NCBI RefSeq assembly: GCF_029227855.1 | Contig: NZ_CP074356.1 | Origin: Escherichia coli | Lineage (GTDB): Bacteria; Pseudomonadota; Gammaproteobacteria; Enterobacterales; Enterobacteriaceae | DNA: 64,000 bases | Reading direction: 5' to 3' (one strand) | Shown: piece after piece, positions 1 through 64,000 of the stretch | How positions within the stretch are numbered: position 1 is the stretch's first letter | Layout of the letters: every line of letters starts with the position of its first letter | The notes under the pieces: model-generated | What the model was told of the DNA's origin: nothing | What the model saw: the letters and a program-made list of their open reading frames with translations, nothing else | The model's database searches: none | Position numbers and translations under genes: made by a program

Positions 1-1697
1 TCGCGGTGCACCGTCGTCACCTGACCAAAACGGTCATGGTCATAGCGGGTTACATAACCGGAACAGTCGGTAAAGCTCAGCAACTGACCGTAACGGCTCC
101 ACGTCATGGTTTTCCGGCTGCCGGTGGCATCTTCCGTTGCGCAGGGGAAGTCACTGTGTGGATTATCATAACGGTAGCGGGTGATATCGCCGTCAGGGGC
201 GGTTTCCTGAATCAGACGGCCGGATTCATCATATTCCCGGCGCAATTCCAGCCCGTCAGGCCCGGTGGCTGACGTTAACTGGTTGTGGTGGTTATAGTAA
301 AATGCCGATGCCCTGCCATCCGGTGTGGTGATGCGCGTGATGAGGCCCGTCACCACATCCGGGCTGTACTCAGTCGTCCGGCCTGCGGCATCCGTCTGTG
401 CCTTAAGCCCGCCCACCGCGTCAAACTGACTCTGCGTGACGCTGCCGTCCGCGTGTTCCTTTTTCACCATCCGCTTCAGCCCGCCTTCGCCCTGCGTGTG
501 CAGCACTTCACGGCGGTCCAGACTGTCGGTGATGGTGATGCGGTCTTTCTCATACTGATACGTGTAGCTTAAGCCTGCCGGGTTTAGCTGTTCTGTCACC
601 CGCCCGTCGCTGTCGTAACGGTAACGGATATCCGGCCGGCCCGTGTGACGGTGCGCCACCATCCGGCCCCGGTATTTATCATCGTAAGTAAAGCTGCGCA
701 CCTGTGTATTGCTGCGGTCATACACCGCCGCCAGTTCGCCGCGTGGCGTCCAGCCATAGCGCACCAGCGGCGCGGCAGGTAAATTCTCCGGGTATTCCGG
801 GTCGTGCGTCAGCCACACGGCAGACAGACGGATGCCGTTGTCCCGGCCATATTCGGTGTAACCCGGCAGGGTATCAGGAAAAACGGACGGTTCCGTCCCG
901 CCGGAAGAGGCCTGCTGCCGGGCTTCTTCTGCCCGCTGCGCCTGCGTGGTCAGTACCAGCCGGAAGTGACGCCCGGCACCATCCGTCACGCCGGTGATTT
1001 CGCCGCTGAATTCACCGGCGGCTTCGCGGTGGAACGTCTGTGTGCGCCCGAAGCGGTCCACCAGCCCGGTCAGTACCCGGTACGGCGGCAGCGGCGCGGG
1101 CAGCACCTCATCCGCTTCCGGCACCCGCTCACACCAGCCGAGCAGCCACCACGGCCCCTGCGGACTGTTTGTCGCCAGATAACGATGCGGACTTAAGCGG
1201 AGTTCTTCCGGCAGCGCCTGCCAGAGTGCGGCCAGCCGGTGACCTTCATCCAGTTTCAGGACACCGCCGCGCACCAGCCAGAGTGACTCGCTGCGGCTGT
1301 AACCGTCCTCACCGGGAAACAGGTGCTCAAAATACAGGCTTCTGCCGCCGTTATCACTGAGTATCAGTGTGTTATCGCGCAGCTGTAAGCGGATATCCGC
1401 AGGCATTTTCCAGCCGGGGCCGAGGCTCCCCACCGGCGCGGGCGTTTTTGTCCGGTAACTGCTGTAGGTGCGGGAGAGGATGAACGGCAGCGGGCCGGGC
1501 AGGGCAAGGTCGGTTTCGCCGGGAAGGACCTTCGCGCCGAGCAGCGGATTGACCGGATGGCCGGACGTCACCCCGCCGGGGCACACCGAACAGGCCACGC
1601 CGGTGGGGGCACCGATGCGCACCCCGGCTGAACCCTGGACAATGCTACCGCCATACTGCGTCATGTCGCCCTGACGCGCCGCCGGTTTTCCACTCAT
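1..1697 (-). CDS. rhsC: Rhs-family polymorphic toxin core protein, N-terminal ~565 codons; gene continues beyond window position 1
   Basis: Reverse-complement translation from the ATG at 1697-1695 reads MSGKPAARQGDMTQYGGSIVQGSAGVRIGAPTGVACSVCPGG... in one open frame to the window edge. Matches my recollection of the RhsC N-terminus. Absent from the ORF track because there is no stop codon inside the window. Confidence 0.85.
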   Translation of the reverse strand, partial: MSGKPAARQGDMTQYGGSIVQGSAGVRIGAPTGVACSVCPGGVTSGHPVNPLLGAKVLPGETDLALPGPLPFILSRTYSSYRTKTPAPVGSLGPGWKMPADIRLQLRDNTLILSDNGGRSLYFEHLFPGEDGYSRSESLWLVRGGVLKLDEGHRLAALWQALPEELRLSPHRYLATNSPQGPWWLLGWCERVPEADEVLPAPLPPYRVLTGLVDRFGRTQTFHREAAGEFSGEITGVTDGAGRHFRLVLTTQAQRAEEARQQASSGGTEPSVFPDTLPGYTEYGRDNGIRLSAVWLTHDPEYPENLPAAPLVRYGWTPRGELAAVYDRSNTQVRSFTYDDKYRGRMVAHRHTGRPDIRYRYDSDGRVTEQLNPAGLSYTYQYEKDRITITDSLDRREVLHTQGEGGLKRMVKKEHADGSVTQSQFDAVGGLKAQTDAAGRTTEYSPDVVTGLITRITTPDGRASAFYYNHHNQLTSATGPDGLELRREYDESGRLIQETAPDGDITRYRYDNPHSDFPCATEDATGSRKTMTWSRYGQLLSFTDCSGYVTRYDHDRFGQVTTVHR

Positions 1698-1883
1698 CTG
1701 CTCATCCTTGTTTTATCGGGTTATTTGTCTGCTGACAGGCGAAACCCTACAGATTTATAAGAAAGCCTTAAGTGAGATATCTGTCAGATAAGAACAATTA
1801 GGAAAATATTTATATATATTTCATGAATATATATTTCGGTTGGGTAATGCGATGTATAAATACTTACCTGAACGTCTTCCCGA

Positions 1884-1926
1884 CAAAAAAACCGCCAGCG
1901 TTTCCGCTGGCGGTTTTCTTTTCTTT
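1884..1926. terminator. Bidirectional intrinsic terminator between ybfA and rhsC
   Basis: Perfect 10-bp stem accgccagcg / cgctggcggt with loop tttc, flanked by an A-run upstream and a T-run downstream. Confidence 0.7.
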
Positions 1927-1944
1927 GAACGTAATATTTAGCAA

Positions 1945-2151
1945 TCAGTAAAAATCACCAGTTGCCTTTTCTGCCTGATCCATCCACACCGGTTTCTCGC
2001 TGGTTTTCGACCAGACGCGGTGCAGGTAGCTGTAAAAGCGGGCGCGGTCTTTCCAGAAAAGCATGAAAGGCAGCGCCAGAACGCCCGCTGCAACCGCATA
2101 AGTACGGCGTAAAAAGATAAGCCATGCAGGATATTCTCTGTAGAGTTCCAT
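1945..2151 (-). CDS. ybfA: Small membrane protein YbfA (68 aa)
   Basis: ORF track 68 aa [23 protein letters not shown]...; position next to kdp and rhsC as in E. coli. Confidence 0.85.
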
Positions 2152-2360
2152 ACTTTTCTCCCCCTTTTGTATCTACCCGGTGAATGGCACCGGAAAAATG
2201 AATTTGTTTATCTGATGAAAATAGTACCGCCTTTTGTGTAATTTTACTACTCATCCGACCACTTATTTTTGCTTATTGATGGTTTATTTACATTCATCGT
2301 GTAATTAAGTTACACAAAAGTTAAATTAATACTAACCATCAGTTAAATCATGGCTTTTGC

Positions 2361-2384
2361 CATTTTTATACTTTTTTTACATCC
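2361..2384 (+). promoter_or_regulatory. KdpE-binding site of the kdpFABC promoter
   Basis: Sequence catttttatactttttttacatcc, a T-rich element I recall as the KdpE operator upstream of kdpF. Confidence 0.6.
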
Positions 2385-2463
2385 CGCCCGAAGATTTTTG
2401 CGAAATCTTTGCAGCCAGAATTCTACCCTTCCGGTATCACTTTTAGGCCACTGGAGGTGCACT

Positions 2464-2553
2464 GTGAGTGCAGGCGTGATAGCCGGCGTGTTGCTGGTGT
2501 TTTTATTACTGGGTTATCTGGTTTATGCCCTGATCAATGCGGAGGCGTTCTGA
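2464..2553 (+). CDS. kdpF: KdpF, 29-aa stabilising subunit of the Kdp K+-ATPase
   Basis: GTG start at 2464; translation [29 protein letters not shown]; stop TGA overlaps the kdpA ATG (tgATGg). Confidence 0.85.
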
Positions 2554-4226
2554 TGGCTGCGCAAGGGTTCTTACTGATTGCCACGTTTTTACTGGTGTTA
2601 ATGGTGCTGGCACGTCCTTTAGGCAGCGGGCTGGCGCGGCTGATTAATGACATACCTCTTCCCGGTACAGCGGGTGTTGAACGCGTACTTTTTCGTTTAC
2701 CTGGCGTCTCTGACAGTGAGATGAACTGGAAGCAGTATCTCTGTGCCATTCTCGGCCTGAACATGCTGGGGCTGGCGGTGCTGTTTTTTATGTTGCTCGG
2801 TCAGCGCTATCTGCCGCTTAATCCACAGCAGTTGCCAGGGCTGTCATGGGATCTGGCGCTGAATACCGCCGTCAGCTTTGTCACCAATACCAACTGGCAA
2901 TCTTATAACGGTGAAACCACGTTGAGCTATTTCAGCCAGATGGCGGGCTTAACGGTGCAAAACTTTCTTTCTGCCGCCAGCGGGATTGCGGTGATTTTTG
3001 CCCTCATTCGTGCATTTACCCGCCAGAGCATGAGCACACTCGGGAATGCCTGGGTCGATCTGCTACGCATCACGTTATGGGTGCTAGTCCCTGTGGCGTT
3101 GTTGATCGCACTGTTTTTTATTCAACAAGGTGCACTGCAAAACTTTCTGCCCTATCAGGCGGTGAATACCGTTGAAGGAGCGAAACAGCTGTTACCAATG
3201 GGTCCGGTGGCTTCTCAGGACGCGATCAAGATGCTCGGCACTAACGGCGGTGGTTTCTTTAATGCCAACTCGTCGCATCCGTTTGAAAACCCAACCGCAC
3301 TGACCAACTTCGTGCAGATGCTGGCGATCTTCTTGATCCCAACAGCGCTGTGCTTTGCCTTTGGTGAAGTGGCGGGCGATCGCCGCCAGGGGCGCATGTT
3401 GCTGTGGGCGATGTCAGTGATTTTTGTCATCTGCGTAGGCGTGGTGATGTGGGCAGAAGTTCAGGGTAATCCTCATCTGCTGGCACTGGGCGCGGACAGC
3501 AGCATCAATATGGAAGGTAAAGAGAGCCGTTTCGGCGTGCTGGTCAGTAGCCTGTTTGCGGTCGTGACTACGGCGGCTTCCTGTGGCGCGGTGATTGCGA
3601 TGCATGATTCGTTTACCGCTCTCGGTGGCATGGTGCCGATGTGGCTGATGCAAATTGGTGAAGTGGTGTTCGGCGGTGTCGGTTCTGGTCTTTACGGCAT
3701 GATGCTGTTTGTCCTGCTGGCGGTGTTTATTGCCGGGCTGATGATTGGTCGTACACCGGAATATCTGGGTAAAAAAATCGACGTACGTGAGATGAAACTG
3801 ACTGCACTGGCGATTCTGGTTACTCCAACACTTGTGCTGATGGGCGCGGCGTTGGCGATGATGACCGACGCCGGACGTAGCGCCATGCTCAACCCTGGCC
3901 CGCATGGTTTTAGCGAAGTGCTGTACGCCGTGTCATCCGCCGCTAACAACAACGGAAGCGCCTTTGCCGGATTAAGCGCCAACTCTCCATTCTGGAACTG
4001 TTTACTGGCGTTCTGCATGTTTGTCGGTCGCTTCGGGGTGATTATCCCGGTGATGGCAATTGCCGGTTCGCTGGTGAGTAAAAAGAGCCAACCCGCCAGC
4101 TCCGGCACGCTGCCAACGCACGGCCCGCTGTTTGTTGGCCTGTTAATCGGCACCGTATTGCTGGTTGGCGCACTGACCTTTATCCCTGCCCTGGCGCTTG
4201 GTCCGGTGGCGGAATATCTCTCCTGA
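2553..4226 (+). CDS. kdpA: Potassium-transporting ATPase subunit A (557 aa)
   Basis: In-frame ATG at 2553 within ORF 2409..4226; [33 protein letters not shown]... matches KdpA; K-12 length 557 aa. Confidence 0.95.
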
Positions 4227-4248
4227 TGATATTGAGTGAGCACTGAAT

Positions 4249-6297
4249 ATGAGTCGTAAACAACTGGCGCTATTCGAACCAACACTTGTCGTTCAGGCGC
4301 TGAAAGAAGCGGTGAAAAAATTAAACCCGCAGGCGCAATGGCGCAATCCGGTGATGTTTATCGTCTGGATCGGCAGTCTGTTAACCACCTTTATTAGCAT
4401 CGCGATGGCAAGCGGTGCGATGCCTGGCAATGCGCTGTTTAGCGCGGCAATTAGCGGCTGGCTGTGGGTCACCGTACTGTTCGCTAATTTCGCCGAGGCG
4501 CTGGCAGAAGGCCGCAGTAAAGCGCAGGCCAACAGTCTGAAAGGGGTGAAAAAAACTGCCTTTGCCCGCAAGCTTCGTGAGCCGAAATATGGCGCTGCGG
4601 CGGACAAAGTTCCTGCCGATCAACTGCGTAAAGGCGATATCGTACTGGTAGAAGCTGGCGATATTATCCCCTGCGATGGTGAAGTCATTGAAGGGGGCGC
4701 ATCGGTCGATGAAAGCGCCATCACCGGGGAATCGGCACCGGTGATCCGTGAATCCGGCGGCGATTTTGCCTCCGTCACTGGCGGCACGCGTATTCTTTCT
4801 GACTGGCTGGTGATTGAGTGCAGCGTTAACCCCGGCGAGACATTTCTGGATCGAATGATCGCGATGGTGGAAGGCGCGCAGCGACGCAAAACGCCGAACG
4901 AGATTGCCCTGACCATCCTGCTGATTGCCCTGACTATCGTCTTTTTACTGGCAACCGCCACGCTGTGGCCGTTTTCCGCGTGGGGCGGTAATGCAGTCAG
5001 TGTAACGGTACTGGTGGCGCTGCTGGTCTGTCTGATCCCAACCACTATTGGCGGCCTGTTGTCAGCGATCGGCGTCGCCGGGATGAGTCGGATGCTGGGC
5101 GCGAATGTGATTGCCACCAGCGGACGTGCAGTTGAAGCAGCGGGTGACGTTGACGTCCTGCTACTGGATAAAACCGGCACCATCACACTCGGTAACCGTC
5201 AGGCATCGGAGTTTATCCCCGCGCAGGGCGTGGATGAAAAAACGCTGGCTGACGCCGCACAACTGGCTTCGCTGGCTGATGAAACGCCGGAAGGTCGCAG
5301 TATTGTGATCCTCGCCAAGCAACGTTTTAACCTGCGCGAGCGCGATGTGCAGTCGCTCCATGCCACCTTTGTACCGTTTACTGCGCAAAGCCGGATGAGC
5401 GGGATCAACATCGACAACCGCATGATCCGTAAAGGTTCTGTCGATGCCATTCGCCGCCATGTTGAGGCTAATGGTGGTCACTTCCCTGCCGACGTCGATC
5501 AAAAAGTCGATCAAGTAGCACGCCTGGGGGCAACACCGCTGGTCGTGGTGGAAGGTTCCCGCGTGTTGGGCGTTATTGCGCTAAAAGATATCGTCAAAGG
5601 CGGTATTAAAGAGCGCTTCGCCCAACTGCGCAAAATGGGCATTAAAACGGTGATGATTACCGGCGATAACCGTCTGACTGCCGCCGCCATTGCTGCGGAA
5701 GCGGGCGTCGATGATTTCCTCGCCGAAGCGACACCAGAAGCCAAGCTGGCATTGATTCGTCAGTATCAGGCAGAAGGCCGTTTAGTGGCGATGACCGGCG
5801 ATGGCACCAACGATGCTCCGGCGCTGGCGCAGGCAGATGTCGCGGTGGCGATGAACTCCGGTACTCAGGCGGCGAAAGAAGCGGGCAATATGGTGGATCT
5901 CGACTCTAACCCGACCAAGTTGATCGAGGTGGTACATATTGGCAAACAGATGCTGATGACCCGTGGCTCGCTGACCACCTTCAGCATTGCCAACGATGTG
6001 GCGAAATACTTCGCCATTATTCCGGCGGCGTTCGCGGCAACGTATCCACAGTTAAATGCGCTGAACATCATGCGCCTGCATTCGCCCGACTCCGCAATCC
6101 TCAGTGCGGTGATTTTCAACGCCTTGATTATCGTCTTTTTGATTCCCCTAGCGTTAAAAGGCGTGAGTTATAAACCGCTTACCGCTTCTGCCATGTTGCG
6201 CCGTAACTTATGGATTTACGGTCTGGGTGGGCTGCTGGTGCCGTTTATCGGTATCAAAGTCATTGATTTACTGCTGACCGTTTGCGGTCTGGTGTGA
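4249..6297 (+). CDS. kdpB: Potassium-transporting P-type ATPase subunit B (682 aa)
   Basis: ORF track 682 aa with P-type ATPase motifs DKTGTIT and [12 protein letters not shown]. Confidence 0.95.
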
Positions 6298-6305
6298 GGT
6301 TTACC

Positions 6306-6878
6306 ATGCGTGGATTACGTCCGACATTATCGACATTTCTCTTTCTGTTATTGATTACTGGCGGCGTTTACCCGCTGCTAACCACCGTGCTGGGGCAATG
6401 GTGGTTTCCCTGGCAGGCCAACGGTTCGTTGATTCGTGAAGGTGATACGGTGCGCGGTTCGGCATTAATCGGGCAGAATTTTACCGGCAACGGCTATTTT
6501 CAGGGTCGCCCGTCGGCAACGGCAGAAATGCCCTATAATCCACAGGCTTCTGGCGGGAGCAACCTGGCGGTCAGTAACCCTGAGCTGGATAAACTAATAG
6601 CCGCACGCGTTGCTGCATTACGGGCCGCTAACCCGGATGCCAGCGCGAACGTTCCGGTTGAACTGGTGACGGCATCGGCAAGCGGGCTGGACAATAACAT
6701 CACCCCGCAAGCGGCAGCCTGGCAGATCCCACGCGTGGCGAAAGCGCGCAATCTCAGCGTTGAACAGCTCACGCAGCTGATCGCAAAATACAGCCAACAA
6801 CCGCTGGTGAAATATATCGGCCAGCCGGTCGTCAACATTGTCGAACTCAATCTGGCGCTGGATAAACTTGATGAATAA
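6306..6878 (+). CDS. kdpC: Potassium-transporting ATPase subunit C (190 aa)
   Basis: Second ATG of ORF 6282..6878 gives the 190-aa K-12 length ([25 protein letters not shown]...); the upstream ATG at 6282 is an alternative start. Confidence 0.85.
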
Positions 6879-9555
6879 CGAACCTTTACGTCCCGACCCC
6901 GATCGTCTGCTGGAACAAACTGCCGCGCCGCATCGGGGGAAGCTGAAAGTTTTCTTCGGTGCCTGCGCAGGCGTCGGAAAGACCTGGGCGATGCTGGCAG
7001 AGGCCCAGCGACTGCGGGCGCAAGGGCTGGATATTGTGGTTGGCGTGGTTGAAACCCACGGGCGGAAAGATACCGCCGCAATGCTGGAAGGGCTGGCTGT
7101 TCTGCCGCCCAAACGCCAGGCGTACCGTGGGCGGCATATCAGCGAGTTTGATCTCGATGCCGCCCTCGCCCGCCGTCCGGCGCTGATCTTAATGGACGAA
7201 CTGGCGCACAGTAATGCGCCAGGTTCTCGTCATCCTAAACGCTGGCAGGACATCGAAGAACTGCTGGAAGCGGGCATTGATGTTTTCACTACCGTCAACG
7301 TTCAGCATCTGGAAAGCCTGAATGATGTGGTCAGTGGCGTCACCGGAATTCAGGTACGAGAAACCGTGCCCGATCCTTTTTTCGATGCCGCCGACGACGT
7401 GGTGCTGGTGGACTTGCCCCCGGACGATCTGCGTCAACGGCTGAAAGAAGGTAAAGTCTATATTGCCGGGCAGGCGGAACGCGCCATTGAACATTTTTTT
7501 CGTAAAGGTAATCTGATCGCCCTGCGCGAATTGGCACTGCGCCGTACTGCCGATCGCGTAGATGAGCAAATGCGCGCCTGGCGGGGGCATCCTGGCGAAG
7601 AGAAAGTCTGGCACACGCGCGACGCGATCCTTTTATGCATCGGCCATAACACTGGTAGTGAGAAACTGGTCCGCGCGGCGGCGCGGCTGGCGTCACGGCT
7701 GGGTAGCGTCTGGCACGCGGTGTATGTTGAAACCCCTACCCTGCATCGCTTACCGGAGAAAAAACGTCGGGCAATTCTCAGCGCCTTACGTCTGGCGCAG
7801 GAGCTGGGCGCAGAGACGGCAACACTTTCTGATCCAGCGGAAGAGAAAGCGGTAGTGCGTTATGCCCGTGAACATAATCTCGGCAAGATTATTCTCGGTC
7901 GCCCAGCCTCGCGCCGCTGGTGGCGTCGGGAAACGTTTGCTGACCGACTGGCGCGCATCGCCCCCGATCTCGATCAGGTGCTGGTCGCGCTTGATGAACC
8001 ACCCGCTCGCACGATTAACAACGCGCCGGATAGCCGCTCTTTTAAAGACAAGTGGCGGGTACAGATTCAGGGATGCGTGGTTGCCGCCGCGTTATGCGCC
8101 GTTATCACCTTAATTGCCATGCAGTGGCTGATGGCGTTTGATGCCGCCAACCTGGTGATGCTGTATCTGCTTGGCGTGGTGGTGGTGGCACTGTTTTATG
8201 GGCGCTGGCCTTCGGTGGTCGCCACCGTCATTAATGTGGTGAGTTTCGATCTCTTTTTTATCGCCCCACGCGGCACGCTTGCCGTCTCTGATGTGCAATA
8301 TCTGCTGACCTTCGCGGTGATGTTAACCGTCGGGCTGGTGATCGGGAACCTTACTGCGGGCGTGCGTTATCAGGCGCGGGTAGCCCGTTACCGCGAGCAA
8401 CGCACACGGCACTTATATGAAATGTCGAAAGCTCTGGCGGTGGGCCGCAGTCCGCAGGACATCGCCGCCACCAGCGAACAGTTTATTGCCTCCACGTTTC
8501 ATGCCCGCAGTCAGGTGCTGTTACCCGATGACAACGGTAAATTGCAGCCGTTAACACATCCGCAAGGAATGACCCCGTGGGACGATGCCATCGCGCAGTG
8601 GAGTTTTGATAAAGGCCTGCCTGCGGGCGCGGGCACCGACACGTTACCCGGTGTACCGTACCAGATTTTGCCGCTAAAAAGCGGCGAGAAAACCTACGGA
8701 CTGGTGGTGGTGGAACCGGGGAATCTGCGCCAGTTGATGATCCCGGAACAGCAGCGCCTGCTGGAGACATTTACGTTGTTAGTCGCCAATGCCCTTGAGC
8801 GGCTGACACTGACCGCCAGCGAAGAACAGGCGCGGATGGCAAGCGAACGTGAACAGATCCGCAACGCCCTGCTGGCGGCGCTTTCGCATGATTTACGCAC
8901 TCCGCTCACGGTGCTGTTCGGTCAGGCAGAAATCTTAACGCTCGATCTGGCGAGCGAAGGATCGCCCCACGCCCGCCAGGCCAGCGAGATTCGTCAGCAT
9001 GTGCTGAACACCACCCGACTGGTGAATAATCTACTGGATATGGCACGAATTCAGTCCGGCGGCTTTAATTTGAAGAAAGAGTGGTTAACGCTGGAAGAAG
9101 TGGTCGGCAGCGCGCTGCAAATGCTGGAACCGGGTTTATCGTCGACCATCAATCTTTCTCTGCCAGAACCGCTGACCTTAATCCACGTTGACGGGCCACT
9201 CTTTGAACGGGTGCTGATTAATCTGCTGGAGAACGCGGTGAAATACGCGGGGGCGCAGGCCGAAATTGGTATCAATGCCCACGTTGAGGGCGAAAATCTA
9301 CAACTGGATGTCTGGGATAACGGCCCCGGTCTTCCACCAGGCCAGGAGCAGACGATATTTGATAAGTTTGCTCGCGGGAATAAAGAGTCGGCGGTACCGG
9401 GTGTAGGGCTTGGGTTGGCAATTTGTCGGGCGATAGTGGATGTACACGGCGGCACCATTACCGCATTCAACCGACCGGAAGGTGGTGCCTGTTTTCGTGT
9501 TACACTTCCCCAGCAAACAGCCCCTGAACTTGAAGAATTTCATGAGGATATGTGA
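6871..9555 (+). CDS. kdpD: Sensor histidine kinase KdpD (894 aa)
   Basis: ATG at 6871 inside ORF 6838..9555 gives [16 protein letters not shown]... (894 aa as in K-12); C-terminal HisKA/HATPase region; 5' end overlaps kdpC stop. Confidence 0.95.
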
Positions 9556-10229
9556 CAAACGTTCTGATTGTTGAAGATGAACAGGCTATTCGTCGCTTTC
9601 TGCGCACGGCGCTGGAGGGCGACGGGATGCGCGTCTATGAGGCCGAAACGCTGCAACGCGGCTTGCTGGAAGCGGCTACCCGTAAGCCAGATTTGATTAT
9701 TCTCGATCTCGGCCTGCCCGATGGTGATGGGATTGAGTTTATCCGCGACCTGCGCCAGTGGAGCGCAGTGCCAGTGATTGTGCTTTCCGCACGCAGCGAA
9801 GAGAGCGACAAAATCGCCGCGCTGGATGCCGGAGCGGATGATTACCTGAGTAAGCCGTTTGGCATTGGCGAATTGCAGGCCCGTCTGCGCGTCGCTTTAC
9901 GCCGCCACTCCGCCACCACCGCGCCCGATCCGCTGGTGAAATTTTCCGATGTTACCGTCGATTTAGCAGCTCGTGTGATCCATCGCGGTGAGGAAGAGGT
10001 GCATCTCACCCCGATTGAGTTCCGCCTGCTGGCGGTGCTGCTGAATAACGCCGGGAAAGTGCTCACCCAGCGCCAGCTCCTTAACCAAGTGTGGGGGCCA
10101 AACGCGGTCGAACACAGTCATTATTTGCGTATTTATATGGGACATCTGCGACAAAAACTGGAGCAAGATCCCGCCCGCCCCCGCCACTTCATTACTGAAA
10201 CCGGTATTGGGTATCGGTTTATGCTTTAG
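9552..10229 (+). CDS. kdpE: Response regulator KdpE (225 aa)
   Basis: ORF track 225 aa [17 protein letters not shown]... OmpR-family; start overlaps kdpD stop (ATGA). Confidence 0.95.
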   Translation: MTNVLIVEDEQAIRRFLRTALEGDGMRVYEAETLQRGLLEAATRKPDLIILDLGLPDGDGIEFIRDLRQWSAVPVIVLSARSEESDKIAALDAGADDYLSKPFGIGELQARLRVALRRHSATTAPDPLVKFSDVTVDLAARVIHRGEEEVHLTPIEFRLLAVLLNNAGKVLTQRQLLNQVWGPNAVEHSHYLRIYMGHLRQKLEQDPARPRHFITETGIGYRFML

Positions 10230-10242
10230 GCGGTTAAATGCT

Positions 10243-10328
10243 GGATCCGGCATGAACGCCTTATCCGACCTACACATCGTCCCGTAGGCATGATAAGACG
10301 CGTCAGCGTCGCATCAGGCATGGCACTC
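10243..10328. repeat. REP/BIME-type palindromic repeats in the kdpE-ybfP spacer
   Basis: ggatccggcatgaacgccttatccgacctaca and gtaggcatgataagacgcgtcagcgtcgcatcaggca are typical REP units. Confidence 0.65.
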
Positions 10329-10340
10329 ATCGCGATATGT

Positions 10341-10835
10341 TTAATGCGTATTTATCTGTTTCAACTCTTGCTGGCATTTTTCTGACTGGCAGCGTCGCAA
10401 CTCGATAATCCCGACATGCATCATCGAGCCAAAAAATCCGCTTTCGCTGACATAATCCTCATTAACAATCGGTCGAGTGCCAGGCTTGCCCTGGCAAACC
10501 CGCATAAAAAATGAGGTGTAGCACTGCCAGCCACGATTTAAACTGCTCTTTTCTTGTGGTGACATATCGTGAAGATAAGTAAGTTCTTTTTCGTTCCCGC
10601 CTGACAACTGCCAGCGGCGGGTATTATCAGGTAAGTTATCGCCACGGCAATTTGTCTTACACCGGGAAGGCGCAATATTTACCGCAATGCTACCCGTTAA
10701 TCCTCTGGTTTTATCTTTAGGGGTCAGTAACCAGTCACCAGCTAATGATGATTGTTCAGGTTGGGCGCATGCTGTCAGCAGTAGTGTGGCGGTAATTAAT
10801 GCCACTCTGACGACCAGACTCCTTTTGGTCTTCAT
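10341..10835 (-). CDS. ybfP: Lipoprotein YbfP (about 164 aa)
   Basis: ORF 10341..10886; likely start at internal MKTKRSLVVRVALITATLLLTAC (signal peptide with lipobox LTAC); matches recalled YbfP. Confidence 0.75.
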   Translation of the reverse strand: MKTKRSLVVRVALITATLLLTACAQPEQSSLAGDWLLTPKDKTRGLTGSIAVNIAPSRCKTNCRGDNLPDNTRRWQLSGGNEKELTYLHDMSPQEKSSLNRGWQCYTSFFMRVCQGKPGTRPIVNEDYVSESGFFGSMMHVGIIELRRCQSEKCQQELKQINTH

Positions 10836-10883
10836 TTTGAATTCCCTTGAGCTATTCAGTTTGTTGGCAAAGTGCTCGTTGTT

Positions 10884-10992
10884 CATGCCGGATGCAGCGT
10901 GAACGCCTTATCCGGCCTACAAAATAGCGCAAATTCAATATATTGCACCATCTTCCCAGGCCTGATAAGCGTAGCGCATCAGGCAGTCATAA
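10884..10992. repeat. REP/BIME repeats between ybfP and pgm
   Basis: gccggatgcagcgtgaacgccttatccggcctaca ... ggcctgataagcgtagcgcatcaggca. Confidence 0.65.
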
Positions 10993-11039
10993 GCAAAAAA
11001 GGGCGATCTTCCGACCGCCCTTTTTCTTATTAAATGTGT

Positions 11040-12680
11040 TTACGCGTTTTTCAGAACTTCGCTAACAATCTCAACCGCTTCTTTCTCAATTTGCTTGCGA
11101 TGTTCTTCCCCAAGGAAGCTTTCACAATAGATCTTATAGGCGTCTTCCGTGCCTGACGGACGCGCGGCGAACCAGCCGTTGTCAGTCATCACTTTCAGAC
11201 CGCCGATAGAAGCACCATTGCCCGGTGCCGCAGTCAGGCGCGCGGTGATCGGGTCACCTGCCAGGGTGCTGGCGCTCACCATTTCCGGAGACAGCTTAGA
11301 CAACGCCGCTTTTTGTGCGGAAGTCGCAGCTGCCTGCAAACGGTTGTAGCTCGGCGCACCAAAGCGTTTTGCCAGTTCGTTGTAGTGTTCCTGCGGGTTC
11401 TTACCGGTGACAGCGGTGATTTCCGCCGCCAGCAGACACATGATGATGCCGTCTTTGTCGGTGGACCACGGCGTGCCGTCGAAACGCAGGAAGGAAGCCC
11501 CTGCGCTCTCTTCGCCGCCAAAGCCGAAGCTGCCGTCGAACAGACCATCAACAAACCATTTGAAACCTACCGGTACTTCTACCAGCTTACGGCCCAAATC
11601 ATTGACCACACGGTCGATCATCGCAGATGAAACCAGCGTTTTACCGACAGCAACATCTTTGCCCCACTGCGGACGGTGCTGGAACAGGTAGTTGATCGCC
11701 ACCGCCAGGTAGTGGTTCGGATTCATCAAACCTGCCGGAGTGACGATACCGTGACGGTCATAATCCGGGTCGTTAGCAAACGCCAGATCGAACTTATCAC
11801 GCAGTGCCAGCAGACCCGCCATCGCACACTCGGAGGAGCAGTCCATACGGATCGCACCGTCTTTATCTAGGTGCATAAAGCGGAAGGTTTGATCGACCTG
11901 ATCGTTAACGATGGTCAGGTTGAGATTGTAATACTCGCCAATACGCTTCCAGTATTCGATACCGGAACCGCCCAGCGGATCAACGCCAAGCGTCAGGCCC
12001 GCTTTCTGAATCGCCGCCATATCAACGATATCGGCCAGCCCTTCCACGAACGGCTGCACCAGATCCTGCTCTTTCACATGACCGGATGCCATCGCTTCGT
12101 CGAGGGAGATACGCTTCACACCTTTCAGGCCATCGGCCATCAGTGCGTTGGCCCTGTCTTCCACCACTTTGGTGACGTTGGTATCAGCCGGGCCACCATT
12201 TGGCGGGTTGTACTTGATACCACCATCTTCCGGCGGGTTATGGGACGGTGTAATCACGATACCGTCTGCCAGCGGGCCACCTTTTTTATTGTGAACCAGG
12301 ATGGCATTGGAAACGGCAGGCGTTGGAGTGAAGCCATTGTTTTCCTGCACAATAACATCAACGCCGTTCGCTGCCAGCACTTCCAGAACGGAAATGAACG
12401 CAGGCTCGGACAGGGCGTGAGTATCTTTACCCACATAGCAAGGGCCAGTGATGCCGTTTTTCGCACGTTCTTCAGCAATTGCCTGAGCGATCGCCAGAAT
12501 GTGCGGCTCGTTAAAGCTGTGGCGCGCTGCACTGCCACGGTGACCGGAAGTACCGAATTTCACCGCGTGCTCCGCATTCCCTGCTTCTGGTTTCAGTACA
12601 TAATATTGCGCCGTCAGTTGGGCGACGTTAATCAAATCACTCTGTTGTGCAGGTTGGCCTGCACGATTGTGGATTGCCAT
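11040..12680 (-). CDS. pgm: Phosphoglucomutase (546 aa)
   Basis: ORF 11040..12731; internal start [21 protein letters not shown]... gives the 546-aa K-12 length; phosphoserine motif [11 protein letters not shown]. Confidence 0.95.
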
Positions 12681-12705
12681 TGCTTTGTCCTTTGTCTGCA
12701 ACGTT

Positions 12706-13251
12706 TTAGATAGTTCCGCAAACCTTCTCAATCAATTCCGCCGGGAATTGCATCGACTGCATGATGTGTTCGATCATGCTGCATTTACGGCCGGTGTTGG
12801 TGTTGGTGATCACCCAATACGGCGTGCCAGGCACATGTTTCGGCTTGGTCTGATTACCATTTTTCAGCAGCGTTTGTTCATCTGCCGCAAAGTAAACGCG
12901 TGTACGACCGTGCAACGATTCCGTTGCCTCGGCAAACGCCTGGGCGTCAAGAGAATATAGTGTAGACAACAGCAGCATAAAGCGATTGACCGCTCGCTTT
13001 TGCTCTGCGTATTCATCCGAAAGCAGAAGTTCACGCATTGCGCGAACCTTGTCTTTAATCGTTTTGACCGGCTTCGCTTCGACGATAGCAGGTGACGCAA
13101 CGCGAACCTCTTTCGTCACCGGAGCAGCAGGCTGTGATGCGGCGGAAAATTTCAACATACGCCGTAAAATGTCGGATGCGCTCTCGCCGATATGCTTAGT
13201 GTGGCTGGCAATATAGCTGTAGAGTTCATCATCAACTTCAATCGTTTTCAT
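12706..13251 (-). CDS. seqA: Replication-initiation negative regulator SeqA (181 aa)
   Basis: ORF 12706..13386; start at [35 protein letters not shown]... matches SeqA; directly upstream of pgm (seqA-pgm operon). Confidence 0.95.
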
Positions 13252-13435
13252 CTTAATCCAGTGCAGTGTCTTAGCTGAATACAAGTCGCCAGGAGTATAT
13301 GAATAAATCCCGGCAGCGGATAGCGTCAAGCCTGGCTTGCAGAAAAACTCGGAATAAACCTTATTTGTTGCAGCCCTGTGGCACAATGGTCAACATAATA
13401 CCCTAACCCGACAACGCGAAAAAAAGAACTTTGCC

Positions 13436-14200
13436 ATGAAATTGAATATCCGCGCGCAAACTGCACAAAACCAGCACAATAATTCTCCCATCGTTCTTGT
13501 CCATGGTCTGTTTGGCAGCCTCGACAACCTTGGCGTACTGGCTCGCGATCTGGTAAACGATCACAATATCATCCAGGTTGATATGCGTAACCACGGTCTT
13601 TCACCGAGAGATCCGGTGATGAATTACCCGTCGATGGCGCAGGATCTTGTTGATACTCTGGATGCACTGCAGATCGATAAAGCAACATTTATCGGTCACT
13701 CCATGGGCGGTAAAGCGGTAATGGCACTTACTGCACTGGCCCCCGATCGCATCGATAAACTGGTGGCGATCGATATCGCACCGGTCGACTATCACGTACG
13801 CCGTCATGATGAGATTTTCGCGGCCATCAACGCAGTCAGTGAATCGGACGCACAAACTCGCCAGCAAGCAGCAGCAATAATGCGCCAGCATCTTAATGAA
13901 GAAGGGGTGATTCAGTTTCTGCTGAAATCTTTTGTTGACGGGGAGTGGCGCTTTAACGTGCCGGTATTGTGGGAACAGTATCCGCATATTGTGGGTTGGG
14001 AGAAAATCCCGGCATGGGATCACCCTGCCCTTTTTATCCCAGGCGGCAATTCTCCGTATGTTAGCGAGCAGTATCGTGATGATTTACTGGCGCAATTTCC
14101 ACAGGCGCGGGCACATGTGATTGCAGGCGCGGGTCACTGGGTCCATGCTGAAAAACCGGATGCGGTATTACGCGCTATCCGTCGCTATCTCAATGATTAA
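13436..14200 (+). CDS. ybfF: Esterase YbfF, alpha/beta hydrolase (254 aa)
   Basis: ORF track 254 aa with GHSMGG nucleophile-elbow motif; matches YbfF. Confidence 0.9.
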   Translation: MKLNIRAQTAQNQHNNSPIVLVHGLFGSLDNLGVLARDLVNDHNIIQVDMRNHGLSPRDPVMNYPSMAQDLVDTLDALQIDKATFIGHSMGGKAVMALTALAPDRIDKLVAIDIAPVDYHVRRHDEIFAAINAVSESDAQTRQQAAAIMRQHLNEEGVIQFLLKSFVDGEWRFNVPVLWEQYPHIVGWEKIPAWDHPALFIPGGNSPYVSEQYRDDLLAQFPQARAHVIAGAGHWVHAEKPDAVLRAIRRYLND

Positions 14201-14339
14201 CGCAACTGATTAAAAACCCAGCGTCCGCGTCGCTTTCCGCGCGCGGGCGTTGGCGTGACTCATCGCGCTGATGTATTATGGCGCGCTATCCATCCGGGCA
14301 GAGGCCTGGCTGATTGTTTCCCCCGAAGTCACCAAGATC

Positions 14340-14633
14340 ATGGCCAAAGAACAAACGGACCGTACGACATTAGATCTGTTCGCGCACGAGCGTCGACCGG
14401 GACGACCGAAAACTAATCCGCTTTCGCGCGATGAACAGCTGCGTATTAATAAACGCAACCAGCTAAAACGCGACAAAGTACGTGGCCTTAAGCGTGTCGA
14501 ACTGAAGCTGAACGCGGAAGCTGTCGAGGCGCTGAACGAGCTGGCGGAGTCGCGCAATATGAGCCGTAGCGAACTGATCGAAGAGATGTTAATGCAGCAA
14601 CTGGCGGCGCTGCGTAGTCAGGGCATCGTTTAA
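14340..14633 (+). CDS. ybfE: Small protein YbfE (97 aa, CopG/RHH-like)
   Basis: ORF 14271..14633; start at [26 protein letters not shown]... gives 97 aa as recalled for ybfE. Confidence 0.8.
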
Positions 14634-14772
14634 ATTTCCACTTTCATGTAGCACAGTGTGCAGTCCTGCTCGTTTGCTGATTCCGCAAGACTGCCTGTTC
14701 TGCTATGATTGCCTTTATCCGTGGGCAATTTTCCACCCCCATTTCAATAAGTTTCAAGAGGTTATTTCACTC

Positions 14773-15303
14773 ATGGCTATCACTGGCATCTTTTTCGGCA
14801 GCGACACCGGTAATACCGAAAATATCGCAAAAATGATTCAAAAACAGCTTGGTAAAGACGTTGCCGATGTCCATGACATTGCAAAAAGCAGCAAAGAAGA
14901 TCTGGAAGCTTATGACATTCTGCTGCTGGGCATCCCAACCTGGTATTACGGCGAAGCGCAGTGTGACTGGGATGACTTCTTCCCGACTCTCGAAGAGATT
15001 GATTTCAATGGCAAACTGGTTGCGCTGTTTGGCTGTGGCGACCAGGAAGATTACGCCGAATATTTCTGCGACGCCTTAGGCACCATCCGCGACATCATTG
15101 AACCGCGCGGTGCAACCATCGTTGGTCACTGGCCAACCGCGGGCTACCACTTCGAAGCGTCAAAAGGTCTGGCTGATGATGACCACTTTGTCGGTCTGGC
15201 TATCGACGAAGACCGTCAGCCGGAACTGACCGCTGAACGTGTAGAAAAATGGGTTAAACAGATTTCTGAAGAGTTGCATCTCGACGAAATTCTCAATGCC
15301 TGA
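14773..15303 (+). CDS. fldA: Flavodoxin 1 (176 aa)
   Basis: ORF 14656..15303; start at [23 protein letters not shown]... matches FldA. Confidence 0.95.
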
Positions 15304-15508
15304 TGTGATGCGGCGTAGACTCATGTCTACGCCGTATTAATAGATAATGCCAATCAAAATAATTGCTACAAATTTGTAACTTTTGCTGTTGTACCTGTAC
15401 AATGTCCCAGTGTTCAAGTGGCCTTGCCGTTGTAAATGTAAGCAGTGCCACGTTTTTATTAACAATATTTGCCAGGGACTTGTGGTTTTCATTTAGGCGT
15501 GGCAATTC

Positions 15509-15527
15509 TATAATGATACGCATTATC
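15509..15527 (+). promoter_or_regulatory. Fur box in the fur promoter/leader
   Basis: tataatgatacgcattatc matches the 19-bp Fur consensus GATAATGATAATCATTATC at 16 of 19 positions. Confidence 0.7.
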
Positions 15528-15599
15528 TCAAGAGCAAATTCTGTCACTTCTCCTAATGAAGTGAACCGCTTAGTAACAGGACAGATTCCGCATGACTGA
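15513..15599 (+). CDS. uof: Uof, 28-codon leader peptide translationally coupled to fur
   Basis: ATG at 15513 to TGA at 15597-15599 (MIRIISRANSVTSPNEVNRLVTGQIPHD); overlaps the fur start by 8 nt. Confidence 0.75.
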   Translation: MIRIISRANSVTSPNEVNRLVTGQIPHD

Positions 15600-16038
15600 T
15601 AACAATACCGCCCTAAAGAAAGCTGGCCTGAAAGTAACACTTCCTCGCTTGAAAATCCTGGAAGTTCTTCAGGAGCCGGACAACCATCACGTCAGTGCGG
15701 AAGATTTATACAAACGTCTGATCGATATGGGTGAAGAAATTGGTCTGGCTACGGTATATCGCGTACTGAACCAGTTTGACGACGCTGGTATCGTCACCCG
15801 CCACAATTTTGAAGGCGGTAAATCCGTATTTGAACTGACACAGCAACATCACCACGATCACCTGATCTGCCTCGACTGCGGCAAGGTAATCGAATTTAGT
15901 GATGATTCCATCGAAGCGCGTCAGCGTGAAATTGCCGCAAAACATGGCATTCGCCTGACTAACCACAGTCTCTATCTTTACGGTCACTGTGCCGAAGGCG
16001 ATTGCCGCGAAGATGAGCACGCGCACGAAGGCAAATAA
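15592..16038 (+). CDS. fur: Ferric uptake regulator Fur (148 aa)
   Basis: ORF track 148 aa MTDNNTALKKAGLKVTLPRLKILEVLQEPDNHHVSAEDLY... identical in form to E. coli Fur. Confidence 0.97.
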   Translation: MTDNNTALKKAGLKVTLPRLKILEVLQEPDNHHVSAEDLYKRLIDMGEEIGLATVYRVLNQFDDAGIVTRHNFEGGKSVFELTQQHHHDHLICLDCGKVIEFSDDSIEARQREIAAKHGIRLTNHSLYLYGHCAEGDCREDEHAHEGK

Positions 16039-16056
16039 GCCAGCCGGAACGAGAAA

Positions 16057-16082
16057 AGCCAACCTGCGGGTTGGCTTTTTTA
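16057..16082 (+). terminator. fur intrinsic terminator
   Basis: Stem gccaacc / ggttggc with loop tgcg, followed by a T-run. Confidence 0.75.
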
Positions 16083-16094
16083 TACACGGGAAAT

Positions 16095-16812
16095 AATAAA
16101 TATCCTCCGGCATAGCCGGAGGTTTTTCAAATGCGCCTATAAGGCTCTCTTACCAGCCGCGCCCTAACAGGCGCACACGATCTGACATTTGCATCCAACT
16201 TCGTTACTTACGGCCCGTAAACGGGCTGCCCGGATAGGGAATCGATAACTGCTCTCCCATTTTATCCTCTTCAAGCTGGTGCTTTATGTAATCCTGTATC
16301 TTCGCCGTGTTCTTACCCACCGTATCGACGTAGTACCCTCTGCACCAGAACTCCCTGTTCCTGTATTTGAATTTCAAATCACCAAACTGCTCGTAAAGCA
16401 TCAGACTGCTTTTCCCTTTCAGATATCCCATAAAGCCGGATACGCTCATTTTGGGCGGGATCTCCACAAGCATATGGATATGATCTGCACAGCATTCAGC
16501 TTCCAGAATCCGTACACTTTTCCACTCACACAGCTTTCTCAAAATACTGCCTATTGCTCTACGCTTCTCTCTGTAGAACACCTGTCTTCGGTATTTTGGC
16601 GCAAAAACTATGTGATATTTACAGTTCCATCGGGTGTGCGCTAAGCTCTTTTCGTTCCCCATTGGGACCCCCTTTTGATTTCTTGTTTGACACTTGCAGT
16701 TGCCAGACCGCAAGGTGTTTTAACAAATCAAAAGGGGTTTTAATAACTGGCTTAAAGCTGAAAGCTTTCCGGAACCCCCAGCCTAGCTGGGGGTTTTCTG
16801 TGCACAAGAAAA
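16095..16812 (-). mobile_element. IS200: IS200 insertion sequence (about 0.71 kb; IS200/IS605 family), boundaries +/- 15 bp
   Basis: Contains the 152-aa HUH/Y1 transposase gene, a perfect subterminal palindrome cccccagc-cta-gctggggg (16775-16793) upstream of tnpA, and a second hairpin cctccggc-ata-gccggagg (16104-16122) near the other end. The fur-chiQ spacer is about 0.7 kb longer than I recall for K-12. Confidence 0.85.
16204..16662 (-). CDS. tnpA: IS200 transposase TnpA (152 aa)
   Basis: ORF 16204..16713; start at MGNEKSLAHTRWNCKYHIVFAPKYRR...; HUH motif HIHMLVEI and catalytic-Tyr region YYVDTVG. Confidence 0.92.
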   Translation of the reverse strand: MGNEKSLAHTRWNCKYHIVFAPKYRRQVFYREKRRAIGSILRKLCEWKSVRILEAECCADHIHMLVEIPPKMSVSGFMGYLKGKSSLMLYEQFGDLKFKYRNREFWCRGYYVDTVGKNTAKIQDYIKHQLEEDKMGEQLSIPYPGSPFTGRK

Positions 16813-16832
16813 GCGAGAGTTACAGCTCTCAC

Positions 16833-17159
16833 TTATTTGTTATTACTGCGAATTTCCTGCCAGACCTTATCACAGTCGGCTTTTACCGCCTGATCATTTC
16901 CGGTTTGCGTTGCGCGCAGACACTGCTGATAATCCAGTACGCGGACACTTTCCTGATCGGCAAACTGCTGATGTTGTTTCTCTTTCTTCAGCACGTTTAA
17001 CACGCTCTGGCAGGCTTCAATTTTTTCTGGCGAACCTTGTGCGGTGTTGATACAGGCGCTGTATGCCTCTTTCAGACGGCTGTCTTCCTGTGGCGCGGTT
17101 GATTGCGCACAAGCCACCAGCCCCGATGCCATCATGGCGATGAGAATCAGTTTTTTCAT
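16833..17159 (-). CDS. chiQ: Lipoprotein ChiQ (108 aa)
   Basis: ORF track 108 aa MKKLILIAMMASGLVACAQ...; downstream of chiP in the chiPQ operon. Confidence 0.9.
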   Translation of the reverse strand: MKKLILIAMMASGLVACAQSTAPQEDSRLKEAYSACINTAQGSPEKIEACQSVLNVLKKEKQHQQFADQESVRVLDYQQCLRATQTGNDQAVKADCDKVWQEIRSNNK

Positions 17160-17208
17160 AGCAAATTCCTCAAACGTGCGGCAGGCACAAAACCTGCCGC
17201 GTCGGGCA

Positions 17209-18615
17209 TCAGAAGATGGTGAATGGTGCGATTACCATAAATTTCACGTCACGCTCATCCTGGAAGATGTTGCCGTAACCACCGCCCCAGCTTGGGATGT
17301 CGGAGTGGTTGTCGTATTCGGTGAAGTGCAGTTTGAACATCGTGCCTTTGGCGCGGCCGTCCTGAATGGTGTAAACCGCATCCAGGCTATATGCAGACTC
17401 TTCAATAGTCCGGTTCTTGTCGTAGTACGCATCCGGATTGCTCTGCCAGGTAGCGGGTTTAGCATCCCATGCGTAAACGTAGGAAGCGCCGATGGCGAAG
17501 CCTGGAAGATTCCAGTTTTTCAGGTCATACATCGCACCGAAGAAGACCGCTTTTTCGCCGTTAGCGTTGAAGTCGGAACGGTTATCCCACCAGATATCCA
17601 GGCGGCCGTTGGAGGAAGCGTAGGTTGGAGTCATACGTTGCAGGAAGTATCCCTGCTGACCGTCGGCTTTAACCCAGGTGCCTTCCAGACGCAAATCCAC
17701 TACGTCAGCCGCCCGGTAACCAAAGGTCAACGCTTGCAGCCAGGCGGTGCCGTCATAAAGATCGTTGACGCTGCGATCGTCAACTTTATCGCGCGTACCA
17801 TAGAACTGGTAGCTGGTGGTTAACGGGCTACCGGCGATATCAAATTTGTAGCTGGCTTTGGCAAAATATTGATCGATATACCCTTCCGCCTGACCAAATG
17901 CCGCTTCCAGTACGAAGTTATTTTTGAAGTCGTATTTCGCACCGATGGAGTGAAGATAATCAACTTTGGTGGTTTTATCGTTCTGATAAAACTCATCCAT
18001 TTCCAGATGCCACGGTGCTTTGTATTCGTTGGTCCACATGTAGGAGAAACTCAACGCACCAGCATCGCCGTAATCAAAATTCGCCCCGGCTTCCGCCCCC
18101 TGATAAGTACCCGGCATAAAGCTCCAGTGCGGCGCTAACAGCGTTTGACCAGTTGGCTGAATGTAACCTGCCCTCGCCCACACCGGACCGTATTTAAATT
18201 TGGCCGCTGCTTTATACAGGCTTATACCGCTTTTGTCGCCGGACCAGTCTTCGTCATAGGCTTTATTACTTTTTGAAAACGCGATTTCGTTCGGGTGAGA
18301 GCTGTCGCCGTTTTCCGCCATTTCAATCGCCGTAAACGCAGCAATATCAAGGCCGAACATATCAGCAGCATAACCAGACTGAAAATCGAGGTTGGCGTTC
18401 CAGGTGGAGTGAGAAAGGTTGGTTTTGTATTTGTCGCCGTCGGTAACATCTTTACGGTCGCGTTCACGCTGCCAGTAATGGATACCGCCGGTTAAGGTTG
18501 AATCGTCGATGAATCCTTCGGCGCGAGCCTCCGGCATTGCCATAAAGCCCGACATTGCTGTAACACCGGCGATAGCCAGCGCCAGCGTACTACGTTTGCC
18601 ACTAAACGTACGCAT
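17209..18615 (-). CDS. chiP: Chitoporin ChiP, OprD-family outer membrane porin (468 aa)
   Basis: ORF track 468 aa [32 protein letters not shown]... ending in a C-terminal Phe. Confidence 0.93.
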
Positions 18616-18723
18616 GGGTTAATCCTCTTTGACGTATAAATTGCTGCACCAAAGGTGAACAGCGAAAAAAATAAAAATTAAAAAAGTAGCGTTGAGAAAA
18701 GTCTCGCTGACTACAGGAACAGA

Positions 18724-18746
18724 CTATTTTTCGCGACGCGAATTAT
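18724..18746. promoter_or_regulatory. Candidate NagC operator in the chiP promoter region
   Basis: Near-palindrome ctatttttcgcgacgcgaattat resembling the NagC operator; chiP is a known NagC target. Confidence 0.5.
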
Positions 18747-18969
18747 CAATCTCTTTCTGTAACCAGAATGTAAGAACATGAGCAACCGCACATATTTTGA
18801 TGATTTTTGTTACAAGGCTTAAGTTTGCAGTTGAAAGGCTTGCAGAAGAATAAAAGCGTGAATTTCCAGCAAGATGAAAACGGTTACATTTTATTTAATT
18901 ATGGTTTGTGATTTTAAATTTGTTTTATGGATAAATTGCGAAGCGGAATTAATTCGCGAAGAAAAGCAG

Positions 18970-18999
18970 AAAAAAACGCCGCAGAGCGCGGCGTTTTGG
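18970..18999. terminator. Bidirectional terminator downstream of glnS
   Basis: aaaaaaacgccgc-agagc-gcggcgtttt; stem acgccgc / gcggcgt flanked by A and T runs. Confidence 0.65.
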
Positions 19000-19007
19000 A
19001 TTGTTTG

Positions 19008-19055
19008 CATGTTTCATGCCGGATGCGGCGTAAACGCCTCACCCGGCCTGGTAGA
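19008..19055. repeat. REP element
   Basis: catgccggatgcggcgtaaacgcctcacccggcctggta. Confidence 0.6.
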
Positions 19056-19063
19056 ACTTAAAA

Positions 19064-20728
19064 TTACTCGCCTACTTTCGCCCAGGTATCACGCAGCCCA
19101 ACGGTGCGATTAAATACCGGTTTTTCCGCCGTAGAATGGCGGCTGTCGAGGCAGAAATAACCTTCACGCTCAAACTGGAATGCTTTACCCGCTACCGCGT
19201 CTTTCAGAGACGGTTCAGCAAAGCCCTGTTTGATCACCAGCGATTCCGGGTTAATCACCGACAGGAAATCATCCGCAGCACCTGGGTTCGGCACGCTGAA
19301 CAGACGATCGTACAGGCGGATTTCAACCGGCAGCGCATGTGCCGCGCTCACCCAGTGGATAACACCTTTCACTTTACGACCATCTGCCGGATCTTTGCTT
19401 AAGGTGTCGGCGTCATAAGTACAGAAGATGGTGGTGATATTGCCTTCGGCATCTTTCTCCACGCGTTCTGCCTTAATGACGTAAGCATTACGCAGACGCA
19501 CTTCTTTACCCAGCACCAGACGCTTGTACTGCTTGTTAGCTTCTTCGCGGAAATCGGCGCGATCGATCCAAATCTCACCGCTAAACGGCACCTGGCGGCT
19601 GCCCATTTCCGGTTTGTTCGGATGGTTCGGCATAGTGACCATTTCGCCTTCGCCCTGATAGTTTTCGATAACCAGTTTCACCGGATCGATAACCGCCATT
19701 GCGCGCGGCGCATTTTCGTTGAGATCTTCACGGATGCAGGATTCCAGCGACGCCATCTCAATGGTGTTGTCCTGCTTGGTCACGCCGATGCGTTTGCAGA
19801 ACTCACGAATAGAAGCCGCAGTGTAACCACGACGACGCAGACCGGAAATGGTCGGCATACGCGGGTCATCCCAGCCTTCAACGTGCTTGTCGGTCACCAG
19901 TAGGTTCAGCTTACGCTTGGACATCACAGTGTATTCCAGATTCAGGCGCGAGAATTCGTACTGGCGCGGGTGAACAGGAATGGTGATGTTGTCCAGCACC
20001 CAGTCGTACAGGCGACGGTTGTCCTGGAACTCAAGCGTACACAGAGAGTGCGTAATACCTTCCAGCGCATCGCTGATGCAATGGGTGAAGTCGTACATCG
20101 GGTAGATGCACCACTTGTTGCCAGTCTGGTGGTGTTCAGCAAATTTAATGCGGTACAGCACCGGATCGCGCATTACGATAAATGGCGACGCCATGTCGAT
20201 TTTCGCACGCAGGCAGGCTTTACCTTCTTCAAAACCACCGGTACGCATTTTTTCGAACAGCGCCAGGTTCTCTTCAACGCTGCGGTCGCGGTACGGGCTG
20301 TTTTTACCCGGCTGCGTCAGGGTGCCGCGGTATTCGCGGATCTGTTCCGGTGTCAGTTCATCAACGTACGCCAGGCCTTTATTGATCAGTTCGATCGCAT
20401 AGGCGTGGAGCTGATCAAAATAATCGGAGGAGTAACGGACGTTACCAGACCAGTGAAAACCTAACCACTCAACGTCGTTTTTGATCGACTCAACATACTC
20501 GATATCTTCTTTTACCGGGTTAGTGTCGTCGAAACGCAGGTTGCACTGGCCTTTATAGTCCTGGGCGATCCCGAAGTTCAGGCAGATAGATTTCGCATGG
20601 CCAATATGCAGATAGCCATTCGGCTCCGGCGGGAAACGGGTGTGTACTGTGGTGTGCTTACCACTGGCCAGATCTTCATCGATGATCTGACGAATAAAGT
20701 TAGTCGGGCGGGCTTCTGCCTCACTCAT
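19064..20728 (-). CDS. glnS: Glutaminyl-tRNA synthetase (554 aa)
   Basis: ORF track 554 aa [47 protein letters not shown]... with HIGH and VMSKR motifs. Confidence 0.97.
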
Positions 20729-20884
20729 CGTGGATTCCTCAAAGCGTAAACAACGTATAACGGCGTATGATCTTATAAGCGGGACAGGCTGACAACTGTT
20801 AGTTAGTGAAAATCGAAAATCTCACTGAGATTATGGGGATGATTGATGAAAAAAAAAGCGGCAGAGAAGATCTCCACCGCTTGT

Positions 20885-20925
20885 CATTGTTGGATGCGAC
20901 GCTCAAGCGTCGCATCAGGCATAAA
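20885..20925. repeat. REP element
   Basis: tggatgcgacgctcaagcgtcgcatcaggca. Confidence 0.6.
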
Positions 20926-20930
20926 GCAGA

Positions 20931-22877
20931 TTACTTTTTGATTTCATACAGCGGTGTTTGACCCGCCATGACATGGCCCTGAGCTTTAATGATCAAGCCG
21001 CTGAAATCGTCGATATTGCTGCAAACCACCGGGCTAATCATCGAACGGGCGTTAGCGTTCAGGTAATCCAGATCCATTTCCAGAATCGGTTGCCCTGCGC
21101 TTACTTGCGCGCCCTCTTCCACCAGACGTTTAAAACCTTTACCTTCCAGCGCTACGGTGTCGATACCCATATGGACGACGATCTCCGCGCCTTTTTCGGT
21201 TTCCAGGCAGAACGCGTGGTTGGTATTGAAGATTTTCACGATTGTCCCTGCGGCTGGTGATACGACGATTTTATCTGTCGGTTTCACCGCCACACCGTCA
21301 CCCACCGCTTTGCTGGCGAATGCTTCGTCAGGAACCTGATCCAGTGCCACAACATCACCGGTAATCGGCGATACCAGCTCCGCGATAGACACCGCGTTTG
21401 GTACAGCCTGCGGTTTTGCTACAGGAGCGGCAGTTGCCGGAGTTGCTTCAGCTGACGCAGCTGCTACCGGACCTCGGGCAACAACTTTCTTCATTGCATC
21501 GCCGATGGATTCTGCTTTCGCGCCAACAATTACCTGGATAGTCTGTTTGTTCAGTTTCACAACCCCAGAAGCACCCAGACGTTTACACATCGTATCGTTT
21601 ACGCGTGCAGAGTCAGCCACTGTAAGGCGCAGACGGGTGATACAGGCGTCAATTGCTTTCAGGTTGTCAGTGCCACCAACCGCAGCAATATAGTTGGTCG
21701 CCAGTTGATTGAGGCCTTCTTCAGTGTTGCTGTTGGCTTCTTCAGTAACGATCTCATCTTCTTTATCTTCACGACCCGGCGTTTTCAGGTTGAACATGCG
21801 GATAACCAAACTGAACACCACGAAGTAGATAGCGAAGAAGACAACACCCATCACCAGCAGCATCCAGACGTTCTGGCTGGCGGCCGGCAGGTTATACATC
21901 AACGCGTAGTCGATAGCCCCCGCAGAGAAGGAGAAGCCCGCGTGGATACCCAGCAGCGTTGCCACAAACAGGCTGATACCGGTCAGCAGTGCGTGCAGGA
22001 GGTACAGCAGCGGCGCAAGGAACATGAACAGGAATTCCAGCGGCTCAGTCACACCGGTCAGGAACGCAGTAACAGCAACAGAAAGCAGCATCCCGCCAAC
22101 CATCGGACGACGCTCTTTCGGTGCTGCGAAGTACATCGCCAGCGCCGCACCTGGCAGACCGAACATCATAATCGGGAAGAAGCCGGACATGAACATCCCC
22201 GCGGTGCCGTCACCGGCATAGAAGCGGTTGATATCACCGTGGAAAACCGTTCCCGCCGCGTTGGTGAATTCACCAATCTGGAACCAGGCGATGGTGTTCA
22301 GCACCTGATGCAGACCGGTTGGGATCAGCAGACGGTTGATGAAACCAAAGATACCGGAACCCAGCGCGCCCGCAGAAACGATCCACTCGCCGCCTGCATG
22401 GATAGCGTGCTGTACCGGCGGCCAGACGTAACCAAAAATGGCCGCCAGCACCAGACAGAAGAAGCCGGTGGCGATCGGCACAAAGCGTTTGCCGCCGAAG
22501 AAGCTCAGGAAGTCCGGCAGTTTAATATCGGACCAACGGTTATAGGCTGCGCCACCAACCAGACCGGTAATGATACCCGCCAGTACACCCATGTTAATTT
22601 CTGGGTTGATGGTCACCATCGCTTTGGTTAACACAAAGTAACCTACCGCACCCGCCAGTGCCGCCGCACCTGCGCTGTCTTTCGACCAGCTGGATGCCAC
22701 GCCGATGGCGAAGATTAATGCGAGGTTATCAAAAATCGCACCGCCCGCCTGGGCAATAAACGCAACGTTAAGTAAATCTGGCTGACCGAATCGCAGCAAC
22801 AGCGCCGCCACCGGCAGCACCGCGATAGGGAGCTGTAACGCCCTACCGAGTCGCTGGAAAAAACCTAAAATATTCAT
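20931..22877 (-). CDS. nagE: PTS N-acetylglucosamine-specific EIICBA component (648 aa)
   Basis: ORF track 648 aa MNILGFFQRLGRALQLPIAVLP...; length matches E. coli NagE. Confidence 0.95.
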   Translation of the reverse strand: MNILGFFQRLGRALQLPIAVLPVAALLLRFGQPDLLNVAFIAQAGGAIFDNLALIFAIGVASSWSKDSAGAAALAGAVGYFVLTKAMVTINPEINMGVLAGIITGLVGGAAYNRWSDIKLPDFLSFFGGKRFVPIATGFFCLVLAAIFGYVWPPVQHAIHAGGEWIVSAGALGSGIFGFINRLLIPTGLHQVLNTIAWFQIGEFTNAAGTVFHGDINRFYAGDGTAGMFMSGFFPIMMFGLPGAALAMYFAAPKERRPMVGGMLLSVAVTAFLTGVTEPLEFLFMFLAPLLYLLHALLTGISLFVATLLGIHAGFSFSAGAIDYALMYNLPAASQNVWMLLVMGVVFFAIYFVVFSLVIRMFNLKTPGREDKEDEIVTEEANSNTEEGLNQLATNYIAAVGGTDNLKAIDACITRLRLTVADSARVNDTMCKRLGASGVVKLNKQTIQVIVGAKAESIGDAMKKVVARGPVAAASAEATPATAAPVAKPQAVPNAVSIAELVSPITGDVVALDQVPDEAFASKAVGDGVAVKPTDKIVVSPAAGTIVKIFNTNHAFCLETEKGAEIVVHMGIDTVALEGKGFKRLVEEGAQVSAGQPILEMDLDYLNANARSMISPVVCSNIDDFSGLIIKAQGHVMAGQTPLYEIKK

Positions 22878-22989
22878 CTTATTCCCCCTACGAGAACCCT
22901 AATTGGCTCGTTTAAAGCCGTATTTTTATTTTGCTGCAAATTGTACTGCCGATGTTCTGTAATCAGATTGTTAGATCATCTGCTACAGA

Positions 22990-23120
22990 GTGTGTGAAAA
23001 TTTAATTCGTATCGCAAATTAAACGCGTGTCTTTTGTGAGTTTTGTCACCAAATATCGTTATCATCACTCCCTTTTACTGGCTAAACCAGAAAACTTATT
23101 TTATCATTCAAAAAATCAGG
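22990..23120. promoter_or_regulatory. Divergent nagE / nagBACD control region with a CAP site (23034-23049) and NagC operator-like palindromes
   Basis: tgtgagttttgtcacc matches CAP consensus TGTGA-N6-TCACA; flanking palindrome tttaattcgtatcgcaaattaaa resembles a NagC operator. Confidence 0.6.
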
Positions 23121-23209
23121 TCGGATTGACGCCTGTCTGCGCAAATCCAGGTTACGCTTAAAGATGCCTAATCCGCCAACGGCTTACATTTTACTTATTG
23201 AGGTGAATA

Positions 23210-25218
<2,009 letters not shown>

Positions 25219-25226
25219 GAGAAAGT

Positions 25227-26447
25227 ATGACACCAGGCGGACAAGCTCAGATAGGTAATGTTGATCTCGTAAAACAGCTTAACAGCGCGGCGGTTTATCG
25301 CCTGATTGACCAGTATGGGCCAATCTCGCGGATTCAGATTGCCGAGCAAAGCCAGCTTGCCCCCGCCAGCGTAACCAAAATTACGCGTCAGCTTATCGAA
25401 CGCGGGCTGATCAAAGAAGTTGATCAGCAGGCCTCCACCGGGGGCCGCCGCGCTATCTCTATCGTCACCGAAACCCGCAATTTCCACGCAATCGGTGTAC
25501 GGCTTGGTCGTCACGACGCCACCATTACTCTGTTCGATCTCAGTAGCAAAGTGCTGGCAGAAGAACATTACCCGCTACCGGAACGTACCCAGCAGACGCT
25601 GGAACATGCCCTGCTGAATGCCATTGCTCAGTTTATTGATAGCTACCAGCGCAAGCTGCGCGAGCTGATTGCTATTTCCGTGATCCTGCCAGGGCTTGTT
25701 GACCCGGACAGCGGCAAAATTCATTACATGCCGCATATTCAGGTAGAAAACTGGGGGCTGGTAGAAGCACTGGAAGAGCGTTTTAAAGTGACCTGTTTTG
25801 TCGGCCACGATATCCGTAGTCTGGCGCTGGCAGAGCACTACTTCGGTGCAAGTCAGGATTGCGAAGACTCCATTTTAGTGCGTGTCCATCGCGGGACCGG
25901 GGCAGGGATTATCTCTAACGGGCGCATTTTTATTGGCCGCAACGGTAACGTCGGTGAAATTGGCCATATTCAGGTCGAACCGCTGGGTGAACGCTGCCAC
26001 TGCGGCAACTTTGGCTGCCTGGAAACTATTGCTGCCAACGCTGCTATTGAACAACGGGTGTTGAATCTGTTAAAGCAGGGCTACCAGAGCCGCGTGCCGC
26101 TGGACGACTGCACCATAAAAACTATCTGCAAAGCTGCGAACAAAGGCGATAGCCTGGCGTCGGAAGTGATTGAGTATGTGGGTCGTCATCTGGGCAAAAC
26201 CATCGCCATTGCGATCAACTTATTTAATCCGCAAAAAATTGTTATTGCCGGTGAAATCACCGAAGCCGATAAAGTGCTGCTCCCTGCTATTGAAAGCTGC
26301 ATTAATACCCAGGCGCTGAAGGCGTTTCGTACTAATCTGCCGGTGGTACGTTCTGAGCTGGATCACCGCTCGGCAATCGGCGCTTTTGCGCTGGTAAAAC
26401 GCGCCATGCTCAACGGTATTTTGCTCCAGCATTTGCTGGAAAATTAA
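25227..26447 (+). CDS. nagC: ROK-family transcriptional regulator NagC (406 aa)
   Basis: ORF track 406 aa MTPGGQAQIGNVDLVKQLNSAAVYRLIDQYGPISRIQIAEQSQLAPASVTKITRQL... Confidence 0.97.
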   Translation: MTPGGQAQIGNVDLVKQLNSAAVYRLIDQYGPISRIQIAEQSQLAPASVTKITRQLIERGLIKEVDQQASTGGRRAISIVTETRNFHAIGVRLGRHDATITLFDLSSKVLAEEHYPLPERTQQTLEHALLNAIAQFIDSYQRKLRELIAISVILPGLVDPDSGKIHYMPHIQVENWGLVEALEERFKVTCFVGHDIRSLALAEHYFGASQDCEDSILVRVHRGTGAGIISNGRIFIGRNGNVGEIGHIQVEPLGERCHCGNFGCLETIAANAAIEQRVLNLLKQGYQSRVPLDDCTIKTICKAANKGDSLASEVIEYVGRHLGKTIAIAINLFNPQKIVIAGEITEADKVLLPAIESCINTQALKAFRTNLPVVRSELDHRSAIGAFALVKRAMLNGILLQHLLEN

Positions 26448-26494
26448 TGTGCTTTTATAGTGGCGCTTATTGTTGTCAATATTCTGGGTAGTCC

Positions 26495-27247
26495 ATGACC
26501 ATTAAAAATGTAATTTGCGATATCGACGGCGTGCTGATGCACGATAACGTCGCCGTACCGGGTGCAGCGGAATTTTTGCACGGGATTATGGATAAAGGCC
26601 TGCCGCTGGTGTTGCTGACCAACTATCCTTCACAGACCGGGCAAGATCTGGCGAATCGCTTTGCCACTGCGGGTGTCGATGTGCCGGACAGCGTGTTTTA
26701 TACCTCCGCGATGGCAACCGCCGATTTCCTGCGTCGCCAGGAAGGCAAGAAAGCATATGTGGTGGGCGAAGGCGCACTGATTCATGAACTGTACAAAGCC
26801 GGTTTCACTATTACCGATGTGAACCCTGATTTTGTGATTGTTGGCGAAACGCGTTCCTACAACTGGGACATGATGCATAAAGCAGCCTATTTCGTCGCTA
26901 ACGGTGCACGCTTTATCGCCACCAACCCGGACACCCACGGGCGCGGTTTTTATCCGGCCTGTGGCGCGCTATGCGCGGGGATCGAAAAAATCTCCGGACG
27001 TAAACCGTTCTATGTTGGTAAGCCGAGTCCGTGGATCATCCGCGCAGCATTAAACAAAATGCAGGCGCATTCGGAAGAAACGGTGATTGTTGGCGATAAC
27101 CTGCGTACCGATATTCTGGCGGGCTTCCAGGCCGGTCTGGAGACGATTCTGGTACTCTCCGGTGTTTCGTCGCTCGACGATATCGACAGTATGCCATTCC
27201 GCCCCAGCTGGATTTACCCATCGGTCGCCGAAATCGACGTTATCTGA
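26495..27247 (+). CDS. nagD: UMP phosphatase NagD/UmpH, HAD superfamily (250 aa)
   Basis: ORF track 250 aa MTIKNVICDIDGVLMHDN... with HAD motif DxDGV. Confidence 0.95.
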   Translation: MTIKNVICDIDGVLMHDNVAVPGAAEFLHGIMDKGLPLVLLTNYPSQTGQDLANRFATAGVDVPDSVFYTSAMATADFLRRQEGKKAYVVGEGALIHELYKAGFTITDVNPDFVIVGETRSYNWDMMHKAAYFVANGARFIATNPDTHGRGFYPACGALCAGIEKISGRKPFYVGKPSPWIIRAALNKMQAHSEETVIVGDNLRTDILAGFQAGLETILVLSGVSSLDDIDSMPFRPSWIYPSVAEIDVI

Positions 27248-27253
27248 ATAGCA

Positions 27254-27285
27254 ACCACGCCTCAGGGCGTGGTTTCTTATTTTTA
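27254..27285 (+). terminator. nagD intrinsic terminator
   Basis: accacgcc-tcag-ggcgtggt followed by ttcttattttt. Confidence 0.65.
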
Positions 27286-27503
27286 CCCATCACTAAAATT
27301 CGCCCATTCAATAAAACCCGCCAAAAATTATCGATTCATCAATAAATACACCTCCACACCCTACCCTTTTTCATTAATCAGCAATCACCATTACGTTTTT
27401 TATTTACCCCCTGCCAAATCGCTTGCGCACAGTGCTGCTTTGCGGCATTTTTTTAAACAAGCAAACACAACAAGCAACAAATACCAGGTTAACGGAGAAG
27501 GTT

Positions 27504-29168
27504 ATGTGTTCAATTTTTGGCGTATTCGATATCAAAACAGACGCAGTTGAGCTGCGCAAGAAAGCACTCGAGCTGTCACGCCTGATGCGTCATCGTGGCC
27601 CGGACTGGTCCGGTATTTATGCCAGCGATAACGCCATTCTCGCCCACGAACGTCTGTCCATTGTTGACGTTAACGCGGGGGCGCAACCTCTCTACAACCA
27701 ACAAAAAACCCACGTGCTGGCAGTAAACGGTGAAATCTACAACCACCAGGCATTGCGCGCTGAATATGGCGATCGTTACCAGTTCCAGACCGGGTCTGAC
27801 TGTGAAGTTATCCTCGCGCTGTATCAGGAAAAAGGGCCGGAATTTCTTGACGACTTGCAGGGCATGTTTGCCTTTGCCCTGTACGACAGCGAAAAAGATG
27901 CCTACCTGATTGGTCGCGACCATCTGGGGATCATCCCACTGTATATGGGCTATGACGAACATGGTCAGCTGTATGTGGCCTCAGAAATGAAAGCCCTGGT
28001 GCCGGTATGCCGCACGATTAAAGAGTTCCCGGCGGGGAGCTATTTGTGGAGTCAGGACGGCGAAATCCGTTCTTATTATCACCGCGACTGGTTCGACTTT
28101 GATGCAGTGAAAGATAACGTGACCGACAAAAACGAGCTGCGTCAGGCACTGGAAGATTCCGTTAAAAGCCATCTGATGTCTGATGTGCCTTACGGTGTGC
28201 TGCTTTCTGGTGGTCTGGATTCCTCAATTATTTCCGCGATCACCAAGAAATACGCCGCCCGTCGCGTGGAAGATCAGGAACGTTCTGAAGCCTGGTGGCC
28301 GCAGTTACACTCCTTTGCTGTAGGTCTGCCGGGTTCACCAGATCTGAAAGCAGCCCAGGAAGTGGCAAACCATCTGGGTACGGTGCATCACGAAATTCAC
28401 TTCACTGTACAGGAAGGTCTGGACGCCATCCGCGACGTGATTTACCACATCGAAACCTATGATGTGACCACTATTCGCGCTTCAACACCGATGTATTTAA
28501 TGTCGCGTAAGATCAAAGCGATGGGCATTAAAATGGTGCTGTCCGGTGAAGGTTCTGATGAAGTGTTTGGCGGTTATCTTTACTTCCACAAAGCACCGAA
28601 TGCCAAAGAACTGCATGAAGAGACGGTGCGTAAACTGCTGGCCCTGCATATGTATGACTGCGCGCGTGCCAACAAAGCGATGTCAGCCTGGGGCGTGGAA
28701 GCACGCGTTCCGTTCCTCGACAAAAAATTCCTTGATGTGGCGATGCGTATTAACCCACAGGATAAAATGTGCGGTAACGGCAAGATGGAAAAACACATCC
28801 TGCGTGAATGTTTTGAGTCATACCTGCCTGCAAGTGTTGCCTGGCGGCAGAAAGAGCAGTTCTCCGATGGCGTCGGTTACAGTTGGATCGACACCCTGAA
28901 AGAAGTGGCGGCGCAGCAGGTTTCTGATCAACAGCTGGAAACTGCCCGCTTCCGCTTCCCGTACAACACGCCGACGTCCAAAGAAGCGTATCTGTACCGG
29001 GAGATCTTTGAAGAACTGTTCCCGCTTCCGAGCGCCGCTGAGTGCGTGCCGGGCGGCCCTTCCGTCGCGTGTTCTTCCGCTAAAGCGATCGAATGGGATG
29101 AAGCGTTCAAAAAAATGGACGATCCATCTGGTCGTGCGGTTGGTGTTCACCAGTCGGCATATAAATAA
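27504..29168 (+). CDS. asnB: Asparagine synthetase B, glutamine-hydrolysing (554 aa)
   Basis: ORF 27423..29168; start at MCSIFGVFDIKTDAVELRKKALELSRLMRHRGPDWSGIY... (N-terminal Cys nucleophile after Met) gives 554 aa. Confidence 0.96.
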   Translation: MCSIFGVFDIKTDAVELRKKALELSRLMRHRGPDWSGIYASDNAILAHERLSIVDVNAGAQPLYNQQKTHVLAVNGEIYNHQALRAEYGDRYQFQTGSDCEVILALYQEKGPEFLDDLQGMFAFALYDSEKDAYLIGRDHLGIIPLYMGYDEHGQLYVASEMKALVPVCRTIKEFPAGSYLWSQDGEIRSYYHRDWFDFDAVKDNVTDKNELRQALEDSVKSHLMSDVPYGVLLSGGLDSSIISAITKKYAARRVEDQERSEAWWPQLHSFAVGLPGSPDLKAAQEVANHLGTVHHEIHFTVQEGLDAIRDVIYHIETYDVTTIRASTPMYLMSRKIKAMGIKMVLSGEGSDEVFGGYLYFHKAPNAKELHEETVRKLLALHMYDCARANKAMSAWGVEARVPFLDKKFLDVAMRINPQDKMCGNGKMEKHILRECFESYLPASVAWRQKEQFSDGVGYSWIDTLKEVAAQQVSDQQLETARFRFPYNTPTSKEAYLYREIFEELFPLPSAAECVPGGPSVACSSAKAIEWDEAFKKMDDPSGRAVGVHQSAYK

Positions 29169-29179
29169 GACGTATAATA

Positions 29180-29207
29180 TTGCCCCGGAGAAATCCGGGG
29201 CAATTTC
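29180..29207 (+). terminator. asnB intrinsic terminator
   Basis: ttgccccgga-gaaa-tccggggcaa followed by tttc. Confidence 0.65.
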
Positions 29208-29479
29208 AGTTACTGGGGCGCTTGTTGATTCTGATATGCAGTAAGGAAATGTTCCGGGTTTGCCACATCGCTGTTTGACAATTCATCACTGTAGGCCAGT
29301 ACTTCATAGATTAATTTCCCACCACTATTGTTGAATTCCGAATTTCATCCTGTATGACAAAAGAATGGCTGTAGGGTGGGGAAAAAACACAAAGTAAACA
29401 ATAATTGACGAATATAGCGCCATGCTGTTCGCAACCTAACCAAACAGTCACTTTCGAGCAATTTTCCTTGAAAAAGAGG

Positions 29480-29515
29480 TTGACGCTGCAAGGCTCTATA
29501 CGCATAATGCGCCCC
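29480..29515 (+). promoter_or_regulatory. Promoter of the metT tRNA operon (-35 TTGACG, 17-bp spacer, -10 CATAAT, GC-rich discriminator)
   Basis: ttgacg at 29480-29485, cataat at 29503-29508, then gcgcccc; A-rich UP-like stretch upstream; 34 bp before the first tRNA. Confidence 0.6.
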
Positions 29516-29548
29516 GCAACGCCGATAAGGTATCGCGAAAAAAAAGAT

Positions 29549-29625
29549 GGCTACGTAGCTCAGTTGGTTAGAGCACATCACTCATAATGATGGGGTCACA
29601 GGTTCGAATCCCGTCGTAGCCACCA
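29549..29625 (+). tRNA. metT: tRNA-Met (CAU), elongator
   Basis: ggctacgtagctcagttggttagagcacatcactcataatgatggggtcacaggttcgaatcccgtcgtagccacca; cloverleaf with CAU anticodon and CCA end. Confidence 0.95.
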
Positions 29626-29633
29626 TCTTTTTT

Positions 29634-29718
29634 GCGGGAGTGGCGAAATTGGTAGACGCACCAGATTTAGGTTCTGGCGCCGCAAGGTGTGCGAGTTCAA
29701 GTCTCGCCTCCCGCACCA
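29634..29718 (+). tRNA. leuW: tRNA-Leu (UAG)
   Basis: gcgggagtggcgaaattggtagacgcaccagatttaggttctggcg...cccgcacca; long variable arm, anticodon UAG. Confidence 0.93.
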
Positions 29719-29741
29719 TTCACCAGAAAGCGTTGTACGGA

Positions 29742-29816
29742 TGGGGTATCGCCAAGCGGTAAGGCACCGGTTTTTGATACCGGCATTCCCTGGTTCGAAT
29801 CCAGGTACCCCAGCCA
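29742..29816 (+). tRNA. glnU: tRNA-Gln (UUG)
   Basis: tggggtatcgccaagcggtaaggcaccggtttttgataccggcattccctggttcgaatccaggtaccccagcca. Confidence 0.93.
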
Positions 29817-29850
29817 TCTTCTTCGAGTAAGCGGTTCACCGCCCGGTTAT

Positions 29851-29925
29851 TGGGGTATCGCCAAGCGGTAAGGCACCGGTTTTTGATACCGGCATTCCCT
29901 GGTTCGAATCCAGGTACCCCAGCCA
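29851..29925 (+). tRNA. glnW: tRNA-Gln (UUG), second copy
   Basis: Identical 75-nt sequence to glnU. Confidence 0.93.
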
Positions 29926-29940
29926 TCGAAGAAACAATCT

Positions 29941-30017
29941 GGCTACGTAGCTCAGTTGGTTAGAGCACATCACTCATAATGATGGGGTCACAGGTTCGAA
30001 TCCCGTCGTAGCCACCA
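29941..30017 (+). tRNA. metU: tRNA-Met (CAU), elongator, second copy
   Basis: Identical 77-nt sequence to metT. Confidence 0.95.
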
Positions 30018-30064
30018 AATTCTGAATGTGTCGAATATGTTCGGCAAATTCAAAAACCAATTTG

Positions 30065-30139
30065 TTGGGGTATCGCCAAGCGGTAAGGCACCGGATTCTG
30101 ATTCCGGCATTCCGAGGTTCGAATCCTCGTACCCCAGCC
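30065..30139 (+). tRNA. glnV: tRNA-Gln (CUG)
   Basis: tggggtatcgccaagcggtaaggcaccggattctgattccggcattccgaggttcgaatcctcgtaccccagcca. Confidence 0.93.
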
Positions 30140-30176
30140 AATTTATTCAAGACGCTGACCTTGTAAGTGCACCCAG

Positions 30177-30251
30177 TTGGGGTATCGCCAAGCGGTAAGG
30201 CACCGGATTCTGATTCCGGCATTCCGAGGTTCGAATCCTCGTACCCCAGCC
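30177..30251 (+). tRNA. glnX: tRNA-Gln (CUG), second copy
   Basis: Identical 75-nt sequence to glnV. Confidence 0.93.
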
Positions 30252-30254
30252 ACA

Positions 30255-30285
30255 TTAAAAAAGCTCGCTTCGGCGAGCTTTTTGC
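30255..30285 (+). terminator. tRNA operon intrinsic terminator
   Basis: aaaaaagctcgc-ttcg-gcgagcttttt. Confidence 0.8.
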
Positions 30286-30304
30286 TTTTCTGCGTATATT
30301 CAAT

Positions 30305-30400
30305 GTCGAATGCGATGTTGACACGTCTTATCCTTCAAAGTCGGATGCGACGCTGACGCGTCTTATCCGACCTACGGTTGGCATGCATCCGGCAATGTTG
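30305..30400. repeat. REP/BIME repeats between the tRNA operon and ubiF
   Basis: gacacgtcttatccttcaaagtcggatgcgacgctgacgcgtcttatccgacctac... and gcatgcatccggca. Confidence 0.6.
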
Positions 30401-30405
30401 TAAGG

Positions 30406-31581
30406 CTACAACCCTAACGCATATTTCAGCGCCTGACGTTTCAACACGCCAGCACGCTCCGCCGCCATCAAACCAAGATTACGCACAAAACGCAGTGGCG
30501 GGAGATTATTGCTGAATCCGGCATAAAACAGATCCATACCGCTCTGCATAATGAAGTTATCCGCCATGCGCCGCATCTGGTAACGCTTGAGGATCGGATA
30601 ACTGGCCCACGCTTCGCCATAGCTGCGAGCGTTGACCAGAACGTCAATCAGGGCATCGACATCACGATAACCAAGATTCACTCCCTGCCCCGCCAGCGGA
30701 TGGATGGTATGCGCGGCATCGCCCACCAGAGCAAGCCCTGGTTGCACATACTGCAACGCATGGCGACGTATCAGCGGAAACGCACCAGCGGCAAGCGGTG
30801 TCACGTAACCCAGACGCGACGGGAAATGCTTCGCGATTTCCGCCTGTAACTGCGCCATATTCATATTCTGCAACTGGCGAATGCGTGCCGGAGAGTCATA
30901 CCACACCAGCGATGCCCAGTTATCAAACAACGGCAGAAACGCACGAGGTCCATCCGGGGTAAATTGCTGCCAGGTGCTGTCGCCGGGATCGTTCTCACAC
31001 TGTACGCTAATCAACATACACGACTGTGCATACTGCCAGGCATGAACGCCAATTCCCGCCATCTGCCGCACCTGCGAATTTGCGCCGTCGGCACCAATCA
31101 CCAGCTTCGCGAGGATCGTTTCACCGCCCTTCAGTTCCAGCTCCTGAAGATCATTATGGCGATGCAGTGCAATCAGCGAGGTTGGCACACGTAACGTTAC
31201 TTTCGGATGCGCTTCCAGCGCCTGCCACAACGCCTGTTGCAGGACAGTGTTTTCCACCATGTAGCCAAGCAACGGTAGCTTAAGTTCAGCGGCGTCAAAC
31301 ACGACATGCGCCGTTTCCCACTCCCACGTTTCTAGTCTGCGGTAAGGATGGCAACGCATAGCCTGTACTGCATCCCAGACCCCTAACCCTTTAAGCAATG
31401 ATACCGAAGCCGCGCTGATCGCCGAGATCCGCACGTCCGGTTGGCTGTCAGCGACAAACGGCGCAGGTTCTGCGTGCTCGATCACCGTTACCGCAAATCC
31501 GTGCTGTGCCAGCCCCAGCGCCAGTGCGCCGCCGACCATTCCTCCGCCGACAATGGCAATTTCCGTTGGTTGATTTGTCAT
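30406..31581 (-). CDS. ubiF: 2-octaprenyl-3-methyl-6-methoxy-1,4-benzoquinol hydroxylase (391 aa)
   Basis: ORF 30406..31587 (MTMTNQPTEIAIVGGGMVGGALALGLAQHGF...); FAD-binding GGGMVG motif; start placed at the third codon to match the 391-aa K-12 length (31587 is an alternative). Confidence 0.92.
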   Translation of the reverse strand: MTNQPTEIAIVGGGMVGGALALGLAQHGFAVTVIEHAEPAPFVADSQPDVRISAISAASVSLLKGLGVWDAVQAMRCHPYRRLETWEWETAHVVFDAAELKLPLLGYMVENTVLQQALWQALEAHPKVTLRVPTSLIALHRHNDLQELELKGGETILAKLVIGADGANSQVRQMAGIGVHAWQYAQSCMLISVQCENDPGDSTWQQFTPDGPRAFLPLFDNWASLVWYDSPARIRQLQNMNMAQLQAEIAKHFPSRLGYVTPLAAGAFPLIRRHALQYVQPGLALVGDAAHTIHPLAGQGVNLGYRDVDALIDVLVNARSYGEAWASYPILKRYQMRRMADNFIMQSGMDLFYAGFSNNLPPLRFVRNLGLMAAERAGVLKRQALKYALGL

Positions 31582-31726
31582 GGTCAATCATCCTGTTAGC
31601 AATGTGCTTTAAGTTTACAGGATTTTTACCCCCAAGGGCTGATAACGCTCATACTGGTCACAACGGCAGCAAAGCATTACACTATGCGCCCTGCATTCCT
31701 GGCTACTATTTCGCAAGAGCAAGTCG

Positions 31727-33151
31727 ATGACCAAAAAACTCCATATTAAAACCTGGGGCTGTCAGATGAACGAGTACGATTCATCGAAGATGGCCGATCT
31801 GCTGGATGCCACCCACGGCTATCAACTGACCGACGTGGCGGAAGAAGCGGATGTGCTGCTGCTGAACACCTGCTCAATCCGCGAGAAGGCTCAGGAAAAA
31901 GTCTTCCATCAGTTGGGTCGCTGGAAACTGTTAAAAGAGAAGAATCCAGACCTGATTATCGGCGTCGGCGGCTGCGTGGCATCGCAAGAAGGCGAGCACA
32001 TTCGCCAGCGCGCCCACTATGTCGATATTATTTTTGGGCCGCAAACGCTGCACCGTCTGCCGGAGATGATCAACTCCGTGCGCGGCGACCGCAGCCCGGT
32101 TGTAGATATCAGCTTCCCGGAAATCGAGAAGTTTGACCGTCTGCCGGAACCGCGTGCCGAAGGGCCGACCGCGTTTGTCTCCATCATGGAAGGCTGCAAT
32201 AAATATTGCACCTACTGCGTAGTGCCTTACACCCGTGGTGAAGAGGTAAGCCGTCCGTCCGACGATATTCTGTTTGAGATCGCCCAGCTTGCGGCTCAGG
32301 GCGTGCGTGAAGTCAACCTGCTCGGTCAGAACGTGAACGCCTGGCGTGGTGAAAACTACGACGGCACCACCGGATCGTTTGCCGATCTGCTGCGTCTGGT
32401 TGCTGCGATCGACGGGATCGATCGTATTCGCTTTACCACCAGCCATCCGATCGAATTCACCGACGATATCATCGAAGTGTACCGCGACACGCCGGAGCTG
32501 GTGAGCTTCCTGCATCTGCCGGTACAGAGCGGTTCCGATCGCATTCTGAACCTGATGGGACGTACCCATACAGCGCTGGAGTACAAAGCGATCATCCGTA
32601 AACTGCGTGCGGCGCGTCCGGATATTCAGATCAGTTCTGACTTCATCGTTGGCTTCCCTGGCGAAACCACCGAAGACTTCGAGAAAACGATGAAGCTGAT
32701 TGCCGACGTCAATTTCGACATGAGCTACAGCTTTATCTTCTCTGCACGTCCGGGTACGCCAGCCGCCGATATGGTTGATGATGTTCCGGAAGAAGAGAAG
32801 AAGCAGCGTCTGTATATTCTACAAGAACGTATTAATCAGCAAGCGATGGCATGGAGCCGCCGGATGCTCGGCACCACCCAGCGTATTCTGGTAGAAGGTA
32901 CATCGCGTAAGAGCATCATGGAGCTTTCCGGTCGCACTGAAAATAACCGCGTGGTCAACTTCGAGGGCACACCGGATATGATCGGTAAATTCGTCGATGT
33001 AGAAATTACCGACGTCTACCCGAACTCTCTGCGCGGTAAAGTGGTGCGAACTGAAGATGAAATGGGTCTGCGCGTGGCAGAAACACCGGAATCGGTCATT
33101 GCCCGTACCCGCAAAGAAAACGACCTTGGCGTGGGTTATTATCAGCCATAA
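31727..33151 (+). CDS. miaB: tRNA-i6A37 methylthiotransferase, radical SAM (474 aa)
   Basis: ORF track 474 aa [26 protein letters not shown]... with radical-SAM CxxxCxxC (CNKYCTYC). Confidence 0.96.
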
Positions 33152-33156
33152 TTCTC

Positions 33157-33187
33157 AGGCCCGCCGTTCCGGTGGGCCTTGTTTTTT
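33157..33187 (+). terminator. miaB intrinsic terminator
   Basis: aggcccgccg-ttc-cggtgggcct followed by tgttttttc. Confidence 0.65.
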
Positions 33188-33303
33188 CTCTCTTTATCCC
33201 CATCTTTATCGCAATGCTTGCGCCTTTTTCCTGTGGCGTGAATAATTTCCTTATAGGCCGGTGAATGTTCAGCTTCCGGCGGCATACAGATAAGAGGAAC
33301 GGT

Positions 33304-34344
33304 TTGAACATAGACACTCGCGAAATCACCCTGGAGCCAGCAGACAATGCGCGTCTGTTGAGCCTGTGCGGCCCGTTTGATGACAACATCAAACAGCTCG
33401 AACGCCGTCTCGGCATCGAGATCAATCGCCGCGATAACCACTTTAAACTGACCGGCCGTCCGATTTGCGTCACCGCTGCGGCAGACATTCTGCGTAGCCT
33501 GTATGTCGATACAGCCCCGATGCGCGGTCAGATTCAGGATATCGAACCGGAACAGATCCACCTTGCGATTAAAGAAGCGCGGGTACTGGAGCAAAGCGCG
33601 GAGAGCGTGCCGGAGTACGGCAAAGCGGTCAATATCAAAACCAAACGCGGCGTAATCAAGCCGCGCACGCCAAACCAGGCGCAGTACATTGCCAATATTC
33701 TCGACCATGACATCACCTTCGGCGTTGGCCCGGCGGGTACGGGTAAAACCTACCTGGCAGTGGCTGCGGCAGTTGATGCCCTGGAGCGTCAGGAAATTCG
33801 CCGTATTCTGCTGACTCGTCCGGCGGTCGAAGCCGGTGAGAAACTGGGCTTCCTGCCTGGCGATTTAAGCCAGAAAGTAGACCCGTATCTGCGCCCACTG
33901 TACGACGCGCTGTTTGAAATGCTGGGCTTTGAGAAAGTCGAGAAACTGATTGAGCGCAACGTTATTGAAGTCGCGCCGCTGGCCTATATGCGTGGTCGTA
34001 CGCTGAACGACGCGTTTATCATTCTCGATGAGAGCCAGAACACCACCATCGAACAGATGAAGATGTTCCTGACCCGTATCGGTTTTAACTCAAAAGCGGT
34101 TATCACCGGCGACGTCACACAGATCGACCTGCCGCGTAATACCAAGTCAGGCTTGCGTCACGCCATCGAAGTGCTGGCTGACGTCGAAGAGATCAGCTTT
34201 AACTTCTTCCACAGCGAAGACGTGGTTCGTCACCCGGTGGTGGCGCGTATCGTTAACGCTTATGAAGCCTGGGAAGAAGCAGAACAAAAACGTAAAGCGG
34301 CGCTGGCAGCAGAACGCAAGCGCGAAGAACAGGAACAAAAATGA
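33304..34344 (+). CDS. ybeZ: PhoH-like ATPase YbeZ (346 aa), TTG start
   Basis: ORF 33265..34344; TTG at 33304 preceded by RBS aagagg gives [28 protein letters not shown]... and the 346-aa K-12 length; Walker A GPAGTGKT. Confidence 0.9.
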
Positions 34345-34808
34345 GTCAGGTGATCCTCGATTTACAACTGGCATGTGAAGATAATTCCGGGTTACCGGAA
34401 GAGAGCCAGTTTCAAACATGGCTGAATGCGGTGATCCCGCAGTTTCAGGAAGAGTCGGAAGTGACTATTCGCGTGGTCGATACCGCCGAAAGCCACAGTC
34501 TGAATCTGACCTATCGCGGTAAGGATAAGCCGACCAACGTGCTCTCCTTCCCGTTTGAAGTGCCGCCTGGAATGGAGATGTCGCTACTGGGCGATCTGGT
34601 TATCTGCCGTCAGGTGGTTGAGAAGGAAGCACAGGAGCAAGGCAAACCACTGGAGGCGCACTGGGCGCATATGGTGGTGCACGGCAGTCTGCATTTGTTA
34701 GGTTACGATCACATCGAAGATGACGAAGCAGAAGAAATGGAAGCCCTCGAAACAGAGATTATGCTTGCTCTGGGCTATGAGGATCCGTACATTGCCGAGA
34801 AAGAATAA
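34341..34808 (+). CDS. ybeY: Endoribonuclease YbeY, 16S rRNA maturation (155 aa)
   Basis: ORF track 155 aa with metal-binding [11 protein letters not shown] motif; start overlaps ybeZ stop. Confidence 0.96.
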
Positions 34809-34897
34809 TTTGCCAGGCATTTGACTGGCAGATGTCCCCGCCGTTGGTGATTAACGACGGCGTTTTGATTAACTAACATGAGAACCCATACGACGCC

Positions 34898-35776
34898 ATG
34901 AGCGACGACAATTCACACAGTAGTGACACGATAAGCAACAAGAAGGGATTTTTCTCCCTGTTACTCAGCCAACTTTTCCACGGTGAACCGAAAAACCGTG
35001 ACGAACTGCTGGCGCTGATCCGTGATTCCGGGCAGAACGACCTTATCGACGAAGATACGCGCGATATGCTCGAAGGGGTGATGGACATCGCAGACCAACG
35101 CGTTCGCGACATCATGATCCCCCGCTCCCAGATGATTACCCTGAAACGCAACCAGACGCTGGACGAATGCCTTGATGTCATCATCGAGTCCGCCCACTCA
35201 CGTTTCCCGGTGATTAGCGAAGACAAAGATCACATTGAAGGGATTCTGATGGCGAAAGACTTGCTGCCGTTTATGCGCAGCGATGCTGAAGCCTTCAGCA
35301 TGGACAAAGTGTTACGTCAGGCGGTTGTCGTTCCTGAAAGTAAGCGCGTAGACCGGATGCTGAAAGAGTTTCGCTCTCAGCGTTACCACATGGCGATCGT
35401 CATTGACGAATTCGGTGGGGTTTCCGGTCTGGTGACCATTGAAGACATCCTGGAACTGATTGTTGGTGAGATTGAAGACGAGTATGACGAAGAAGATGAT
35501 ATCGACTTCCGTCAGCTGAGTCGTCATACCTGGACCGTGCGCGCACTGGCTTCCATTGAAGACTTCAACGAAGCGTTCGGCACCCACTTTAGCGATGAAG
35601 AGGTTGACACTATCGGTGGTCTGGTGATGCAGGCATTTGGGCATCTTCCGGCGCGTGGCGAAACCATCGACATCGACGGTTACCAGTTCAAAGTGGCGAT
35701 GGCTGACAGTCGGCGTATTATTCAGGTTCATGTCAAAATCCCGGATGACTCACCCCAGCCGAAGCTGGATGAATAA
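34898..35776 (+). CDS. corC: Mg2+/Co2+ efflux-associated CBS-domain protein CorC (292 aa)
   Basis: ORF track 292 aa [43 protein letters not shown]... Confidence 0.93.
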
Positions 35777-35800
35777 AACCGAAACTGGATAGATAACTAC

Positions 35801-37339
35801 ATGGCTTTTGCCTCATTAATTGAACGCCAGCGCATTCGCCTGCTGCTGGCGTTATTATTCGGTGCCTGCGGAACGCTGGCCTTCTCTCCTTACGACGTCT
35901 GGTCTGCGGCGATTATTTCGCTGATGGGGCTTCAGGCGCTGACCTTTAACCGCCGTCCACTCCAGTCTGCCGCTATTGGCTTTTGCTGGGGATTTGGCCT
36001 CTTTGGCAGCGGTATTAACTGGGTCTATGTCAGCATCGCGACTTTTGGCGGAATGCCTGGCCCGGTTAACATCTTCCTGGTGGTACTGCTGGCGGCGTAT
36101 TTGTCGCTGTATACCGGATTATTTGCTGGCGTGCTGTCGCGTCTGTGGCCGAAAACCACCTGGCTGCGCGTGGCTATTGCCGCCCCTGCTCTCTGGCAAG
36201 TGACCGAGTTTCTGCGCGGTTGGGTGCTGACTGGTTTCCCGTGGTTACAGTTCGGCTATAGCCAGATTGATGGCCCGTTAAAAGGGCTGGCACCGATAAT
36301 GGGCGTGGAAGCCATTAACTTCCTGCTAATGATGGTTAGCGGCCTGCTGGCACTGGCGTTGGTCAAACGCAACTGGCGTCCGATGGTGGTGGCCGTCGTG
36401 CTGTTCGCCCTTCCCTTCCCGCTGCGTTACATCCAGTGGTTTACCCCGCAACCGGAGAAAACCATTCAGGTTTCGATGGTTCAGGGCGATATTCCGCAAT
36501 CGCTGAAGTGGGACGAAAGCCAGCTTCTTAATACGCTGAAAATTTATTACAACGCGACGGCACCGCTGATGGGCAAATCGTCGCTGATTATCTGGCCGGA
36601 GTCGGCGATAACCGATCTGGAAATTAATCAGCAACCGTTCCTCAAAGCACTGGACGGTGAGTTGCGCGATAAAGGTAGCTCGCTGGTCACCGGGATTGTC
36701 GACGCGCGTCTCAATAAGCAGAACCGCTACGATACCTACAACACCATCATCACGCTGGGGAAAGGTGCGCCGTACAGCTACGAATCAGCCGATCGCTATA
36801 ACAAAAACCATCTGGTGCCGTTTGGCGAGTTTGTCCCGCTGGAGTCGATTCTGCGTCCGTTAGCGCCGTTCTTTGATCTGCCGATGTCGTCGTTCAGCCG
36901 TGGGCCATATATCCAGCCGCTGCTGTCGGTAAACGGTATTGAGCTTACTGCGGCTATTTGCTACGAGATCATTCTTGGCGAGCAAGTGCGTGATAACTTC
37001 CGCCCGGATACCGACTACCTGCTGACTATCTCCAACGATGCGTGGTTTGGTAAATCTATTGGTCCATGGCAACACTTCCAGATGGCGCGAATGCGTGCGC
37101 TGGAGTTGGCGCGCCCGCTACTGCGCAGCACCAATAACGGCATTACGGCGGTGATTGGCCCGCAGGGTGAGATTCAGGCGATGATCCCGCAATTCACCCG
37201 CGAAGTATTAACCACTAACGTGACGCCGACTACCGGACTCACACCGTACGCACGTACCGGCAACTGGCCGCTGTGGGTACTGACGGCATTGTTTGGTTTT
37301 GCTGCTGTGCTGATGAGCCTGCGTCAACGACGTAAATAA
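35801..37339 (+). CDS. lnt: Apolipoprotein N-acyltransferase (512 aa)
   Basis: ORF track 512 aa [34 protein letters not shown]... Confidence 0.95.
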
Positions 37340-37349
37340 TCCCTTCTTA

Positions 37350-37412
37350 TCGTGCCGGAATACATCCCGTATTTCGGCACGCTCACCGGATGCGGCATCA
37401 GTGCGTTATCCG
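37350..37412. repeat. REP-like palindromic element downstream of lnt
   Basis: gtgccggaatacatcccgtatttcggcac hairpin followed by ccggatgcggcatcagtgcgttatccgg. Confidence 0.5.
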
Positions 37413-37735
37413 GATAACAAAATTCCCCTATCCAACTTTGGCACATCTATTGCTTTGTTATACAAGGCAAAGCTTGAACCAGCATCAGTACAACCCGGTT
37501 GCACCACAGCAATCCACGGGTAGCACCAAAAGAGTGCATTTTAAGAATTTTGCTTCGGAATGGTGCGGCGCATCTCGCAAAAACAAACAATAAAACAGCA
37601 ATATCTTTACATTTAACCAAACTAAATGTTACCTAACAGGCACAACACTGCACAATAAAGTTGCAGACGATAACAACACAAACACTCACAACAGGTATCC
37701 ATGCGTTCTTAACGCAGAAGATAAAGGAGTTGGAT

Positions 37736-38644
37736 ATGCAATTACGTAAACCTGCCACAGCAATCCTCGCCCTGGCGCTTTCCGCAGGACTGGCACAGGC
37801 AGATGACGCCGTCCCGGCAGCAGGCAGTACGCTGGACAAAATCGCCAAAAACGGCGTGATTGTCGTCGGTCACCGTGAATCTTCAGTACCTTTCTCTTAT
37901 TACGACAATCAGCAAAAAGTGGTGGGTTACTCGCAGGATTACTCCAACGCCATTGTTGAAGCAGTGAAAAAGAAACTCAACAAACCGGACTTGCAGGTAA
38001 AACTGATTCCGATTACCTCACAAAACCGTATTCCACTGCTGCAAAACGGCACTTTCGATTTTGAATGTGGTTCTACCACCAACAACGTCGAACGCCAAAA
38101 ACAGGCGGCTTTCTCTGACACTATTTTCGTGGTCGGTACGCGCCTGCTGACCAAAAAGGGCGGCGATATCAAAGATTTCGCCGATCTGAAAGGTAAAGCC
38201 GTAGTCGTCACTTCCGGCACTACCTCTGAAGTTTTGCTCAACAAACTGAATGAAGAGCAAAAAATGAATATGCGAATTATCAGCGCCAAAGATCACGGTG
38301 ACTCTTTCCGCACCCTGGAAAGCGGTCGTGCCGTTGCCTTTATGATGGATGATGCTCTGCTGGCTGGTGAACGTGCGAAAGCGAAGAAACCAGACAACTG
38401 GGAAATCGTCGGCAAGCCGCAGTCTCAGGAAGCCTACGGTTGCATGTTGCGTAAAGACGATCCGCAGTTCAAAAAGCTGATGGATGACACTATCGCTCAG
38501 GTGCAGACCTCCGGTGAAGCGGAAAAATGGTTTGATAAATGGTTCAAAAACCCAATTCCGCCGAAAAACCTGAACATGAATTTCGAACTGTCAGACGAAA
38601 TGAAAGCACTGTTCAAAGAACCGAATGACAAGGCACTGAACTAA
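37736..38644 (+). CDS. gltI: Glutamate/aspartate ABC transporter periplasmic binding protein (302 aa)
   Basis: ORF 37661..38644; start at MQLRKPATAILALALSAGLAQA (signal peptide) with RBS aaggag. Confidence 0.95.
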   Translation: MQLRKPATAILALALSAGLAQADDAVPAAGSTLDKIAKNGVIVVGHRESSVPFSYYDNQQKVVGYSQDYSNAIVEAVKKKLNKPDLQVKLIPITSQNRIPLLQNGTFDFECGSTTNNVERQKQAAFSDTIFVVGTRLLTKKGGDIKDFADLKGKAVVVTSGTTSEVLLNKLNEEQKMNMRIISAKDHGDSFRTLESGRAVAFMMDDALLAGERAKAKKPDNWEIVGKPQSQEAYGCMLRKDDPQFKKLMDDTIAQVQTSGEAEKWFDKWFKNPIPPKNLNMNFELSDEMKALFKEPNDKALN

Positions 38645-38800
38645 TTACAAGAACCAGGGGCGGAAATTCCAGCCCTCTCGATTGTTACGTAGCACGGACA
38701 GACTATACGCCTGATGGTCGTTCCCCATCGGGCCTGAAAACCGCAATACGCTGGGTAACAATCTTCGAGGGTAGCAGTTAACGCTGCTACCCTCTTTTTT
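38640..38800 (+). ncRNA. sroC: SroC small RNA, processed from the gltIJKL transcript (GcvB sponge); ends approximate
   Basis: About 160-nt gltI-gltJ spacer ending in an intrinsic terminator gagggtagcag-ttaacg-ctgctaccctc-tttttt at 38767-38800; this is where I recall sroC lying. Confidence 0.6.
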
Positions 38801-38813
38801 CTGGAGTAGATTT

Positions 38814-39554
38814 ATGTCTATAGACTGGAACTGGGGTATTTTTTTACAACAAGCCCCGTTCGGCAACACCACCTATCTTGGTTGGATCTGGAGTGGTTTT
38901 CAGGTGACGATCGCTTTGTCGATCTGCGCCTGGATTATCGCTTTCCTCGTCGGTTCATTTTTCGGCATTTTACGTACCGTTCCAAACCGTTTTCTCTCCG
39001 GTCTGGGTACGTTGTATGTCGAACTGTTCCGCAACGTGCCGTTGATTGTGCAATTCTTTACCTGGTATCTGGTGATCCCGGAGCTGTTGCCGGAGAAAAT
39101 CGGCATGTGGTTTAAGGCCGAGCTGGATCCCAATATTCAGTTTTTCCTTTCATCCATGCTTTGCCTGGGGCTGTTTACCGCCGCCCGTGTTTGCGAACAG
39201 GTACGCGCCGCGATCCAGTCGCTGCCGCGTGGGCAGAAGAATGCCGCGCTGGCGATGGGTCTGACGCTGCCGCAGGCTTACCGCTATGTACTGTTGCCTA
39301 ATGCTTATCGCGTTATCGTCCCGCCGATGACCTCCGAGATGATGAACCTGGTGAAAAACTCCGCCATCGCCTCGACCATCGGTCTGGTGGATATGGCAGC
39401 GCAGGCCGGTAAATTGCTTGATTACTCAGCCCACGCCTGGGAGTCGTTTACCGCCATTACGCTTGCGTATGTGTTGATTAACGCTTTTATCATGCTGGTG
39501 ATGACGCTGGTTGAACGTAAAGTTCGCCTGCCCGGCAACATGGGGGGCAAATAA
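38814..39554 (+). CDS. gltJ: Glutamate/aspartate ABC transporter permease (246 aa)
   Basis: ORF track 246 aa [29 protein letters not shown]... Confidence 0.95.
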
Positions 39555-40228
39555 TGTACGAGTTTGACTGGAGTTCCATTGTCCCTTCCCTGCCATATCT
39601 GCTGGATGGGCTGGTGATCACCCTGAAAATCACCGTCACGGCAGTCGTGATTGGTATTTTGTGGGGCACCATGCTGGCGGTGATGCGCTTGTCCAGCTTT
39701 GCGCCCGTAGCGTGGTTTGCCAAAGCCTACGTTAACGTATTCCGCTCGATTCCTTTAGTTATGGTTTTGCTGTGGTTTTACCTGATTGTGCCGGGTTTTC
39801 TGCAAAACGTGCTGGGATTATCGCCAAAAAATGATATCCGTTTAATTTCGGCAATGGTGGCGTTTTCGATGTTTGAAGCGGCCTACTATTCAGAGATTAT
39901 CCGTGCCGGTATTCAAAGTATTTCCCGTGGTCAGTCGAGCGCCGCGCTGGCGTTGGGAATGACTCACTGGCAGTCGATGAAACTGATTATTCTGCCGCAG
40001 GCTTTCCGCGCGATGGTGCCGCTGCTGCTCACTCAGGGCATCGTACTGTTCCAGGATACCTCGCTGGTGTATGTGTTATCTCTGGCCGATTTCTTCCGTA
40101 CCGCCTCAACCATTGGTGAGCGTGATGGTACGCAGGTTGAGATGATCCTGTTTGCCGGATTTGTTTATTTCGTTATTAGCCTTAGCGCGTCGTTGTTGGT
40201 CAGCTACTTGAAAAGAAGGACAGCATAA
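39554..40228 (+). CDS. gltK: Glutamate/aspartate ABC transporter permease (224 aa)
   Basis: ORF track 224 aa; start overlaps gltJ stop. Confidence 0.95.
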
Positions 40229-40953
40229 TGATTACCCTGAAAAATGTTTCAAAATGGTATGGTCACTTTCAGGTGCTGACCGACTGCTCAACCGAAGTGA
40301 AAAAAGGCGAAGTGGTGGTGGTTTGCGGCCCGTCTGGTTCCGGTAAATCAACGCTGATTAAAACCGTCAACGGCCTCGAACCGGTGCAGCAAGGTGAAAT
40401 CACCGTCGATGGTATCGTGGTTAACGATAAGAAAACCGATCTGGCAAAGCTGCGTTCCCGCGTCGGGATGGTGTTCCAGCATTTCGAGTTGTTCCCCCAT
40501 TTGTCGATTATTGAAAACCTGACCCTGGCGCAGGTGAAAGTGCTAAAACGCGATAAAGCACCCGCTCGTGAAAAAGCATTGAAATTGCTGGAGCGCGTCG
40601 GGCTTTCCGCTCATGCCAATAAGTTTCCGGCGCAGCTTTCCGGCGGTCAGCAGCAGCGTGTGGCGATCGCTCGCGCATTGTGCATGGATCCTATTGCCAT
40701 GCTGTTCGACGAACCGACATCGGCGCTGGATCCGGAGATGATCAACGAAGTGCTGGACGTAATGGTCGAACTGGCGAATGAAGGAATGACCATGATGGTG
40801 GTGACCCACGAAATGGGCTTTGCCCGTAAAGTGGCGAATCGGGTGATCTTTATGGACGAGGGTAAAATTGTCGAAGACTCGCCGAAAGACGCTTTCTTCG
40901 ATGATCCGAAATCGGACCGCGCAAAAGACTTCCTCGCGAAAATCCTGCATTAA
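40228..40953 (+). CDS. gltL: Glutamate/aspartate ABC transporter ATP-binding protein (241 aa)
   Basis: ORF track 241 aa with Walker [10 protein letters not shown] and signature LSGGQQQR; start overlaps gltK stop. Confidence 0.95.
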
Positions 40954-41070
40954 TCACTCTGGCGCGCATACCCAATTGCGCGCCATCTCACGCTTTATCG
41001 TTTCGCCCCTCGTATCTGTTACATCCTGGCGTTACCCTTGTCGCAAAGAAGCACACAACAAGGAGCAACA

Positions 41071-42006
41071 ATGGCACTGCCAATTCTGTTAGATTGCGAC
41101 CCAGGTCATGACGACGCTATCGCAATAGTTCTTGCCCTCGCCTCACCAGAGCTTGATATCAAAGCAATTACGTCTTCCGCCGGAAACCAGACTCCAGAAA
41201 AAACCTTACGCAATGTTCTGCGTATGCTGACCTTGCTTAATCGCACCGATATTCCGGTGGCAGGCGGCGCGGTAAAACCGTTAATGCGTGAGTTGATTAT
41301 CGCGGACAATGTGCACGGTGAAAGCGGTCTCGACGGCCCGGCATTACCGGAACCGACGTTCGCACCGCAAAACTGTACGGCGGTAGAGCTGATGGCGAAA
41401 ACGCTGCGTGAAAGTGCGGAACCTGTCACGATTGTTTCTACCGGGCCGCAAACTAACGTTGCCTTGCTGCTCAATAGCCATCCGGAACTGCATAGCAAAA
41501 TTGCCCGTATCGTGATTATGGGCGGCGCAATGGGGCTTGGTAACTGGACGCCTGCGGCTGAATTTAATATTTACGTTGACCCGGAAGCGGCAGAAATTGT
41601 CTTCCAGTCAAGGATCCCGGTGGTGATGGCCGGTCTGGATGTTACTCATAAAGCGCAAATCCACGTTGAAGACACCGAGCGTTTCCGCGCGATTGGCAAC
41701 CCTGTTTCAACCATTGTTGCCGAACTGCTGGATTTCTTCCTCGAATATCATAAAGACGAAAAATGGGGCTTTGTCGGCGCACCGCTGCATGACCCATGCA
41801 CCATCGCCTGGCTGTTAAAACCGGAGTTGTTTACCACTGTTGAGCGCTGGGTTGGCGTGGAAACACAAGGGAAATATACCCAGGGTATGACGGTTGTTGA
41901 TTATTATTATCTGACCGGCAATAAACCGAATGCCTCTGTAATGGTCGATGTTGATCGTCAGGGCTTTGTTGATTTACTGGCTGATCGTCTGAAATTTTAC
42001 GCTTAA
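41071..42006 (+). CDS. rihA: Pyrimidine-specific ribonucleoside hydrolase RihA (311 aa)
   Basis: ORF 41038..42006; start at [22 protein letters not shown] (DxDxxxDD nucleoside hydrolase motif) with RBS aggag. Confidence 0.93.
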
Positions 42007-42050
42007 TCACTCGCCGGATGACATCACGCCATCCGGCACCACTCATTTCA

Positions 42051-42533
42051 TTAAGGCTCGAACGGGCGTCTCTGGAACTGGTCATGACCACATTTCGGGC
42101 ATAGCGTCAGCACTTCCGGTGTATAGATCGGGAGATGGAAATGACATTTCTCGCAGACCAGATTACCCAGCCCTACCACTTCTCCGCTGTGATAAACCCC
42201 GTGATGATTGAGGTCCTGGAAAACTTCGCGCCATTCAAGCTGCGTTTTATCGGTGATGTCTGCCAGTTCCTGCCACAAGCTTTCTTTAATCACCCGCATA
42301 AAGACGCTGTCAGACTCTTCTTTCAGGCTCTCTTCATAGCTCATGGCGAACTCTTCCAGGTCACGTCTGACAGCTCGCGTCAGCTCATCGACTTCGGTTC
42401 GCGTTAACTCCCCTGTTTTTATTACGCGCTCGCGCGCCTGTTCCACCAGTGCGTCGATATCACGTTCGCCATTGCGCAGGCGTTCGCTCAGTGACGCGAC
42501 CAGTTCACGGTAATATTGAGCAACCTTGTTCAT
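42051..42533 (-). CDS. ybeL: DUF1451 zinc-ribbon protein YbeL (160 aa)
   Basis: ORF track 160 aa MNKVAQYYRELVASLSERLRNGERDIDALVEQARERV...; C-terminal CxxC...CxxC. Confidence 0.88.
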   Translation of the reverse strand: MNKVAQYYRELVASLSERLRNGERDIDALVEQARERVIKTGELTRTEVDELTRAVRRDLEEFAMSYEESLKEESDSVFMRVIKESLWQELADITDKTQLEWREVFQDLNHHGVYHSGEVVGLGNLVCEKCHFHLPIYTPEVLTLCPKCGHDQFQRRPFEP

Positions 42534-42767
42534 CGTTTCATCTCCCGGGTCGTTAACTGACTATAATAATAGACGTTCTTTGTTCCTTGCTTTGCTAATA
42601 CGCCCACAAACTCTGTAAATTAATGTATGAATAATCCGGGCATCATTTCAACGTCGAATGCGCGAAAGGCTGTTTTGACGCGGACGTTTGGGCTATGCTA
42701 TGCGGATCTGAAAAACCACCTCAACGCTACATTTGTAGCCGTATTGAAAACAGGACCACTGGCTGCC

Positions 42768-45350
42768 ATGCAAGAGCAATACCGCCCGGAAGAGATAGAA
42801 TCCAAAGTACAGCTTCATTGGGATGAGAAGCGCACATTTGAAGTAACCGAAGACGAGAGCAAAGAGAAGTATTACTGCCTGTCTATGCTTCCCTATCCTT
42901 CTGGTCGACTACACATGGGCCACGTACGTAACTACACCATTGGTGACGTGATCGCCCGCTACCAGCGTATGCTGGGCAAAAACGTCCTGCAGCCGATCGG
43001 CTGGGACGCGTTTGGTCTGCCTGCGGAAGGCGCGGCGGTGAAAAACAACACCGCACCGGCACCGTGGACGTACGACAACATCGCGTACATGAAAAACCAG
43101 CTCAAAATGCTGGGCTTTGGTTATGACTGGAGCCGCGAGCTGGCAACCTGTACACCGGAATACTACCGTTGGGAACAGAAATTCTTCACCGAGCTGTATA
43201 AAAAAGGCCTGGTATATAAGAAGACTTCTGCAGTCAACTGGTGCCCGAACGACCAGACCGTACTGGCGAACGAACAAGTTATCGACGGCTGCTGCTGGCG
43301 CTGCGATACCAAAGTTGAGCGTAAAGAGATCCCGCAATGGTTTATCAAAATCACCGCTTACGCTGACGAGCTGCTCAACGATCTGGATAAACTGGATCAC
43401 TGGCCAGACACCGTTAAAACCATGCAGCGTAACTGGATCGGTCGTTCCGAAGGCGTGGAAATCACCTTCAACGTTAACGACTATGACAACACGCTGACCG
43501 TTTACACTACCCGCCCGGACACCTTTATGGGTTGTACCTACCTGGCGGTAGCGGCGGGTCATCCGCTGGCGCAGAAAGCGGCGGAAAATAATCCTGAACT
43601 GGCGGCCTTTATTGACGAATGCCGTAACACCAAAGTTGCCGAAGCTGAAATGGCAACGATGGAGAAAAAAGGCGTCGATACTGGCTTTAAAGCGGTTCAC
43701 CCATTAACGGGCGAAGAAATTCCCGTTTGGGCAGCAAACTTCGTATTGATGGAGTACGGCACGGGCGCAGTTATGGCGGTTCCGGGTCACGACCAGCGCG
43801 ACTACGAGTTTGCCTCTAAATACGGCCTGAACATCAAACCGGTTATCCTGGCAGCTGACGGCTCTGAGCCAGATCTTTCTCAGCAAGCCCTGACTGAAAA
43901 AGGCGTTCTGTTCAACTCTGGCGAGTTCAACGGTCTTGACCATGAAGCGGCCTTCAACGCTATCGCCGATAAACTGACTGCGATGGGCGTTGGCGAGCGT
44001 AAAGTGAACTACCGTCTGCGCGACTGGGGTGTTTCCCGTCAACGTTACTGGGGCGCGCCGATTCCGATGGTGACGCTGGAAGACGGTACCGTAATGCCGA
44101 CCCCGGACGACCAGCTGCCGGTGATCCTGCCGGAAGATGTGGTGATGGACGGCATTACCAGCCCGATTAAAGCAGATCCGGAGTGGGCAAAAACTACCGT
44201 TAACGGTATGCCAGCACTGCGTGAAACCGACACTTTCGACACCTTTATGGAGTCCTCCTGGTACTATGCGCGCTACACTTGCCCGGAGTACAAAGAAGGT
44301 ATGCTGGATTCCAAAGCGGCTAACTACTGGCTGCCGGTGGATATCTACATTGGTGGTATCGAACACGCCATTATGCACCTGCTCTACTTCCGCTTCTTCC
44401 ACAAACTGATGCGTGATGCAGGTATGGTGAACTCTGACGAACCAGCGAAACAGTTGCTGTGTCAGGGTATGGTGCTGGCAGATGCCTTCTACTATGTTGG
44501 CGAAAACGGCGAACGTAACTGGGTTTCCCCGGTTGATGCTATCGTTGAACGTGACGAGAAAGGCCGTATCGTGAAAGCGAAAGATGCGGCTGGCCATGAA
44601 CTGGTTTATACCGGCATGAGCAAAATGTCCAAGTCGAAGAACAACGGTATCGACCCGCAGGTGATGGTTGAACGTTACGGCGCGGACACCGTTCGTCTGT
44701 TTATGATGTTTGCTTCTCCGGCTGATATGACTCTCGAATGGCAGGAATCCGGCGTGGAAGGGGCTAACCGCTTCCTGAAACGTGTCTGGAAACTGGTTTA
44801 CGAGCACACAGCGAAAGGTGATGTTGCGGCACTGAACGTTGATGCGCTGACTGAAGATCAGAAAGCGCTGCGTCGCGATGTGCATAAAACGATCGCTAAA
44901 GTGACCGATGATATCGGCCGTCGTCAGACCTTCAACACCGCAATTGCGGCGATTATGGAGCTGATGAACAAACTGGCGAAAGCACCGACCGATGGCGAGC
45001 AGGACCGCGCCCTGATGCAGGAAGCGCTGCTGGCGGTAGTCCGTATGCTTAACCCGTTCACCCCGCACATCTGCTTCACGCTGTGGCAGGAACTGAAAGG
45101 CGAAGGCGATATCGACAACGCACCGTGGCCGGTTGCTGACGAAAAAGCGATGGTGGAAGACTCCACGCTGGTCGTGGTGCAGGTTAACGGTAAAGTCCGT
45201 GCAAAAATCACCGTTCCGGTGGACGCAACGGAAGAACAGGTTCGCGAACGTGCTGGCCAGGAACATCTGGTAGCAAAATATCTTGATGGCGTTACCGTGC
45301 GTAAAGTGATTTACGTACCCGGTAAACTCCTCAATCTGGTCGTTGGCTAA
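42768..45350 (+). CDS. leuS: Leucyl-tRNA synthetase (860 aa)
   Basis: ORF 42627..45350; start at [26 protein letters not shown]...; HMGH and KMSKS motifs present. Confidence 0.97.
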
Positions 45351-45364
45351 GCGCGGGAGGAAGC

Positions 45365-45946
45365 GTGCGATATCTGGCAACATTGTTGTTATCTCTGGCG
45401 GTGTTAATCACCGCCGGGTGTGGCTGGCATCTGCGTGATACCACGCAGGTTCCTTCCACTATGAAGGTCATGATCCTGGACTCAGGCGATCCGAACGGGC
45501 CATTAAGCCGTGCGGTGCGTAACCAGTTACGTCTGAATGGTGTCGAGTTGCTTGATAAAGAAACCACGCGTAAGGACGTTCCATCCCTGCGTTTGGGTAA
45601 AGTGAGCATCGCGAAAGATACCGCATCGGTATTCCGTAACGGTCAAACAGCAGAGTATCAGATGATCATGACGGTCAATGCGACCGTGTTGATCCCCGGC
45701 CGTGACATCTACCCGATTAGCGCCAAAGTCTTCCGTTCGTTCTTCGATAACCCGCAAATGGCGTTAGCGAAAGATAACGAACAAGACATGATCGTAAAAG
45801 AGATGTACGACCGTGCTGCCGAACAGCTGATTCGTAAGCTGCCAAGCATCCGTGCTGCGGATATTCGTTCCGACGAAGAACAGACGTCGACCACAACGGA
45901 TACTCCGGCAACGCCTGCACGCGTCTCTACCACGCTGGGTAACTGA
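45365..45946 (+). CDS. lptE: LPS-assembly lipoprotein LptE (193 aa), GTG start
   Basis: ORF track 193 aa [23 protein letters not shown]... with lipobox. Confidence 0.95.
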
Positions 45947-46977
45947 TGATTCGGTTGTACCCGGAACAACTCCGCGCGCAGCTCAATGAAGGGCTGCGCG
46001 CGGCGTATCTTTTACTTGGTAACGATCCTCTGTTATTGCAGGAAAGCCAGGACGCTATTCGTCAGGTCGCTGCGGCGCAAGGGTTCGAAGAACACCACAC
46101 TTTTTCCATTGATCCCAACACTGACTGGAATGCGATCTTTTCGTTATGCCAGGCCATGAGTCTGTTTGCCAGTCGACAAACGCTATTGCTGTTGTTACCC
46201 GAAAACGGACCGAATGCGGCGATCAATGAACAACTTCTCACACTCACCGGACTTCTGCATGACGACCTGCTGTTGATCGTCCGCGGTAATAAATTAAGCA
46301 AAGCGCAAGAAAATGCCGCCTGGTTTACTGCTCTTGCGAATCGCAGCGTGCAGGTGACCTGTCAGACACCGGAGCAGGCTCAGCTTCCCCGCTGGGTTGC
46401 TGCGCGTGCAAAACAGCTCAACTTAGAACTGGATGACGCTGCAAACCAAGTGCTCTGCTACTGTTATGAAGGTAACCTGCTGGCGCTGGCCCAGGCACTG
46501 GAGCGTTTATCGCTGCTCTGGCCAGACGGCAAACTGACATTACCGCGCGTTGAACAGGCGGTGAATGATGCCGCGCATTTCACCCCTTTTCATTGGGTTG
46601 ATGCTTTGTTGATGGGAAAAAGTAAGCGCGCGTTGCATATTCTTCAGCAACTTCGTCTGGAAGGCAGCGAACCGGTTATTTTGTTGCGCACATTACAACG
46701 TGAACTGTTGTTACTGGTTAACCTGAAACGCCAGTCTGCCCATACGCCACTGCGTGCATTGTTTGATAAGCATCGGGTATGGCAGAACCGCCGGGGCATG
46801 ATGGGCGAGGCGTTAAATCGCTTAAGCCAGCCGCAGTTACGTCAGGCCGTGCAACTCCTGACACGAACGGAACTCACCCTCAAACAAGATTACGGTCAGT
46901 CAGTGTGGGCAGAGCTGGAAGGGTTATCTCTTCTGTTGTGCCATAAACCTCTGGCGGACGTATTTATCGACGGTTGA
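45946..46977 (+). CDS. holA: DNA polymerase III delta subunit (343 aa)
   Basis: ORF track 343 aa [39 protein letters not shown]...; start overlaps lptE stop. Confidence 0.96.
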
Positions 46978-46978
46978 T

Positions 46979-47620
46979 ATGAAATCTTTACAGGCTCTGT
47001 TTGGCGGCACCTTTGATCCGGTGCACTATGGACATCTTAAACCCGTGGAAACGCTGGCGAATTTGATTGGTCTGACGCGGGTCACAATCATCCCTAATAA
47101 TGTTCCTCCGCATCGTCCCCAGCCGGAAGCGAACAGCGTGCAGCGTAAACACATGCTTGAACTGGCGATTGCCGACAAGCCATTATTTACTCTTGATGAA
47201 CGCGAGCTAAAGCGCAATGCCCCCTCTTACACTGCGCAAACACTGAAAGAGTGGCGGCAGGAACAAGGGCCAGACGTGCCGCTGGCGTTTATTATTGGTC
47301 AGGATTCACTGCTGACCTTTCCGACCTGGTACGAATACGAAACGATACTCGACAATGCACATTTGATCGTCTGTCGGCGTCCAGGTTACCCACTTGAAAT
47401 GGCGCAACCGCAATACCAGCAATGGCTGGAAGATCATTTGACACATAACCCGGAAGATCTTCACCTTCAGCCTGCCGGTAAAATTTATCTGGCTGAAACG
47501 CCGTGGTTTAACATCTCGGCGACCATCATCCGCGAACGTTTGCAAAACGGTGAATCGTGTGAGGATTTATTGCCGGAACCGGTACTGACTTACATTAACC
47601 AACAAGGCTTGTATCGCTGA
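46979..47620 (+). CDS. nadD: Nicotinate-nucleotide adenylyltransferase (213 aa)
   Basis: ORF track 213 aa [20 protein letters not shown]... Confidence 0.96.
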
Positions 47621-47643
47621 TACCTGTCGTTACGGAGGGCATG

Positions 47644-48255
47644 ATGCGACTGTGGTTAATTCGTCATGGCGAAACGCAAGCGAATATCGATGGTCTGTAC
47701 AGCGGTCATGCTCCCACACCCCTGACTGCGCGCGGTATTGAGCAAGCGCAAAATCTGCATACGCTGCTACATGGTGTTTCCTTTGACCTGGTTTTATGCA
47801 GTGAACTGGAACGGGCACAGCATACCGCGCGACGGGTTCTCAGTGATCGCCAGCTTCCCGTGCAAATCATCCCTGAACTCAACGAAATGTTTTTTGGCGA
47901 CTGGGAGATGCGACATCATCGCGACCTCATGCAAGAAGATGCCGAAAACTATAGCGCGTGGTGCAATGACTGGCAGCATGCTATCCCCACGAACGGTGAA
48001 GGATTTCAGGCATTTTCACAACGAGTGGAACGGTTTATCGCAAGGCTTAGTGAATTTCAGCACTATCAGAATATTTTAGTCGTCAGCCATCAGGGTGTAC
48101 TGAGTCTGTTAATCGCCCGTTTAATTGGTATGCCTGCCGAAGCTATGTGGCATTTTCGCGTTGACCAGGGGTGTTGGAGCGCCATTGATATCAACCAAAA
48201 ATTCGCGACGCTACGCGTCCTCAATAGCCGTGCCATCGGGGTCGAGAATGCATGA
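47644..48255 (+). CDS. cobC: Adenosylcobalamin/alpha-ribazole phosphatase, histidine phosphatase family (203 aa)
   Basis: ORF 47641..48255 (MMRLWLIRHGETQAN...); RHGE catalytic motif; second ATG gives the 203-aa length. Confidence 0.9.
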   Translation: MRLWLIRHGETQANIDGLYSGHAPTPLTARGIEQAQNLHTLLHGVSFDLVLCSELERAQHTARRVLSDRQLPVQIIPELNEMFFGDWEMRHHRDLMQEDAENYSAWCNDWQHAIPTNGEGFQAFSQRVERFIARLSEFQHYQNILVVSHQGVLSLLIARLIGMPAEAMWHFRVDQGCWSAIDINQKFATLRVLNSRAIGVENA

Positions 48256-48496
48256 CTTTTCTGTTTTTTTACGGGTAAGCCGCAACGACCATTGACAGCC
48301 CCGGGCAGGCTGATATTCTCCGCAGCCAGACTTTTTTCGCCAGACACGACTTTGTAGAAATTGTTTTACAAAAATGGCGATGCAATCTGCGGCGCGGGGT
48401 GGGATGATAGCCCACTTTCGAAAGCCGATTCGGCGACAATTGTCCCGAAATCGCCTCTGGTTCAGGTATACTGACAGACCATTTTTATCTATTTGA

Positions 48497-48832
<336 letters not shown>

Positions 48833-48835
48833 TGC

Positions 48836-49303
48836 GTGAAGCTGCAACTTGTCGCCGTGGGAACGAAAATGCCGGACTGGGTACAAACCGGTTTTACCGA
48901 GTACCTGCGTCGTTTTCCGAAAGATATGCCCTTCGAGCTGATTGAAATTCCGGCCGGAAAACGCGGCAAGAATGCGGACATCAAGCGCATACTCGACAAA
49001 GAGGGTGAGCAGATGTTGGCGGCCGCAGGCAAAAACCGCATTGTCACCCTCGATATTCCAGGCAAGCCCTGGGATACGCCGCAGTTAGCCGCTGAGCTGG
49101 AACGCTGGAAGCTGGATGGTCGCGACGTCAGTCTACTGATTGGCGGGCCTGAAGGGTTGTCGCCTGCCTGTAAAGCGGCGGCGGAGCAGAGCTGGTCGCT
49201 GTCGGCGCTTACCCTCCCCCATCCGTTGGTTCGCGTGCTGGTCGCAGAGAGTCTGTACCGGGCGTGGAGCATCACCACCAACCATCCTTATCACCGTGAG
49301 TGA
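48836..49303 (+). CDS. rlmH: 23S rRNA m3-pseudouridine1915 methyltransferase RlmH (155 aa), GTG start
   Basis: ORF track 155 aa [28 protein letters not shown]... Confidence 0.95.
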
Positions 49304-49333
49304 TAAGGGAGCTTTGAGTAGAAAACGCAGCGG

Positions 49334-51235
49334 ATGAAACTACAGAACTCTTTTCGCGACTATACGGCAGAGTCCGCGCTGTTTGTGCGCCGGGCGCTGG
49401 TCGCCTTTTTGGGGATTTTGCTGCTGACCGGCGTGCTTATCGCCAACCTGTATAATCTGCAAATTGTTCGCTATACCGATTACCAGACCCGCTCTAATGA
49501 AAACCGCATTAAGCTGGTGCCTATCGCGCCCAGCCGCGGCATTATCTACGACCGTAACGGTATCCCTCTGGCCCTCAACCGCACTATCTACCAGATAGAA
49601 ATGATGCCGGAGAAAGTCGATAACGTGCAGCAAACGCTGGACGCTTTGCGCAGCGTGGTTGATCTGACCGATGACGATATTGCTGCATTCCGAAAAGAGC
49701 GCGCACGTTCACACCGTTTCACCTCCATTCCGGTGAAAACTAACCTGACCGAAGTACAAGTAGCTCGCTTTGCCGTCAATCAGTACCGTTTTCCGGGTGT
49801 TGAAGTTAAAGGCTATAAACGTCGTTACTATCCTTACGGTTCGGCGTTGACCCACGTCATCGGCTATGTGTCGAAAATCAACGATAAAGACGTCGAACGC
49901 CTGAATAATGACGGCAAACTGGCCAACTATGCGGCAACGCATGATATCGGTAAGCTGGGCATTGAGCGTTACTATGAAGACGTGCTGCACGGTCAGACCG
50001 GTTATGAAGAGGTTGAAGTTAACAACCGTGGGCGTGTTATCCGCCAGTTAAAAGAAGTGCCACCGCAAGCCGGACACGATATTTACCTGACGCTGGATCT
50101 CAAACTCCAGCAATATATTGAAACGCTGCTGGCGGGTAGCCGCGCAGCGGTGGTAGTCACCGATCCGCGTACAGGTGGGGTGCTGGCGCTGGTTTCCACG
50201 CCTAGTTATGACCCAAACCTATTTGTTGACGGTATCTCCAGCAAAGATTATTCCGCCTTGCTGAACGACCCGAATACACCGCTGGTGAACCGCGCCACAC
50301 AGGGGGTTTATCCTCCCGCGTCTACAGTTAAACCCTATGTGGCGGTTTCGGCATTGAGCGCCGGAGTGATCACGCGCAATACGACGCTGTTTGACCCAGG
50401 CTGGTGGCAACTGCCAGGTTCGGAAAAACGTTATCGTGACTGGAAAAAATGGGGCCACGGGCGTCTGAATGTCACAAGATCGCTGGAAGAATCTGCGGAT
50501 ACCTTCTTCTATCAGGTGGCCTACGATATGGGAATCGATCGCCTCTCCGAATGGATGGGTAAATTCGGTTATGGTCATTACACCGGTATCGACCTGGCGG
50601 AAGAACGTTCCGGCAACATGCCTACCCGCGAATGGAAACAGAAACGCTTTAAAAAACCGTGGTATCAGGGTGACACCATTCCGGTTGGTATCGGTCAGGG
50701 TTACTGGACAGCGACCCCAATCCAGATGAGTAAGGCACTGATGATCCTGATTAATGACGGTATCGTGAAGGTTCCGCATTTGCTGATGAGCACCGCCGAA
50801 GACGGCAAACAGGTGCCATGGGTACAACCGCATGAACCGCCCGTCGGCGATATTCATTCCGGTTACTGGGAGCTGGCAAAAGACGGTATGTACGGTGTTG
50901 CTAACCGCCCTAACGGTACGGCGCATAAATACTTTGCCAGCGCACCGTACAAAATTGCGGCGAAATCTGGTACAGCTCAGGTCTTCGGTCTGAAAGCGAA
51001 CGAAACCTATAATGCGCACAAAATTGCCGAGCGTTTACGTGACCACAAACTGATGACTGCCTTTGCGCCATACAACAATCCGCAAGTGGCTGTCGCCATG
51101 ATTCTGGAGAACGGTGGCGCGGGTCCAGCGGTTGGTACGCTGATGCGCCAGATCCTCGACCACATTATGCTGGGTGATAACAACACCGATCTGCCTGCGG
51201 AAAATCCAGCGGTTGCCGCAGCGGAGGACCATTAA
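49334..51235 (+). CDS. mrdA: Penicillin-binding protein 2, elongasome transpeptidase (633 aa)
   Basis: ORF track 633 aa [33 protein letters not shown]...; STVK active-site motif. Confidence 0.97.
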
Positions 51236-51237
51236 TC

Positions 51238-52350
51238 ATGACGGATAATCCGAATAAAAAAACATTCTGGGATAAAGTCCATCTCGATCCCACAATGCTG
51301 CTGATCTTACTGGCATTGCTGGTTTACAGCGCCCTGGTTATCTGGAGCGCCAGCGGTCAGGATATTGGCATGATGGAGCGTAAAATCGGCCAAATCGCGA
51401 TGGGTCTGGTCATCATGGTGGTGATGGCGCAAATTCCTCCACGCGTTTATGAAGGCTGGGCCCCCTATCTCTATATCATCTGTATTATTTTGCTGGTGGC
51501 AGTAGATGCTTTTGGTGCCATCTCTAAAGGCGCTCAACGCTGGCTGGACCTCGGTATCGTTCGTTTTCAGCCGTCGGAAATTGCCAAAATAGCCGTACCA
51601 CTGATGGTAGCGCGCTTTATCAACCGCGACGTTTGCCCGCCATCGTTGAAGAACACTGGCATCGCGCTGGTGCTGATATTTATGCCCACGCTGCTGGTGG
51701 CTGCACAGCCTGACCTGGGAACATCAATCCTCGTTGCGCTTTCCGGTCTGTTTGTACTGTTCCTCTCTGGCCTTAGCTGGCGTCTGATTGGCGTCGCAGT
51801 AGTGCTGGTAGCGGCGTTCATTCCGATTCTGTGGTTCTTCCTGATGCATGATTACCAGCGCCAGCGCGTAATGATGCTCCTGGACCCGGAATCAGACCCA
51901 CTCGGCGCGGGCTATCACATTATTCAGTCTAAAATTGCTATTGGCTCCGGCGGATTACGCGGCAAAGGCTGGCTGCACGGCACTCAGTCACAACTTGAAT
52001 TTCTCCCCGAACGCCATACCGACTTTATCTTCGCGGTACTGGCGGAAGAGCTGGGATTAGTGGGCATTTTGATTCTGCTCGCTCTCTACATTCTGCTGAT
52101 CATGCGCGGGCTGTGGATAGCCGCCAGAGCGCAAACCACCTTTGGTCGCGTCATGGCTGGCGGCTTAATGCTGATATTATTCGTTTATGTCTTCGTAAAT
52201 ATTGGTATGGTAAGCGGTATTCTGCCGGTTGTAGGGGTTCCGCTCCCACTGGTCAGTTATGGAGGATCGGCGCTAATTGTGCTGATGGCTGGGTTCGGGA
52301 TTGTAATGTCAATCCACACCCACAGGAAAATGTTGTCGAAAAGCGTGTAA
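51238..52350 (+). CDS. mrdB: Peptidoglycan glycosyltransferase RodA, SEDS family (370 aa)
   Basis: ORF track 370 aa [39 protein letters not shown]... Confidence 0.97.
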
Positions 52351-52360
52351 GAGGTGCGCA

Positions 52361-53449
52361 ATGCGTAAGCAGTGGCTCGGGATCTGCATCGCGGCAGGAA
52401 TGCTCGCGGCATGTACAAGCGATGATGGTCAGCAACAGACGGTAAGTGTACCGCAGCCTGCGGTATGTAACGGCCCCATAGTTGAAATTAGCGGGGCGGA
52501 CCCGCGTTTCGAACCACTGAACGCGACGGCAAATCAGGATTACCAGCGCGACGGTAAAAGCTACAAAATCGTGCAGGATCCGTCTCGATTTAGCCAGGCG
52601 GGACTGGCGGCAATCTATGATGCCGAACCCGGCAGTAACCTGACGGCCTCTGGCGAAGCATTCGATCCGACACAGTTGACGGCGGCCCATCCAACGCTTC
52701 CGATCCCCAGCTACGCCAGAATCACTAACCTGGCTAACGGGCGAATGATCGTGGTGCGCATTAATGATCGCGGTCCTTACGGCAACGACCGCGTTATTTC
52801 GCTTTCTCGCGCGGCAGCTGACCGTCTTAACACGTCAAACAACACCAAAGTTCGTATCGATCCGATTATTGTCGCCCAGGATGGTTCGCTTTCTGGTCCT
52901 GGTATGGCTTGTACCACAGTTGCCAAACAGACTTACGCCCTGCCTGCACCTCCCGATTTAAGCGGTGGCGCGGGAACAAGTTCAGTGTCTGGCCCGCAGG
53001 GTGACATTCTTCCGGTCAGTAATTCGACGCTAAAAAGCGAAGATCCGACCGGCGCGCCGGTAACCAGCAGCGGTTTCCTCGGTGCACCAACGACGTTAGC
53101 GCCTGGTGTGCTGGAAGGCAGCGAACCAACACCTGCGCCACAGCCCGTTGTTACAGCCCCCTCGACAACGCCTGCAACCTCGCCTGCAATGGTGACACCG
53201 CAAGCCGACTCACAAAGCGCCAGCGGCAACTTTATGGTGCAAGTCGGGGCCGTTAGCGATCAGGCTCGTGCGCAACAGTACCAACAGCAACTGGGACAGA
53301 AGTTCGGCGTCCCCGGTCGCGTAACTCAAAATGGCGCGGTCTGGCGGATCCAGCTTGGCCCATTCGCCAGCAAAGCCGAAGCCAGTACCTTGCAGCAACG
53401 TTTGCAAACCGAAGCCCAATTACAGTCATTTATTACCACCGCGCAGTAG
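52361..53449 (+). CDS. rlpA: Septal ring lytic transglycosylase lipoprotein RlpA with SPOR domain (362 aa)
   Basis: ORF track 362 aa MRKQWLGICIAAGMLAACTSDD... with lipobox. Confidence 0.95.
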   Translation: MRKQWLGICIAAGMLAACTSDDGQQQTVSVPQPAVCNGPIVEISGADPRFEPLNATANQDYQRDGKSYKIVQDPSRFSQAGLAAIYDAEPGSNLTASGEAFDPTQLTAAHPTLPIPSYARITNLANGRMIVVRINDRGPYGNDRVISLSRAAADRLNTSNNTKVRIDPIIVAQDGSLSGPGMACTTVAKQTYALPAPPDLSGGAGTSSVSGPQGDILPVSNSTLKSEDPTGAPVTSSGFLGAPTTLAPGVLEGSEPTPAPQPVVTAPSTTPATSPAMVTPQADSQSASGNFMVQVGAVSDQARAQQYQQQLGQKFGVPGRVTQNGAVWRIQLGPFASKAEASTLQQRLQTEAQLQSFITTAQ

Positions 53450-53588
53450 CGTAAAGCAGGCATCTGATGTGTCAATTTCTGTAAATGACGTTAACAAAGT
53501 CACGCGGAAAGTCAGATGCCTGCCGGTAGTGCATTTGCTATAGTAGGGCACTTTTTTTAATTCCATCACGGATGTCGTAGTTCAGACC

Positions 53589-54800
53589 ATGAATACCATT
53601 TTTTCCGCTCGTATCATGAAGCGCCTGGCGCTCACCACGGCTCTTTGCACAGCCTTTATCTCTGCTGCACATGCCGATGACCTGAATATCAAAACTATGA
53701 TCCCGGGTGTACCGCAGATCGATGCGGAGTCCTACATCCTGATTGACTATAACTCCGGCAAAGTGCTCGCCGAACAGAACGCAGATGTCCGCCGCGATCC
53801 TGCCAGCCTGACCAAAATGATGACCAGTTACGTTATCGGCCAGGCAATGAAAGCCGGTAAATTTAAAGAAACTGATTTAGTCACTATCGGCAACGACGCA
53901 TGGGCCACCGGTAACCCGGTGTTTAAAGGCTCTTCACTGATGTTCCTCAAACCGGGCATGCAGGTTCCGGTTTCTCAGCTGATCCGCGGTATTAACCTGC
54001 AATCGGGTAACGATGCTTGTGTCGCCATGGCCGATTTTGCCGCTGGTAGCCAGGACGCTTTTGTTGGCTTGATGAACAGCTACGTTAACGCCCTGGGCCT
54101 GAAAAATACCCACTTCCAGACGGTACATGGTCTGGATGCTGATGGTCAGTACAGCTCCGCGCGAGATATGGCGCTGATCGGCCAGGCGTTGATCCGTGAC
54201 GTACCGAATGAATACTCGATCTATAAAGAAAAAGAATTTACGTTTAACGGTATTCGCCAGCTGAACCGTAACGGTCTGTTATGGGATAACAGCCTGAATG
54301 TCGACGGCATCAAAACCGGACACACTGACAAAGCAGGTTACAACCTTGTTGCTTCTGCGACTGAAGGCCAGATGCGCTTGATCTCTGCGGTGATGGGCGG
54401 ACGTACTTTTAAAGGCCGTGAAGCCGAAAGTAAAAAACTGCTGACCTGGGGCTTCCGTTTCTTCGAAACCGTTAACCCACTGAAAGTAGGTAAAGAGTTC
54501 GCCTCTGAACCGGTTTGGTTTGGTGATTCTGATCGCGCTTCGTTAGGTGTTGATAAAGACGTGTATCTGACCATTCCGCGTGGCCGCATGAAAGATCTGA
54601 AAGCCAGCTATGTGCTGAACAGCAGTGAATTGCATGCGCCGCTGCAAAAGAATCAGGTCGTCGGTACTATCAACTTCCAGCTTGATGGCAAAACGATCGA
54701 ACAACGCCCGCTGGTTGTGCTGCAAGAAATCCCGGAAGGCAACTTCTTCGGCAAAGTCATTGATTACATTAAATTAATGTTCCATCACTGGTTTGGTTAA
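53589..54800 (+). CDS. dacA: D-alanyl-D-alanine carboxypeptidase PBP5 (403 aa)
   Basis: ORF track 403 aa; SLTK active site; C-terminal amphipathic anchor. Confidence 0.97.
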
Positions 54801-54852
54801 AAATCGAACACTTGAAAGTGTAATTTCCGTCCCCATATACTAAGCATCAGTA

Positions 54853-54885
54853 AAAAACTCCCGCCTTCTGGCGGGAGTTGCTATT
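54853..54885 (+). terminator. dacA intrinsic terminator
   Basis: aaaaaactcccgcc-ttct-ggcgggagt followed by tgctattt. Confidence 0.65.
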
Positions 54886-54909
54886 TAATTACGTTACGCC
54901 GGAGCTGAC

Positions 54910-55173
54910 ATGAAAACCAAACTTAACGAACTGCTTGAATTCCCTACTCCTTTTACTTACAAAGTTATGGGGCAGGCGTTACCTGAGCTGGTTGATCAGG
55001 TGGTTGAAGTGGTACAGCGCCATGCGCCAGGTGACTACACCCCAACGGTAAAACCAAGCAGCAAAGGCAACTACCACTCGGTATCTATCACTATCAACGC
55101 TACTCATATCGAGCAGGTTGAAACACTGTATGAAGAACTGGGCAAAATCGATATTGTCCGCATGGTTCTGTAA
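54910..55173 (+). CDS. ybeD: UPF0250 protein YbeD (87 aa)
   Basis: ORF track 87 aa [43 protein letters not shown]... Confidence 0.93.
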
Positions 55174-55273
55174 CTCGCTTCTCCGTTACCCGGCTCCTGG
55201 TCGGGTAACTCCCCTCTCCTCGCTGTGATATACTTTTCCCCCACTTTTACTCATTCTCCACGGAGATGCCGTT

Positions 55274-55915
55274 TTGTATCAGGATAAAATTCTTGTCCGC
55301 CAGCTCGGTCTTCAGCCTTACGAGCCAATTTCCCAGGCTATGCATGAATTCACCGATACCCGCGATGATAGTACCCTTGATGAAATCTGGCTGGTCGAGC
55401 ACTATCCGGTATTCACCCAAGGGCAGGCAGGAAAAGCGGAGCACATTTTAATGCCGGGTGATATTCCGGTGATTCAGAGCGATCGCGGTGGGCAGGTGAC
55501 TTATCACGGGCCGGGGCAACAGGTGATGTATGTGTTGCTTAACCTGAAACGCCGTAAACTCGGTGTGCGTGAACTGGTGACCTTGCTTGAGCAAACAGTG
55601 GTGAATACCCTGGCTGAACTGGGTATAGAAGCGCATCCTCGGGCTGACGCGCCTGGTGTCTATGTCGGGGAAAAGAAAATTTGCTCACTGGGTTTACGTA
55701 TTCGACGCGGTTGTTCATTCCACGGTCTGGCATTAAACGTCAATATGGATCTTTCACCATTTTTACGTATTAATCCTTGTGGGTATGCCGGAATGGAAAT
55801 GGCTAAAATATCACAATGGAAACCCGAAGCGACGACTAATAATATTGCACCGCGTTTACTGGAAAATATTTTAGCGCTACTAAACAATCCTGACTTCGAA
55901 TATATTACCGCTTAA
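55274..55915 (+). CDS. lipB: Octanoyltransferase LipB (213 aa), TTG start
   Basis: ORF track 213 aa [32 protein letters not shown]...; the start codon in the sequence is TTG. Confidence 0.95.
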
Positions 55916-56174
55916 TTGCATACCTCAATGGCCCAATTTACACTGGGTCATTACTCATAATACCTGCTAATGCTTTACATCTCCTTCGCGTTTGTATATT
56001 TTCTTTATCACTTGCAGAAATGCGATGCTACGCCTTGCTCCGTAACTCACCCCATTGATTAACTTATTGAAATAGTTGATTATGGTGAGCAAAAGCGTTC
56101 CGTTCCAATTAGACATAAGATTATTGTAATTTTTTTAAATATTATTTTTCCATGAATAAAATTGGAGTAAGTGC

Positions 56175-57128
56175 GTGGATAGTAATAATCAAATTGAAAC
56201 CTGTTTAAGCAGAAAGTCGTCAGAAGGTAAACCACAAATATTTACAACCTTACGAAATATTGATCTTAACCTTCTGACTATTTTTGAAGCTGTATATGTA
56301 CATAAAGGGATCGTTAATGCAGCGAAAGTGCTTAATCTGACACCCTCGGCAATCAGTCAGTCTATTCAGAAACTGCGCGTTATATTCCCTGACCCATTGT
56401 TTATTCGCAAAGGCCAGGGTGTCACTCCTACCGCATTTGCGATGCATCTACATGAGTATATCAGTCAGGGCCTTGAGTCCATTCTTGGCGCGCTGGATAT
56501 CGAAGGAAGCTATGATAAGCAACGAACGATAACTATTGCGACCACCCCCTCGGTCGGAGCCCTGGTCCTTCCTGTCATCTATCGGGCGATTAAATCTCAC
56601 TATCCGCAGCTTTTACTGCGCAACCCCCCCATCAGCGACGCGGAAAACCAACTCAGTCAGTTTCAAACCGATCTCATCATCGATAACATGTTTTGCACCA
56701 ATCGTACGGTGCAACATCATGTTCTGTTCACCGACAATATGGTGTTAATTTTCCGCGAGGGAAATCCACTACTCTCTTTAGAAGATGACAGGGAGACTAT
56801 CGACAACGCTGCGCATATACTCCTGTTACCGGAAGGGCAAAATTTCAGCGGTCTGCGGCAGAGAGTTCAAGAGATGTTTCCGGACCGGCAAATCAGTTTC
56901 ACCAGCTACAACATTTTGACAATCGCTGCACTGGTTGCCAACAGTGACATGTTAGCGATTATTCCCAGCCGTTTTTATAACCTGTTTAGCCGTTGCTGGC
57001 CGCTGGAAAAACTGCCTTTTCCGTCCTTAAATGATGAGCAAATAGATTTCTCTATCCACTACAACAAATTCAGCCTGCGTGATCCCATCCTGCACGGGGT
57101 AATAGATGTTATCCGTAATGCATTTTGA
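56175..57128 (+). CDS. ybeF: LysR-family transcriptional regulator YbeF (317 aa), GTG start
   Basis: ORF track 317 aa with an N-terminal helix-turn-helix; located between lipB and lipA as in E. coli. Confidence 0.85.
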   Translation: MDSNNQIETCLSRKSSEGKPQIFTTLRNIDLNLLTIFEAVYVHKGIVNAAKVLNLTPSAISQSIQKLRVIFPDPLFIRKGQGVTPTAFAMHLHEYISQGLESILGALDIEGSYDKQRTITIATTPSVGALVLPVIYRAIKSHYPQLLLRNPPISDAENQLSQFQTDLIIDNMFCTNRTVQHHVLFTDNMVLIFREGNPLLSLEDDRETIDNAAHILLLPEGQNFSGLRQRVQEMFPDRQISFTSYNILTIAALVANSDMLAIIPSRFYNLFSRCWPLEKLPFPSLNDEQIDFSIHYNKFSLRDPILHGVIDVIRNAF

Positions 57129-57336
57129 AAAAGTATTGTTACAGCCAGATCACAGCGAAGAACGAAAAAATGGCACAATCCAACAACAATTTTACATTTT
57201 CGCGACCGCTTTGGCTGCTTTCAGGTCCGTTTCAATGATATACTGCCAGTCGTTAATTCAAAAATAGTTGATAATTACAACAATCTATTGAATTGAAACG
57301 CTTTCCTTCGTAATTCGCAACTGGAACACGCACGCT

Positions 57337-58302
57337 ATGAGTAAACCCATTGTGATGGAACGCGGTGTTAAATACCGCGATGCCGATAAGATGGCCCTTA
57401 TCCCGGTTAAAAACGTGGCAACAGAGCGCGAAGCCCTGCTGCGCAAGCCGGAATGGATGAAAATCAAGCTTCCAGCGGACTCTACACGTATCCAGGGCAT
57501 CAAAGCGGCAATGCGCAAAAATGGCCTGCATTCTGTCTGCGAGGAAGCCTCCTGCCCTAACCTGGCGGAATGCTTCAACCACGGCACAGCAACGTTTATG
57601 ATCCTCGGCGCTATTTGTACCCGCCGTTGTCCGTTCTGTGACGTTGCCCACGGTCGCCCGGTAGCTCCGGATGCCAATGAACCAGTGAAACTGGCGCAGA
57701 CCATTGCCGATATGGCGCTGCGTTATGTGGTTATCACCTCCGTTGACCGTGATGACCTGCGCGATGGCGGTGCCCAGCACTTTGCGGATTGCATTACTGC
57801 CATTCGGGAAAAAAGCCCGCAAATCAAAATTGAAACTCTGGTGCCGGATTTCCGCGGTCGTATGGATCGTGCTCTGGATATTCTAACCGCCACACCACCA
57901 GATGTGTTCAACCATAACCTGGAAAACGTACCGCGTATTTACCGTCAGGTACGGCCTGGTGCAGATTACAACTGGTCGCTGAAGCTGCTGGAACGCTTTA
58001 AAGAAGCGCATCCGGAAATCCCGACCAAGTCTGGTCTGATGGTGGGTCTGGGTGAAACCAATGAAGAAATTATTGAGGTAATGCGCGACCTGCGCCGTCA
58101 TGGTGTGACGATGTTAACGCTGGGGCAATATTTGCAGCCAAGCCGCCATCACCTGCCGGTTCAACGTTACGTTAGCCCGGATGAGTTCGACGAAATGAAA
58201 GCCGAAGCGCTGGCGATGGGCTTTACCCATGCTGCATGCGGTCCGTTTGTCCGCTCGTCTTACCACGCCGATTTGCAGGCGAAAGGGATGGAAGTTAAGT
58301 AA
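57337..58302 (+). CDS. lipA: Lipoyl synthase, radical SAM (321 aa)
   Basis: ORF track 321 aa [26 protein letters not shown]...; cysteine motifs CPNLAEC and CTRRCPFC. Confidence 0.97.
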
Positions 58303-58332
58303 TCCTGTAATAATTACTTACATCTGTCTGAT

Positions 58333-58364
58333 AAAAAACCCGCTTTTTGAAGCGGGTTTTTTTG
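58333..58364. terminator. Bidirectional terminator between convergent lipA and tatE
   Basis: aaaaaacccgct-ttttgaa-gcgggttttttt. Confidence 0.75.
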
Positions 58365-58403
58365 TATCGAACAAGATATTGAGGGAGCGTCCTGCTCGCC
58401 ACG

Positions 58404-58607
58404 TCACTCTTTATGAGAGAGCTTTTCAGCCTGAAGATCAACGTCTGCGCCTTTTTTCGCCGCAGCATCGTCATCATTCATCGCCTTCTTGAACCCTTTA
58501 ATGGCCGCTCCAAGGTCTCCGCCCAGCGTACGTAACTTCTTAGTCCCAAACAGCAGAACGACCAGCGCCGCAACTACCAGCAGTTTGGTAATACTAATCT
58601 CACCCAT
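58404..58607 (-). CDS. tatE: Sec-independent translocase component TatE (67 aa)
   Basis: ORF track 67 aa [43 protein letters not shown]... Confidence 0.95.
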
Positions 58608-58735
58608 AGATACCTTCTTGACATATAACCGGCAACAGAACGCGCCTTAAAAACCAGAGAATATTAACGGTCATTCGACGCGCGCACACAATAGCAATCT
58701 GTAACAAGGTGAATCAAGCGCCGAGTAAAAAAACA

Positions 58736-59530
58736 TCATAATAATTGCGGCGGCGCAAAGCGACGGTTGTTTAAGACGGGCAGTTGCGCGCGCACCTGAC
58801 GCACACGTTCGGGCGTCACTTCCGCCATAATGAGTGCAGGCATTTCTGACGCTGCCGCAATGGTGACGCCAAAGGGATCTATAATCCGGCTTTGCCCGAT
58901 ATTTTTGTTCCCGCACTCCCCCGCCGCCACCATATAACAGGTGGTATCCAGCGCACGAGCGGCAAGCAACGTTGACCAGTGATGCTCTTTGAGCGGCCCA
59001 CGAACCCAGGCGGCAGGAAGTACCAGGATTTCAGCTCCCTGTAATGCCTGTGCCAGCGCCAGCTCTGGAAAGCGTAAGTCATAACAGGTCATCAGACCGA
59101 CCTTCATCCCTTCCACCTCCAGTAACGGAGCTATTTCATTACCAGCATCAACATGGCGTGATTCCTGAATGGCAAATGCATCATAGAGATGCAGTTTGGC
59201 ATAACGGGCGACGATGTTTCCTGCCTGTAGCGCCACCAGCATATTCCATGCGCGCCCCGGCGTTGAAGGAACATGAATCGTCAGAATTGTCGTCATCATG
59301 TTACGTTTACTTTCTCGCCGTAAACGTCCGAGGAATTCGCCTTCCAGCAGCTGTGCTGATTTAACCGATAGATCTGCATCATGATCATCACGCGCCAACA
59401 ATGCTTCCGGCAGGACAAACAGCGAAACGTCGTTTTCCGCCGCCTGCGCCATCAACGAGGCACAAATCTCAGCGTTCTTTTCCCACACAGATGTAACAGC
59501 AAACTGTCCTGCAGCAACCAGCATTGCCAC
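58736..59530 (-). CDS. ybeM: Carbon-nitrogen hydrolase (nitrilase superfamily, omega-amidase-like) YbeM; intact 264-aa reading frame
   Basis: ORF track 264 aa [33 protein letters not shown]...; lies between tatE and crcB. Confidence 0.8.
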
Positions 59531-59616
59531 CTCCTGTCAGAGTCGTAAAATTCGCCAACGACGATTATTCGGCGTTACACTTATCACTCATACAAATCAA
59601 ATAGCAGGATTTTGCA

Positions 59617-60000
59617 GTGTTACAACTTCTTTTAGCAGTTTTTATTGGCGGTGGTACGGGAAGCGTGGCGAGATGGCTGTTAAGTATGCGATTTAACCCG
59701 CTGCATCAGGCGATTCCGTTGGGGACGCTGGCTGCAAACCTGATTGGGGCATTCATCATAGGAATGGGATTCGCCTGGTTTAGCAGGATGACGAACATTG
59801 ATCCAGTGTGGAAAGTATTAATCACCACCGGATTTTGTGGCGGTCTAACAACCTTCTCAACATTTTCGGCAGAAGTAGTGTTTTTGTTACAAGAGGGCCG
59901 CTTAGGCTGGGCGTTACTGAACGTTTTCGTCAACCTTTTGGGGTCTTTTGCCATGACCGCACTGGCTTTCTGGCTGTTTTCCGCCTCAACCGCACACTAA
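59617..60000 (+). CDS. crcB: Fluoride channel Fluc/CrcB (127 aa)
   Basis: ORF track 127 aa [29 protein letters not shown]...; two TM-hairpin halves with [10 protein letters not shown]. Confidence 0.95.
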
Positions 60001-60004
60001 AGAC

Positions 60005-60036
60005 CAAAAAAAACCCGCTGATTAAGCGGGTTTTGA
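60005..60036. terminator. Bidirectional terminator between convergent crcB and cspE
   Basis: aaaaaaaacccgct-gattaa-gcgggtttt. Confidence 0.75.
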
Positions 60037-60053
60037 ATTCTTGCTGACGTATC

Positions 60054-60263
60054 TTACAGAGCGATTACGTTTGCAGCAGAAGGGCCTTTGGCACCGTTAG
60101 TGATTTCGAACTCTACGCGCTGACCTTCAGCAAGAGTTTTAAAACCATTAGTCTGGATTGCAGAGAAGTGTACAAACACGTCTTTGCTGCCGTCTTCCGG
60201 AGTAATGAAACCGAATCCTTTGGACTCATTAAACCACTTAACGTTACCTTTAATCTTAGACAT
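60054..60263 (-). CDS. cspE: Cold-shock-domain protein CspE (69 aa)
   Basis: ORF 60054..60347; start at [37 protein letters not shown]... (RNP1/RNP2 motifs). Confidence 0.96.
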
Positions 60264-60437
60264 CAAAATTACCTTTACATGAAAAATAGACACAAATGCT
60301 GTGTCGGTTACCAGTACACCAATTGTGGTACGCTTTGTCCAGTGCAACTTTACTAAAAAGTGATAAAAGTCGCGTTATTTTTGATGTTAATTATTTTACC
60401 CATTGATTTTAAAGAGTTTACTAAAATTTCATTTGTC

Positions 60438-60998
60438 TCAAAACTGAAAGCGCATCCAGGCAAAGTACACATTGCCATTGTTATAGGTACCCGGAATGTA
60501 GGTCATCTGAAAAGTCACTGGACCATAACCCACAGAGGCCAATGGCAGTAGAACCGGGAGAGGGATGTAATTCCAGTTATCGCGTGCCGTTACGCCAGCG
60601 GTGAATCCCAGTCCTAAATGAAAATTTTCATCCGCCAGCGGTCGCCAGGTACTTTCCCATCCGTATCCGGCAATCGGTTCCCATTTGTTCCACGAGTCCT
60701 TAAATGCCATGGCATACAGGCCATGCCAGTTTCCTTTTTCATCCCAACGCGACTGACCAAAACCGCCACCCCACAGTCGCTCGTTATAGCGATCGGTTTT
60801 TTCTTTGTCGTAAGCGAAACGAGCATGCCAGGTGATGGCAGGAATATATAAATCATAATGTTCAGGCTGTTGCCAGGTTTGTGTAATATTTTCTCCAAAC
60901 GTTGTCATCCACTCATCTGCGTTAGCAAAAACTTTACCAACGCTGATTAACTGAATAAAAACAAAGGAAAAGATAGCGACATATTTACTCACGTTCAT
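60438..60998 (-). CDS. pagP: Lipid A palmitoyltransferase PagP (186 aa)
   Basis: ORF 60438..61022; start at [27 protein letters not shown]...; ends in C-terminal Phe. Confidence 0.94.
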
Positions 60999-61483
60999 TT
61001 GTGACCATAAAACATTTATCAAAAATCTACTACTAGCATAGCAAAGCTACAATTAACATAACCTTAATAGCCCCAACATAAAGAACAATCTGAATAGCTG
61101 CTCTATTTATTTCCGCTTGTTTAAGTTAAATATTTCCGCGCATCGATTAAAGATGATGTATCGTTTTCTGCGATGGGAATAGTCAAAAAAGAAAAACCAA
61201 GTATTTTTTGATGACAAAATGCAACCAAGGAAAAATTTCTTTATTTTTTAATTGGATACAAAAATCACCTTAACGAAGAATATAATATATATCGTCAACC
61301 CATGCTCATGGCAGATTATTTTCTGAGCACGCAACCGCAGCTAACACCATTGCTATTAACAAATTTGCATCAATCCGCCATCAATTTACACACATTATTA
61401 TGTGGTAATTGCCAAACGCTAAATATGCGTTTTGTTATCTATGTATAAAAACAGCAACTTCAATGTCTTAATGGCAGTTTTTC

Positions 61484-61497
61484 TTGATTTTAATCAG
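61484..61497. promoter_or_regulatory. Candidate FNR site upstream of dcuC
   Basis: ttgattttaatcag against FNR consensus TTGAT-N4-ATCAA (one mismatch), about 90 bp before the dcuC start; dcuC is anaerobically induced. Confidence 0.45.
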
Positions 61498-61586
61498 CAT
61501 TCACCGCCAATTTATTGGGCATATTTTTTCCTTAAGTTTTAGGAATTTTTTATTATTTACTTTGGGGCCTGGAGACAGGAAAAATT

Positions 61587-62972
61587 ATGCTGACATTCAT
61601 TGAACTCCTTATTGGGGTTGTGGTTATTGTGGGTGTGGCTCGCTACATCATTAAAGGGTATTCCGCCACTGGCGTGTTATTTGTCGGTGGCCTGTTATTG
61701 CTGATTATCAGTGCCATTATGGGGCACAAAGTGTTACCGTCCAGCCAGGCTTCAACAGGCTACAGCGCCACGGATATCGTTGAATACGTTAAAATATTGC
61801 TAATGAGCCGCGGCGGCGACCTCGGCATGATGATTATGATGCTGTGTGGCTTTGCCGCTTACATGACCCATATCGGCGCGAATGATATGGTGGTCAAGCT
61901 GGCGTCAAAACCATTGCAGTATATTAACTCCCCTTACCTGCTGATGATTGCCGCCTATTTTGTCGCCTGTCTGATGTCTCTGGCCGTCTCTTCCGCGACC
62001 GGTCTGGGTGTTTTGCTGATGGCAACCCTGTTTCCGGTGATGGTAAACGTTGGTATCAGCCGTGGTGCAGCTGCTGCTATTTGTGCCTCCCCGGCGGCGA
62101 TTATTCTCGCACCGACTTCAGGGGATGTGGTGCTGGCGGCGCAGGCTTCCGAAATGTCGCTGATTGACTTCGCCTTCAAAACGACGCTGCCTATCTCAAT
62201 TGCTGCAATTATCGGCATGGCGATCGCCCACTTCTTCTGGCAACGTTATCTGGATAAAAAAGAGCACATCTCTCATGAAATGTTAGATGTCAGTGAAATC
62301 ACCACCACTGCTCCTGCGTTTTATGCCATTTTGCCGTTCACGCCGATCATCGGAGTGCTGATTTTTGACGGCAAATGGGGTCCGCAATTACACATCATCA
62401 CTATTCTGGTGATTTGTATGCTGATTGCCTCCATTCTGGAGTTCATCCGCAGCTTTAATACCCAGAAAGTTTTCTCTGGTCTGGAAGTGGCTTATCGCGG
62501 GATGGCAGATGCGTTTGCTAACGTGGTGATGCTGCTGGTTGCCGCTGGGGTATTCGCTCAGGGGCTTAGCACCATCGGCTTTATTCAAAGTCTGATTTCT
62601 ATCGCCACCTCGTTTGGTTCGGCGAGTATCATCCTGATGCTGGTATTAGTGATCCTGACAATGCTGGCGGCAGTCACGACCGGTTCAGGCAATGCGCCGT
62701 TTTATGCGTTTGTTGAGATGATCCCGAAACTGGCGCACTCTTCCGGCATTAACCCGGCGTATTTGACTATCCCAATGCTGCAGGCGTCAAACCTCGGTCG
62801 TACCCTGTCACCCGTTTCTGGCGTAGTCGTTGCGGTTGCCGGGATGGCGAAAATCTCACCATTTGAAGTCGTAAAACGCACCTCGGTGCCGGTGCTTGTT
62901 GGTTTGGTGATTGTTATCGTTGCTACAGAGCTGATGGTGCCAGGAACGGCAGCCGCGGTCACAGGCAAGTAA
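61587..62972 (+). CDS. dcuC: Anaerobic C4-dicarboxylate transporter DcuC (461 aa)
   Basis: ORF track 461 aa MLTFIELLIGVVVIVGVARYIIKGYSATGVLFVGG... Confidence 0.95.
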   Translation: MLTFIELLIGVVVIVGVARYIIKGYSATGVLFVGGLLLLIISAIMGHKVLPSSQASTGYSATDIVEYVKILLMSRGGDLGMMIMMLCGFAAYMTHIGANDMVVKLASKPLQYINSPYLLMIAAYFVACLMSLAVSSATGLGVLLMATLFPVMVNVGISRGAAAAICASPAAIILAPTSGDVVLAAQASEMSLIDFAFKTTLPISIAAIIGMAIAHFFWQRYLDKKEHISHEMLDVSEITTTAPAFYAILPFTPIIGVLIFDGKWGPQLHIITILVICMLIASILEFIRSFNTQKVFSGLEVAYRGMADAFANVVMLLVAAGVFAQGLSTIGFIQSLISIATSFGSASIILMLVLVILTMLAAVTTGSGNAPFYAFVEMIPKLAHSSGINPAYLTIPMLQASNLGRTLSPVSGVVVAVAGMAKISPFEVVKRTSVPVLVGLVIVIVATELMVPGTAAAVTGK

Positions 62973-63012
62973 ATAGTCATGCCGGAGGCAAGTTTCCTCC
63001 GGCTTTATCATG

Positions 63013-63693
63013 TCACCCACTGTGGTATATGCGTTGCGGTCTGCCAACTTTGCCGTGAACAATTTCAGCAATAATCAGATGGCGGCTGGCGCAATATTCA
63101 AGATAACGTCTGGCAGTGGTGCGGCTGATAGTCAGTGCCTGCGCCACCGTTTCTGCCGTATGTTGCACACCAGGCTCTTTAAACAGTTTTCGCACTGCGT
63201 TTAGCGTCAAGGGGTCAATGCCGGTCGGCAGTTCGTCTTTGGGTTCACCGCGAGCATAGGCATTAAACATCTCATCAATTTGCTTCTGGCTGGCGCTATC
63301 AATACTTTCCAGCATATGTTTACGCTGGCGGAAACGGGTTAGCGTTTGCCCCAGACGTTCATAGGCAATTGGCTTAATGAGATAATCAAATACACCACAA
63401 CGTACGGCTTCAGACACCGTTTCCATATCACTGGCTGCAGTGGTAAACACCACGTCGCCGGGATAATGCGCCTGCACCAGTTCATGCAGTAAATTAATCC
63501 CTCTACCGTCAGGAAGATAGTTATCGAGCAAGATTAGCCCCGGCTTAAAACGCTCGATCATCATTCGGGCCTGCGCCAGGTTTCCCGCCAGTAATATCTG
63601 ACTGAATCCGGGAATGTGACGAATATATTCCGCATGCATCTCTGCCAGCGGCGTTTCGTCCTCAACGATCAATAGGGTTAATGGAGCTGTCAT
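63013..63693 (-). CDS. dpiA: Two-component response regulator DpiA/CitB (226 aa)
   Basis: ORF track 226 aa MTAPLTLLIVEDETPLAEMHAEYIRHIPGF...; receiver domain plus C-terminal HTH. Confidence 0.93.
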   Translation of the reverse strand: MTAPLTLLIVEDETPLAEMHAEYIRHIPGFSQILLAGNLAQARMMIERFKPGLILLDNYLPDGRGINLLHELVQAHYPGDVVFTTAASDMETVSEAVRCGVFDYLIKPIAYERLGQTLTRFRQRKHMLESIDSASQKQIDEMFNAYARGEPKDELPTGIDPLTLNAVRKLFKEPGVQHTAETVAQALTISRTTARRYLEYCASRHLIIAEIVHGKVGRPQRIYHSG

Positions 63694-64000
63694 TAGGTTT
63701 CACTTTCGGAATATAGATTGAAAATAAGGTACCGCAGGGATCATTATCTTCGAGAGTGATAACACCACCGCAGCGCGTTACGTAGCTGGCAATCAAGTAC
63801 AACCCAATGCCATGTTCACCGGGCTCGTCAGCACGCGTACTGACACCCTGCTCAAATATTTTGTCTCGTAGAGACTCTGGAACGCCGCAGCCCTGATCGG
63901 CGACTTCAATCACCACATCATCGCCTTCATCGCTGAGGAATAATTCAACGATCTTGTTTCCTTCATCGCTACGTAGGCTGGCTTCGAAGGCGTTATCAAG
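63662..64000 (-). CDS. dpiB: Sensor histidine kinase DpiB/CitA, C-terminal portion; gene continues beyond the window end
   Basis: Reverse-strand frame ending at 63662 encodes an HATPase_c-like tail (...ADQGCGVPESLRDKIFEQGVSTRADEPGEHGIGLYLIASYV...); overlaps the dpiA start. Confidence 0.8.
   Translation of the reverse strand, partial: LDNAFEASLRSDEGNKIVELFLSDEGDDVVIEVADQGCGVPESLRDKIFEQGVSTRADEPGEHGIGLYLIASYVTRCGGVITLEDNDPCGTLFSIYIPKVKPNDSSINPIDR

Follow-up and report, generated by a model that had tools for sequence, protein, structure and literature searches.

The window, a stretch of 64,000 nt of Escherichia coli DNA in which all positions are counted from the first letter, carries a row of tRNA genes of which most are present in two copies. 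This raised the question of which operon is found here, how its promoter is controlled and whether its repeated genes are stable. The interval under study, 29480-30285, extends exactly from the -35 hexamer through the end of the terminator stem. We concluded that the locus is the standard E. coli metT tRNA operon, since it shows every defining feature that can be tested on sequence. In the reading that we favor, to which we assign a probability of roughly 0.95, this operon has its usual form with two Gln(UUG) and two Gln(CUG) genes (2+2), carries wild-type anticodons, is transcribed from one sigma-70 promoter into one precursor, and undergoes occasional recombination between its repeats.

Gene Content and Identity of the Locus

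Application of ARAGORN to the whole 64-kb window placed seven tRNA genes on the plus strand between 29549 and 30252 (Table 1) and detected no tRNA beyond these seven on either strand. The Rfam tRNA model scored the seven genes with 57.6-71.1 bits, compared to a gathering score of 29, and no other family was above the Rfam threshold within 28500-31500. A permissive Rfam scan gave further matches below threshold, all of which were rejected as chance matches: Plastid-ycf2 on the strand opposite to the tRNAs, naRNA4 at the REP elements, and rsmX, isrB and istR at the terminator.

The order Met-Leu(UAG)-Gln(UUG)-Gln(UUG)-Met-Gln(CUG)-Gln(CUG), which the initial annotation had read from the letters, was confirmed by ARAGORN, by the Rfam tRNA model and by the annotation of K-12, and the tRNA search also returned the anticodons that had been given. 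All seven genes are present as exact strings in the K-12 genome (NC_000913.3), where they are named metT to glnX, and the comparison to K-12 that had been suggested as a check showed the same gene order, the same anticodons and identical sequences of all seven tRNAs. We considered that the tRNAs with CAU anticodon might be initiator or Ile2 tRNAs, which was ruled out by their identity to metT and metU of K-12. These two genes are termed elongator tRNA-Met genes (PMC6265465).

The CCA end is encoded in all seven genes. The duplicate copies had been described as identical, and indeed no difference was found within any of the pairs metT/metU, glnU/glnW and glnV/glnX (100% identity in all three). 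Identity within the pairs is lost within 0-2 nt of the gene boundaries; the repeat hence consists of the tRNA alone and excludes the spacers. Between the two Gln isoacceptors, 7 of 75 positions are different, among them the anticodon wobble base. Four of the differences represent two adjacent base pairs that are changed on both sides (CT/AG to GA/TC), and base pairing is therefore preserved.

According to ARAGORN, the Gln anticodons in the window are wild type, and consequently the strain is without a suppressor of the supE type (CUA) or the supB type (UUA). The allele supE44 is, as we take from established genetics, an allele of glnV.

The setting of the operon is also that of K-12: it is flanked upstream by asnB, in the same orientation, and downstream by the convergent ubiF gene. 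The region 29300-30450 was 100% identical to one complete E. coli genome, JNEC-KY178, and was found in 5,425 of 5,426 complete E. coli genomes; in 5,264 of the 5,426, at least 80% of it was present in one place. In the matched genomes this stretch is annotated with one tRNA-Leu, two tRNA-Met and four tRNA-Gln genes and with ubiF.

The K-12 operon has the same promoter, with identical sequence from upstream of the -35 hexamer to metT, and the same terminator. Differences to K-12 were restricted to the following: the T-run between metT and leuW is one T shorter (6 T here, 7 in K-12), the metU-glnV spacer shows a single substitution and an indel of 1 nt, the glnV-glnX spacer has a single substitution (G here, T in K-12), and a few further changes lie past the terminator and within the REP elements. 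All of these are neutral-looking. Those features of the operon that need experiments, apart from ppGpp/DksA control, are documented for K-12, which is identical in promoter, tRNA genes and terminator.

Table 1. Features of the metT operon and its upstream boundary (positions in the window; all on the plus strand).
Feature	Position	Strand	Remarks
asnB terminator hairpin, upstream unit boundary	29179-29201	+	11 nt past the asnB stop (29166-29168)
A-tract AAAAAGAGG, candidate proximal UP-element subsite	29471-29479	+	adjoins -35 on the upstream side
-35 hexamer TTGACG	29480-29485	+	5 of 6 consensus positions; promoter scan
-10 hexamer CATAAT	29503-29508	+	5 of 6 consensus positions; 17 bp past -35; promoter scan
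GC-rich discriminator GCGCCCC	29509-29515	+	directly after -10
5' leader, RNase P-removed	29516-29548	+	about 33 nt; predicted start
metT, elongator tRNA-Met(CAU)	29549-29625	+	77 nt, CCA encoded; identical to K-12 metT
leuW, tRNA-Leu(UAG)	29634-29718	+	85 nt; only single-copy gene of the operon
glnU, tRNA-Gln(UUG)	29742-29816	+	75 nt
glnW, tRNA-Gln(UUG)	29851-29925	+	identical to glnU; 34-nt spacer between
metU, tRNA-Met(CAU)	29941-30017	+	identical to metT
glnV, tRNA-Gln(CUG), supE locus	30066-30140	+	anticodon wild-type CTG
glnX, tRNA-Gln(CUG)	30178-30252	+	identical to glnV; 37-nt spacer between
Intrinsic terminator AAAAAGCUCGC-UUCG-GCGAGCUUUUU, then GCUUUUCUG	30258-30292	+	terminator scan and fold

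The Core Promoter Is Conserved across Enterobacterales

The promoter scan revealed TTGACG-17-CATAAT at 29480-29508, which matches the consensus at 10 of 12 positions and is directly followed by GCGCCCCGC; an extended -10 TG was absent from this promoter. Promoter matches with 9 of 12 positions occurred twice in the region compared to 2.1 expected, which is no better than chance. The scan match alone is therefore insufficient, and it is the conservation across Enterobacterales that lifts the promoter call above chance.

We retrieved 120 loci from different species of Enterobacterales by a pattern anchored on the metT-leuW junction and counted conservation among the 116 distinct upstream sequences of these loci. 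The spacer length of 17 bp was found in all 116 sequences, TTGACG at -35 in 113, CATAAT at -10 in 114, and GCGCCCCGC after the -10 hexamer in 112. Within the same set, the sequence of the promoter spacer was merely 20-70% conserved, the A-tract bases 29471-29475 reached at least 90%, and conservation became patchy upstream of about -60. Conserved motifs around a spacer of variable sequence are the pattern of a functional core promoter. The near-consensus -35 hexamer, the 17-bp spacer and the GC-rich discriminator that had been noted from the letters were all supported by the promoter scan and by this conservation. From its position and composition the A-tract is a candidate UP element. We propose that this one strong sigma-70 promoter, with the A-tract just upstream of -35, would drive the whole unit.

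Transcription Start and Leader

Transcription probably starts at the G at 29516, as judged from the analogy to tyrT and from a published primer design. The start site of tyrT, on which the analogy is based, is established knowledge. A start at about 29516 agrees with the metT precursor that was used in vitro, the native sequence of which begins at the base matching 29515 (PMC3985628), and also with a metT species of ~125 nt with unprocessed 5' end that accumulates in an RNase P mutant (PMC2241853).

A mildly unexpected observation was that conservation reaches past the discriminator into the part of the leader that is discarded (29516-29530). The first 15 nt of the leader, GCAACGCCGATAAGG, are highly conserved, and the 22 bases past the -10 hexamer, GCGCCCCGCAACGCCGATAAGG (29509-29530), showed at least 90% conservation among the 116 Enterobacterales upstream sequences. 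Part of this block, namely GCGCCCCGC and CCGATAAGG, is common to tyrT. RNA folding gave no significant structure for the leader (-4.8 kcal/mol, z = -0.9), and we dropped RNA structure as the cause of the conservation on account of this z value. The first transcribed bases might instead constitute a distinct control element of some tRNA promoters that acts at the DNA level and lies beyond the classical discriminator. We regard this as doubtful; if true, the element might affect, for instance, promoter escape, the choice of the start site or the lifetime of the open complex.

Proposed Stringent-Type Control of the metT Promoter

The initial annotation had described the promoter as typical of ppGpp/DksA control. 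Features that are hallmarks of promoters of the rrn P1/tyrT type are present: the GC-rich discriminator, near-consensus hexamers (10 of 12 positions) and an A/T-rich upstream element that would function as an UP element. The tyrT promoter is a classic stringent promoter, for which Fis sites and a response to ppGpp are documented. Like the metT promoter, the K-12 tyrT promoter drives a tRNA transcript; it has the same nine bases after the -10 hexamer (GCGCCCCGC) and, a few bases beyond the discriminator, also CCGATAAGG among the first transcribed bases. The two promoters differ in the -35 hexamer (TTGACG in metT, TTTACA in tyrT), in the -10 hexamer (CATAAT in metT, TATGAT in tyrT) and in the spacer, which has 17 bp in metT and 16 bp in tyrT.

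These features and the identity of the discriminator to that of tyrT suggest that the metT promoter is controlled by ppGpp/DksA. The short GC-rich discriminator would lead to a short-lived open complex, and the output would drop at elevated ppGpp/DksA or upon relaxation of supercoiling, in the same way as at tyrT and further stable-RNA promoters. The spacer of rrnB P1 has 16 bp. Since the 17-bp spacer of the metT promoter is unlike this, the strength of its response to ppGpp is uncertain.

A link to growth rate could also be exerted mainly by supercoiling, by the upstream A-tract or Fis, and by NTP sensing, with only a minor direct effect of ppGpp/DksA, so that "stringent-type" would describe a mere resemblance in sequence. 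The A-tract upstream of -35 is conserved, and a search of the open-access literature returned no direct ppGpp/DksA test of the metT promoter. G/C-rich discriminators confer supercoiling sensitivity via similar sequence determinants, and the induction of ppGpp itself relaxes DNA (PMC8422995). The discriminator is, however, base for base that of tyrT, which serves as the model promoter with a G/C-rich discriminator and is modelled among promoters that are stringent as well as supercoiling-sensitive; several stable-RNA promoters are both strongly sensitive to supercoiling and stringently controlled (PMC8422995). The two mechanisms are, moreover, compatible with each other. We therefore consider a mainly indirect control to be unlikely, and control by ppGpp/DksA remains the reading that we prefer for this promoter.

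Copy Number of the Gln Genes

The identical 75-nt Gln repeats lie 109-112 bp apart, and unequal homologous recombination between them would occasionally lead to the gain or loss of a copy. We counted variants by the presence and multiplicity of the inter-copy spacers in 5,426 complete E. coli genomes and used the leuW-glnU junction as single-copy control. The control junction was found in 5,412 of the 5,426 genomes, with 22 extra places, so the background of genomes without it was 0.26%. The glnU-glnW spacer was present in 5,337 genomes (40 extra places), and about 1.6% of the 5,426 genomes were without a second Gln(UUG) gene beside the first. For the glnV-glnX spacer we used the count from sensitive blastn, 5,267 genomes with 33 extra places; megablast detected only 5,196 genomes, an under-count due to the polymorphism of this spacer. 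About 2.9% of the genomes were without the second Gln(CUG) gene. Extra copies were seen in about 0.5-0.7% of the 5,426 genomes. About 95% of the complete E. coli genomes retain the 2+2 form and roughly 5% deviate, where all variant counts refer to genomes and not to independent events and may include some tandem-repeat assembly errors.

We had also tried synthetic queries spanning the recombinant junctions. Their counts at 80% coverage (2,063, 5,413 and 5,396) were meaningless because the search joined two overlapping wild-type pieces into one place; examples of variants were still obtained. In strain WP4-W18-ESBL-08 one repeat unit has been cleanly lost, which leaves a single CUG gene. Origami2-DE3 carries a single UUG gene, and three CUG genes in tandem were found in about 28 genomes, Rosetta2-DE3 and K-12 GM4792 among them.

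Between species, copy number varied further. Salmonella, Citrobacter, Enterobacter, Yersinia, Photorhabdus, Pantoea and others share the scaffold Met-Leu-Gln(UUG)n-Met-Gln(CUG)m and a nearly invariant core promoter, and among the 120 species loci n was 1-4 and m was 1-3. The 2+2 form was the commonest (43 of 120 loci), followed by 2+1 (33 of 120) and 1+2 (8 of 120); others differ further. In rare forms among the 120 loci the second Met gene was absent or the Met-Leu-Gln segment was duplicated.

The apparent variants within E. coli might mostly be artefacts of assembly, in which tandem repeats were collapsed or expanded. With a length of 75 nt and a period of 109-112 bp, the repeats are short; they are also identical and would easily collapse in assemblies based on short reads; the variants are also rare (0.5-3%). 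Yet all genomes that we searched are of the level "complete", the variants recur in related records and in the independent laboratory strains Origami2-DE3, Rosetta2-DE3 and K-12 GM4792, and fixed copy-number differences are the norm between species. An origin of most variants from assembly is thus improbable, and we concluded that the Gln repeats do recombine, at a low rate. The tandem copies had initially been called hotspots for recombination and copy-number change. The change in copy number is real, both within E. coli and between species, but "hotspot" overstates the variation, since about 95% of the complete E. coli genomes keep 2+2.

Boundaries of the Transcription Unit

The operon ends in a GC-rich hairpin with a directly adjoining U-tract, as is characteristic of an intrinsic (Rho-independent) terminator. 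The terminator scan gave a stem of 11 pairs (30258-30283) and a T-rich tail. The fold has -17.9 kcal/mol (z = -3.95), only 1 of 200 shuffled sequences was as stable, and the sequence is identical in K-12. This verified the strong terminator that had been claimed for the end of the operon. The GC core is preceded by A-runs and followed by T-runs, and the reverse strand folds equally well, with -18.7 kcal/mol, and is then followed by UUUUUUAAUG. The terminator thus looks bidirectional and may also serve the convergent ubiF gene.

At the upstream side, the unit is bounded by a hairpin behind asnB; the segment 29166-29215 folds at -22.1 kcal/mol (z = -5.64), and the end of asnB at this position is also annotated in a near-identical genome record. 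Read-through from asnB, which would make the unit not fully autonomous, is very improbable. In its favor, asnB has the same orientation and its end is just 312 bp before the -35 hexamer, and its hairpin has a poor U-tract (AAUUUCAGUU) and was not called by the terminator scan. Against it, this hairpin is very stable, some strains have an extra gene on the opposite strand within the intergenic region and keep the operon, and band I of K-12 was deduced to comprise the seven tRNAs with no longer species described (PMC2241853).

Transcript, Processing and Essentiality

We therefore retain a single promoter and a single transcript as the preferred reading. The predicted precursor would have a length of about 770 nt, with its start at about 29516 and its end at the intrinsic terminator. 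In K-12, Northern blots revealed a full-length transcript that holds all seven tRNAs and the terminator and is also detected by a terminator probe (PMC2241853). The terminator is removed first, by RNase E with RNase G as back-up, and RNase P next separates the tRNAs and makes the mature 5' ends (PMC2241853). RNase E cuts the precursor efficiently in vitro, independently of a 5' monophosphate, and in vivo RNase E sites were detected solely downstream of metU (PMC3985628). Such sites fit the long A/U-rich spacers between metU and glnV (48 nt) and between glnV and glnX (37 nt). Besides this cleavage by RNase E downstream of metU, processing in K-12 includes trimming by 3' exonucleases as far as the encoded CCA ends, and the precursor from the window would be processed likewise.

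The operon provides the whole supply of the cell of elongator tRNA-Met, tRNA-Leu(UAG) and both tRNA-Gln isoacceptors, as it holds every gene for these tRNAs (PMC11480407, PMC6265465). It is one of the tRNA transcription units that resisted deletion, and metTU, leuW, glnUW and glnVX are predicted to be essential (PMC11480407). A deletion of the whole operon was obtained solely with plasmid support (PMC6265465).

Implications

The metT operon is already known; it was sequenced decades ago, its processing pathway and essentiality are published, and in the window it is a textbook locus in its ordinary state, so that our analysis has little weight as a discovery. For the source strain it shows a normal gene set for tRNA-Met, tRNA-Leu(UAG) and tRNA-Gln with no suppressor allele. 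For the species it puts a number on the deviation in Gln copy number, with roughly 5% of the complete E. coli genomes not being 2+2. For the Enterobacterales it shows that the core promoter is very strongly conserved throughout the order.

Sequence and Strain Variation around the metT Operon

The tyrT promoter of K-12 (tyrT region L124, 1245-1275, minus strand) carries GCGCCCCGC and CCGATAAGG 3' of the -10 hexamer, and both are common to the metT promoter. The metT block with this tyrT-like sequence showed at least 90% conservation in the metT lineage throughout the Enterobacterales. The conserved block reaches into the metT leader, for which folding revealed no significant RNA structure.

Two homopolymeric runs varied in length between strains. 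In the metT-leuW spacer (29626-29633) the window has a run of 6 T; K-12 carries 7 T at this place and WP4-W18-ESBL-08 carries 8. The A-run in the metT leader (29537-29544) is 8 A long in both the window and K-12, and 9 A long in WP4-W18-ESBL-08. In some E. coli strains the asnB-metT intergenic region harbors an additional 438-nt gene on the opposite strand, annotated as 'hypothetical protein'. The gene found in WP4-W18-ESBL-08 is absent from both the window and K-12.

Downstream of the operon, two REP-like palindromic elements were found in like orientation. The folding energy of this region on the ubiF strand is -37.1 kcal/mol (z = -3.7); its match to naRNA4 in Rfam was sub-threshold (30.9 bits vs. 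59.5).

Features in and around the metT operon
Feature	Position	Strand	Location
RHS element core protein gene	1-1697	-	window begins inside gene
ybfA, then kdpFABCDE operon			after RHS gene at window start
kdpE-ybfP junction	10230-10340		kdpE 9552-10229; ybfP-like gene 10341-10835
Insertion, ~705 bp	16101-16805		between fur terminator and chiQ
glnS (Gln-tRNA ligase)	19064-20728	-	~9 kb upstream of metT operon
Extra 438-nt gene	L003 (WP4-W18-ESBL-08 locus) 77-514	opposite	corresponds to window ~29282
metT block with tyrT-like sequence	29509-29530		downstream of -10 hexamer
Two REP-like elements	30304-30372		operon terminator to ubiF stop codon
miaB (tRNA-modification gene)	31727-33151	+	adjoins ubiF
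leuS (Leu-tRNA ligase)	42768-45350	+	~12.5 kb downstream of metT operon

Neighboring Genes, an Insertion and a Missing Segment

Three genes for partners of the operon tRNAs, glnS, miaB and leuS, are located nearby on the chromosome. In K-12, too, glnS is near the metT operon, at a distance of about 8 kb. The positions of these three genes were taken from the annotation of a near-identical record with coordinates shifted by +9299; for the RHS gene, ybfA and kdpFABCDE, annotation coordinates were shifted by -711.

The insertion between fur and chiQ is absent in K-12 and also in the otherwise near-identical genome of JNEC-KY178. It is an IS200-family element: an ORF on its minus strand (16204-16713) encodes an IS200-type Y1 transposase (PF01797, E = 3.8e-38). 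The window therefore comes from a strain other than JNEC-KY178.

The segment ybfG-ybfI-potE-speF-speFL encodes an inducible ornithine decarboxylase and a putrescine transporter. This segment of about 5 kb is present in K-12 but not in the window, where REP-like sequence was found at the kdpE-ybfP junction. The direct kdpE-ybfP-pgm junction occurred in only 248 of the 5,426 complete E. coli genomes.

Gln tRNA Copy Number and Cluster Forms

Outside E. coli, the cluster took several other forms. In Budvicia (L024 and L065) it reads Met-Leu-Gln-Gln-Met-Leu-Gln, the stretch that separates the Met repeats having been duplicated. The cluster of an Arsenophonus endosymbiont (L019) is Met-Leu-Lys, and Serratia silvae (L040) has four Gln(UUG) genes in tandem.

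Within E. coli, three common laboratory strains depart from the usual arrangement of two Gln(UUG) and two Gln(CUG) genes. Origami2-DE3 has only one Gln(UUG) gene, and Rosetta2-DE3 and K-12 GM4792 both have three Gln(CUG) genes in tandem. Such altered Gln sets in laboratory hosts could be relevant to work on suppressors or codon usage.

Follow-up and report, generated by a model that had tools for sequence, protein, structure and literature searches.

An intact sroC locus between gltI and gltJ of an Escherichia coli chromosome

Does the strong terminator that lies inside the gltIJKL operon, just before gltJ, serve only the operon, or is it the end of a small RNA that acts elsewhere in the cell? 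The site was pointed out in a first-pass annotation of a 64-kb window (the whole stretch of DNA that was analysed, with features on its + strand unless stated otherwise), which had been made by reading the raw sequence and which assigned positions 38640-38800 to the known SroC locus. SroC (RF00369; b4763 in E. coli K-12) is known from Vogel 2003 and Miyakoshi 2015. It is a textbook mRNA-derived sponge, tying one ABC-transporter operon to the whole GcvB amino-acid regulon. We conclude with very high confidence that the locus is the sroC of an E. coli chromosome, intact, and that it would act as SroC through the mechanism known from the literature, which is extended here to the window's strain. 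No feature of the sequence speaks against this conclusion.

Identity and genomic setting

A search of the whole window with Rfam 15 retrieved the sroC family (RF00369) at 38640-38802 (+), scoring 174.8 bits (gathering score, 45; E = 7e-37), and all of the model (positions 1-163 of 163) was matched without truncation. The annotation of MG1655 (NC_000913.3) places sroC (b4763), an ncRNA of 163 nt, between gltI and gltJ at 686681-686843 (-). The window's copy is identical to it at 163 of 163 positions, and at 231 of 231 with 40-nt flanks. The full-model Rfam score and the identity to MG1655 thus decisively exclude the absence of a significant alignment to sroC, and the alignment to the annotated gene is perfect. 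The boundaries given by the first-pass annotation agree with the Rfam match and with the annotation transferred from MG1655 (38640-38802) to within 2 nt at most, meaning that a reading of raw sequence recognised a functionally characterised sRNA locus at essentially exact coordinates. sroC is annotated in MG1655 but is absent from the annotation of most RefSeq records.

The gene lies on the sense strand between the end of gltI (38644) and the start of gltJ (38814), an arrangement shared by 94 enterobacterial loci. As in the MG1655 annotation, its first 5 nt are at the same time the last 5 of gltI and take in the stop codon TAA at 38642-38644. The gltI coding sequence (37736-38644, +) encodes the Glu/Asp-binding protein of the periplasm and lies in the mRNA from which SroC derives; both a 100%-identical match and the closest genome carry an annotated gltI of 909 nt. 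Downstream, the ribosome-binding site and coding sequence of gltJ extend over 38804-39554 (+), with GGAG at 38804-38807 and ATG at 38814. The genes follow one another as corC-lnt-gltI-sroC-gltJ-gltK-gltL-rihA, every one on the window's + strand. That the surrounding sequence looked intact was also borne out, as gltI, gltJ, gltK and gltL are uninterrupted open reading frames and no IS5 lies upstream of gltI.

Over 20 kb, the window is matched best by E. coli JNEC-KY178 (99.9% identity). The window is colinear with MG1655 from position 37629 onwards, which corresponds to MG1655 687854, at the edge of IS5D (687851-689045). This element, located about 105 nt upstream of the gltI start in MG1655, is absent from the lnt-gltI spacer of the window (37340-37735), indicating that the strain is not K-12 and that its gltI promoter region is uninterrupted. 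Over the 3572 nt common to both genomes there are 90 mismatches (2.5%), none of them in sroC. With sroC at its centre, the longest span free of mismatches (447 nt, 38552-38998) reaches into gltI at its 3' end and ~185 nt into gltJ. At the mean rate, the chance of finding no mismatch in 163 nt is about 0.017 for this single pair of genomes. Constraint on the sRNA and its flanks may have kept the span free of mismatches, but so may chance or recombination, and as evidence of constraint it is modest.

Among complete E. coli genomes, sroC was found in 5421 out of 5426, at 99% identity or more in 5249, and the 401-nt region around it was likewise found in 5421 out of 5426. The SroC locus is already known and this copy, identical to the reference, is an ordinary one. 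It shows no departure from the reference and hence no new biology, and it serves mainly as a correct positive control for the genome scan.

Fold, terminator and read-through

With a folding energy of -66.3 kcal/mol (z = -6.5), the 163-nt sroC is more stable than all 200 of its shuffled sequences. In the minimum free energy (MFE) fold, stem-loop 1 occupies 38657-38676 (+; nt 18-37 of SroC), and its helix 1 is paired in 92% of cells across 73 distinct orthologues. Stem-loop 2 is long and interrupted, extends over 38680-38763 (+; nt 41-124) and holds both GcvB-pairing sites.

The intrinsic (Rho-independent) terminator that had been noticed before gltJ is confirmed at 38767-38800 (+). It consists of a 12-bp stem with a UUAA loop (38767-38794), located 19 nt upstream of the gltJ ATG, followed by six T residues (38795-38800). 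The hairpin has 12 pairs, seven of them G-C, with a 4-nt loop; it folds alone at -21.3 kcal/mol, and its pair probabilities in the partition function are about 1.0. In a consensus scan of 37300-41300, 38767-38794 was by far the strongest of 10 terminator-like sites (shuffles, 4.5 +/- 2.2). Among orthologues, the core GGGTAGC/GCTACCC is invariant or nearly so, with helix 8 paired in 99.6% of cells. Both SroC and the monocistronic gltI mRNA have their 3' end in this terminator, and gltJ is the first gene for which read-through is required.

Judged by its sequence this is a strong terminator, yet the literature calls it leaky because the sole gltI promoter also has to supply gltJKL (PMC4474525). 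By analogy, the same leakiness would apply in the window's strain. According to the same work, one gltI promoter yields the full operon mRNA and, via the leaky Rho-independent terminator, a monocistronic gltI mRNA.

A terminator between binding-protein and permease genes is in the usual place for stoichiometry control. The element could in principle be no more than a cis-acting intercistronic attenuator and 3' stabiliser setting the ratio of GltI to GltJKL, with the fragment released from it having no role in trans. However, a bare terminator needs neither the 120 nt of covarying structure upstream of it nor two invariant single-stranded blocks that exactly complement GcvB. Trans activity has moreover been demonstrated by published compensatory mutations (PMC4474525) and by RIL-seq (PMC9299463), and a Salmonella sroC point mutant was reported to stabilise GcvB while gltI and gltJKL levels were unchanged. 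A role in cis alone is thus very improbable, although a cis role is probably real in addition to that of the sRNA.

The length of the terminator hairpin differs among lineages. In 53 of the 74 distinct orthologues it has the form GAGGGTAGC-GCT-GCTACCCTT, with 7-9 bp and -13.1 kcal/mol, whereas in Escherichia (including the window, E. albertii and E. whittamii) and in Kluyvera it is about 7 nt longer, with 12 bp (-21.3 kcal/mol). The extended Escherichia hairpin explains why the Rfam consensus fits the 3' end of the E. coli RNA poorly. The outer 3-bp Rfam helix (model positions 12-14 with 160-162) was dropped, since the longer E. coli terminator occupies that region.

The basal helix of the Rfam model (nt 37-41 with 127-131, that is, 38676-38680 with 38766-38770) overlaps the 5' arm of the terminator. 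It was rejected for the full-length RNA, where it has a pair probability below 0.001 and can be imposed only at a cost of about 10 kcal/mol. The same helix is predicted to form while the nascent RNA reaches no further than nt 131-143. Its columns in the alignment are nearly invariant, so that covariation neither supports nor refutes it, and it may at most be a kinetic competitor of termination in these folding predictions.

One reading of this overlap is that the terminator is a tunable element: until the terminator's 3' arm has emerged, the conserved CUCUCG (nt 36-41) of the nascent RNA would pair with CGAGG (nt 127-131), in line with the Rfam consensus, and sequester the base of the terminator 5' arm. 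The hairpin may in addition have been lengthened independently in Escherichia and Kluyvera, from 7-9 to about 12 bp. We regard the tunable element as doubtful. If it were real, a factor or condition favouring the alternative helix could set the ratio of SroC and gltI mRNA to gltJKL, and hence GcvB levels. The 2015 authors raised a regulated terminator as a possibility (PMC4474525), and the cross-genus survey described below documents lineage differences in terminator strength. Tuning of SroC output by terminator strength or by the alternative helix is nevertheless speculative, unlikely and of moderate interest at best.

GcvB-pairing sites and their conservation

Two sites for GcvB are present in stem-loop 2. 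The first, GGACAGAC (38696-38703, +; nt 57-64), is a perfect 8-bp complement of GcvB nt 156-163 (R3/SL4), with a duplex energy of -15.3 kcal/mol. The second, TCGTTCC (38718-38724, +; nt 79-85), forms the apical loop of stem-loop 2 and is a perfect 7-bp complement of GcvB nt 13-19 (SL1), at -10.9 kcal/mol. The search was made against the annotated gcvB of MG1655 (b4443). Energies were taken from site-restricted duplexes only; the whole-molecule RNAduplex output, which gave unrealistically long duplexes, was set aside. In the partition function, the TCGTTCC loop is unpaired with a probability of about 1.0. GGACAGAC lies in an internal bulge and is partly unpaired, with a mean unpaired probability of 0.59 vs 0.41 for the whole RNA. 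The accessibility of both sites is consistent with published probing data.

These are the sites mapped by structure probing by Miyakoshi, Chao and Vogel (EMBO J 2015, PMC4474525), who described 7- and 8-nt sites separated by 14 nt, one exposed at the tip of stem-loop 2 and one within an internal bulge, and who gave energies of -16.7 and -13.6 kcal/mol for the two. The gap in the window is exactly 14 nt, matching the published spacing. The same study showed pairing by the compensatory mutations SroC C87G/GcvB G14C and SroC C63G/GcvB G160C. Both pairing regions coincide exactly with the residues validated in this way: C84 in TCGTTCC is Salmonella C87, opposite GcvB G14, and C60 in GGACAGAC is Salmonella C63, opposite GcvB G160. 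We name the sites by their GcvB partner because the labels BS1 and BS2 are used inconsistently between two sections of PMC4474525. The Salmonella numbering in that paper equals the E. coli annotation plus 3, and the spacing from the stop codon is equal in the Salmonella subspecies examined. Given this offset, the mature 5' end may lie up to 3 nt upstream of 38640 (38637).

Complementarity of this size is not statistically unusual, as 226 out of 1000 mononucleotide shuffles of SroC also gave one perfect GcvB match of at least 8 nt and one of at least 7 nt. Equally long matches to GcvB occur in SroC itself at nt 101-108 and 146-152, but these fall in stems or terminators. SroC-GcvB complementarity was consequently rejected as stand-alone evidence, and the case for pairing rests on published experiments together with conservation.

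To assess conservation, one genome per species was scanned for loci encoding the GltI peptide WFDKWFKNP, by means of a degenerate pattern. The peptide is encoded 112 nt upstream of sroC; an anchor outside sroC was chosen to avoid circularity. We collected 94 gltI-gltJ spacers from roughly 30 genera of Enterobacteriaceae and some Erwiniaceae. GGACAGAC occurs exactly once in every one of them (94/94), and 22 nt after it most have TCGTTCC, the rest mostly CCGTTCC. The 74 distinct spacers of ordinary length were aligned. Invariant in this alignment are GGACAGAC and GG-(T/C)-CGTTCCCC; the first T of TCGTTCC is nearly constant, with C as its alternative, and CGTTCCCC does not vary. Also conserved across the 74 spacers are TCTT and the terminator core GGGTA...(T)ACCC, as are blocks outside the GcvB contacts (e.g. 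CTCGATTG, AATCTTCGAGGGTAGC and AATCTTCG), while the stems between the blocks change freely.

These stems change in a compensatory manner. When the pairs of the MFE structure of the window's sroC were counted on the alignment, 90.2% of cells were paired, a value that is somewhat inflated because the structure was taken from one member of the alignment, vs 41-51% when pairing partners were slid by one to three columns. Changes on both sides of a pair are free of this bias, and they were found in 20 pairs; the covariation score was 0.232, slid controls reached at most 0.065 and none of 500 shuffles attained the observed value. Helices 2, 3 and 6 of stem-loop 2 account for 16 of the pairs changed on both sides. 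The apical helix bearing the UCGUUCC loop is 95% paired, with double changes in six out of nine pairs. The Rfam consensus structure gave a similar covariation outcome.

This pattern bears on the idea that the stretch encodes a small protein instead, for instance a 75-aa open reading frame on the minus strand at 38645-38872. The frame appears in the mechanical list of open reading frames and has nothing more in its favour. Orthologues vary by compensatory changes in RNA stems, their frequent indels are not multiples of three, and no genome annotates such a gene. A coding function has a negligible probability.

Several spacers carry insertions. ERIC-like repeats of ~126 nt lie between the gltI stop codon and SroC stem-loop 1 in three spacers of Citrobacter (L034, L039 and L032) and three of Phytobacter (L075, L082 and L085), where they would alter the context of RNase E processing in those species. 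In another spacer (L023) an ERIC-like repeat lies inside SroC, 3' of the apical hairpin, and two highly diverged spacers (L067 and L092) have no recognisable stem-loop 1. The GcvB-binding module GGACAGAC-N14-TCGTTCC is kept in all of the ERIC-inserted and diverged spacers. The contact sites stay invariant while stems covary and repeats insert, and the survey thus independently supports the two GcvB contact sites as the selected core of SroC.

The partner itself, gcvB, lies outside the 64-kb window, as do hfq and rne. It is present in 5425 of the 5426 complete E. coli genomes (at 99% identity or more in 5389), and by analogy is almost certainly present in the genome from which the window was taken.

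Mechanism, targets and related systems

That SroC is cut from the 3' region of gltI and sponges GcvB, as the first-pass annotation had stated, agrees with PMC4474525 and with a 2022 review (PMC9438474). Most of the mechanistic experiments were carried out in Salmonella, and the E. coli homologues were reported to be equally functional (PMC4474525). In the window's strain, transcription from the gltI promoter would either stop at the leaky terminator at 38767-38800, giving the monocistronic gltI mRNA, or read through into gltJKL. RNase E, acting in a 5'-end-dependent and Hfq-guided manner, would cut the terminated transcript near the gltI stop codon and release a stable SroC of ~163 nt. This tightly folded RNA would present UCGUUCC in its apical loop and GGACAGAC in the internal bulge 14 nt upstream. 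Pairing of both sites with GcvB nt 13-19 and 156-163 would then lead to decay of GcvB by RNase E. The processing, the Hfq dependence and the decay of GcvB are taken from the literature and should hold by analogy in this strain.

SroC biogenesis needs RNase E; in vitro, correct cleavage of a precursor that carries a 5' monophosphate and a 20-nt leader requires Hfq, and an RNase E 5'-sensor mutant accumulates longer SroC intermediates (PMC4474525). SroC depletes GcvB post-transcriptionally, in a manner dependent on Hfq and RNase E, and deletion of sroC extends GcvB's half-life from 1.7 min to more than 15 min (PMC4474525).

A processed 5' end also bears on whether SroC could be transcribed independently from a promoter of its own in the 3' end of gltI, as a type I 3' UTR sRNA like DapZ or MicL. 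We detected no sigma-70-like promoter on the + strand of 37300-41300; this was a crude consensus search, which leaves the proposal some room. The requirement of biogenesis for RNase E and for a 5'-monophosphate precursor with a 20-nt leader (PMC4474525) argues against it as well, and we consider an independent promoter highly unlikely.

GcvB represses many mRNAs of amino-acid transport and metabolism, and gltI is one of its targets through a CA-rich site in the 5' UTR, as identified with the 'delta-CA' mutant (PMC4474525). In the window, a CA-rich element complementary to the GcvB R1 seed is found in the gltI 5' UTR at 37660-37693 (+), with boundaries drawn from complementarity only and a predicted duplex of -36.9 kcal/mol with GcvB nt 63-94. 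GcvB would repress gltI through this site along with its many other targets, and SroC would thereby de-repress its parental mRNA and the rest of the GcvB regulon. As gltI itself is repressed by GcvB, SroC would close a feed-forward loop.

GcvB is not the only target described for SroC. In Salmonella, MgrR was reported as a second sponge target, along with the fliE and flhBAE mRNAs (Acuna 2016 and Fuentes 2015, cited in PMC9438474 and PMC5418344). The main targets in the window's strain might accordingly be MgrR, in the polymyxin/EptB circuit, or the flagellar mRNAs, a proposal that is compatible with the main explanation and that could account for conserved blocks outside the GcvB contacts such as CTCGATTG and AATCTTCGAGGGTAGC. 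However, in E. coli we found no convincing site outside terminator sequences at which SroC could pair with MgrR, as all complementary stretches of at least 7 nt involve the MgrR terminator. GcvB is also the overwhelmingly dominant partner in stationary phase in E. coli RIL-seq, in which GcvB-SroC chimeras make up ~0.1% of GcvB reads during exponential growth but ~70% once stationary phase is reached (PMC9299463). MgrR or flagellar mRNAs are unlikely to be the main targets here, and GcvB is retained in that role.

The window's copy has the same 163-nt sequence, gltI-gltJ position, fold, terminator and GcvB sites as the SroC of E. coli K-12, from which the strain differs only outside sroC, by the lack of IS5D upstream of gltI and by flanking genes that are ~2.5% divergent. 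The SroC of Salmonella and of most Enterobacteriaceae has the same GGACAGAC-N14-(T/C)CGTTCC module, SL1/SL2 architecture, GGGTAGC...GCTACCC core and synteny, whereas its stems differ by compensatory changes and its terminator mostly has 7-9 bp instead of the ~12 bp of Escherichia and Kluyvera.

Processed (type II) 3' UTR sRNAs and sponges such as CpxQ, SdhX, NarS, OppZ and 3'ETS-leuZ resemble SroC in their release by RNase E, their use of the parental terminator and their binding of Hfq. OppZ likewise derives from an ABC-transporter operon, and 3'ETS-leuZ is likewise a sponge. Unlike these RNAs, SroC derives from a leaky terminator inside an operon, not from the operon's end. It also differs in acting mainly on another sRNA, through two short contacts that lie apart, instead of on an mRNA through a single seed.

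Other RNA elements were retrieved elsewhere in the window. A full-length match to Rfam STnc490, an Hfq-binding RNA, lies at 16672-16795 (-) with 146 bits vs 56. By offset to the JNEC-KY178 annotation, it lies a short way downstream of chiQ on the same strand as chiPQ, where it runs antisense to the 3' end of fur and overlaps it; from sequence it looks like another candidate for a 3' UTR-derived sRNA. The Rfam cspA thermoregulator was matched at 60006-60364 (-), with 119 bits vs 78, on the 5' UTR and coding region of cspE. As cspE is a paralogue of cspA, this is likely a paralogue match and gives no evidence of thermoregulation of cspE. Seven tRNA genes (Met-Leu-Gln-Gln-Met-Gln-Gln), whose repeated Gln and Met units displaced one BLAST placement, lie between asnB and ubiF at 29549-30249 (+).

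Follow-up and report, generated by a model that had tools for sequence, protein, structure and literature searches.

A conserved RNA stem-loop between rlpA and dacA in Escherichia coli and related Enterobacteriaceae

Described stem-loops and the rlpA-dacA locus

Hairpin-stabilised transcriptional pause sites form the class to which the his and trp leaders belong. The malE-malF REP elements are said, from work by Newbury et al. in 1987, to be intercistronic stabiliser hairpins. The protective role of REP elements has been summarised (PMC6061677), and the same paper by Dar & Sorek (2018) described E. coli stem-loops that have no U-rich tract, lie at steady-state 3' ends, and are proposed to protect from PNPase and RNase II.

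The element considered here is located in a 64-kb window of E. coli DNA (the whole stretch that was analysed, 64,000 nucleotides), which has the E. coli mrdB-rlpA-dacA gene order. In the list of open reading frames, mrdB (rodA) covers positions 51238-52350, rlpA 52361-53449 on the + strand (rlpA also in the RefSeq annotation), and dacA 53589-54800, with its ATG at 53589. The rlpA stop codon (TAG, 53447-53449, + strand) is separated by 6 nt from the first arm of a perfect 12-bp inverted repeat, GCAGGCATCTGA (53456-53467, + strand), and the second arm, TCAGATGCCTGC (53512-53523, + strand), is its exact reverse complement. Between the arms lie 44 nt (53468-53511, + strand), the interior of the hairpin according to the predicted fold and the alignment, with an A+T content of 61%. 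The initial annotation had given these arms and this spacer, had called the spacer AT-rich, and had placed the repeat directly after the rlpA stop, all of which agrees with the sequence. It had also set a T-run about 15 nt after the repeat; the real distance is 28 nt (T-run at 53552-53558), and the nearer T's are only the TTT at 53534-53536.

RefSeq features under the hairpin region are rlpA and dacA only, in every E. coli genome listed, and no Rfam family matched the region (the best model, a plant microRNA, reached 16.4 bits against a gathering score of 65, E = 3.5). The earlier remark that no annotated element was known here can therefore be kept. In the literature on rlpA combined with ProQ, RNase III, RNase E, terminator or stem-loop, no description of the hairpin was found.

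The hairpin region is present as a single copy at ≥95% identity in 5424 of 5426 complete E. coli genomes (median one place per genome, maximum two), and the repeat of K-12 MG1655 is identical to that of the window. With at most two places per genome and no second copy in the window, a REP or BIME was rejected, as had already been proposed from the sequence. Unlike the malE-malF REP, the rlpA hairpin is single-copy and locus-specific, and it has no similarity to the REP consensus. In the engineered strain E. coli B95.deltaA (L082), the rlpA stop region is changed from TAGCGTAAA to TGATAACAA (equivalent of 53447-53455), and both hairpin arms are intact.

Perfect inverted repeats of at least 12 nt with a spacer of 3-100 nt occur four times in the window, compared with 0.43 expected from first-order Markov simulations. 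As 35% of the simulated 64-kb windows carried at least one such repeat, the repeat alone is not significant. The other three repeats of the window are two canonical terminators and one IS200 end. The terminators, AAAAAAACCGCCAGCG-TTTC-CGCTGGCGGTTTTC (1881-1919, repeat 1888-1917) and AAAAAACCCGCTT-TTTG-AAGCGGGTTTTTT (58333-58365, repeat 58333-58362), are both of the bidirectional type, with an A-tract, a GC-hairpin and a T-tract, and contrast with the rlpA hairpin in the same window. The IS200 end is the perfect inverted repeat CCCCTTTTGATT ... AATCAAAAGGGG (16669-16737, 45-nt spacer) inside an IS200C copy. A 201-nt IS200C query was present in 2468 of the 5426 E. coli genomes (median 2, up to 35 places), where it is annotated as IS200/IS605-family tnpA; the window is accordingly not K-12 DNA.

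Folding of the + strand RNA (53456-53523) gave -31.4 kcal/mol with z = -7.7, and none of 200 shuffled sequences folded as well, so that the RNA folding proposed in the initial annotation as a check came out in favour of a stem. The RNA of the opposite strand reached -23.5 kcal/mol (z = -4.0), which leaves the + strand 8 kcal/mol better. In the predicted fold, the whole hairpin is 68 nt long, and a GC-rich basal stem of 12-13 bp encloses the partly paired 44-nt interior, where inner helices are formed by 53476-53482 with 53504-53510 and by 53486-53489 with 53499-53502. The predicted helix amounts to approximately 24 bp (13 + 7 + 4 bp) and is interrupted by a 7-nt asymmetric internal loop.

RNAfold also proposed a lower closing helix (53431-53437 with 53525-53531), by which the mapped RNA 3' end at 53533/53534 would be flush with a three-way junction. 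Its pairing is not conserved (median z = -0.24, p ≤ 0.05 at 4 of 49 loci), and this helix was therefore dropped as a feature.

Tested as an intrinsic terminator, the structure has neither a stem with a short loop, the 12-13 bp GC-rich stem enclosing 44 nt with inner helices, nor a U-tract of 7-8 nt: the 3' flank reads CGGUAGUGCAUUUGC and is A-rich in several genera.

Pairing across species and its strand

The comparative set consisted of 80 dacA loci from Enterobacterales species representatives, each anchored on the TATAGT upstream of dacA. Forty-nine Enterobacteriaceae-like species were aligned with MAFFT, the hairpin arms being columns 24-35 and 85-96. Their genera include Escherichia, Citrobacter, Enterobacter, Leclercia, Lelliottia, Pluralibacter, Pseudocitrobacter, Kosakonia, Phytobacter, Siccibacter, Kluyvera, Cedecea, Buttiauxella, Mangrovibacter, Shimwellia, and others.

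In this alignment, 71-76% of the cells were paired, compared with 32-44% when the 3' partner was slid by 1-3 columns, and neither the paired fraction nor the covariation score was reached in any of 500 shuffles. Pair 33-87 occurs as UA (23), CG (19), UG (3) and AU (1), pair 31-89 as UA (42) and CG (4), pair 26-94 as AU (15), UA (8), GU (4) and CG (2), and pair 29-91 as CG (33) and UG (16). RNAalifold recovered the core of the stem (columns 28-33 with 87-92) with no structure supplied. In an alignment-free duplex test, the 21 nt before the promoter spacer were paired with the upstream 85 nt in real and shuffled sequences; in 32 of the 49 loci none of 200 shuffles was as good, with a median z of -3.8. 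Loci of other families gave a median z of -0.2; among them, a subset from Erwinia, Pantoea and Serratia was positive. The species are related, which means that the shuffle statistics overstate independence and that the counts are not independent events; the changes in the stem occur in several different genera and in different directions.

The two arms differ in how they are conserved. In a profile anchored on the -10 element, the sequence of the 5' arm is not conserved (at most 0.6 bit per position), whereas the 3' arm is nearly invariant (1.6-2.0 bits) and moderately conserved even in families that do not have the hairpin. Pairing is thus kept through changes in the 5' arm, and the near-invariance of the 3' arm arises because the same DNA is the -35 region of the dacA promoter. 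The 5' arm is free to vary and has followed the 3' arm through substitutions of the compensatory and wobble kind. The stem, kept with compensatory changes in the 49 species, is confirmed as real and beyond chance by its folding and by conserved pairing with covariation, and the conservation that the initial annotation had asked about is present. Unlike the REP repeat family, the rlpA hairpin is conserved by covariation at one orthologous site.

A G·U pair of the + strand corresponds to an A·C mismatch in the opposite strand, and also in a cruciform formed by the DNA. In the 49-species alignment, the core stem had 36 G·U cells against 8 A·C cells, and the inner helix 87 against 18. Taken with the better + strand fold, this excess indicates selection on the rlpA-sense RNA.

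The initial annotation had suggested an RNA processing or attenuation structure between the elongasome operon and dacA. An RNA-level structure at the mrd-rlpA/dacA boundary is what was found; the attenuation part did not hold, since no alternative pairing is conserved. The duplex of the rlpA 3' coding region with the hairpin interior gave a median z of 0.08 (p ≤ 0.05 at 2 of 49 loci), and an attenuator was rejected. The anti-terminator-like pairing of the E. coli repeats (rlpA 3' coding region with the interior) was likewise discarded, as it is not conserved.

The rlpA 3' end, the dacA promoter and rival explanations

Published K-12 positions were converted by subtracting them from 717551, which is valid up to window position 53551. 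In the Term-seq data of Adams et al. 2021 (PMC7815308), a steady-state RNA 3' end in the rlpA sense lies at 53533-53534 (+ strand, ...GCCUGCCGGUAGUGCA / ...GCAU), listed on the K-12 minus strand at 664018 with a score of 91306 and a second time at 664017 with a score of 41794. Mapped through the K-12 alignment, this end is 10-11 nt past the stem. It is comparable in height to the ybeD terminator peak of the same tables (73288 and 48391; PMC7815308). Adams et al. classed the rlpA-sense end as "orphan", as it is 84 nt past the rlpA stop and the limit for "primary" ends is 50 nt (PMC7815308); the hairpin explains this peak, which was published with no interpretation. Transcript 3'-end data had been named in the initial annotation as a check, and they revealed a strong end next to the stem. 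The two absences that it had set against a functional structure, of covariation and of RNA ends, do not apply here, as the stem covaries and the 3' end is mapped.

The transcription start site of dacA is an A at 53550 (+ strand), determined by SMRT-Cappable-seq (b0632 start, K-12 664001, reverse strand; PMC6131387). The promoter elements were assigned as -35 ATGCCT and -10 TATAGT (PMC9338883). By this assignment, the -35 hexamer (53516-53521, + strand) lies inside the 3' arm of the hairpin. The extended -10 element, TGcTATAGT (53536-53544, + strand), is 6 nt upstream of the start site and invariant in 78 Enterobacterales loci. Strong GFP expression has been reported from a dacA promoter fragment that starts at window position 53522 (PMC9338883). 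With the start at 53550, the 3' arm (53512-53523) corresponds to -38 to -27 of the dacA promoter, the rlpA RNA end falls between the dacA -35 and -10, and the T-run (53552-53558, + strand; T7 here, T6 in K-12) is +3 to +9 of the dacA mRNA.

The T-run is accordingly not a terminator tail of the hairpin, and no curated Term-seq 3' end is reported at 53552-53558. A second, small hairpin (53528-53552) was considered as a terminator together with the T-run and was rejected, being weak (-8.1 kcal/mol, z = -1.55) and built of promoter -10 sequence.

Transcription continues across the hairpin. The only operon variant with rlpA in the SMRT-Cappable-seq data is rlpA-dacA-ybeD, from a start at K-12 665332 (PMC6131387), and transcripts thus read through. 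This start corresponds to window position 52219, inside the 3' part of mrdB, so that rlpA has its own internal promoter besides the long rsfS-rlmH-mrdAB-rlpA operon.

This unannotated, conserved hairpin probably belongs to the U-tract-less stem-loops of Dar & Sorek (2018), defining the rlpA message's 3' end and protecting it. In the 3' untranslated part of the mrdAB-rlpA message, the inverted repeat gives rise to a long RNA stem-loop, which would fix the steady-state 3' end at 53533/53534 and form a barrier to 3'-to-5' exonucleases. Polymerases coming from the mrd and rlpA promoters would at least partly continue into dacA-ybeD. The read-through RNA would be cut in the single-stranded linker (GCA/U/UUGC, slashes marking the mapped ends) or degraded back from further downstream, and the rlpA part of the cut transcript would survive thanks to the hairpin. 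Both mapped end positions have a U two nucleotides downstream of the cut, in keeping with the RNase E signature reported by Chao et al. (2017), and RNase E is a candidate for making the end. The distance of 10-11 nt from stem to end is also compatible with polymerase stopping or pausing.

This distance is shared with the pauses of the his and trp leaders, where it separates the hairpin base from the RNA 3' end. Unlike those nascent, rare RNAs, however, the rlpA-sense Term-seq peak is as strong as a terminator peak, and the hairpin has no leader peptide or attenuator context. As in malE-malF, a stable intercistronic hairpin would shield the upstream segment from 3'-to-5' decay, with unequal abundance of the segments as the presumed outcome.

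The likeness to the class of Dar & Sorek (2018) consists in a precise steady-state end just downstream of a stable stem-loop and in the absence of a U-rich tract after the stem. There are also differences: the members of the class are terminator-sized, whereas the rlpA hairpin is 68 nt long with a structured, sequence-conserved interior; they are found in untranslated tails, whereas the rlpA transcript continues into a translated downstream gene; and the 3' arm of the rlpA hairpin is also the -35 region of the next promoter. The class is also characterised by read-through that rises upon inhibition of Rho. For the rlpA hairpin, supplementary file 2 of Adams et al. (PMC7815308) contains no Rho termination region at K-12 6637xx-6641xx, but this carries no information, since a change in read-through would be hidden by the strong dacA promoter, which is 17 nt downstream.

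The double duty of the 3' arm as the dacA -35 region is an unusual feature of an otherwise known kind of element. One DNA segment is under two constraints, as a promoter -35 and as one strand of an RNA helix, and the partner strand evolves to pair. The element is fairly ordinary in kind and reveals no new kind of mechanism. In E. coli and its relatives, it marks the true border between the cell-elongation message, mrdAB-rlpA, and dacA (PBP5). Constructs in which the dacA promoter is replaced or moved, or the 3' end of rlpA is tagged, break the hairpin and may alter rlpA mRNA stability or read-through into dacA.

The rival that survives best, although we consider it unlikely, is a non-canonical terminator, in which the nascent hairpin, possibly with NusA or NusG, would make the polymerase release at 53533/4 and insulate the dacA promoter. 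The strong and precise 3' end just past a very stable hairpin would suit it, as would the position of that end directly upstream of the dacA -10, a sensible stop for an incoming polymerase. A GC-rich stem straight after the stop codon and an RNA 3' end shortly thereafter are shared with intrinsic terminators, a short UUU follows the end (53534-53536), and folds show some GC-rich hairpin after rlpA in most other Enterobacterales families. The rlpA hairpin, however, has no U-tract, with 3 U in the 11 nt of CGGUAGUGCAU and an A-rich flank in the Cedecea and Buttiauxella group; its end is 10-11 nt off the stem instead of 7-9 nt, and its apical region has 44 nt instead of a 3-8 nt loop. A consensus scan found no + strand terminator in 53000-54000. 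Read-through is substantial: full-length primary transcripts from K-12 665332 enter dacA-ybeD, and no rlpA-only variant is recorded. A scan for a hairpin plus a T-run, asking if canonical terminators take the place of the long hairpin elsewhere, was positive in few loci of any group (7 of the 49 long-hairpin loci, 2 of 8 loci of other families with a hairpin signal, and 5 of 21 hairpin-less loci); its criterion was too strict for the result to be informative.

Far less probable is a DNA-level element at the dacA promoter, either an operator for a dimeric regulator or a supercoil-dependent cruciform, with one half-site on the -35. The 3' arm does cover -38 to -27 of the promoter, and a conserved dyad of the interior, TGTnA-N7-TnACA, lies at -70 to -54. 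A palindromic operator was nevertheless rejected, as the half-sites are unequally conserved (5' arm ≤0.6 bit, 3' arm 1.6-2.0 bits): the changes are compensatory or wobble ones and preserve no recognition sequence. In addition, the half-sites are 56 bp apart centre to centre, which is atypical for an operator, and G·U exceeds A·C about 4.5-fold, which is not expected from double-stranded DNA or a cruciform.

An equally small chance is given to an RNase III processing site that would separate the rlpA and dacA parts of the read-through transcript. Such transcripts exist, and the interrupted helix of approximately 24 bp (13 + 7 + 4 bp) lies between two cistrons. The mapped 3' end, however, is outside the helix rather than inside it with a 2-nt stagger, no curated + strand 3' end falls within 53456-53523, and the 7-nt asymmetric internal loop breaks the helix.

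A function on the opposite strand is more doubtful still; in this case a short transcript, divergent or antisense and coming from the dacA promoter region, would be terminated by the hairpin or have it as its body. Term-seq mapped a weak minus-strand RNA 3' end to 53450 (…GCCUGCUUUACG; K-12 664101 (+), scores 1166 and 1788, PMC7815308), which follows UUUA and lies 6 nt beyond the hairpin. The antisense open reading frame c0723 of CFT073, located in the spacer, gave an in vitro transcription signal with a slight preference for sigma-S (PMC3141248), and a possible minus-strand -10, TACTAT (53545-53540), overlaps the dacA -10. Taken together, these suggest a short divergent transcript of approximately 80 nt. 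Yet the minus-strand end is about 25-80 times weaker than the sense-strand end, and both the wobble counts and the energy of folding speak for the + strand. The TAAA in front of the 5' arm lacks conservation, and the published start-site data examined contained no start on the minus strand.

That the repeat is a functionless chance product, as its occurrence in 35% of random 64-kb windows (perfect 12-bp repeat, spacer ≤100 nt) might allow, has a negligible probability, being contradicted by covariation in 49 species, strand-specific wobbles, and an RNA end right after the stem.

The hairpin interior and neighbouring observations

The interior (-82 to -39 relative to the dacA start site) is conserved in sequence at 1.0-1.9 bits, well above the neutral flanks and in Enterobacteriaceae only, with the pattern TGTCAaTTt.TGTAAa...caTTAACAAA.TCAyGCG.AAAGTC. 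Pairing reaches 78% in the inner helix (columns 49-55 with 77-83), where pair 52-80 occurs as GC in 11 and CG in 10 species, and only 49% in the apical 4-bp helix. Pairing explains only a part of the interior conservation. Where Erwinia and Pantoea species retain the stem, it encloses an unrelated sequence that can be only 15 nt long (locus L073, for example), so the function of the stem does not need the interior.

The sequence of the interior is conserved beyond what a mere barrier would require, and this suggests that it has a second function: it could hold an upstream promoter element or a regulator site, or be an RNA-level binding surface. Two forms of such a role are conceivable but doubtful. 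The rlpA 3' fragment of approximately 80-100 nt with its end at 53533/4 might be a stable 3' UTR-derived RNA in which the interior, UGUCAAUUUCUGUAAAUGACGUUAACAAAGUCA, serves as a ProQ-type surface or base-pairing seed, or the overlap of the 3' arm with the -35 might couple upstream transcription to dacA promoter activity. If true, a stable 3' UTR-derived RNA would tie the expression of the elongasome operon to other envelope genes.

The near-palindrome TGTAA-N7-TAACA (53480-53496) is centred near -62 of the dacA start, and its GTnA...TnACA is invariant in the 49 species. Its general form, T-N11-A, is that of LysR-type regulator boxes. Three genes downstream is ybeF, a gene for a putative LysR-type regulator, and a link between this gene and the dyad would be pure speculation. 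A CRP site in the interior was rejected by inspection, since the half-sites TGTAA and TAACA are 7 nt apart and not 6.

The promoter spacer of many genera (among them Enterobacter, Kosakonia and Lelliottia) contains the perfect 6-bp palindrome TATAGC-N4-GCTATA, with its right half within the -10 region. It was observed in loci L004, L015-L018, L024-L028, L031 and L050, at the equivalent of window positions 53527-53542, and the E. coli form is the degenerate TAGTGCATTTGCTATA.

The T-run after the dacA start (A-C-U7) is conserved, and its length varies in E. coli: T7 in the window, T6 in K-12 and in an O6:H16 strain, and TTATTTT in locus L001. At pyrBI and codBA, UTP-sensitive reiterative transcription takes place at a U-run near the start site, and the dacA U-run, by its position near the start, may recall these sites.

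No canonical Shine-Dalgarno sequence is present near the dacA ATG, and the insertion of one raised DacA levels (PMC9338883). The 39-nt dacA 5' UTR contains the motif CACGGATGTCGT (53567-53578), which is conserved throughout the order as CAyGGATGyyGT.

Follow-up and report, generated by a model that had tools for sequence, protein, structure and literature searches.

Does ybeM, which is annotated as a pseudogene in the K-12 reference genome, survive as a working gene on contig NZ_CP074356.1 of E. coli assembly GCF_029227855.1, which enzyme would it encode, and is its state peculiar to this strain? We addressed these questions in a stretch of 64,000 nt from this contig (the window). A sequence-only reading of the same DNA had taken ybeM to be disrupted in K-12 and proposed, on that condition, that this strain keeps a functional omega-amidase-like carbon–nitrogen hydrolase that K-12 lacks, naming as checks an alignment with MG1655 ybeM and a search for the CN_hydrolase domain and its Glu-Lys-Cys triad. 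Our analysis indicates that the frame is very probably the ordinary functional ybeM of E. coli, coding for a 262-aa cytoplasmic thiol amidase of the Nit1 branch that would hydrolyse deaminated glutathione (dGSH), and that the K-12 lineage is without this enzyme through the deletion of a single base, nt 200 of the coding sequence. The gene, its name, its pseudogene status in K-12 and the biochemical role of its family are already known from databases and the literature. Mildly new is only our estimate that the K-12 frameshift haplotype circulates naturally, in ∼16% of complete E. coli genomes.

The reading frame and its neighbourhood

The ORF listing of the window contains an open frame of 264 codons on the minus strand (58736–59530) that begins with GTG. 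Its translation includes the catalytic-Cys motif cited in the sequence-only reading. Described earlier as an uninterrupted 264-codon ORF, the frame is indeed open, and its length as a gene needs correction. The GTG overlaps the Shine–Dalgarno motif GGAGG, as can be read from the minus-strand sequence upstream of ybeM (...CTGACAGGAGGTGGCAATG), and in strain 118UI, whose DNA is 100% identical here, RefSeq annotates a CDS of 789 bp (262 aa plus stop) that begins at the ATG; ybeM therefore has 262 codons, and 264 describes the maximal ORF only. The GTG at 59530 was accordingly rejected as the true start, which is most likely the ATG at 59524 (Table 1). In CFT073, where the allele is intact, the annotated ybeM CDS is of equal length (789 bp). 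The proper annotation for the window is deaminated glutathione amidase, 58736–59524, minus strand.

The surrounding gene order (lipA, tatE, ybeM, crcB, cspE, pagP) is the same as in other E. coli. The 118UI gene (RefSeq WP_001305561.1) does not differ in any respect: its DNA is identical over 1,101 bp, it too codes for 262 aa, and its neighbours are again crcB, tatE and lipA. Both the crcB–ybeM–tatE–lipA synteny and the complete DNA identity thus mark this as the orthologous locus.

Table 1. Position, strand and supporting evidence of ybeM, its sites and its neighbours in the window
Feature	Position	Strand	Evidence
ybeM CDS, 262 aa + TGA stop, deaminated glutathione amidase (Nit1-type carbon–nitrogen hydrolase)	58736..59524	-	ORF; Pfam PF00795; NCBIfam NF033621; same 789-bp CDS in 118UI and CFT073
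Codons GTG-GCA, by which the maximal 264-codon ORF exceeds the CDS, probably untranslated	59525..59530	-	GTG overlaps Shine–Dalgarno; RefSeq CDS begins at ATG
Shine–Dalgarno GGAGG; spacing to the downstream ATG (59524), 5 nt	59530..59534	-	read from sequence
Codon GAA, Glu40, catalytic base	59405..59407	-	aligns to NitFhit Glu54 in LPE
G at CDS nt 200, Arg67 codon CGT, context GGAC[G]TTTAC; present in the window, deleted in MG1655	59325..59325	-	alignments; junction census
Codon AAA, Lys110 of the triad	59195..59197	-	aligns to NitFhit Lys127 in KLHL (YbeM AKLHL)
Codon TGT, Cys147, catalytic nucleophile	59084..59086	-	aligns to NitFhit Cys169
Codon GAG, Glu154 in CYDLRFPE, second conserved Glu of the nitrilase superfamily	59063..59065	-	RFPE kept in all aligned solved homologues
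tatE, downstream neighbour, 128-bp gap	58404..58607	-	ORF; annotation of identical DNA
crcB (fluoride channel), divergent; shares a 92-bp intergenic region with ybeM	59617..60000	+	ORF; annotation
lipA, neighbour	57337..58302	+	ORF; annotation

A single-base deletion in K-12

The view that ybeM is disrupted in K-12 was borne out. MG1655 has the gene (b4581) at 658031–658818, between crcB and tatE, where it is annotated as a 788-bp pseudogene, one base shorter than the 789 bp of the window gene. The two share locus, synteny and ∼98.5% DNA identity, and their pairwise alignment contains one 1-bp deletion, no other indel and 12 substitutions. At the corresponding site the window reads GGACGTTTAC (59320–59329, minus strand), and the K-12-type junction, in which GGAC is joined directly to TTTAC, is not there. 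The K-12 allele encodes 66 correct residues followed by LYGEKVNVT and a stop, a product of 75 aa without Lys110 and Cys147. As the remainder of the K-12 gene is open in the shifted frame, the 1-bp deletion is the sole lesion; reinsertion of the G would leave only three residues (V33A, V37A and H124R) at which the K-12 and window proteins differ. The K-12 pseudogene has been used as a neutral site for chromosomal insertions (PMC7242477).

Distribution of intact and disrupted alleles in E. coli

The ybeM locus was found in 5,424 of 5,426 complete E. coli genomes. The K-12 deletion junction, queried as the 61 nt that span it at ≥99% identity, which at such a length means an exact match, was present in 860 of 5,423 complete genomes (∼16%), and the intact 62-nt junction of the window matched exactly in 3,592. 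Genomes that matched neither query retained, among the matches listed, all 62 nt of the span and differed by at least one substitution, which is consistent with an intact junction and nearby SNPs. Intact ybeM is the majority state of E. coli, and there is nothing special about the source strain in this respect. The suggestion that this strain keeps what K-12 lacks is thus true of the comparison with K-12 and does not hold as a peculiarity of the strain.

Among intact alleles, most of the changes are synonymous: the window gene differs from that of CFT073 by nine synonymous and two non-synonymous changes, and from that of strain B1 by three and one, respectively, which is consistent with purifying selection. 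A 3-bp length difference in strain B1, considered as a difference inside ybeM, was rejected as such, the CDS there still being 789 bp and the extra bases lying in the ybeM–crcB intergenic region. In the O166:H15 strain JNE21-003, ybeM has been independently split by the IS21-family element ISEc62 (istA-istB; locus 781–3698). PGAP still annotates the 5′ fragment in this strain, 726 bp long, as a CDS for 'deaminated glutathione amidase'. With a frameshift in ∼16% of genomes and an IS insertion in at least one strain, the gene is evidently dispensable.

Family assignment and catalytic residues

A search with the Pfam CN_hydrolase profile (PF00795) gave a full-length match to YbeM (profile positions 2–255 of 256; 141.4 bits against a gathering score of 23.2; E = 4.3e-41), and because this match runs from end to end, the ybeM frame is not a chance ORF. 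At the subfamily level, the NCBIfam model NF033621 (deaminated glutathione amidase, de_GSH_amidase) matched over positions 2–260 of 260 with 451.5 bits, above its curated cutoff of 355, and the PGAP product name for the identical gene is likewise 'deaminated glutathione amidase'. Several further CN-hydrolase models of NCBIfam gave weak matches. In a sequence search against solved structures, the best homologue was the worm NitFhit protein (1EMS, E = 1.7e-29). Together with yeast Nit2 (4H5U, E = 1.1e-26), which also belongs to the Nit1 branch, it outranked the omega-amidases mouse Nit2 (2W1V, E = 4.4e-22) and yeast Nit3 (1F89, E = 6.4e-20).

The Glu-Lys-Cys triad is complete, as the sequence-only reading had anticipated: E40, K110 and C147 of YbeM correspond to E54, K127 and C169 of NitFhit. 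Indeed, both the triad and the CYD[LIV]RFPE motif of eukaryotic Nit1 (1EMS; yeast Nit2 4H5U/4HG3) align with YbeM, and Cys147 (TCYD) falls on the Cys of the ICYD motif in NitFhit as well as in yeast Nit2, a position at which chain 4HGD of yeast Nit2 has Ser. In other respects the eukaryotic proteins differ from YbeM. Their sequences are substantially diverged, the worm protein is fused to an Fhit part that YbeM does not have, and yeast Nit2 carries an insertion of ∼20 residues near query position 209 that is missing from the shorter bacterial protein.

Proposed function and its loss in K-12

The substrate of the Nit1/YbeM family is reportedly dGSH; eukaryotic Nit1 is described as a dGSH amidase, and the E. 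coli homologues are said to be good dGSH amidases as well. From this family biochemistry and the NCBIfam and PGAP names, YbeM of the window probably has dGSH amidase activity, with dGSH as its likely substrate. Chemically N-(4-oxoglutaryl)-Cys-Gly, dGSH would be formed as a useless by-product of transaminases acting on glutathione, and YbeM would serve metabolite repair by hydrolysing it to 2-oxoglutarate and Cys-Gly (EC 3.5.1.128). By homology within the superfamily, Cys147 may attack the amide carbonyl, upon which Cys-Gly would depart and a thioester acyl-enzyme would form. Glu40 is the putative general base in this scheme, and Lys110 together with Glu154 would stabilise the tetrahedral intermediates. 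Hydrolysis of the thioester by water would finally release 2-oxoglutarate. The nt-200 deletion is predicted to end translation at residue 75, before Lys110 and Cys147 are reached, and would thereby leave K-12 and the related natural lineage without the enzyme.

K-12 is in this respect an incomplete reference for E. coli metabolism, being without a Nit1-type amidase for metabolite repair that the majority of E. coli retain, and pathway models and knockout collections based on K-12 will miss the dGSH amidase activity.

Regulation and intergenic sequences

In the UPEC strain CFT073, an NsrR ChIP-seq peak is located 345 bp from the start of ybeM, at a site that had been seen earlier in K-12, and the change recorded for ybeM under NO stress was 0.30-fold (PMC5320621). 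Our scan of 58350–59750 for promoters and terminators returned counts no higher than those in shuffled sequence and nothing usable for ybeM. On the plus strand, the sigma-70-like site TTGCCA-16-TAAAAT (59524–59551), of a kind no commoner than in shuffled sequence, could serve crcB. A search of the 92-bp ybeM–crcB intergenic region (59531–59616) for a fluoride riboswitch or other structured RNA gave no Rfam match at E ≤ 0.1, so there is no fluoride riboswitch ahead of crcB in the window. The same spacer contains 3 extra bases in some strains.

Two neighbouring regions gave Rfam matches. The cspE leader and gene (60006–60364, minus strand) match the cspA thermoregulator (RF01766) over the whole model (1–428 of 428) with 119 bits against a gathering score of 78. 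In the lipA–tatE intergenic region (58230–58430), Leu_leader, Trp_leader and rsmX models matched on both strands with 27–30 bits, below the gathering score; these weak matches most likely stem from a terminator hairpin that acts in both directions, and not from the RNAs named.

Alternative explanations

YbeM could instead be a general omega-amidase of the Nit2/YafV type, acting on 2-oxoglutaramate or 2-oxosuccinamate, or some other amidase or nitrilase, and dGSH would then not be its physiological substrate. Nit1 and Nit2 are paralogues, and dGSH is 2-oxoglutaramate N-substituted with Cys-Gly. YbeM has the superfamily fold and triad in common with YafV and the mammalian Nit2 omega-amidase, the weak matches to other CN-hydrolase models would fit such an activity, and the name 'omega-amidase-like' had already been chosen on first inspection. 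We nevertheless consider this explanation quite improbable, as far as an omega-amidase is concerned on several grounds: the YafV-type amidohydrolase/omega-amidase model NF007757 scores 61.5 bits and does not pass its cutoff of 249, whereas NF033621 clears its own; YbeM is a separate paralogue with 30% identity to K-12 YafV over 166 aa; E. coli already has yafV; and the solved structures nearest in sequence belong to the Nit1 branch. In line with this division, a figure legend in one paper identifies YbeM with NIT1 and YafV with NIT2, and a citing paper attributes the 2-oxoglutaramate amidase function of YafV to Peracchi et al. 2017. The label 'omega-amidase-like' is therefore loosely right. 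The omega-amidase proper of E. coli is YafV. The yafV gene is intact in K-12, where it is annotated as 2-oxoglutaramate amidase, and what K-12 is without is specifically the dGSH amidase, not an omega-amidase.

K-12 carries several laboratory-acquired lesions at other loci, and its ybeM 'pseudogene' might likewise be an artefact of sequencing or of laboratory domestication, in which case K-12 and the source strain would not truly differ. This has virtually no chance of being right and is already refuted, since 860 complete genomes, assembled independently of one another, carry the exact junction. Among them are a human stool isolate from Mozambique (strain 300709) and a pig isolate from Japan (JP538), in each of which ybeM is annotated as 'frameshifted' (732–1519 in each extracted locus). 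These isolates share 10 of the 12 substitutions linked to the K-12 allele, and the deleted G is not part of any homopolymer run, which makes repeated slippage or a basecalling error a poor explanation. Shared linked SNPs in wild isolates and the sequence context of the deleted base together indicate that the frameshift probably arose once and was inherited by descent or recombination. As for the open frame, it could belong to a gene that is silent or decaying in the source strain, given that ybeM is dispensable in ∼16% of genomes and IS-disrupted in another, and that no sigma-70-like site was found on the ybeM strand within 58350–59750. That scan, however, was a crude consensus match and provides no evidence of absence. 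Intact catalytic residues throughout, a strong Shine–Dalgarno motif at ideal spacing, the excess of synonymous over non-synonymous changes among intact alleles and the differential expression of the intact allele in CFT073 all speak against silence or decay, which we regard as very unlikely. The single-origin, circulating haplotype could also be taken to mean that loss of dGSH repair was selectively favoured, not merely tolerated, in one commensal lineage. We give this idea a small chance; if it were correct, strains like the source strain, paired with K-12, would provide a natural system for determining what bacterial dGSH repair is worth.

Further differences between the window and MG1655

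Apart from ybeM, the window differs from MG1655 at several sites. At 42013–42050, where rihA and ybeL almost adjoin, it is missing ∼8 kb of MG1655 (675501–683471), comprising ybeQ, ybeR, djlB, ybeT, ybeU, djlC and hscC. The IS5D copy that MG1655 carries between gltI and lnt (687851–689045) is missing at ∼37632–37636. At 10227–10336, ∼110 bp stand in place of the ∼5.1 kb of MG1655 (715910–721058) that hold speFL, speF, potE, ybfI and ybfG, so the operon for the inducible ornithine decarboxylase and putrescine antiporter is absent at this site. The adjoining 138-bp segment (10090–10227) aligns with the K-12 interval at each of its edges, with 88% identity at the second. Conversely, ∼700 bp (16100–16806) between fur (15592–16038) and chiQ are without an MG1655 counterpart and correspond to IS200C, an element with an IS200/IS605-family tnpA (ORF 16204–16713, minus strand) of which a single genome of other E. 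coli may hold as many as 36 copies.

Follow-up and report, generated by a model that had tools for sequence, protein, structure and literature searches.

The Divergent pagP-dcuC Control Region of Escherichia coli: Constrained Promoter Ends around a Variable AT-Rich Centre

Introduction

When two divergently transcribed genes are separated by several hundred base pairs of AT-rich DNA, how much of that DNA serves the control of its two neighbors, and what occupies the remainder? The spacer between pagP and dcuC of Escherichia coli raises this question. The stretch of 64 kb that we analyzed (hereafter, the window) had received an initial annotation made from its letters alone, in which this spacer was read as an AT-rich control region, probably bound by H-NS, that carried an FNR-like site for dcuC and a TGTTTA-containing segment perhaps related to the PhoP control of pagP, and that was long enough to hide small RNAs or micro-ORFs. 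The spacer is in fact the dcuC/pagP regulatory region of K-12, which has already been described in the literature, and these individual proposals can consequently be confronted both with published data and with the corresponding loci of other enterobacteria. Here, we compare the two ends of the spacer with its centre, and ask which sequences are the probable elements of the two promoters and whether anything else of consequence lies between them.

The Spacer and Its Surroundings

The open reading frames of the window, together with the annotation of K-12 and of strain 118UI, define a pagP-dcuC spacer of 588 bp, equal in length to that of K-12 (table 1). Its left edge is at 60999 and not at 61023, because pagP begins at the ATG at 60998, as it does in both K-12 and 118UI; position 61023 is merely the end of a TTG-extended form of the pagP ORF and is not an annotated start. 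The gene order, by both ORFs and RefSeq annotation (K-12 and 118UI), is cspE (-), pagP (-), dcuC (+), and dpiA (-). The GC content of the spacer is 32%, versus 51.7% for the 64-kb window, and the lowest-GC stretches of 588 bp in the entire window are all inside it. A query of 701 bp around the spacer matches 5,413 of 5,426 complete E. coli genomes, the best match (99.9%) being that of strain 118UI, and relative to K-12 the spacer of the window strain carries 30 differences in its 588 positions. We found no mobile elements or repeat families within the spacer, which is present in a single copy per genome. The ORFs, the genome matches, the K-12 and 118UI annotation, and the base composition (GC 0.32 vs. 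0.517) thus all bear out the reading of this DNA as an AT-rich divergent pagP/dcuC control region. The further assertion that it is the longest ORF-free stretch of the window is a matter of threshold. With ORFs of at least 50 aa, the segment 61023-61586 (564 bp) is indeed the longest gap, and the runner-up has 313 bp; with a cut-off of at least 80 aa the spacer loses this distinction to wider gaps at the tRNA cluster and in the kdp/ybfA region. In either case, the borders had to be corrected to 60999-61586.

Some additional features of the locus and its vicinity can be recorded here. About 38 of the 5,413 genomes do not have at least 80% coverage of the spacer region. In E. coli 23AR1101, an IS5-like element of the ISKpn26 family (2874-3978 of its sequence) replaces nearly the whole of the spacer, and its presence removes both native promoters, that of pagP and that of dcuC. 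Elsewhere in the window (~42010-42043), a block of approximately 8 kb that is present in 118UI (ybeQ-ybeR-djlB-ybeT-ybeU-djlC-hscC) is absent, and the ybeL and rihA flanks are joined directly where 118UI has this block. The Rfam cspA thermoregulator (RF01766) matches 60006-60364 (-), across cspE and its leader, with 119 bits versus a gathering score of 78. Finally, the two proteins encoded on either side of the spacer have diverged to different degrees: PagP is 87% identical to its counterpart in E. whittamii and about 80% identical to that of Citrobacter, and the corresponding values for DcuC are 98% and 93%. PagP is thus evolving much faster than its neighbor, and the four-fold diversity of pagP within E. 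coli is likewise higher (0.086 vs. 0.066).

Table 1. Features of the pagP-dcuC locus (window coordinates)
Feature	Position	Strand	Remarks
pagP, lipid A palmitoyltransferase	60438-60998	-	186-aa ORF, 97.8% identical to K-12 PagP; ATG at 60998
pagP-dcuC intergenic control region	60999-61586	.	588 bp, 32% GC; from ORFs, annotation, and composition
pagP -10 hexamer TATGCT	61035-61040	-	Aligns with mapped Salmonella -10 TATTAT; T1, A2, and T6 invariant in 9 species
Likely PhoP box, direct repeat TATTAAggttaTGTTAA	61053-61069	-	55-71 nt upstream of pagP ATG; possibly also an ArcA-type repeat
TGTTTA segment cttgtttaagttaaatatt	61117-61135	+	TGTTCA in 7/7 other E. coli; unalignable outside Escherichia; PhoP role not supported
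Hypervariable central spacer	61200-61349	.	pi 0.123 vs. 0.066 at four-fold degenerate sites
Nonconserved 48-codon ORF	61302-61448	+	Intact in 4/7 other E. coli; O157 start ACG; N17 and EC5931 frameshift
Moderately constrained block with repeat CATCAATccgcCATCAAT	61350-61449	.	pi 0.038; partly conserved in Escherichia and some Citrobacter
FNR binding site TTGATTTTAATCAG	61484-61497	+	9/10 consensus positions; centre 96.5 bp upstream of dcuC ATG
Inverted repeat, upstream arm	61519-61532	+	Complementary to dcuC ribosome-binding site and start codon
Predicted dcuC -10 hexamer CATATT	61520-61525	+	Begins 29.5 bp after FNR centre; A2, A4, and T6 invariant in 9 species
dcuC ribosome-binding site AGGA	61577-61580	+	6 nt before ATG; read from sequence; region nearly invariant in E. 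coli
Inverted repeat, downstream arm	61577-61590	+	Ribosome-binding site and ATG
dcuC, anaerobic C4-dicarboxylate carrier	61587-62972	+	461-aa ORF, 99.8% identical to K-12 DcuC

The dcuC Promoter

Both of the strings on which the initial annotation had based its regulatory proposals are present, ttgattttaatcag at 61484-61497 and cttgtttaagttaaatatt at 61117-61135, and their fates differ. The first of them, the FNR-like site, fits the inverted repeat TTGAT-N4-ATCAA at 9 of 10 positions. Scanning for motifs was of limited help in judging such sites: the window has four matches to the FNR consensus with at most one mismatch versus 2.5 expected, so that the bare motif is not significant; the suggested scan for PhoP likewise returned its string at a level not above chance, and that for CRP gave no match with at most two mismatches anywhere in the spacer. 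Since neither the FNR nor the PhoP motif by itself exceeds chance, the significance of the sites must rest on their position, their conservation, and published data.

For the FNR site, all three are available. Myers 2013 (PMC3688515, Table S6) lists CTGATTAAAATCAA at 655281 (U00096.2) among the FNR sites that are both predicted and bound, assigned to dcuC/pagP, reports an FNR ChIP-seq summit at 655298, and classes dcuC as directly FNR-activated. With the offset of 777 by which K-12 coordinates were converted, itself taken from the FNR motif, the bound site at 655281 maps exactly to window 61484-61497 and the ChIP-seq summit to 61480, approximately 10 bp away. In K-12, moreover, dcuC mRNA is about 20-fold higher under anaerobic conditions (aerobic/anaerobic ratio 0.05), and the gene is activated in the wild type relative to the fnr mutant (Myers 2013). 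The site was found in 44 of 45 dcuC-bearing loci from the Enterobacteriaceae (Escherichia, Citrobacter, Salmonella, Enterobacter, Raoultella, Kosakonia, and others), where its distance from the ATG is always 92.5-106.5 bp; nearly all of the 44 share the same imperfect last base. It is near-invariant in an alignment of nine species; among eight E. coli there is zero variation at 61450-61499, and E. coli shows hardly any variation over the whole dcuC-proximal 137 bp. The FNR-like site proposed for dcuC is therefore the published bound site of K-12, and the original call was right.

FNR binding and the activation of dcuC are published; the geometry of the promoter has to be deduced from the sequence. 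Downstream of the site is a conserved block, TTTATTnGGCAyATTTT, whose spacing to the site is fixed in the nine species and which contains the predicted -10 hexamer. The usual activating position of an FNR site is -41.5, that of a class II promoter, and the arrangement seen here would probably place the dcuC site at this position; transcription would then begin near 61532 and give a leader of about 55 nt. In published ChIP-seq data, the anaerobic sigma70 peak on the dcuC side maps to window ~61543, a location compatible with a start at either 61532 or 61549. The latter position deserves attention, as it is that of the only published dcuC 5' end (-38), for which a -10 of CTTAAGCT was suggested and which would place FNR at -58.5. 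We nonetheless consider it unlikely that dcuC, although FNR-activated, is transcribed from near 61549 or from elsewhere with FNR at about -58.5 or in a class I position: the 5' end in question is supported by just four 454 reads, presumably aerobic; -58.5 is not a usual activating position for an FNR site; and the sequence 61533-61545 is not conserved outside Escherichia, whereas the key positions of the CAyATT at 61520-61525 and its spacing to the FNR site are kept in nine species. The entry of Myers 2013 (PMC3688515) for the dcuC site reads "TSS not in peak region", and the supplements of Kim 2012 contain no start sites for pagP or dcuC. The class II arrangement, with its predicted start near 61532, is the one that we consider more probable.

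A Predicted Hairpin over the dcuC Start Region

The predicted dcuC promoter overlaps one arm of an inverted repeat of 14 nt, by which the -10/+1 region can pair with the ribosome-binding site and the ATG. An RNA extending from 61510 to 61600 folds at -20.3 kcal/mol (z = -2.75), and an RNA that begins at the predicted dcuC start is unstructured (z = +1.06). The same helix occurs in E. whittamii (z = -5.2) and in Escherichia sp. E1V33 (z = -4.3), where the arms carry three substitutions, each of which preserves or strengthens the pairing. The hairpin is not formed in Citrobacter, Salmonella, or Enterobacter and is thus limited to Escherichia; no consensus RNA structure of the dcuC leader was found across nine species.

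Such an arrangement might allow the choice of start site to gate translation. Transcripts that were started upstream would fold and hide the ribosome-binding site, and the FNR-dependent mRNA from about 61532 would stay open because it misses the upstream arm, with the result that DcuC would be made only from FNR-initiated mRNA. If this were true, the promoter/ribosome-binding-site pairing would amount to an Escherichia-specific translational safeguard against the spurious or constitutive transcription of the spacer. We regard this scheme as a long shot. The hairpin could just as well arise incidentally where a T-rich promoter region faces an A-rich ribosome-binding site.

The pagP Promoter and Its PhoP Box

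The PhoP box of E. coli pagP (crcA) was reportedly mapped by Minagawa in 2003. The control of pagP by PhoP is published: phosphorylated PhoP shifts a fragment with the Shigella pagP promoter, and pagP expression is lower in the Shigella phoPQ mutant. As for the other regulators considered here, the binding and expression data behind the pagP/dcuC model come from K-12 or Shigella. The exact location of the box in the window is a question of alignment and of published distances, and the most favorable candidate is the direct repeat TATTAAggttaTGTTAA, which is the best match to TGTTAA-N5-TGTTA in the whole 64-kb window. It agrees with the PhoP consensus at 9 of 12 positions; its upstream half-site, here TATTAA, is variable among E. 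coli, and both of its half-sites hold positions that are invariant in nine species. At the same distance from the pagP ATG, E. albertii has TGTTAAggttaTGTTTA, which matches the PhoP box at 11 of 12 positions.

From this repeat to the downstream -10 hexamer TATGCT there are 12 nt, and the published sigma70 peak on the pagP side maps to window 61036 (K-12). We infer from this sequence arrangement that pagP transcription begins near 61028, which would leave a 5' UTR of about 30 nt. A simple scan for sigma70 promoters across 60900-61700 yielded no sites versus 3.4 in shuffled sequences, a result that is uninformative for promoters that depend on an activator.

Comparison with the orthologous pagP promoter of Salmonella enterica (PhoP architecture IV; Zwir 2012) gives further weight to this assignment. 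The mapped Salmonella -10, TATTAT, aligns with TATGCT, and the two promoters share an invariant TGTTAA(G) half-site. The Salmonella PhoP box, CTGTTTATAGTTTGTTAAG (Zwir 2012), ends in this TGTTAAG half-site at 23 nt from the -10, a count that we confirmed in the S. arizonae locus. In Salmonella, then, TGTTAAG forms the downstream half of the box, at 23 nt from the -10, whereas in Escherichia it forms the upstream half, and the box is only 12 nt from the -10. This shift by one half-site in Escherichia explains why the published distance between PhoP box and start is 32 bp for E. coli crcA versus 44 bp for Salmonella pagP. On the basis of the alignment and of these distances, the PhoP box likely lies at 61053-61069.

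The TGTTTA segment, which the initial annotation had tentatively linked to PhoP control, fared poorly. As a PhoP box of the form (T/G)GTTTA-N5-(T/G)GTTTA, it has a single good hexamer with a poor partner. That it is nevertheless the PhoP element of pagP, or a second one, seems to us very improbable: a distal site is conceivable, given that a second, weak PhoP box is present in Salmonella pagP, about 126 bp upstream of the start, and TTATTTccgctTGTTTA (61107-61123) conforms to the PhoP pattern with three mismatches, but the window contains as many as 204 matches with up to three mismatches, the TGTTTA reads TGTTCA in all seven of the other E. coli, including the K-12 in which PhoP control was shown, the segment is on the strand opposite to pagP, and this nonconserved DNA could not be aligned with Citrobacter, Salmonella, or Enterobacter. 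The repeat at 61053-61069 accordingly remains our candidate for the PhoP box.

H-NS and Other Regulators

The suspicion that the spacer is bound by H-NS holds for K-12. Two H-NS ChIP-chip regions, 654590-655558 and 655584-656283 (Myers 2013, K-12), map respectively to window 61220-62188 and 60495-61194 and together span the spacer plus some 500-600 bp of each gene; the spacer was also flagged HNS in a SELEX study. Deletion of hns raises pagP expression 18-fold, and SlyA, which counteracts H-NS, is needed for the induction of pagP in biofilm. RcsB with GadE also induces pagP. The spacer is thus an H-NS-bound AT-rich region in K-12. Motifs resembling H-NS nucleation sites number eight in the spacer versus approximately 1.7 expected from their density in the window, an excess that mainly reflects AT content, and over the whole window there is no enrichment of these motifs (183 vs. 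178 expected).

The sites for the other regulators are less easily located. Chalabaev 2014 mentions three "SlyA-like" sites; the SlyA consensus TTAGCAAGCTAA has no match with at most three mismatches in the spacer, and its count in the window is below that of shuffled sequences. For the GAD box of RcsB-GadE, the spacer has three matches at 14 of 20 positions, a score equalled by 41% of composition-matched random sequences, and we did not retain them.

Oxygen supply affects the pagP side of the spacer as well. In K-12, pagP mRNA is about 3.4-fold higher anaerobically, and the occupancy of the pagP promoter by sigma70 increases from 37 to 366, approximately 10-fold. In an arcA mutant, pagP is down 2.8-fold and dcuC 4.1-fold; an upstream ArcA site was predicted, and the ChIP signal was absent (Park 2013). 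The spacer contains just one good ArcA-like direct repeat, and this is the repeat that we assign to PhoP, TATTAAggttaTGTTAA. Because of this coincidence, we suggest that two response regulators, PhoP and ArcA, may share one site at 61053-61069.

The Centre of the Spacer

The two ends of the spacer and its centre differ in their diversity. Among eight E. coli, nucleotide diversity (pi) is 0.037 at 60999-61099, 0.052 at 61100-61199, 0.123 at 61200-61349, 0.038 at 61350-61449, and 0.013 at 61450-61586, all of these spacer values being inflated because the eight strains were picked by their spread of identity in this same region. The four-fold degenerate sites of the flanking genes have a pi of 0.066, about half that of the centre. 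The population at large gives a similar picture. With the central 251 bp as the query, megablast finds just 1,366 of the 5,426 genomes, and 682 of these match at 80-90% identity; for a dcuC segment of 701 bp, identity reaches at least 95% in essentially all genomes, and the dcuC-proximal 111 bp are conserved to the same degree. These population counts are independent of the choice of strains, and they agree with the pi values: the ends of the spacer are constrained, and the centre is not. The excess diversity of 61200-61349 may be due to haplotypes and recombination, to a mutation bias, or to alignment error. Within the block that follows it, and upstream of the FNR site, there is a direct repeat with an 11-bp period, CATCAATccgcCATCAAT (61368-61385), which is kept in Escherichia and partly in C. 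braakii.

Could this variable DNA conceal an independent gene, either a small RNA or a small protein? The searches offer little encouragement: neither Rfam, nor the comparison of ORFs among E. coli, nor the published sigma70 peaks, which are confined to the two flanking promoters of pagP and dcuC, point to an sRNA or a conserved small ORF in the spacer. One protein candidate is an ORF of 48 codons (61302-61448), which has an ATG start, is open in both the window and K-12, and appears in older annotations, in E. coli only, as a "hypothetical protein"; it is broken in three of the seven other E. coli, and most of the K-12 differences within it alter the amino acid. In favor of a hidden gene, one might also invoke the promoter in the dcuC direction that Shimada 2014 predicted in the spacer, matched by eye to 61210-61238, and a weak terminator-like hairpin at 61414-61432; the predicted -10 reads AATTTC in the window, a substitution in the stem weakens the hairpin in six of the seven other E. 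coli, and the Rfam search of the spacer returned only noise (RT-8, E = 5.1). Considering also that the centre is about twice as variable as four-fold sites and that current RefSeq annotation has nothing in the spacer of eight genomes, a hidden gene of either sort is hardly to be expected, and the earlier speculation about sRNAs and micro-ORFs receives no support. In the RefSeq genomes 118UI and 2015C-3905, one number is missing from the series of locus tags between pagP and dcuC, probably because the 48-codon ORF was once annotated there as a "hypothetical protein" and later withdrawn.

Discussion

Taken together, these observations make it very probable that the 588 bp between pagP and dcuC are a shared, H-NS-coated regulatory spacer of two divergent genes, each of which has its own activator-dependent sigma70 promoter near its start codon. 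In the mechanism that we propose, FNR bound to TTGATTTTAATCAG (61484-61497) would, under anaerobiosis, activate a dcuC promoter with its -10 at CATATT (61520-61525) and its start at about 61532. On the other strand, PhoP bound to TATTAAggttaTGTTAA (61053-61069, -) would replace a -35 element, 12 nt upstream of TATGCT, and drive transcription of pagP from about 61028. H-NS spread over the entire AT-rich spacer would hold pagP expression low, and SlyA and RcsB/GadE would relieve this repression in biofilms. The approximately 300 bp between the two promoters would then be mostly unconstrained AT-rich filler that contains no conserved gene.

The value of this locus for discovery is small, for its main inputs (FNR, PhoP, H-NS/SlyA, RcsB/GadE, and the dependence on ArcA) are already in the K-12 literature. 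What has been gained are corrections: the PhoP element is relocated, the FNR call is right on grounds that go beyond the motif, and the centre is filler. Of interest to the specialist are the predicted class II architecture of the dcuC promoter and the Escherichia-specific pairing of promoter and ribosome-binding site.

The closest known relative of the dcuC end of the spacer is naturally the K-12 dcuC promoter itself (Zientz 1999; Myers 2013), which has the identical 14-bp FNR site at the same distance from the ATG and the same flanking genes; two bases (61504 and 61537) differ between the FNR site and the ATG, and nothing material distinguishes the two. The pagP end has a wider kinship, with the promoters that are silenced by H-NS and counter-silenced by SlyA or PhoP, such as pagC and ugtL of Salmonella and hlyE of E. 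coli. With these it has in common its AT-richness, its occupancy by H-NS, its derepression in hns mutants, and its requirement for SlyA. Unlike promoters of the pagC/ugtL/hlyE type, however, the spacer has no match to the SlyA consensus with at most three mismatches, and the two genes that it serves, pagP and dcuC, are not horizontally acquired but belong to the ancestral core of the genome.
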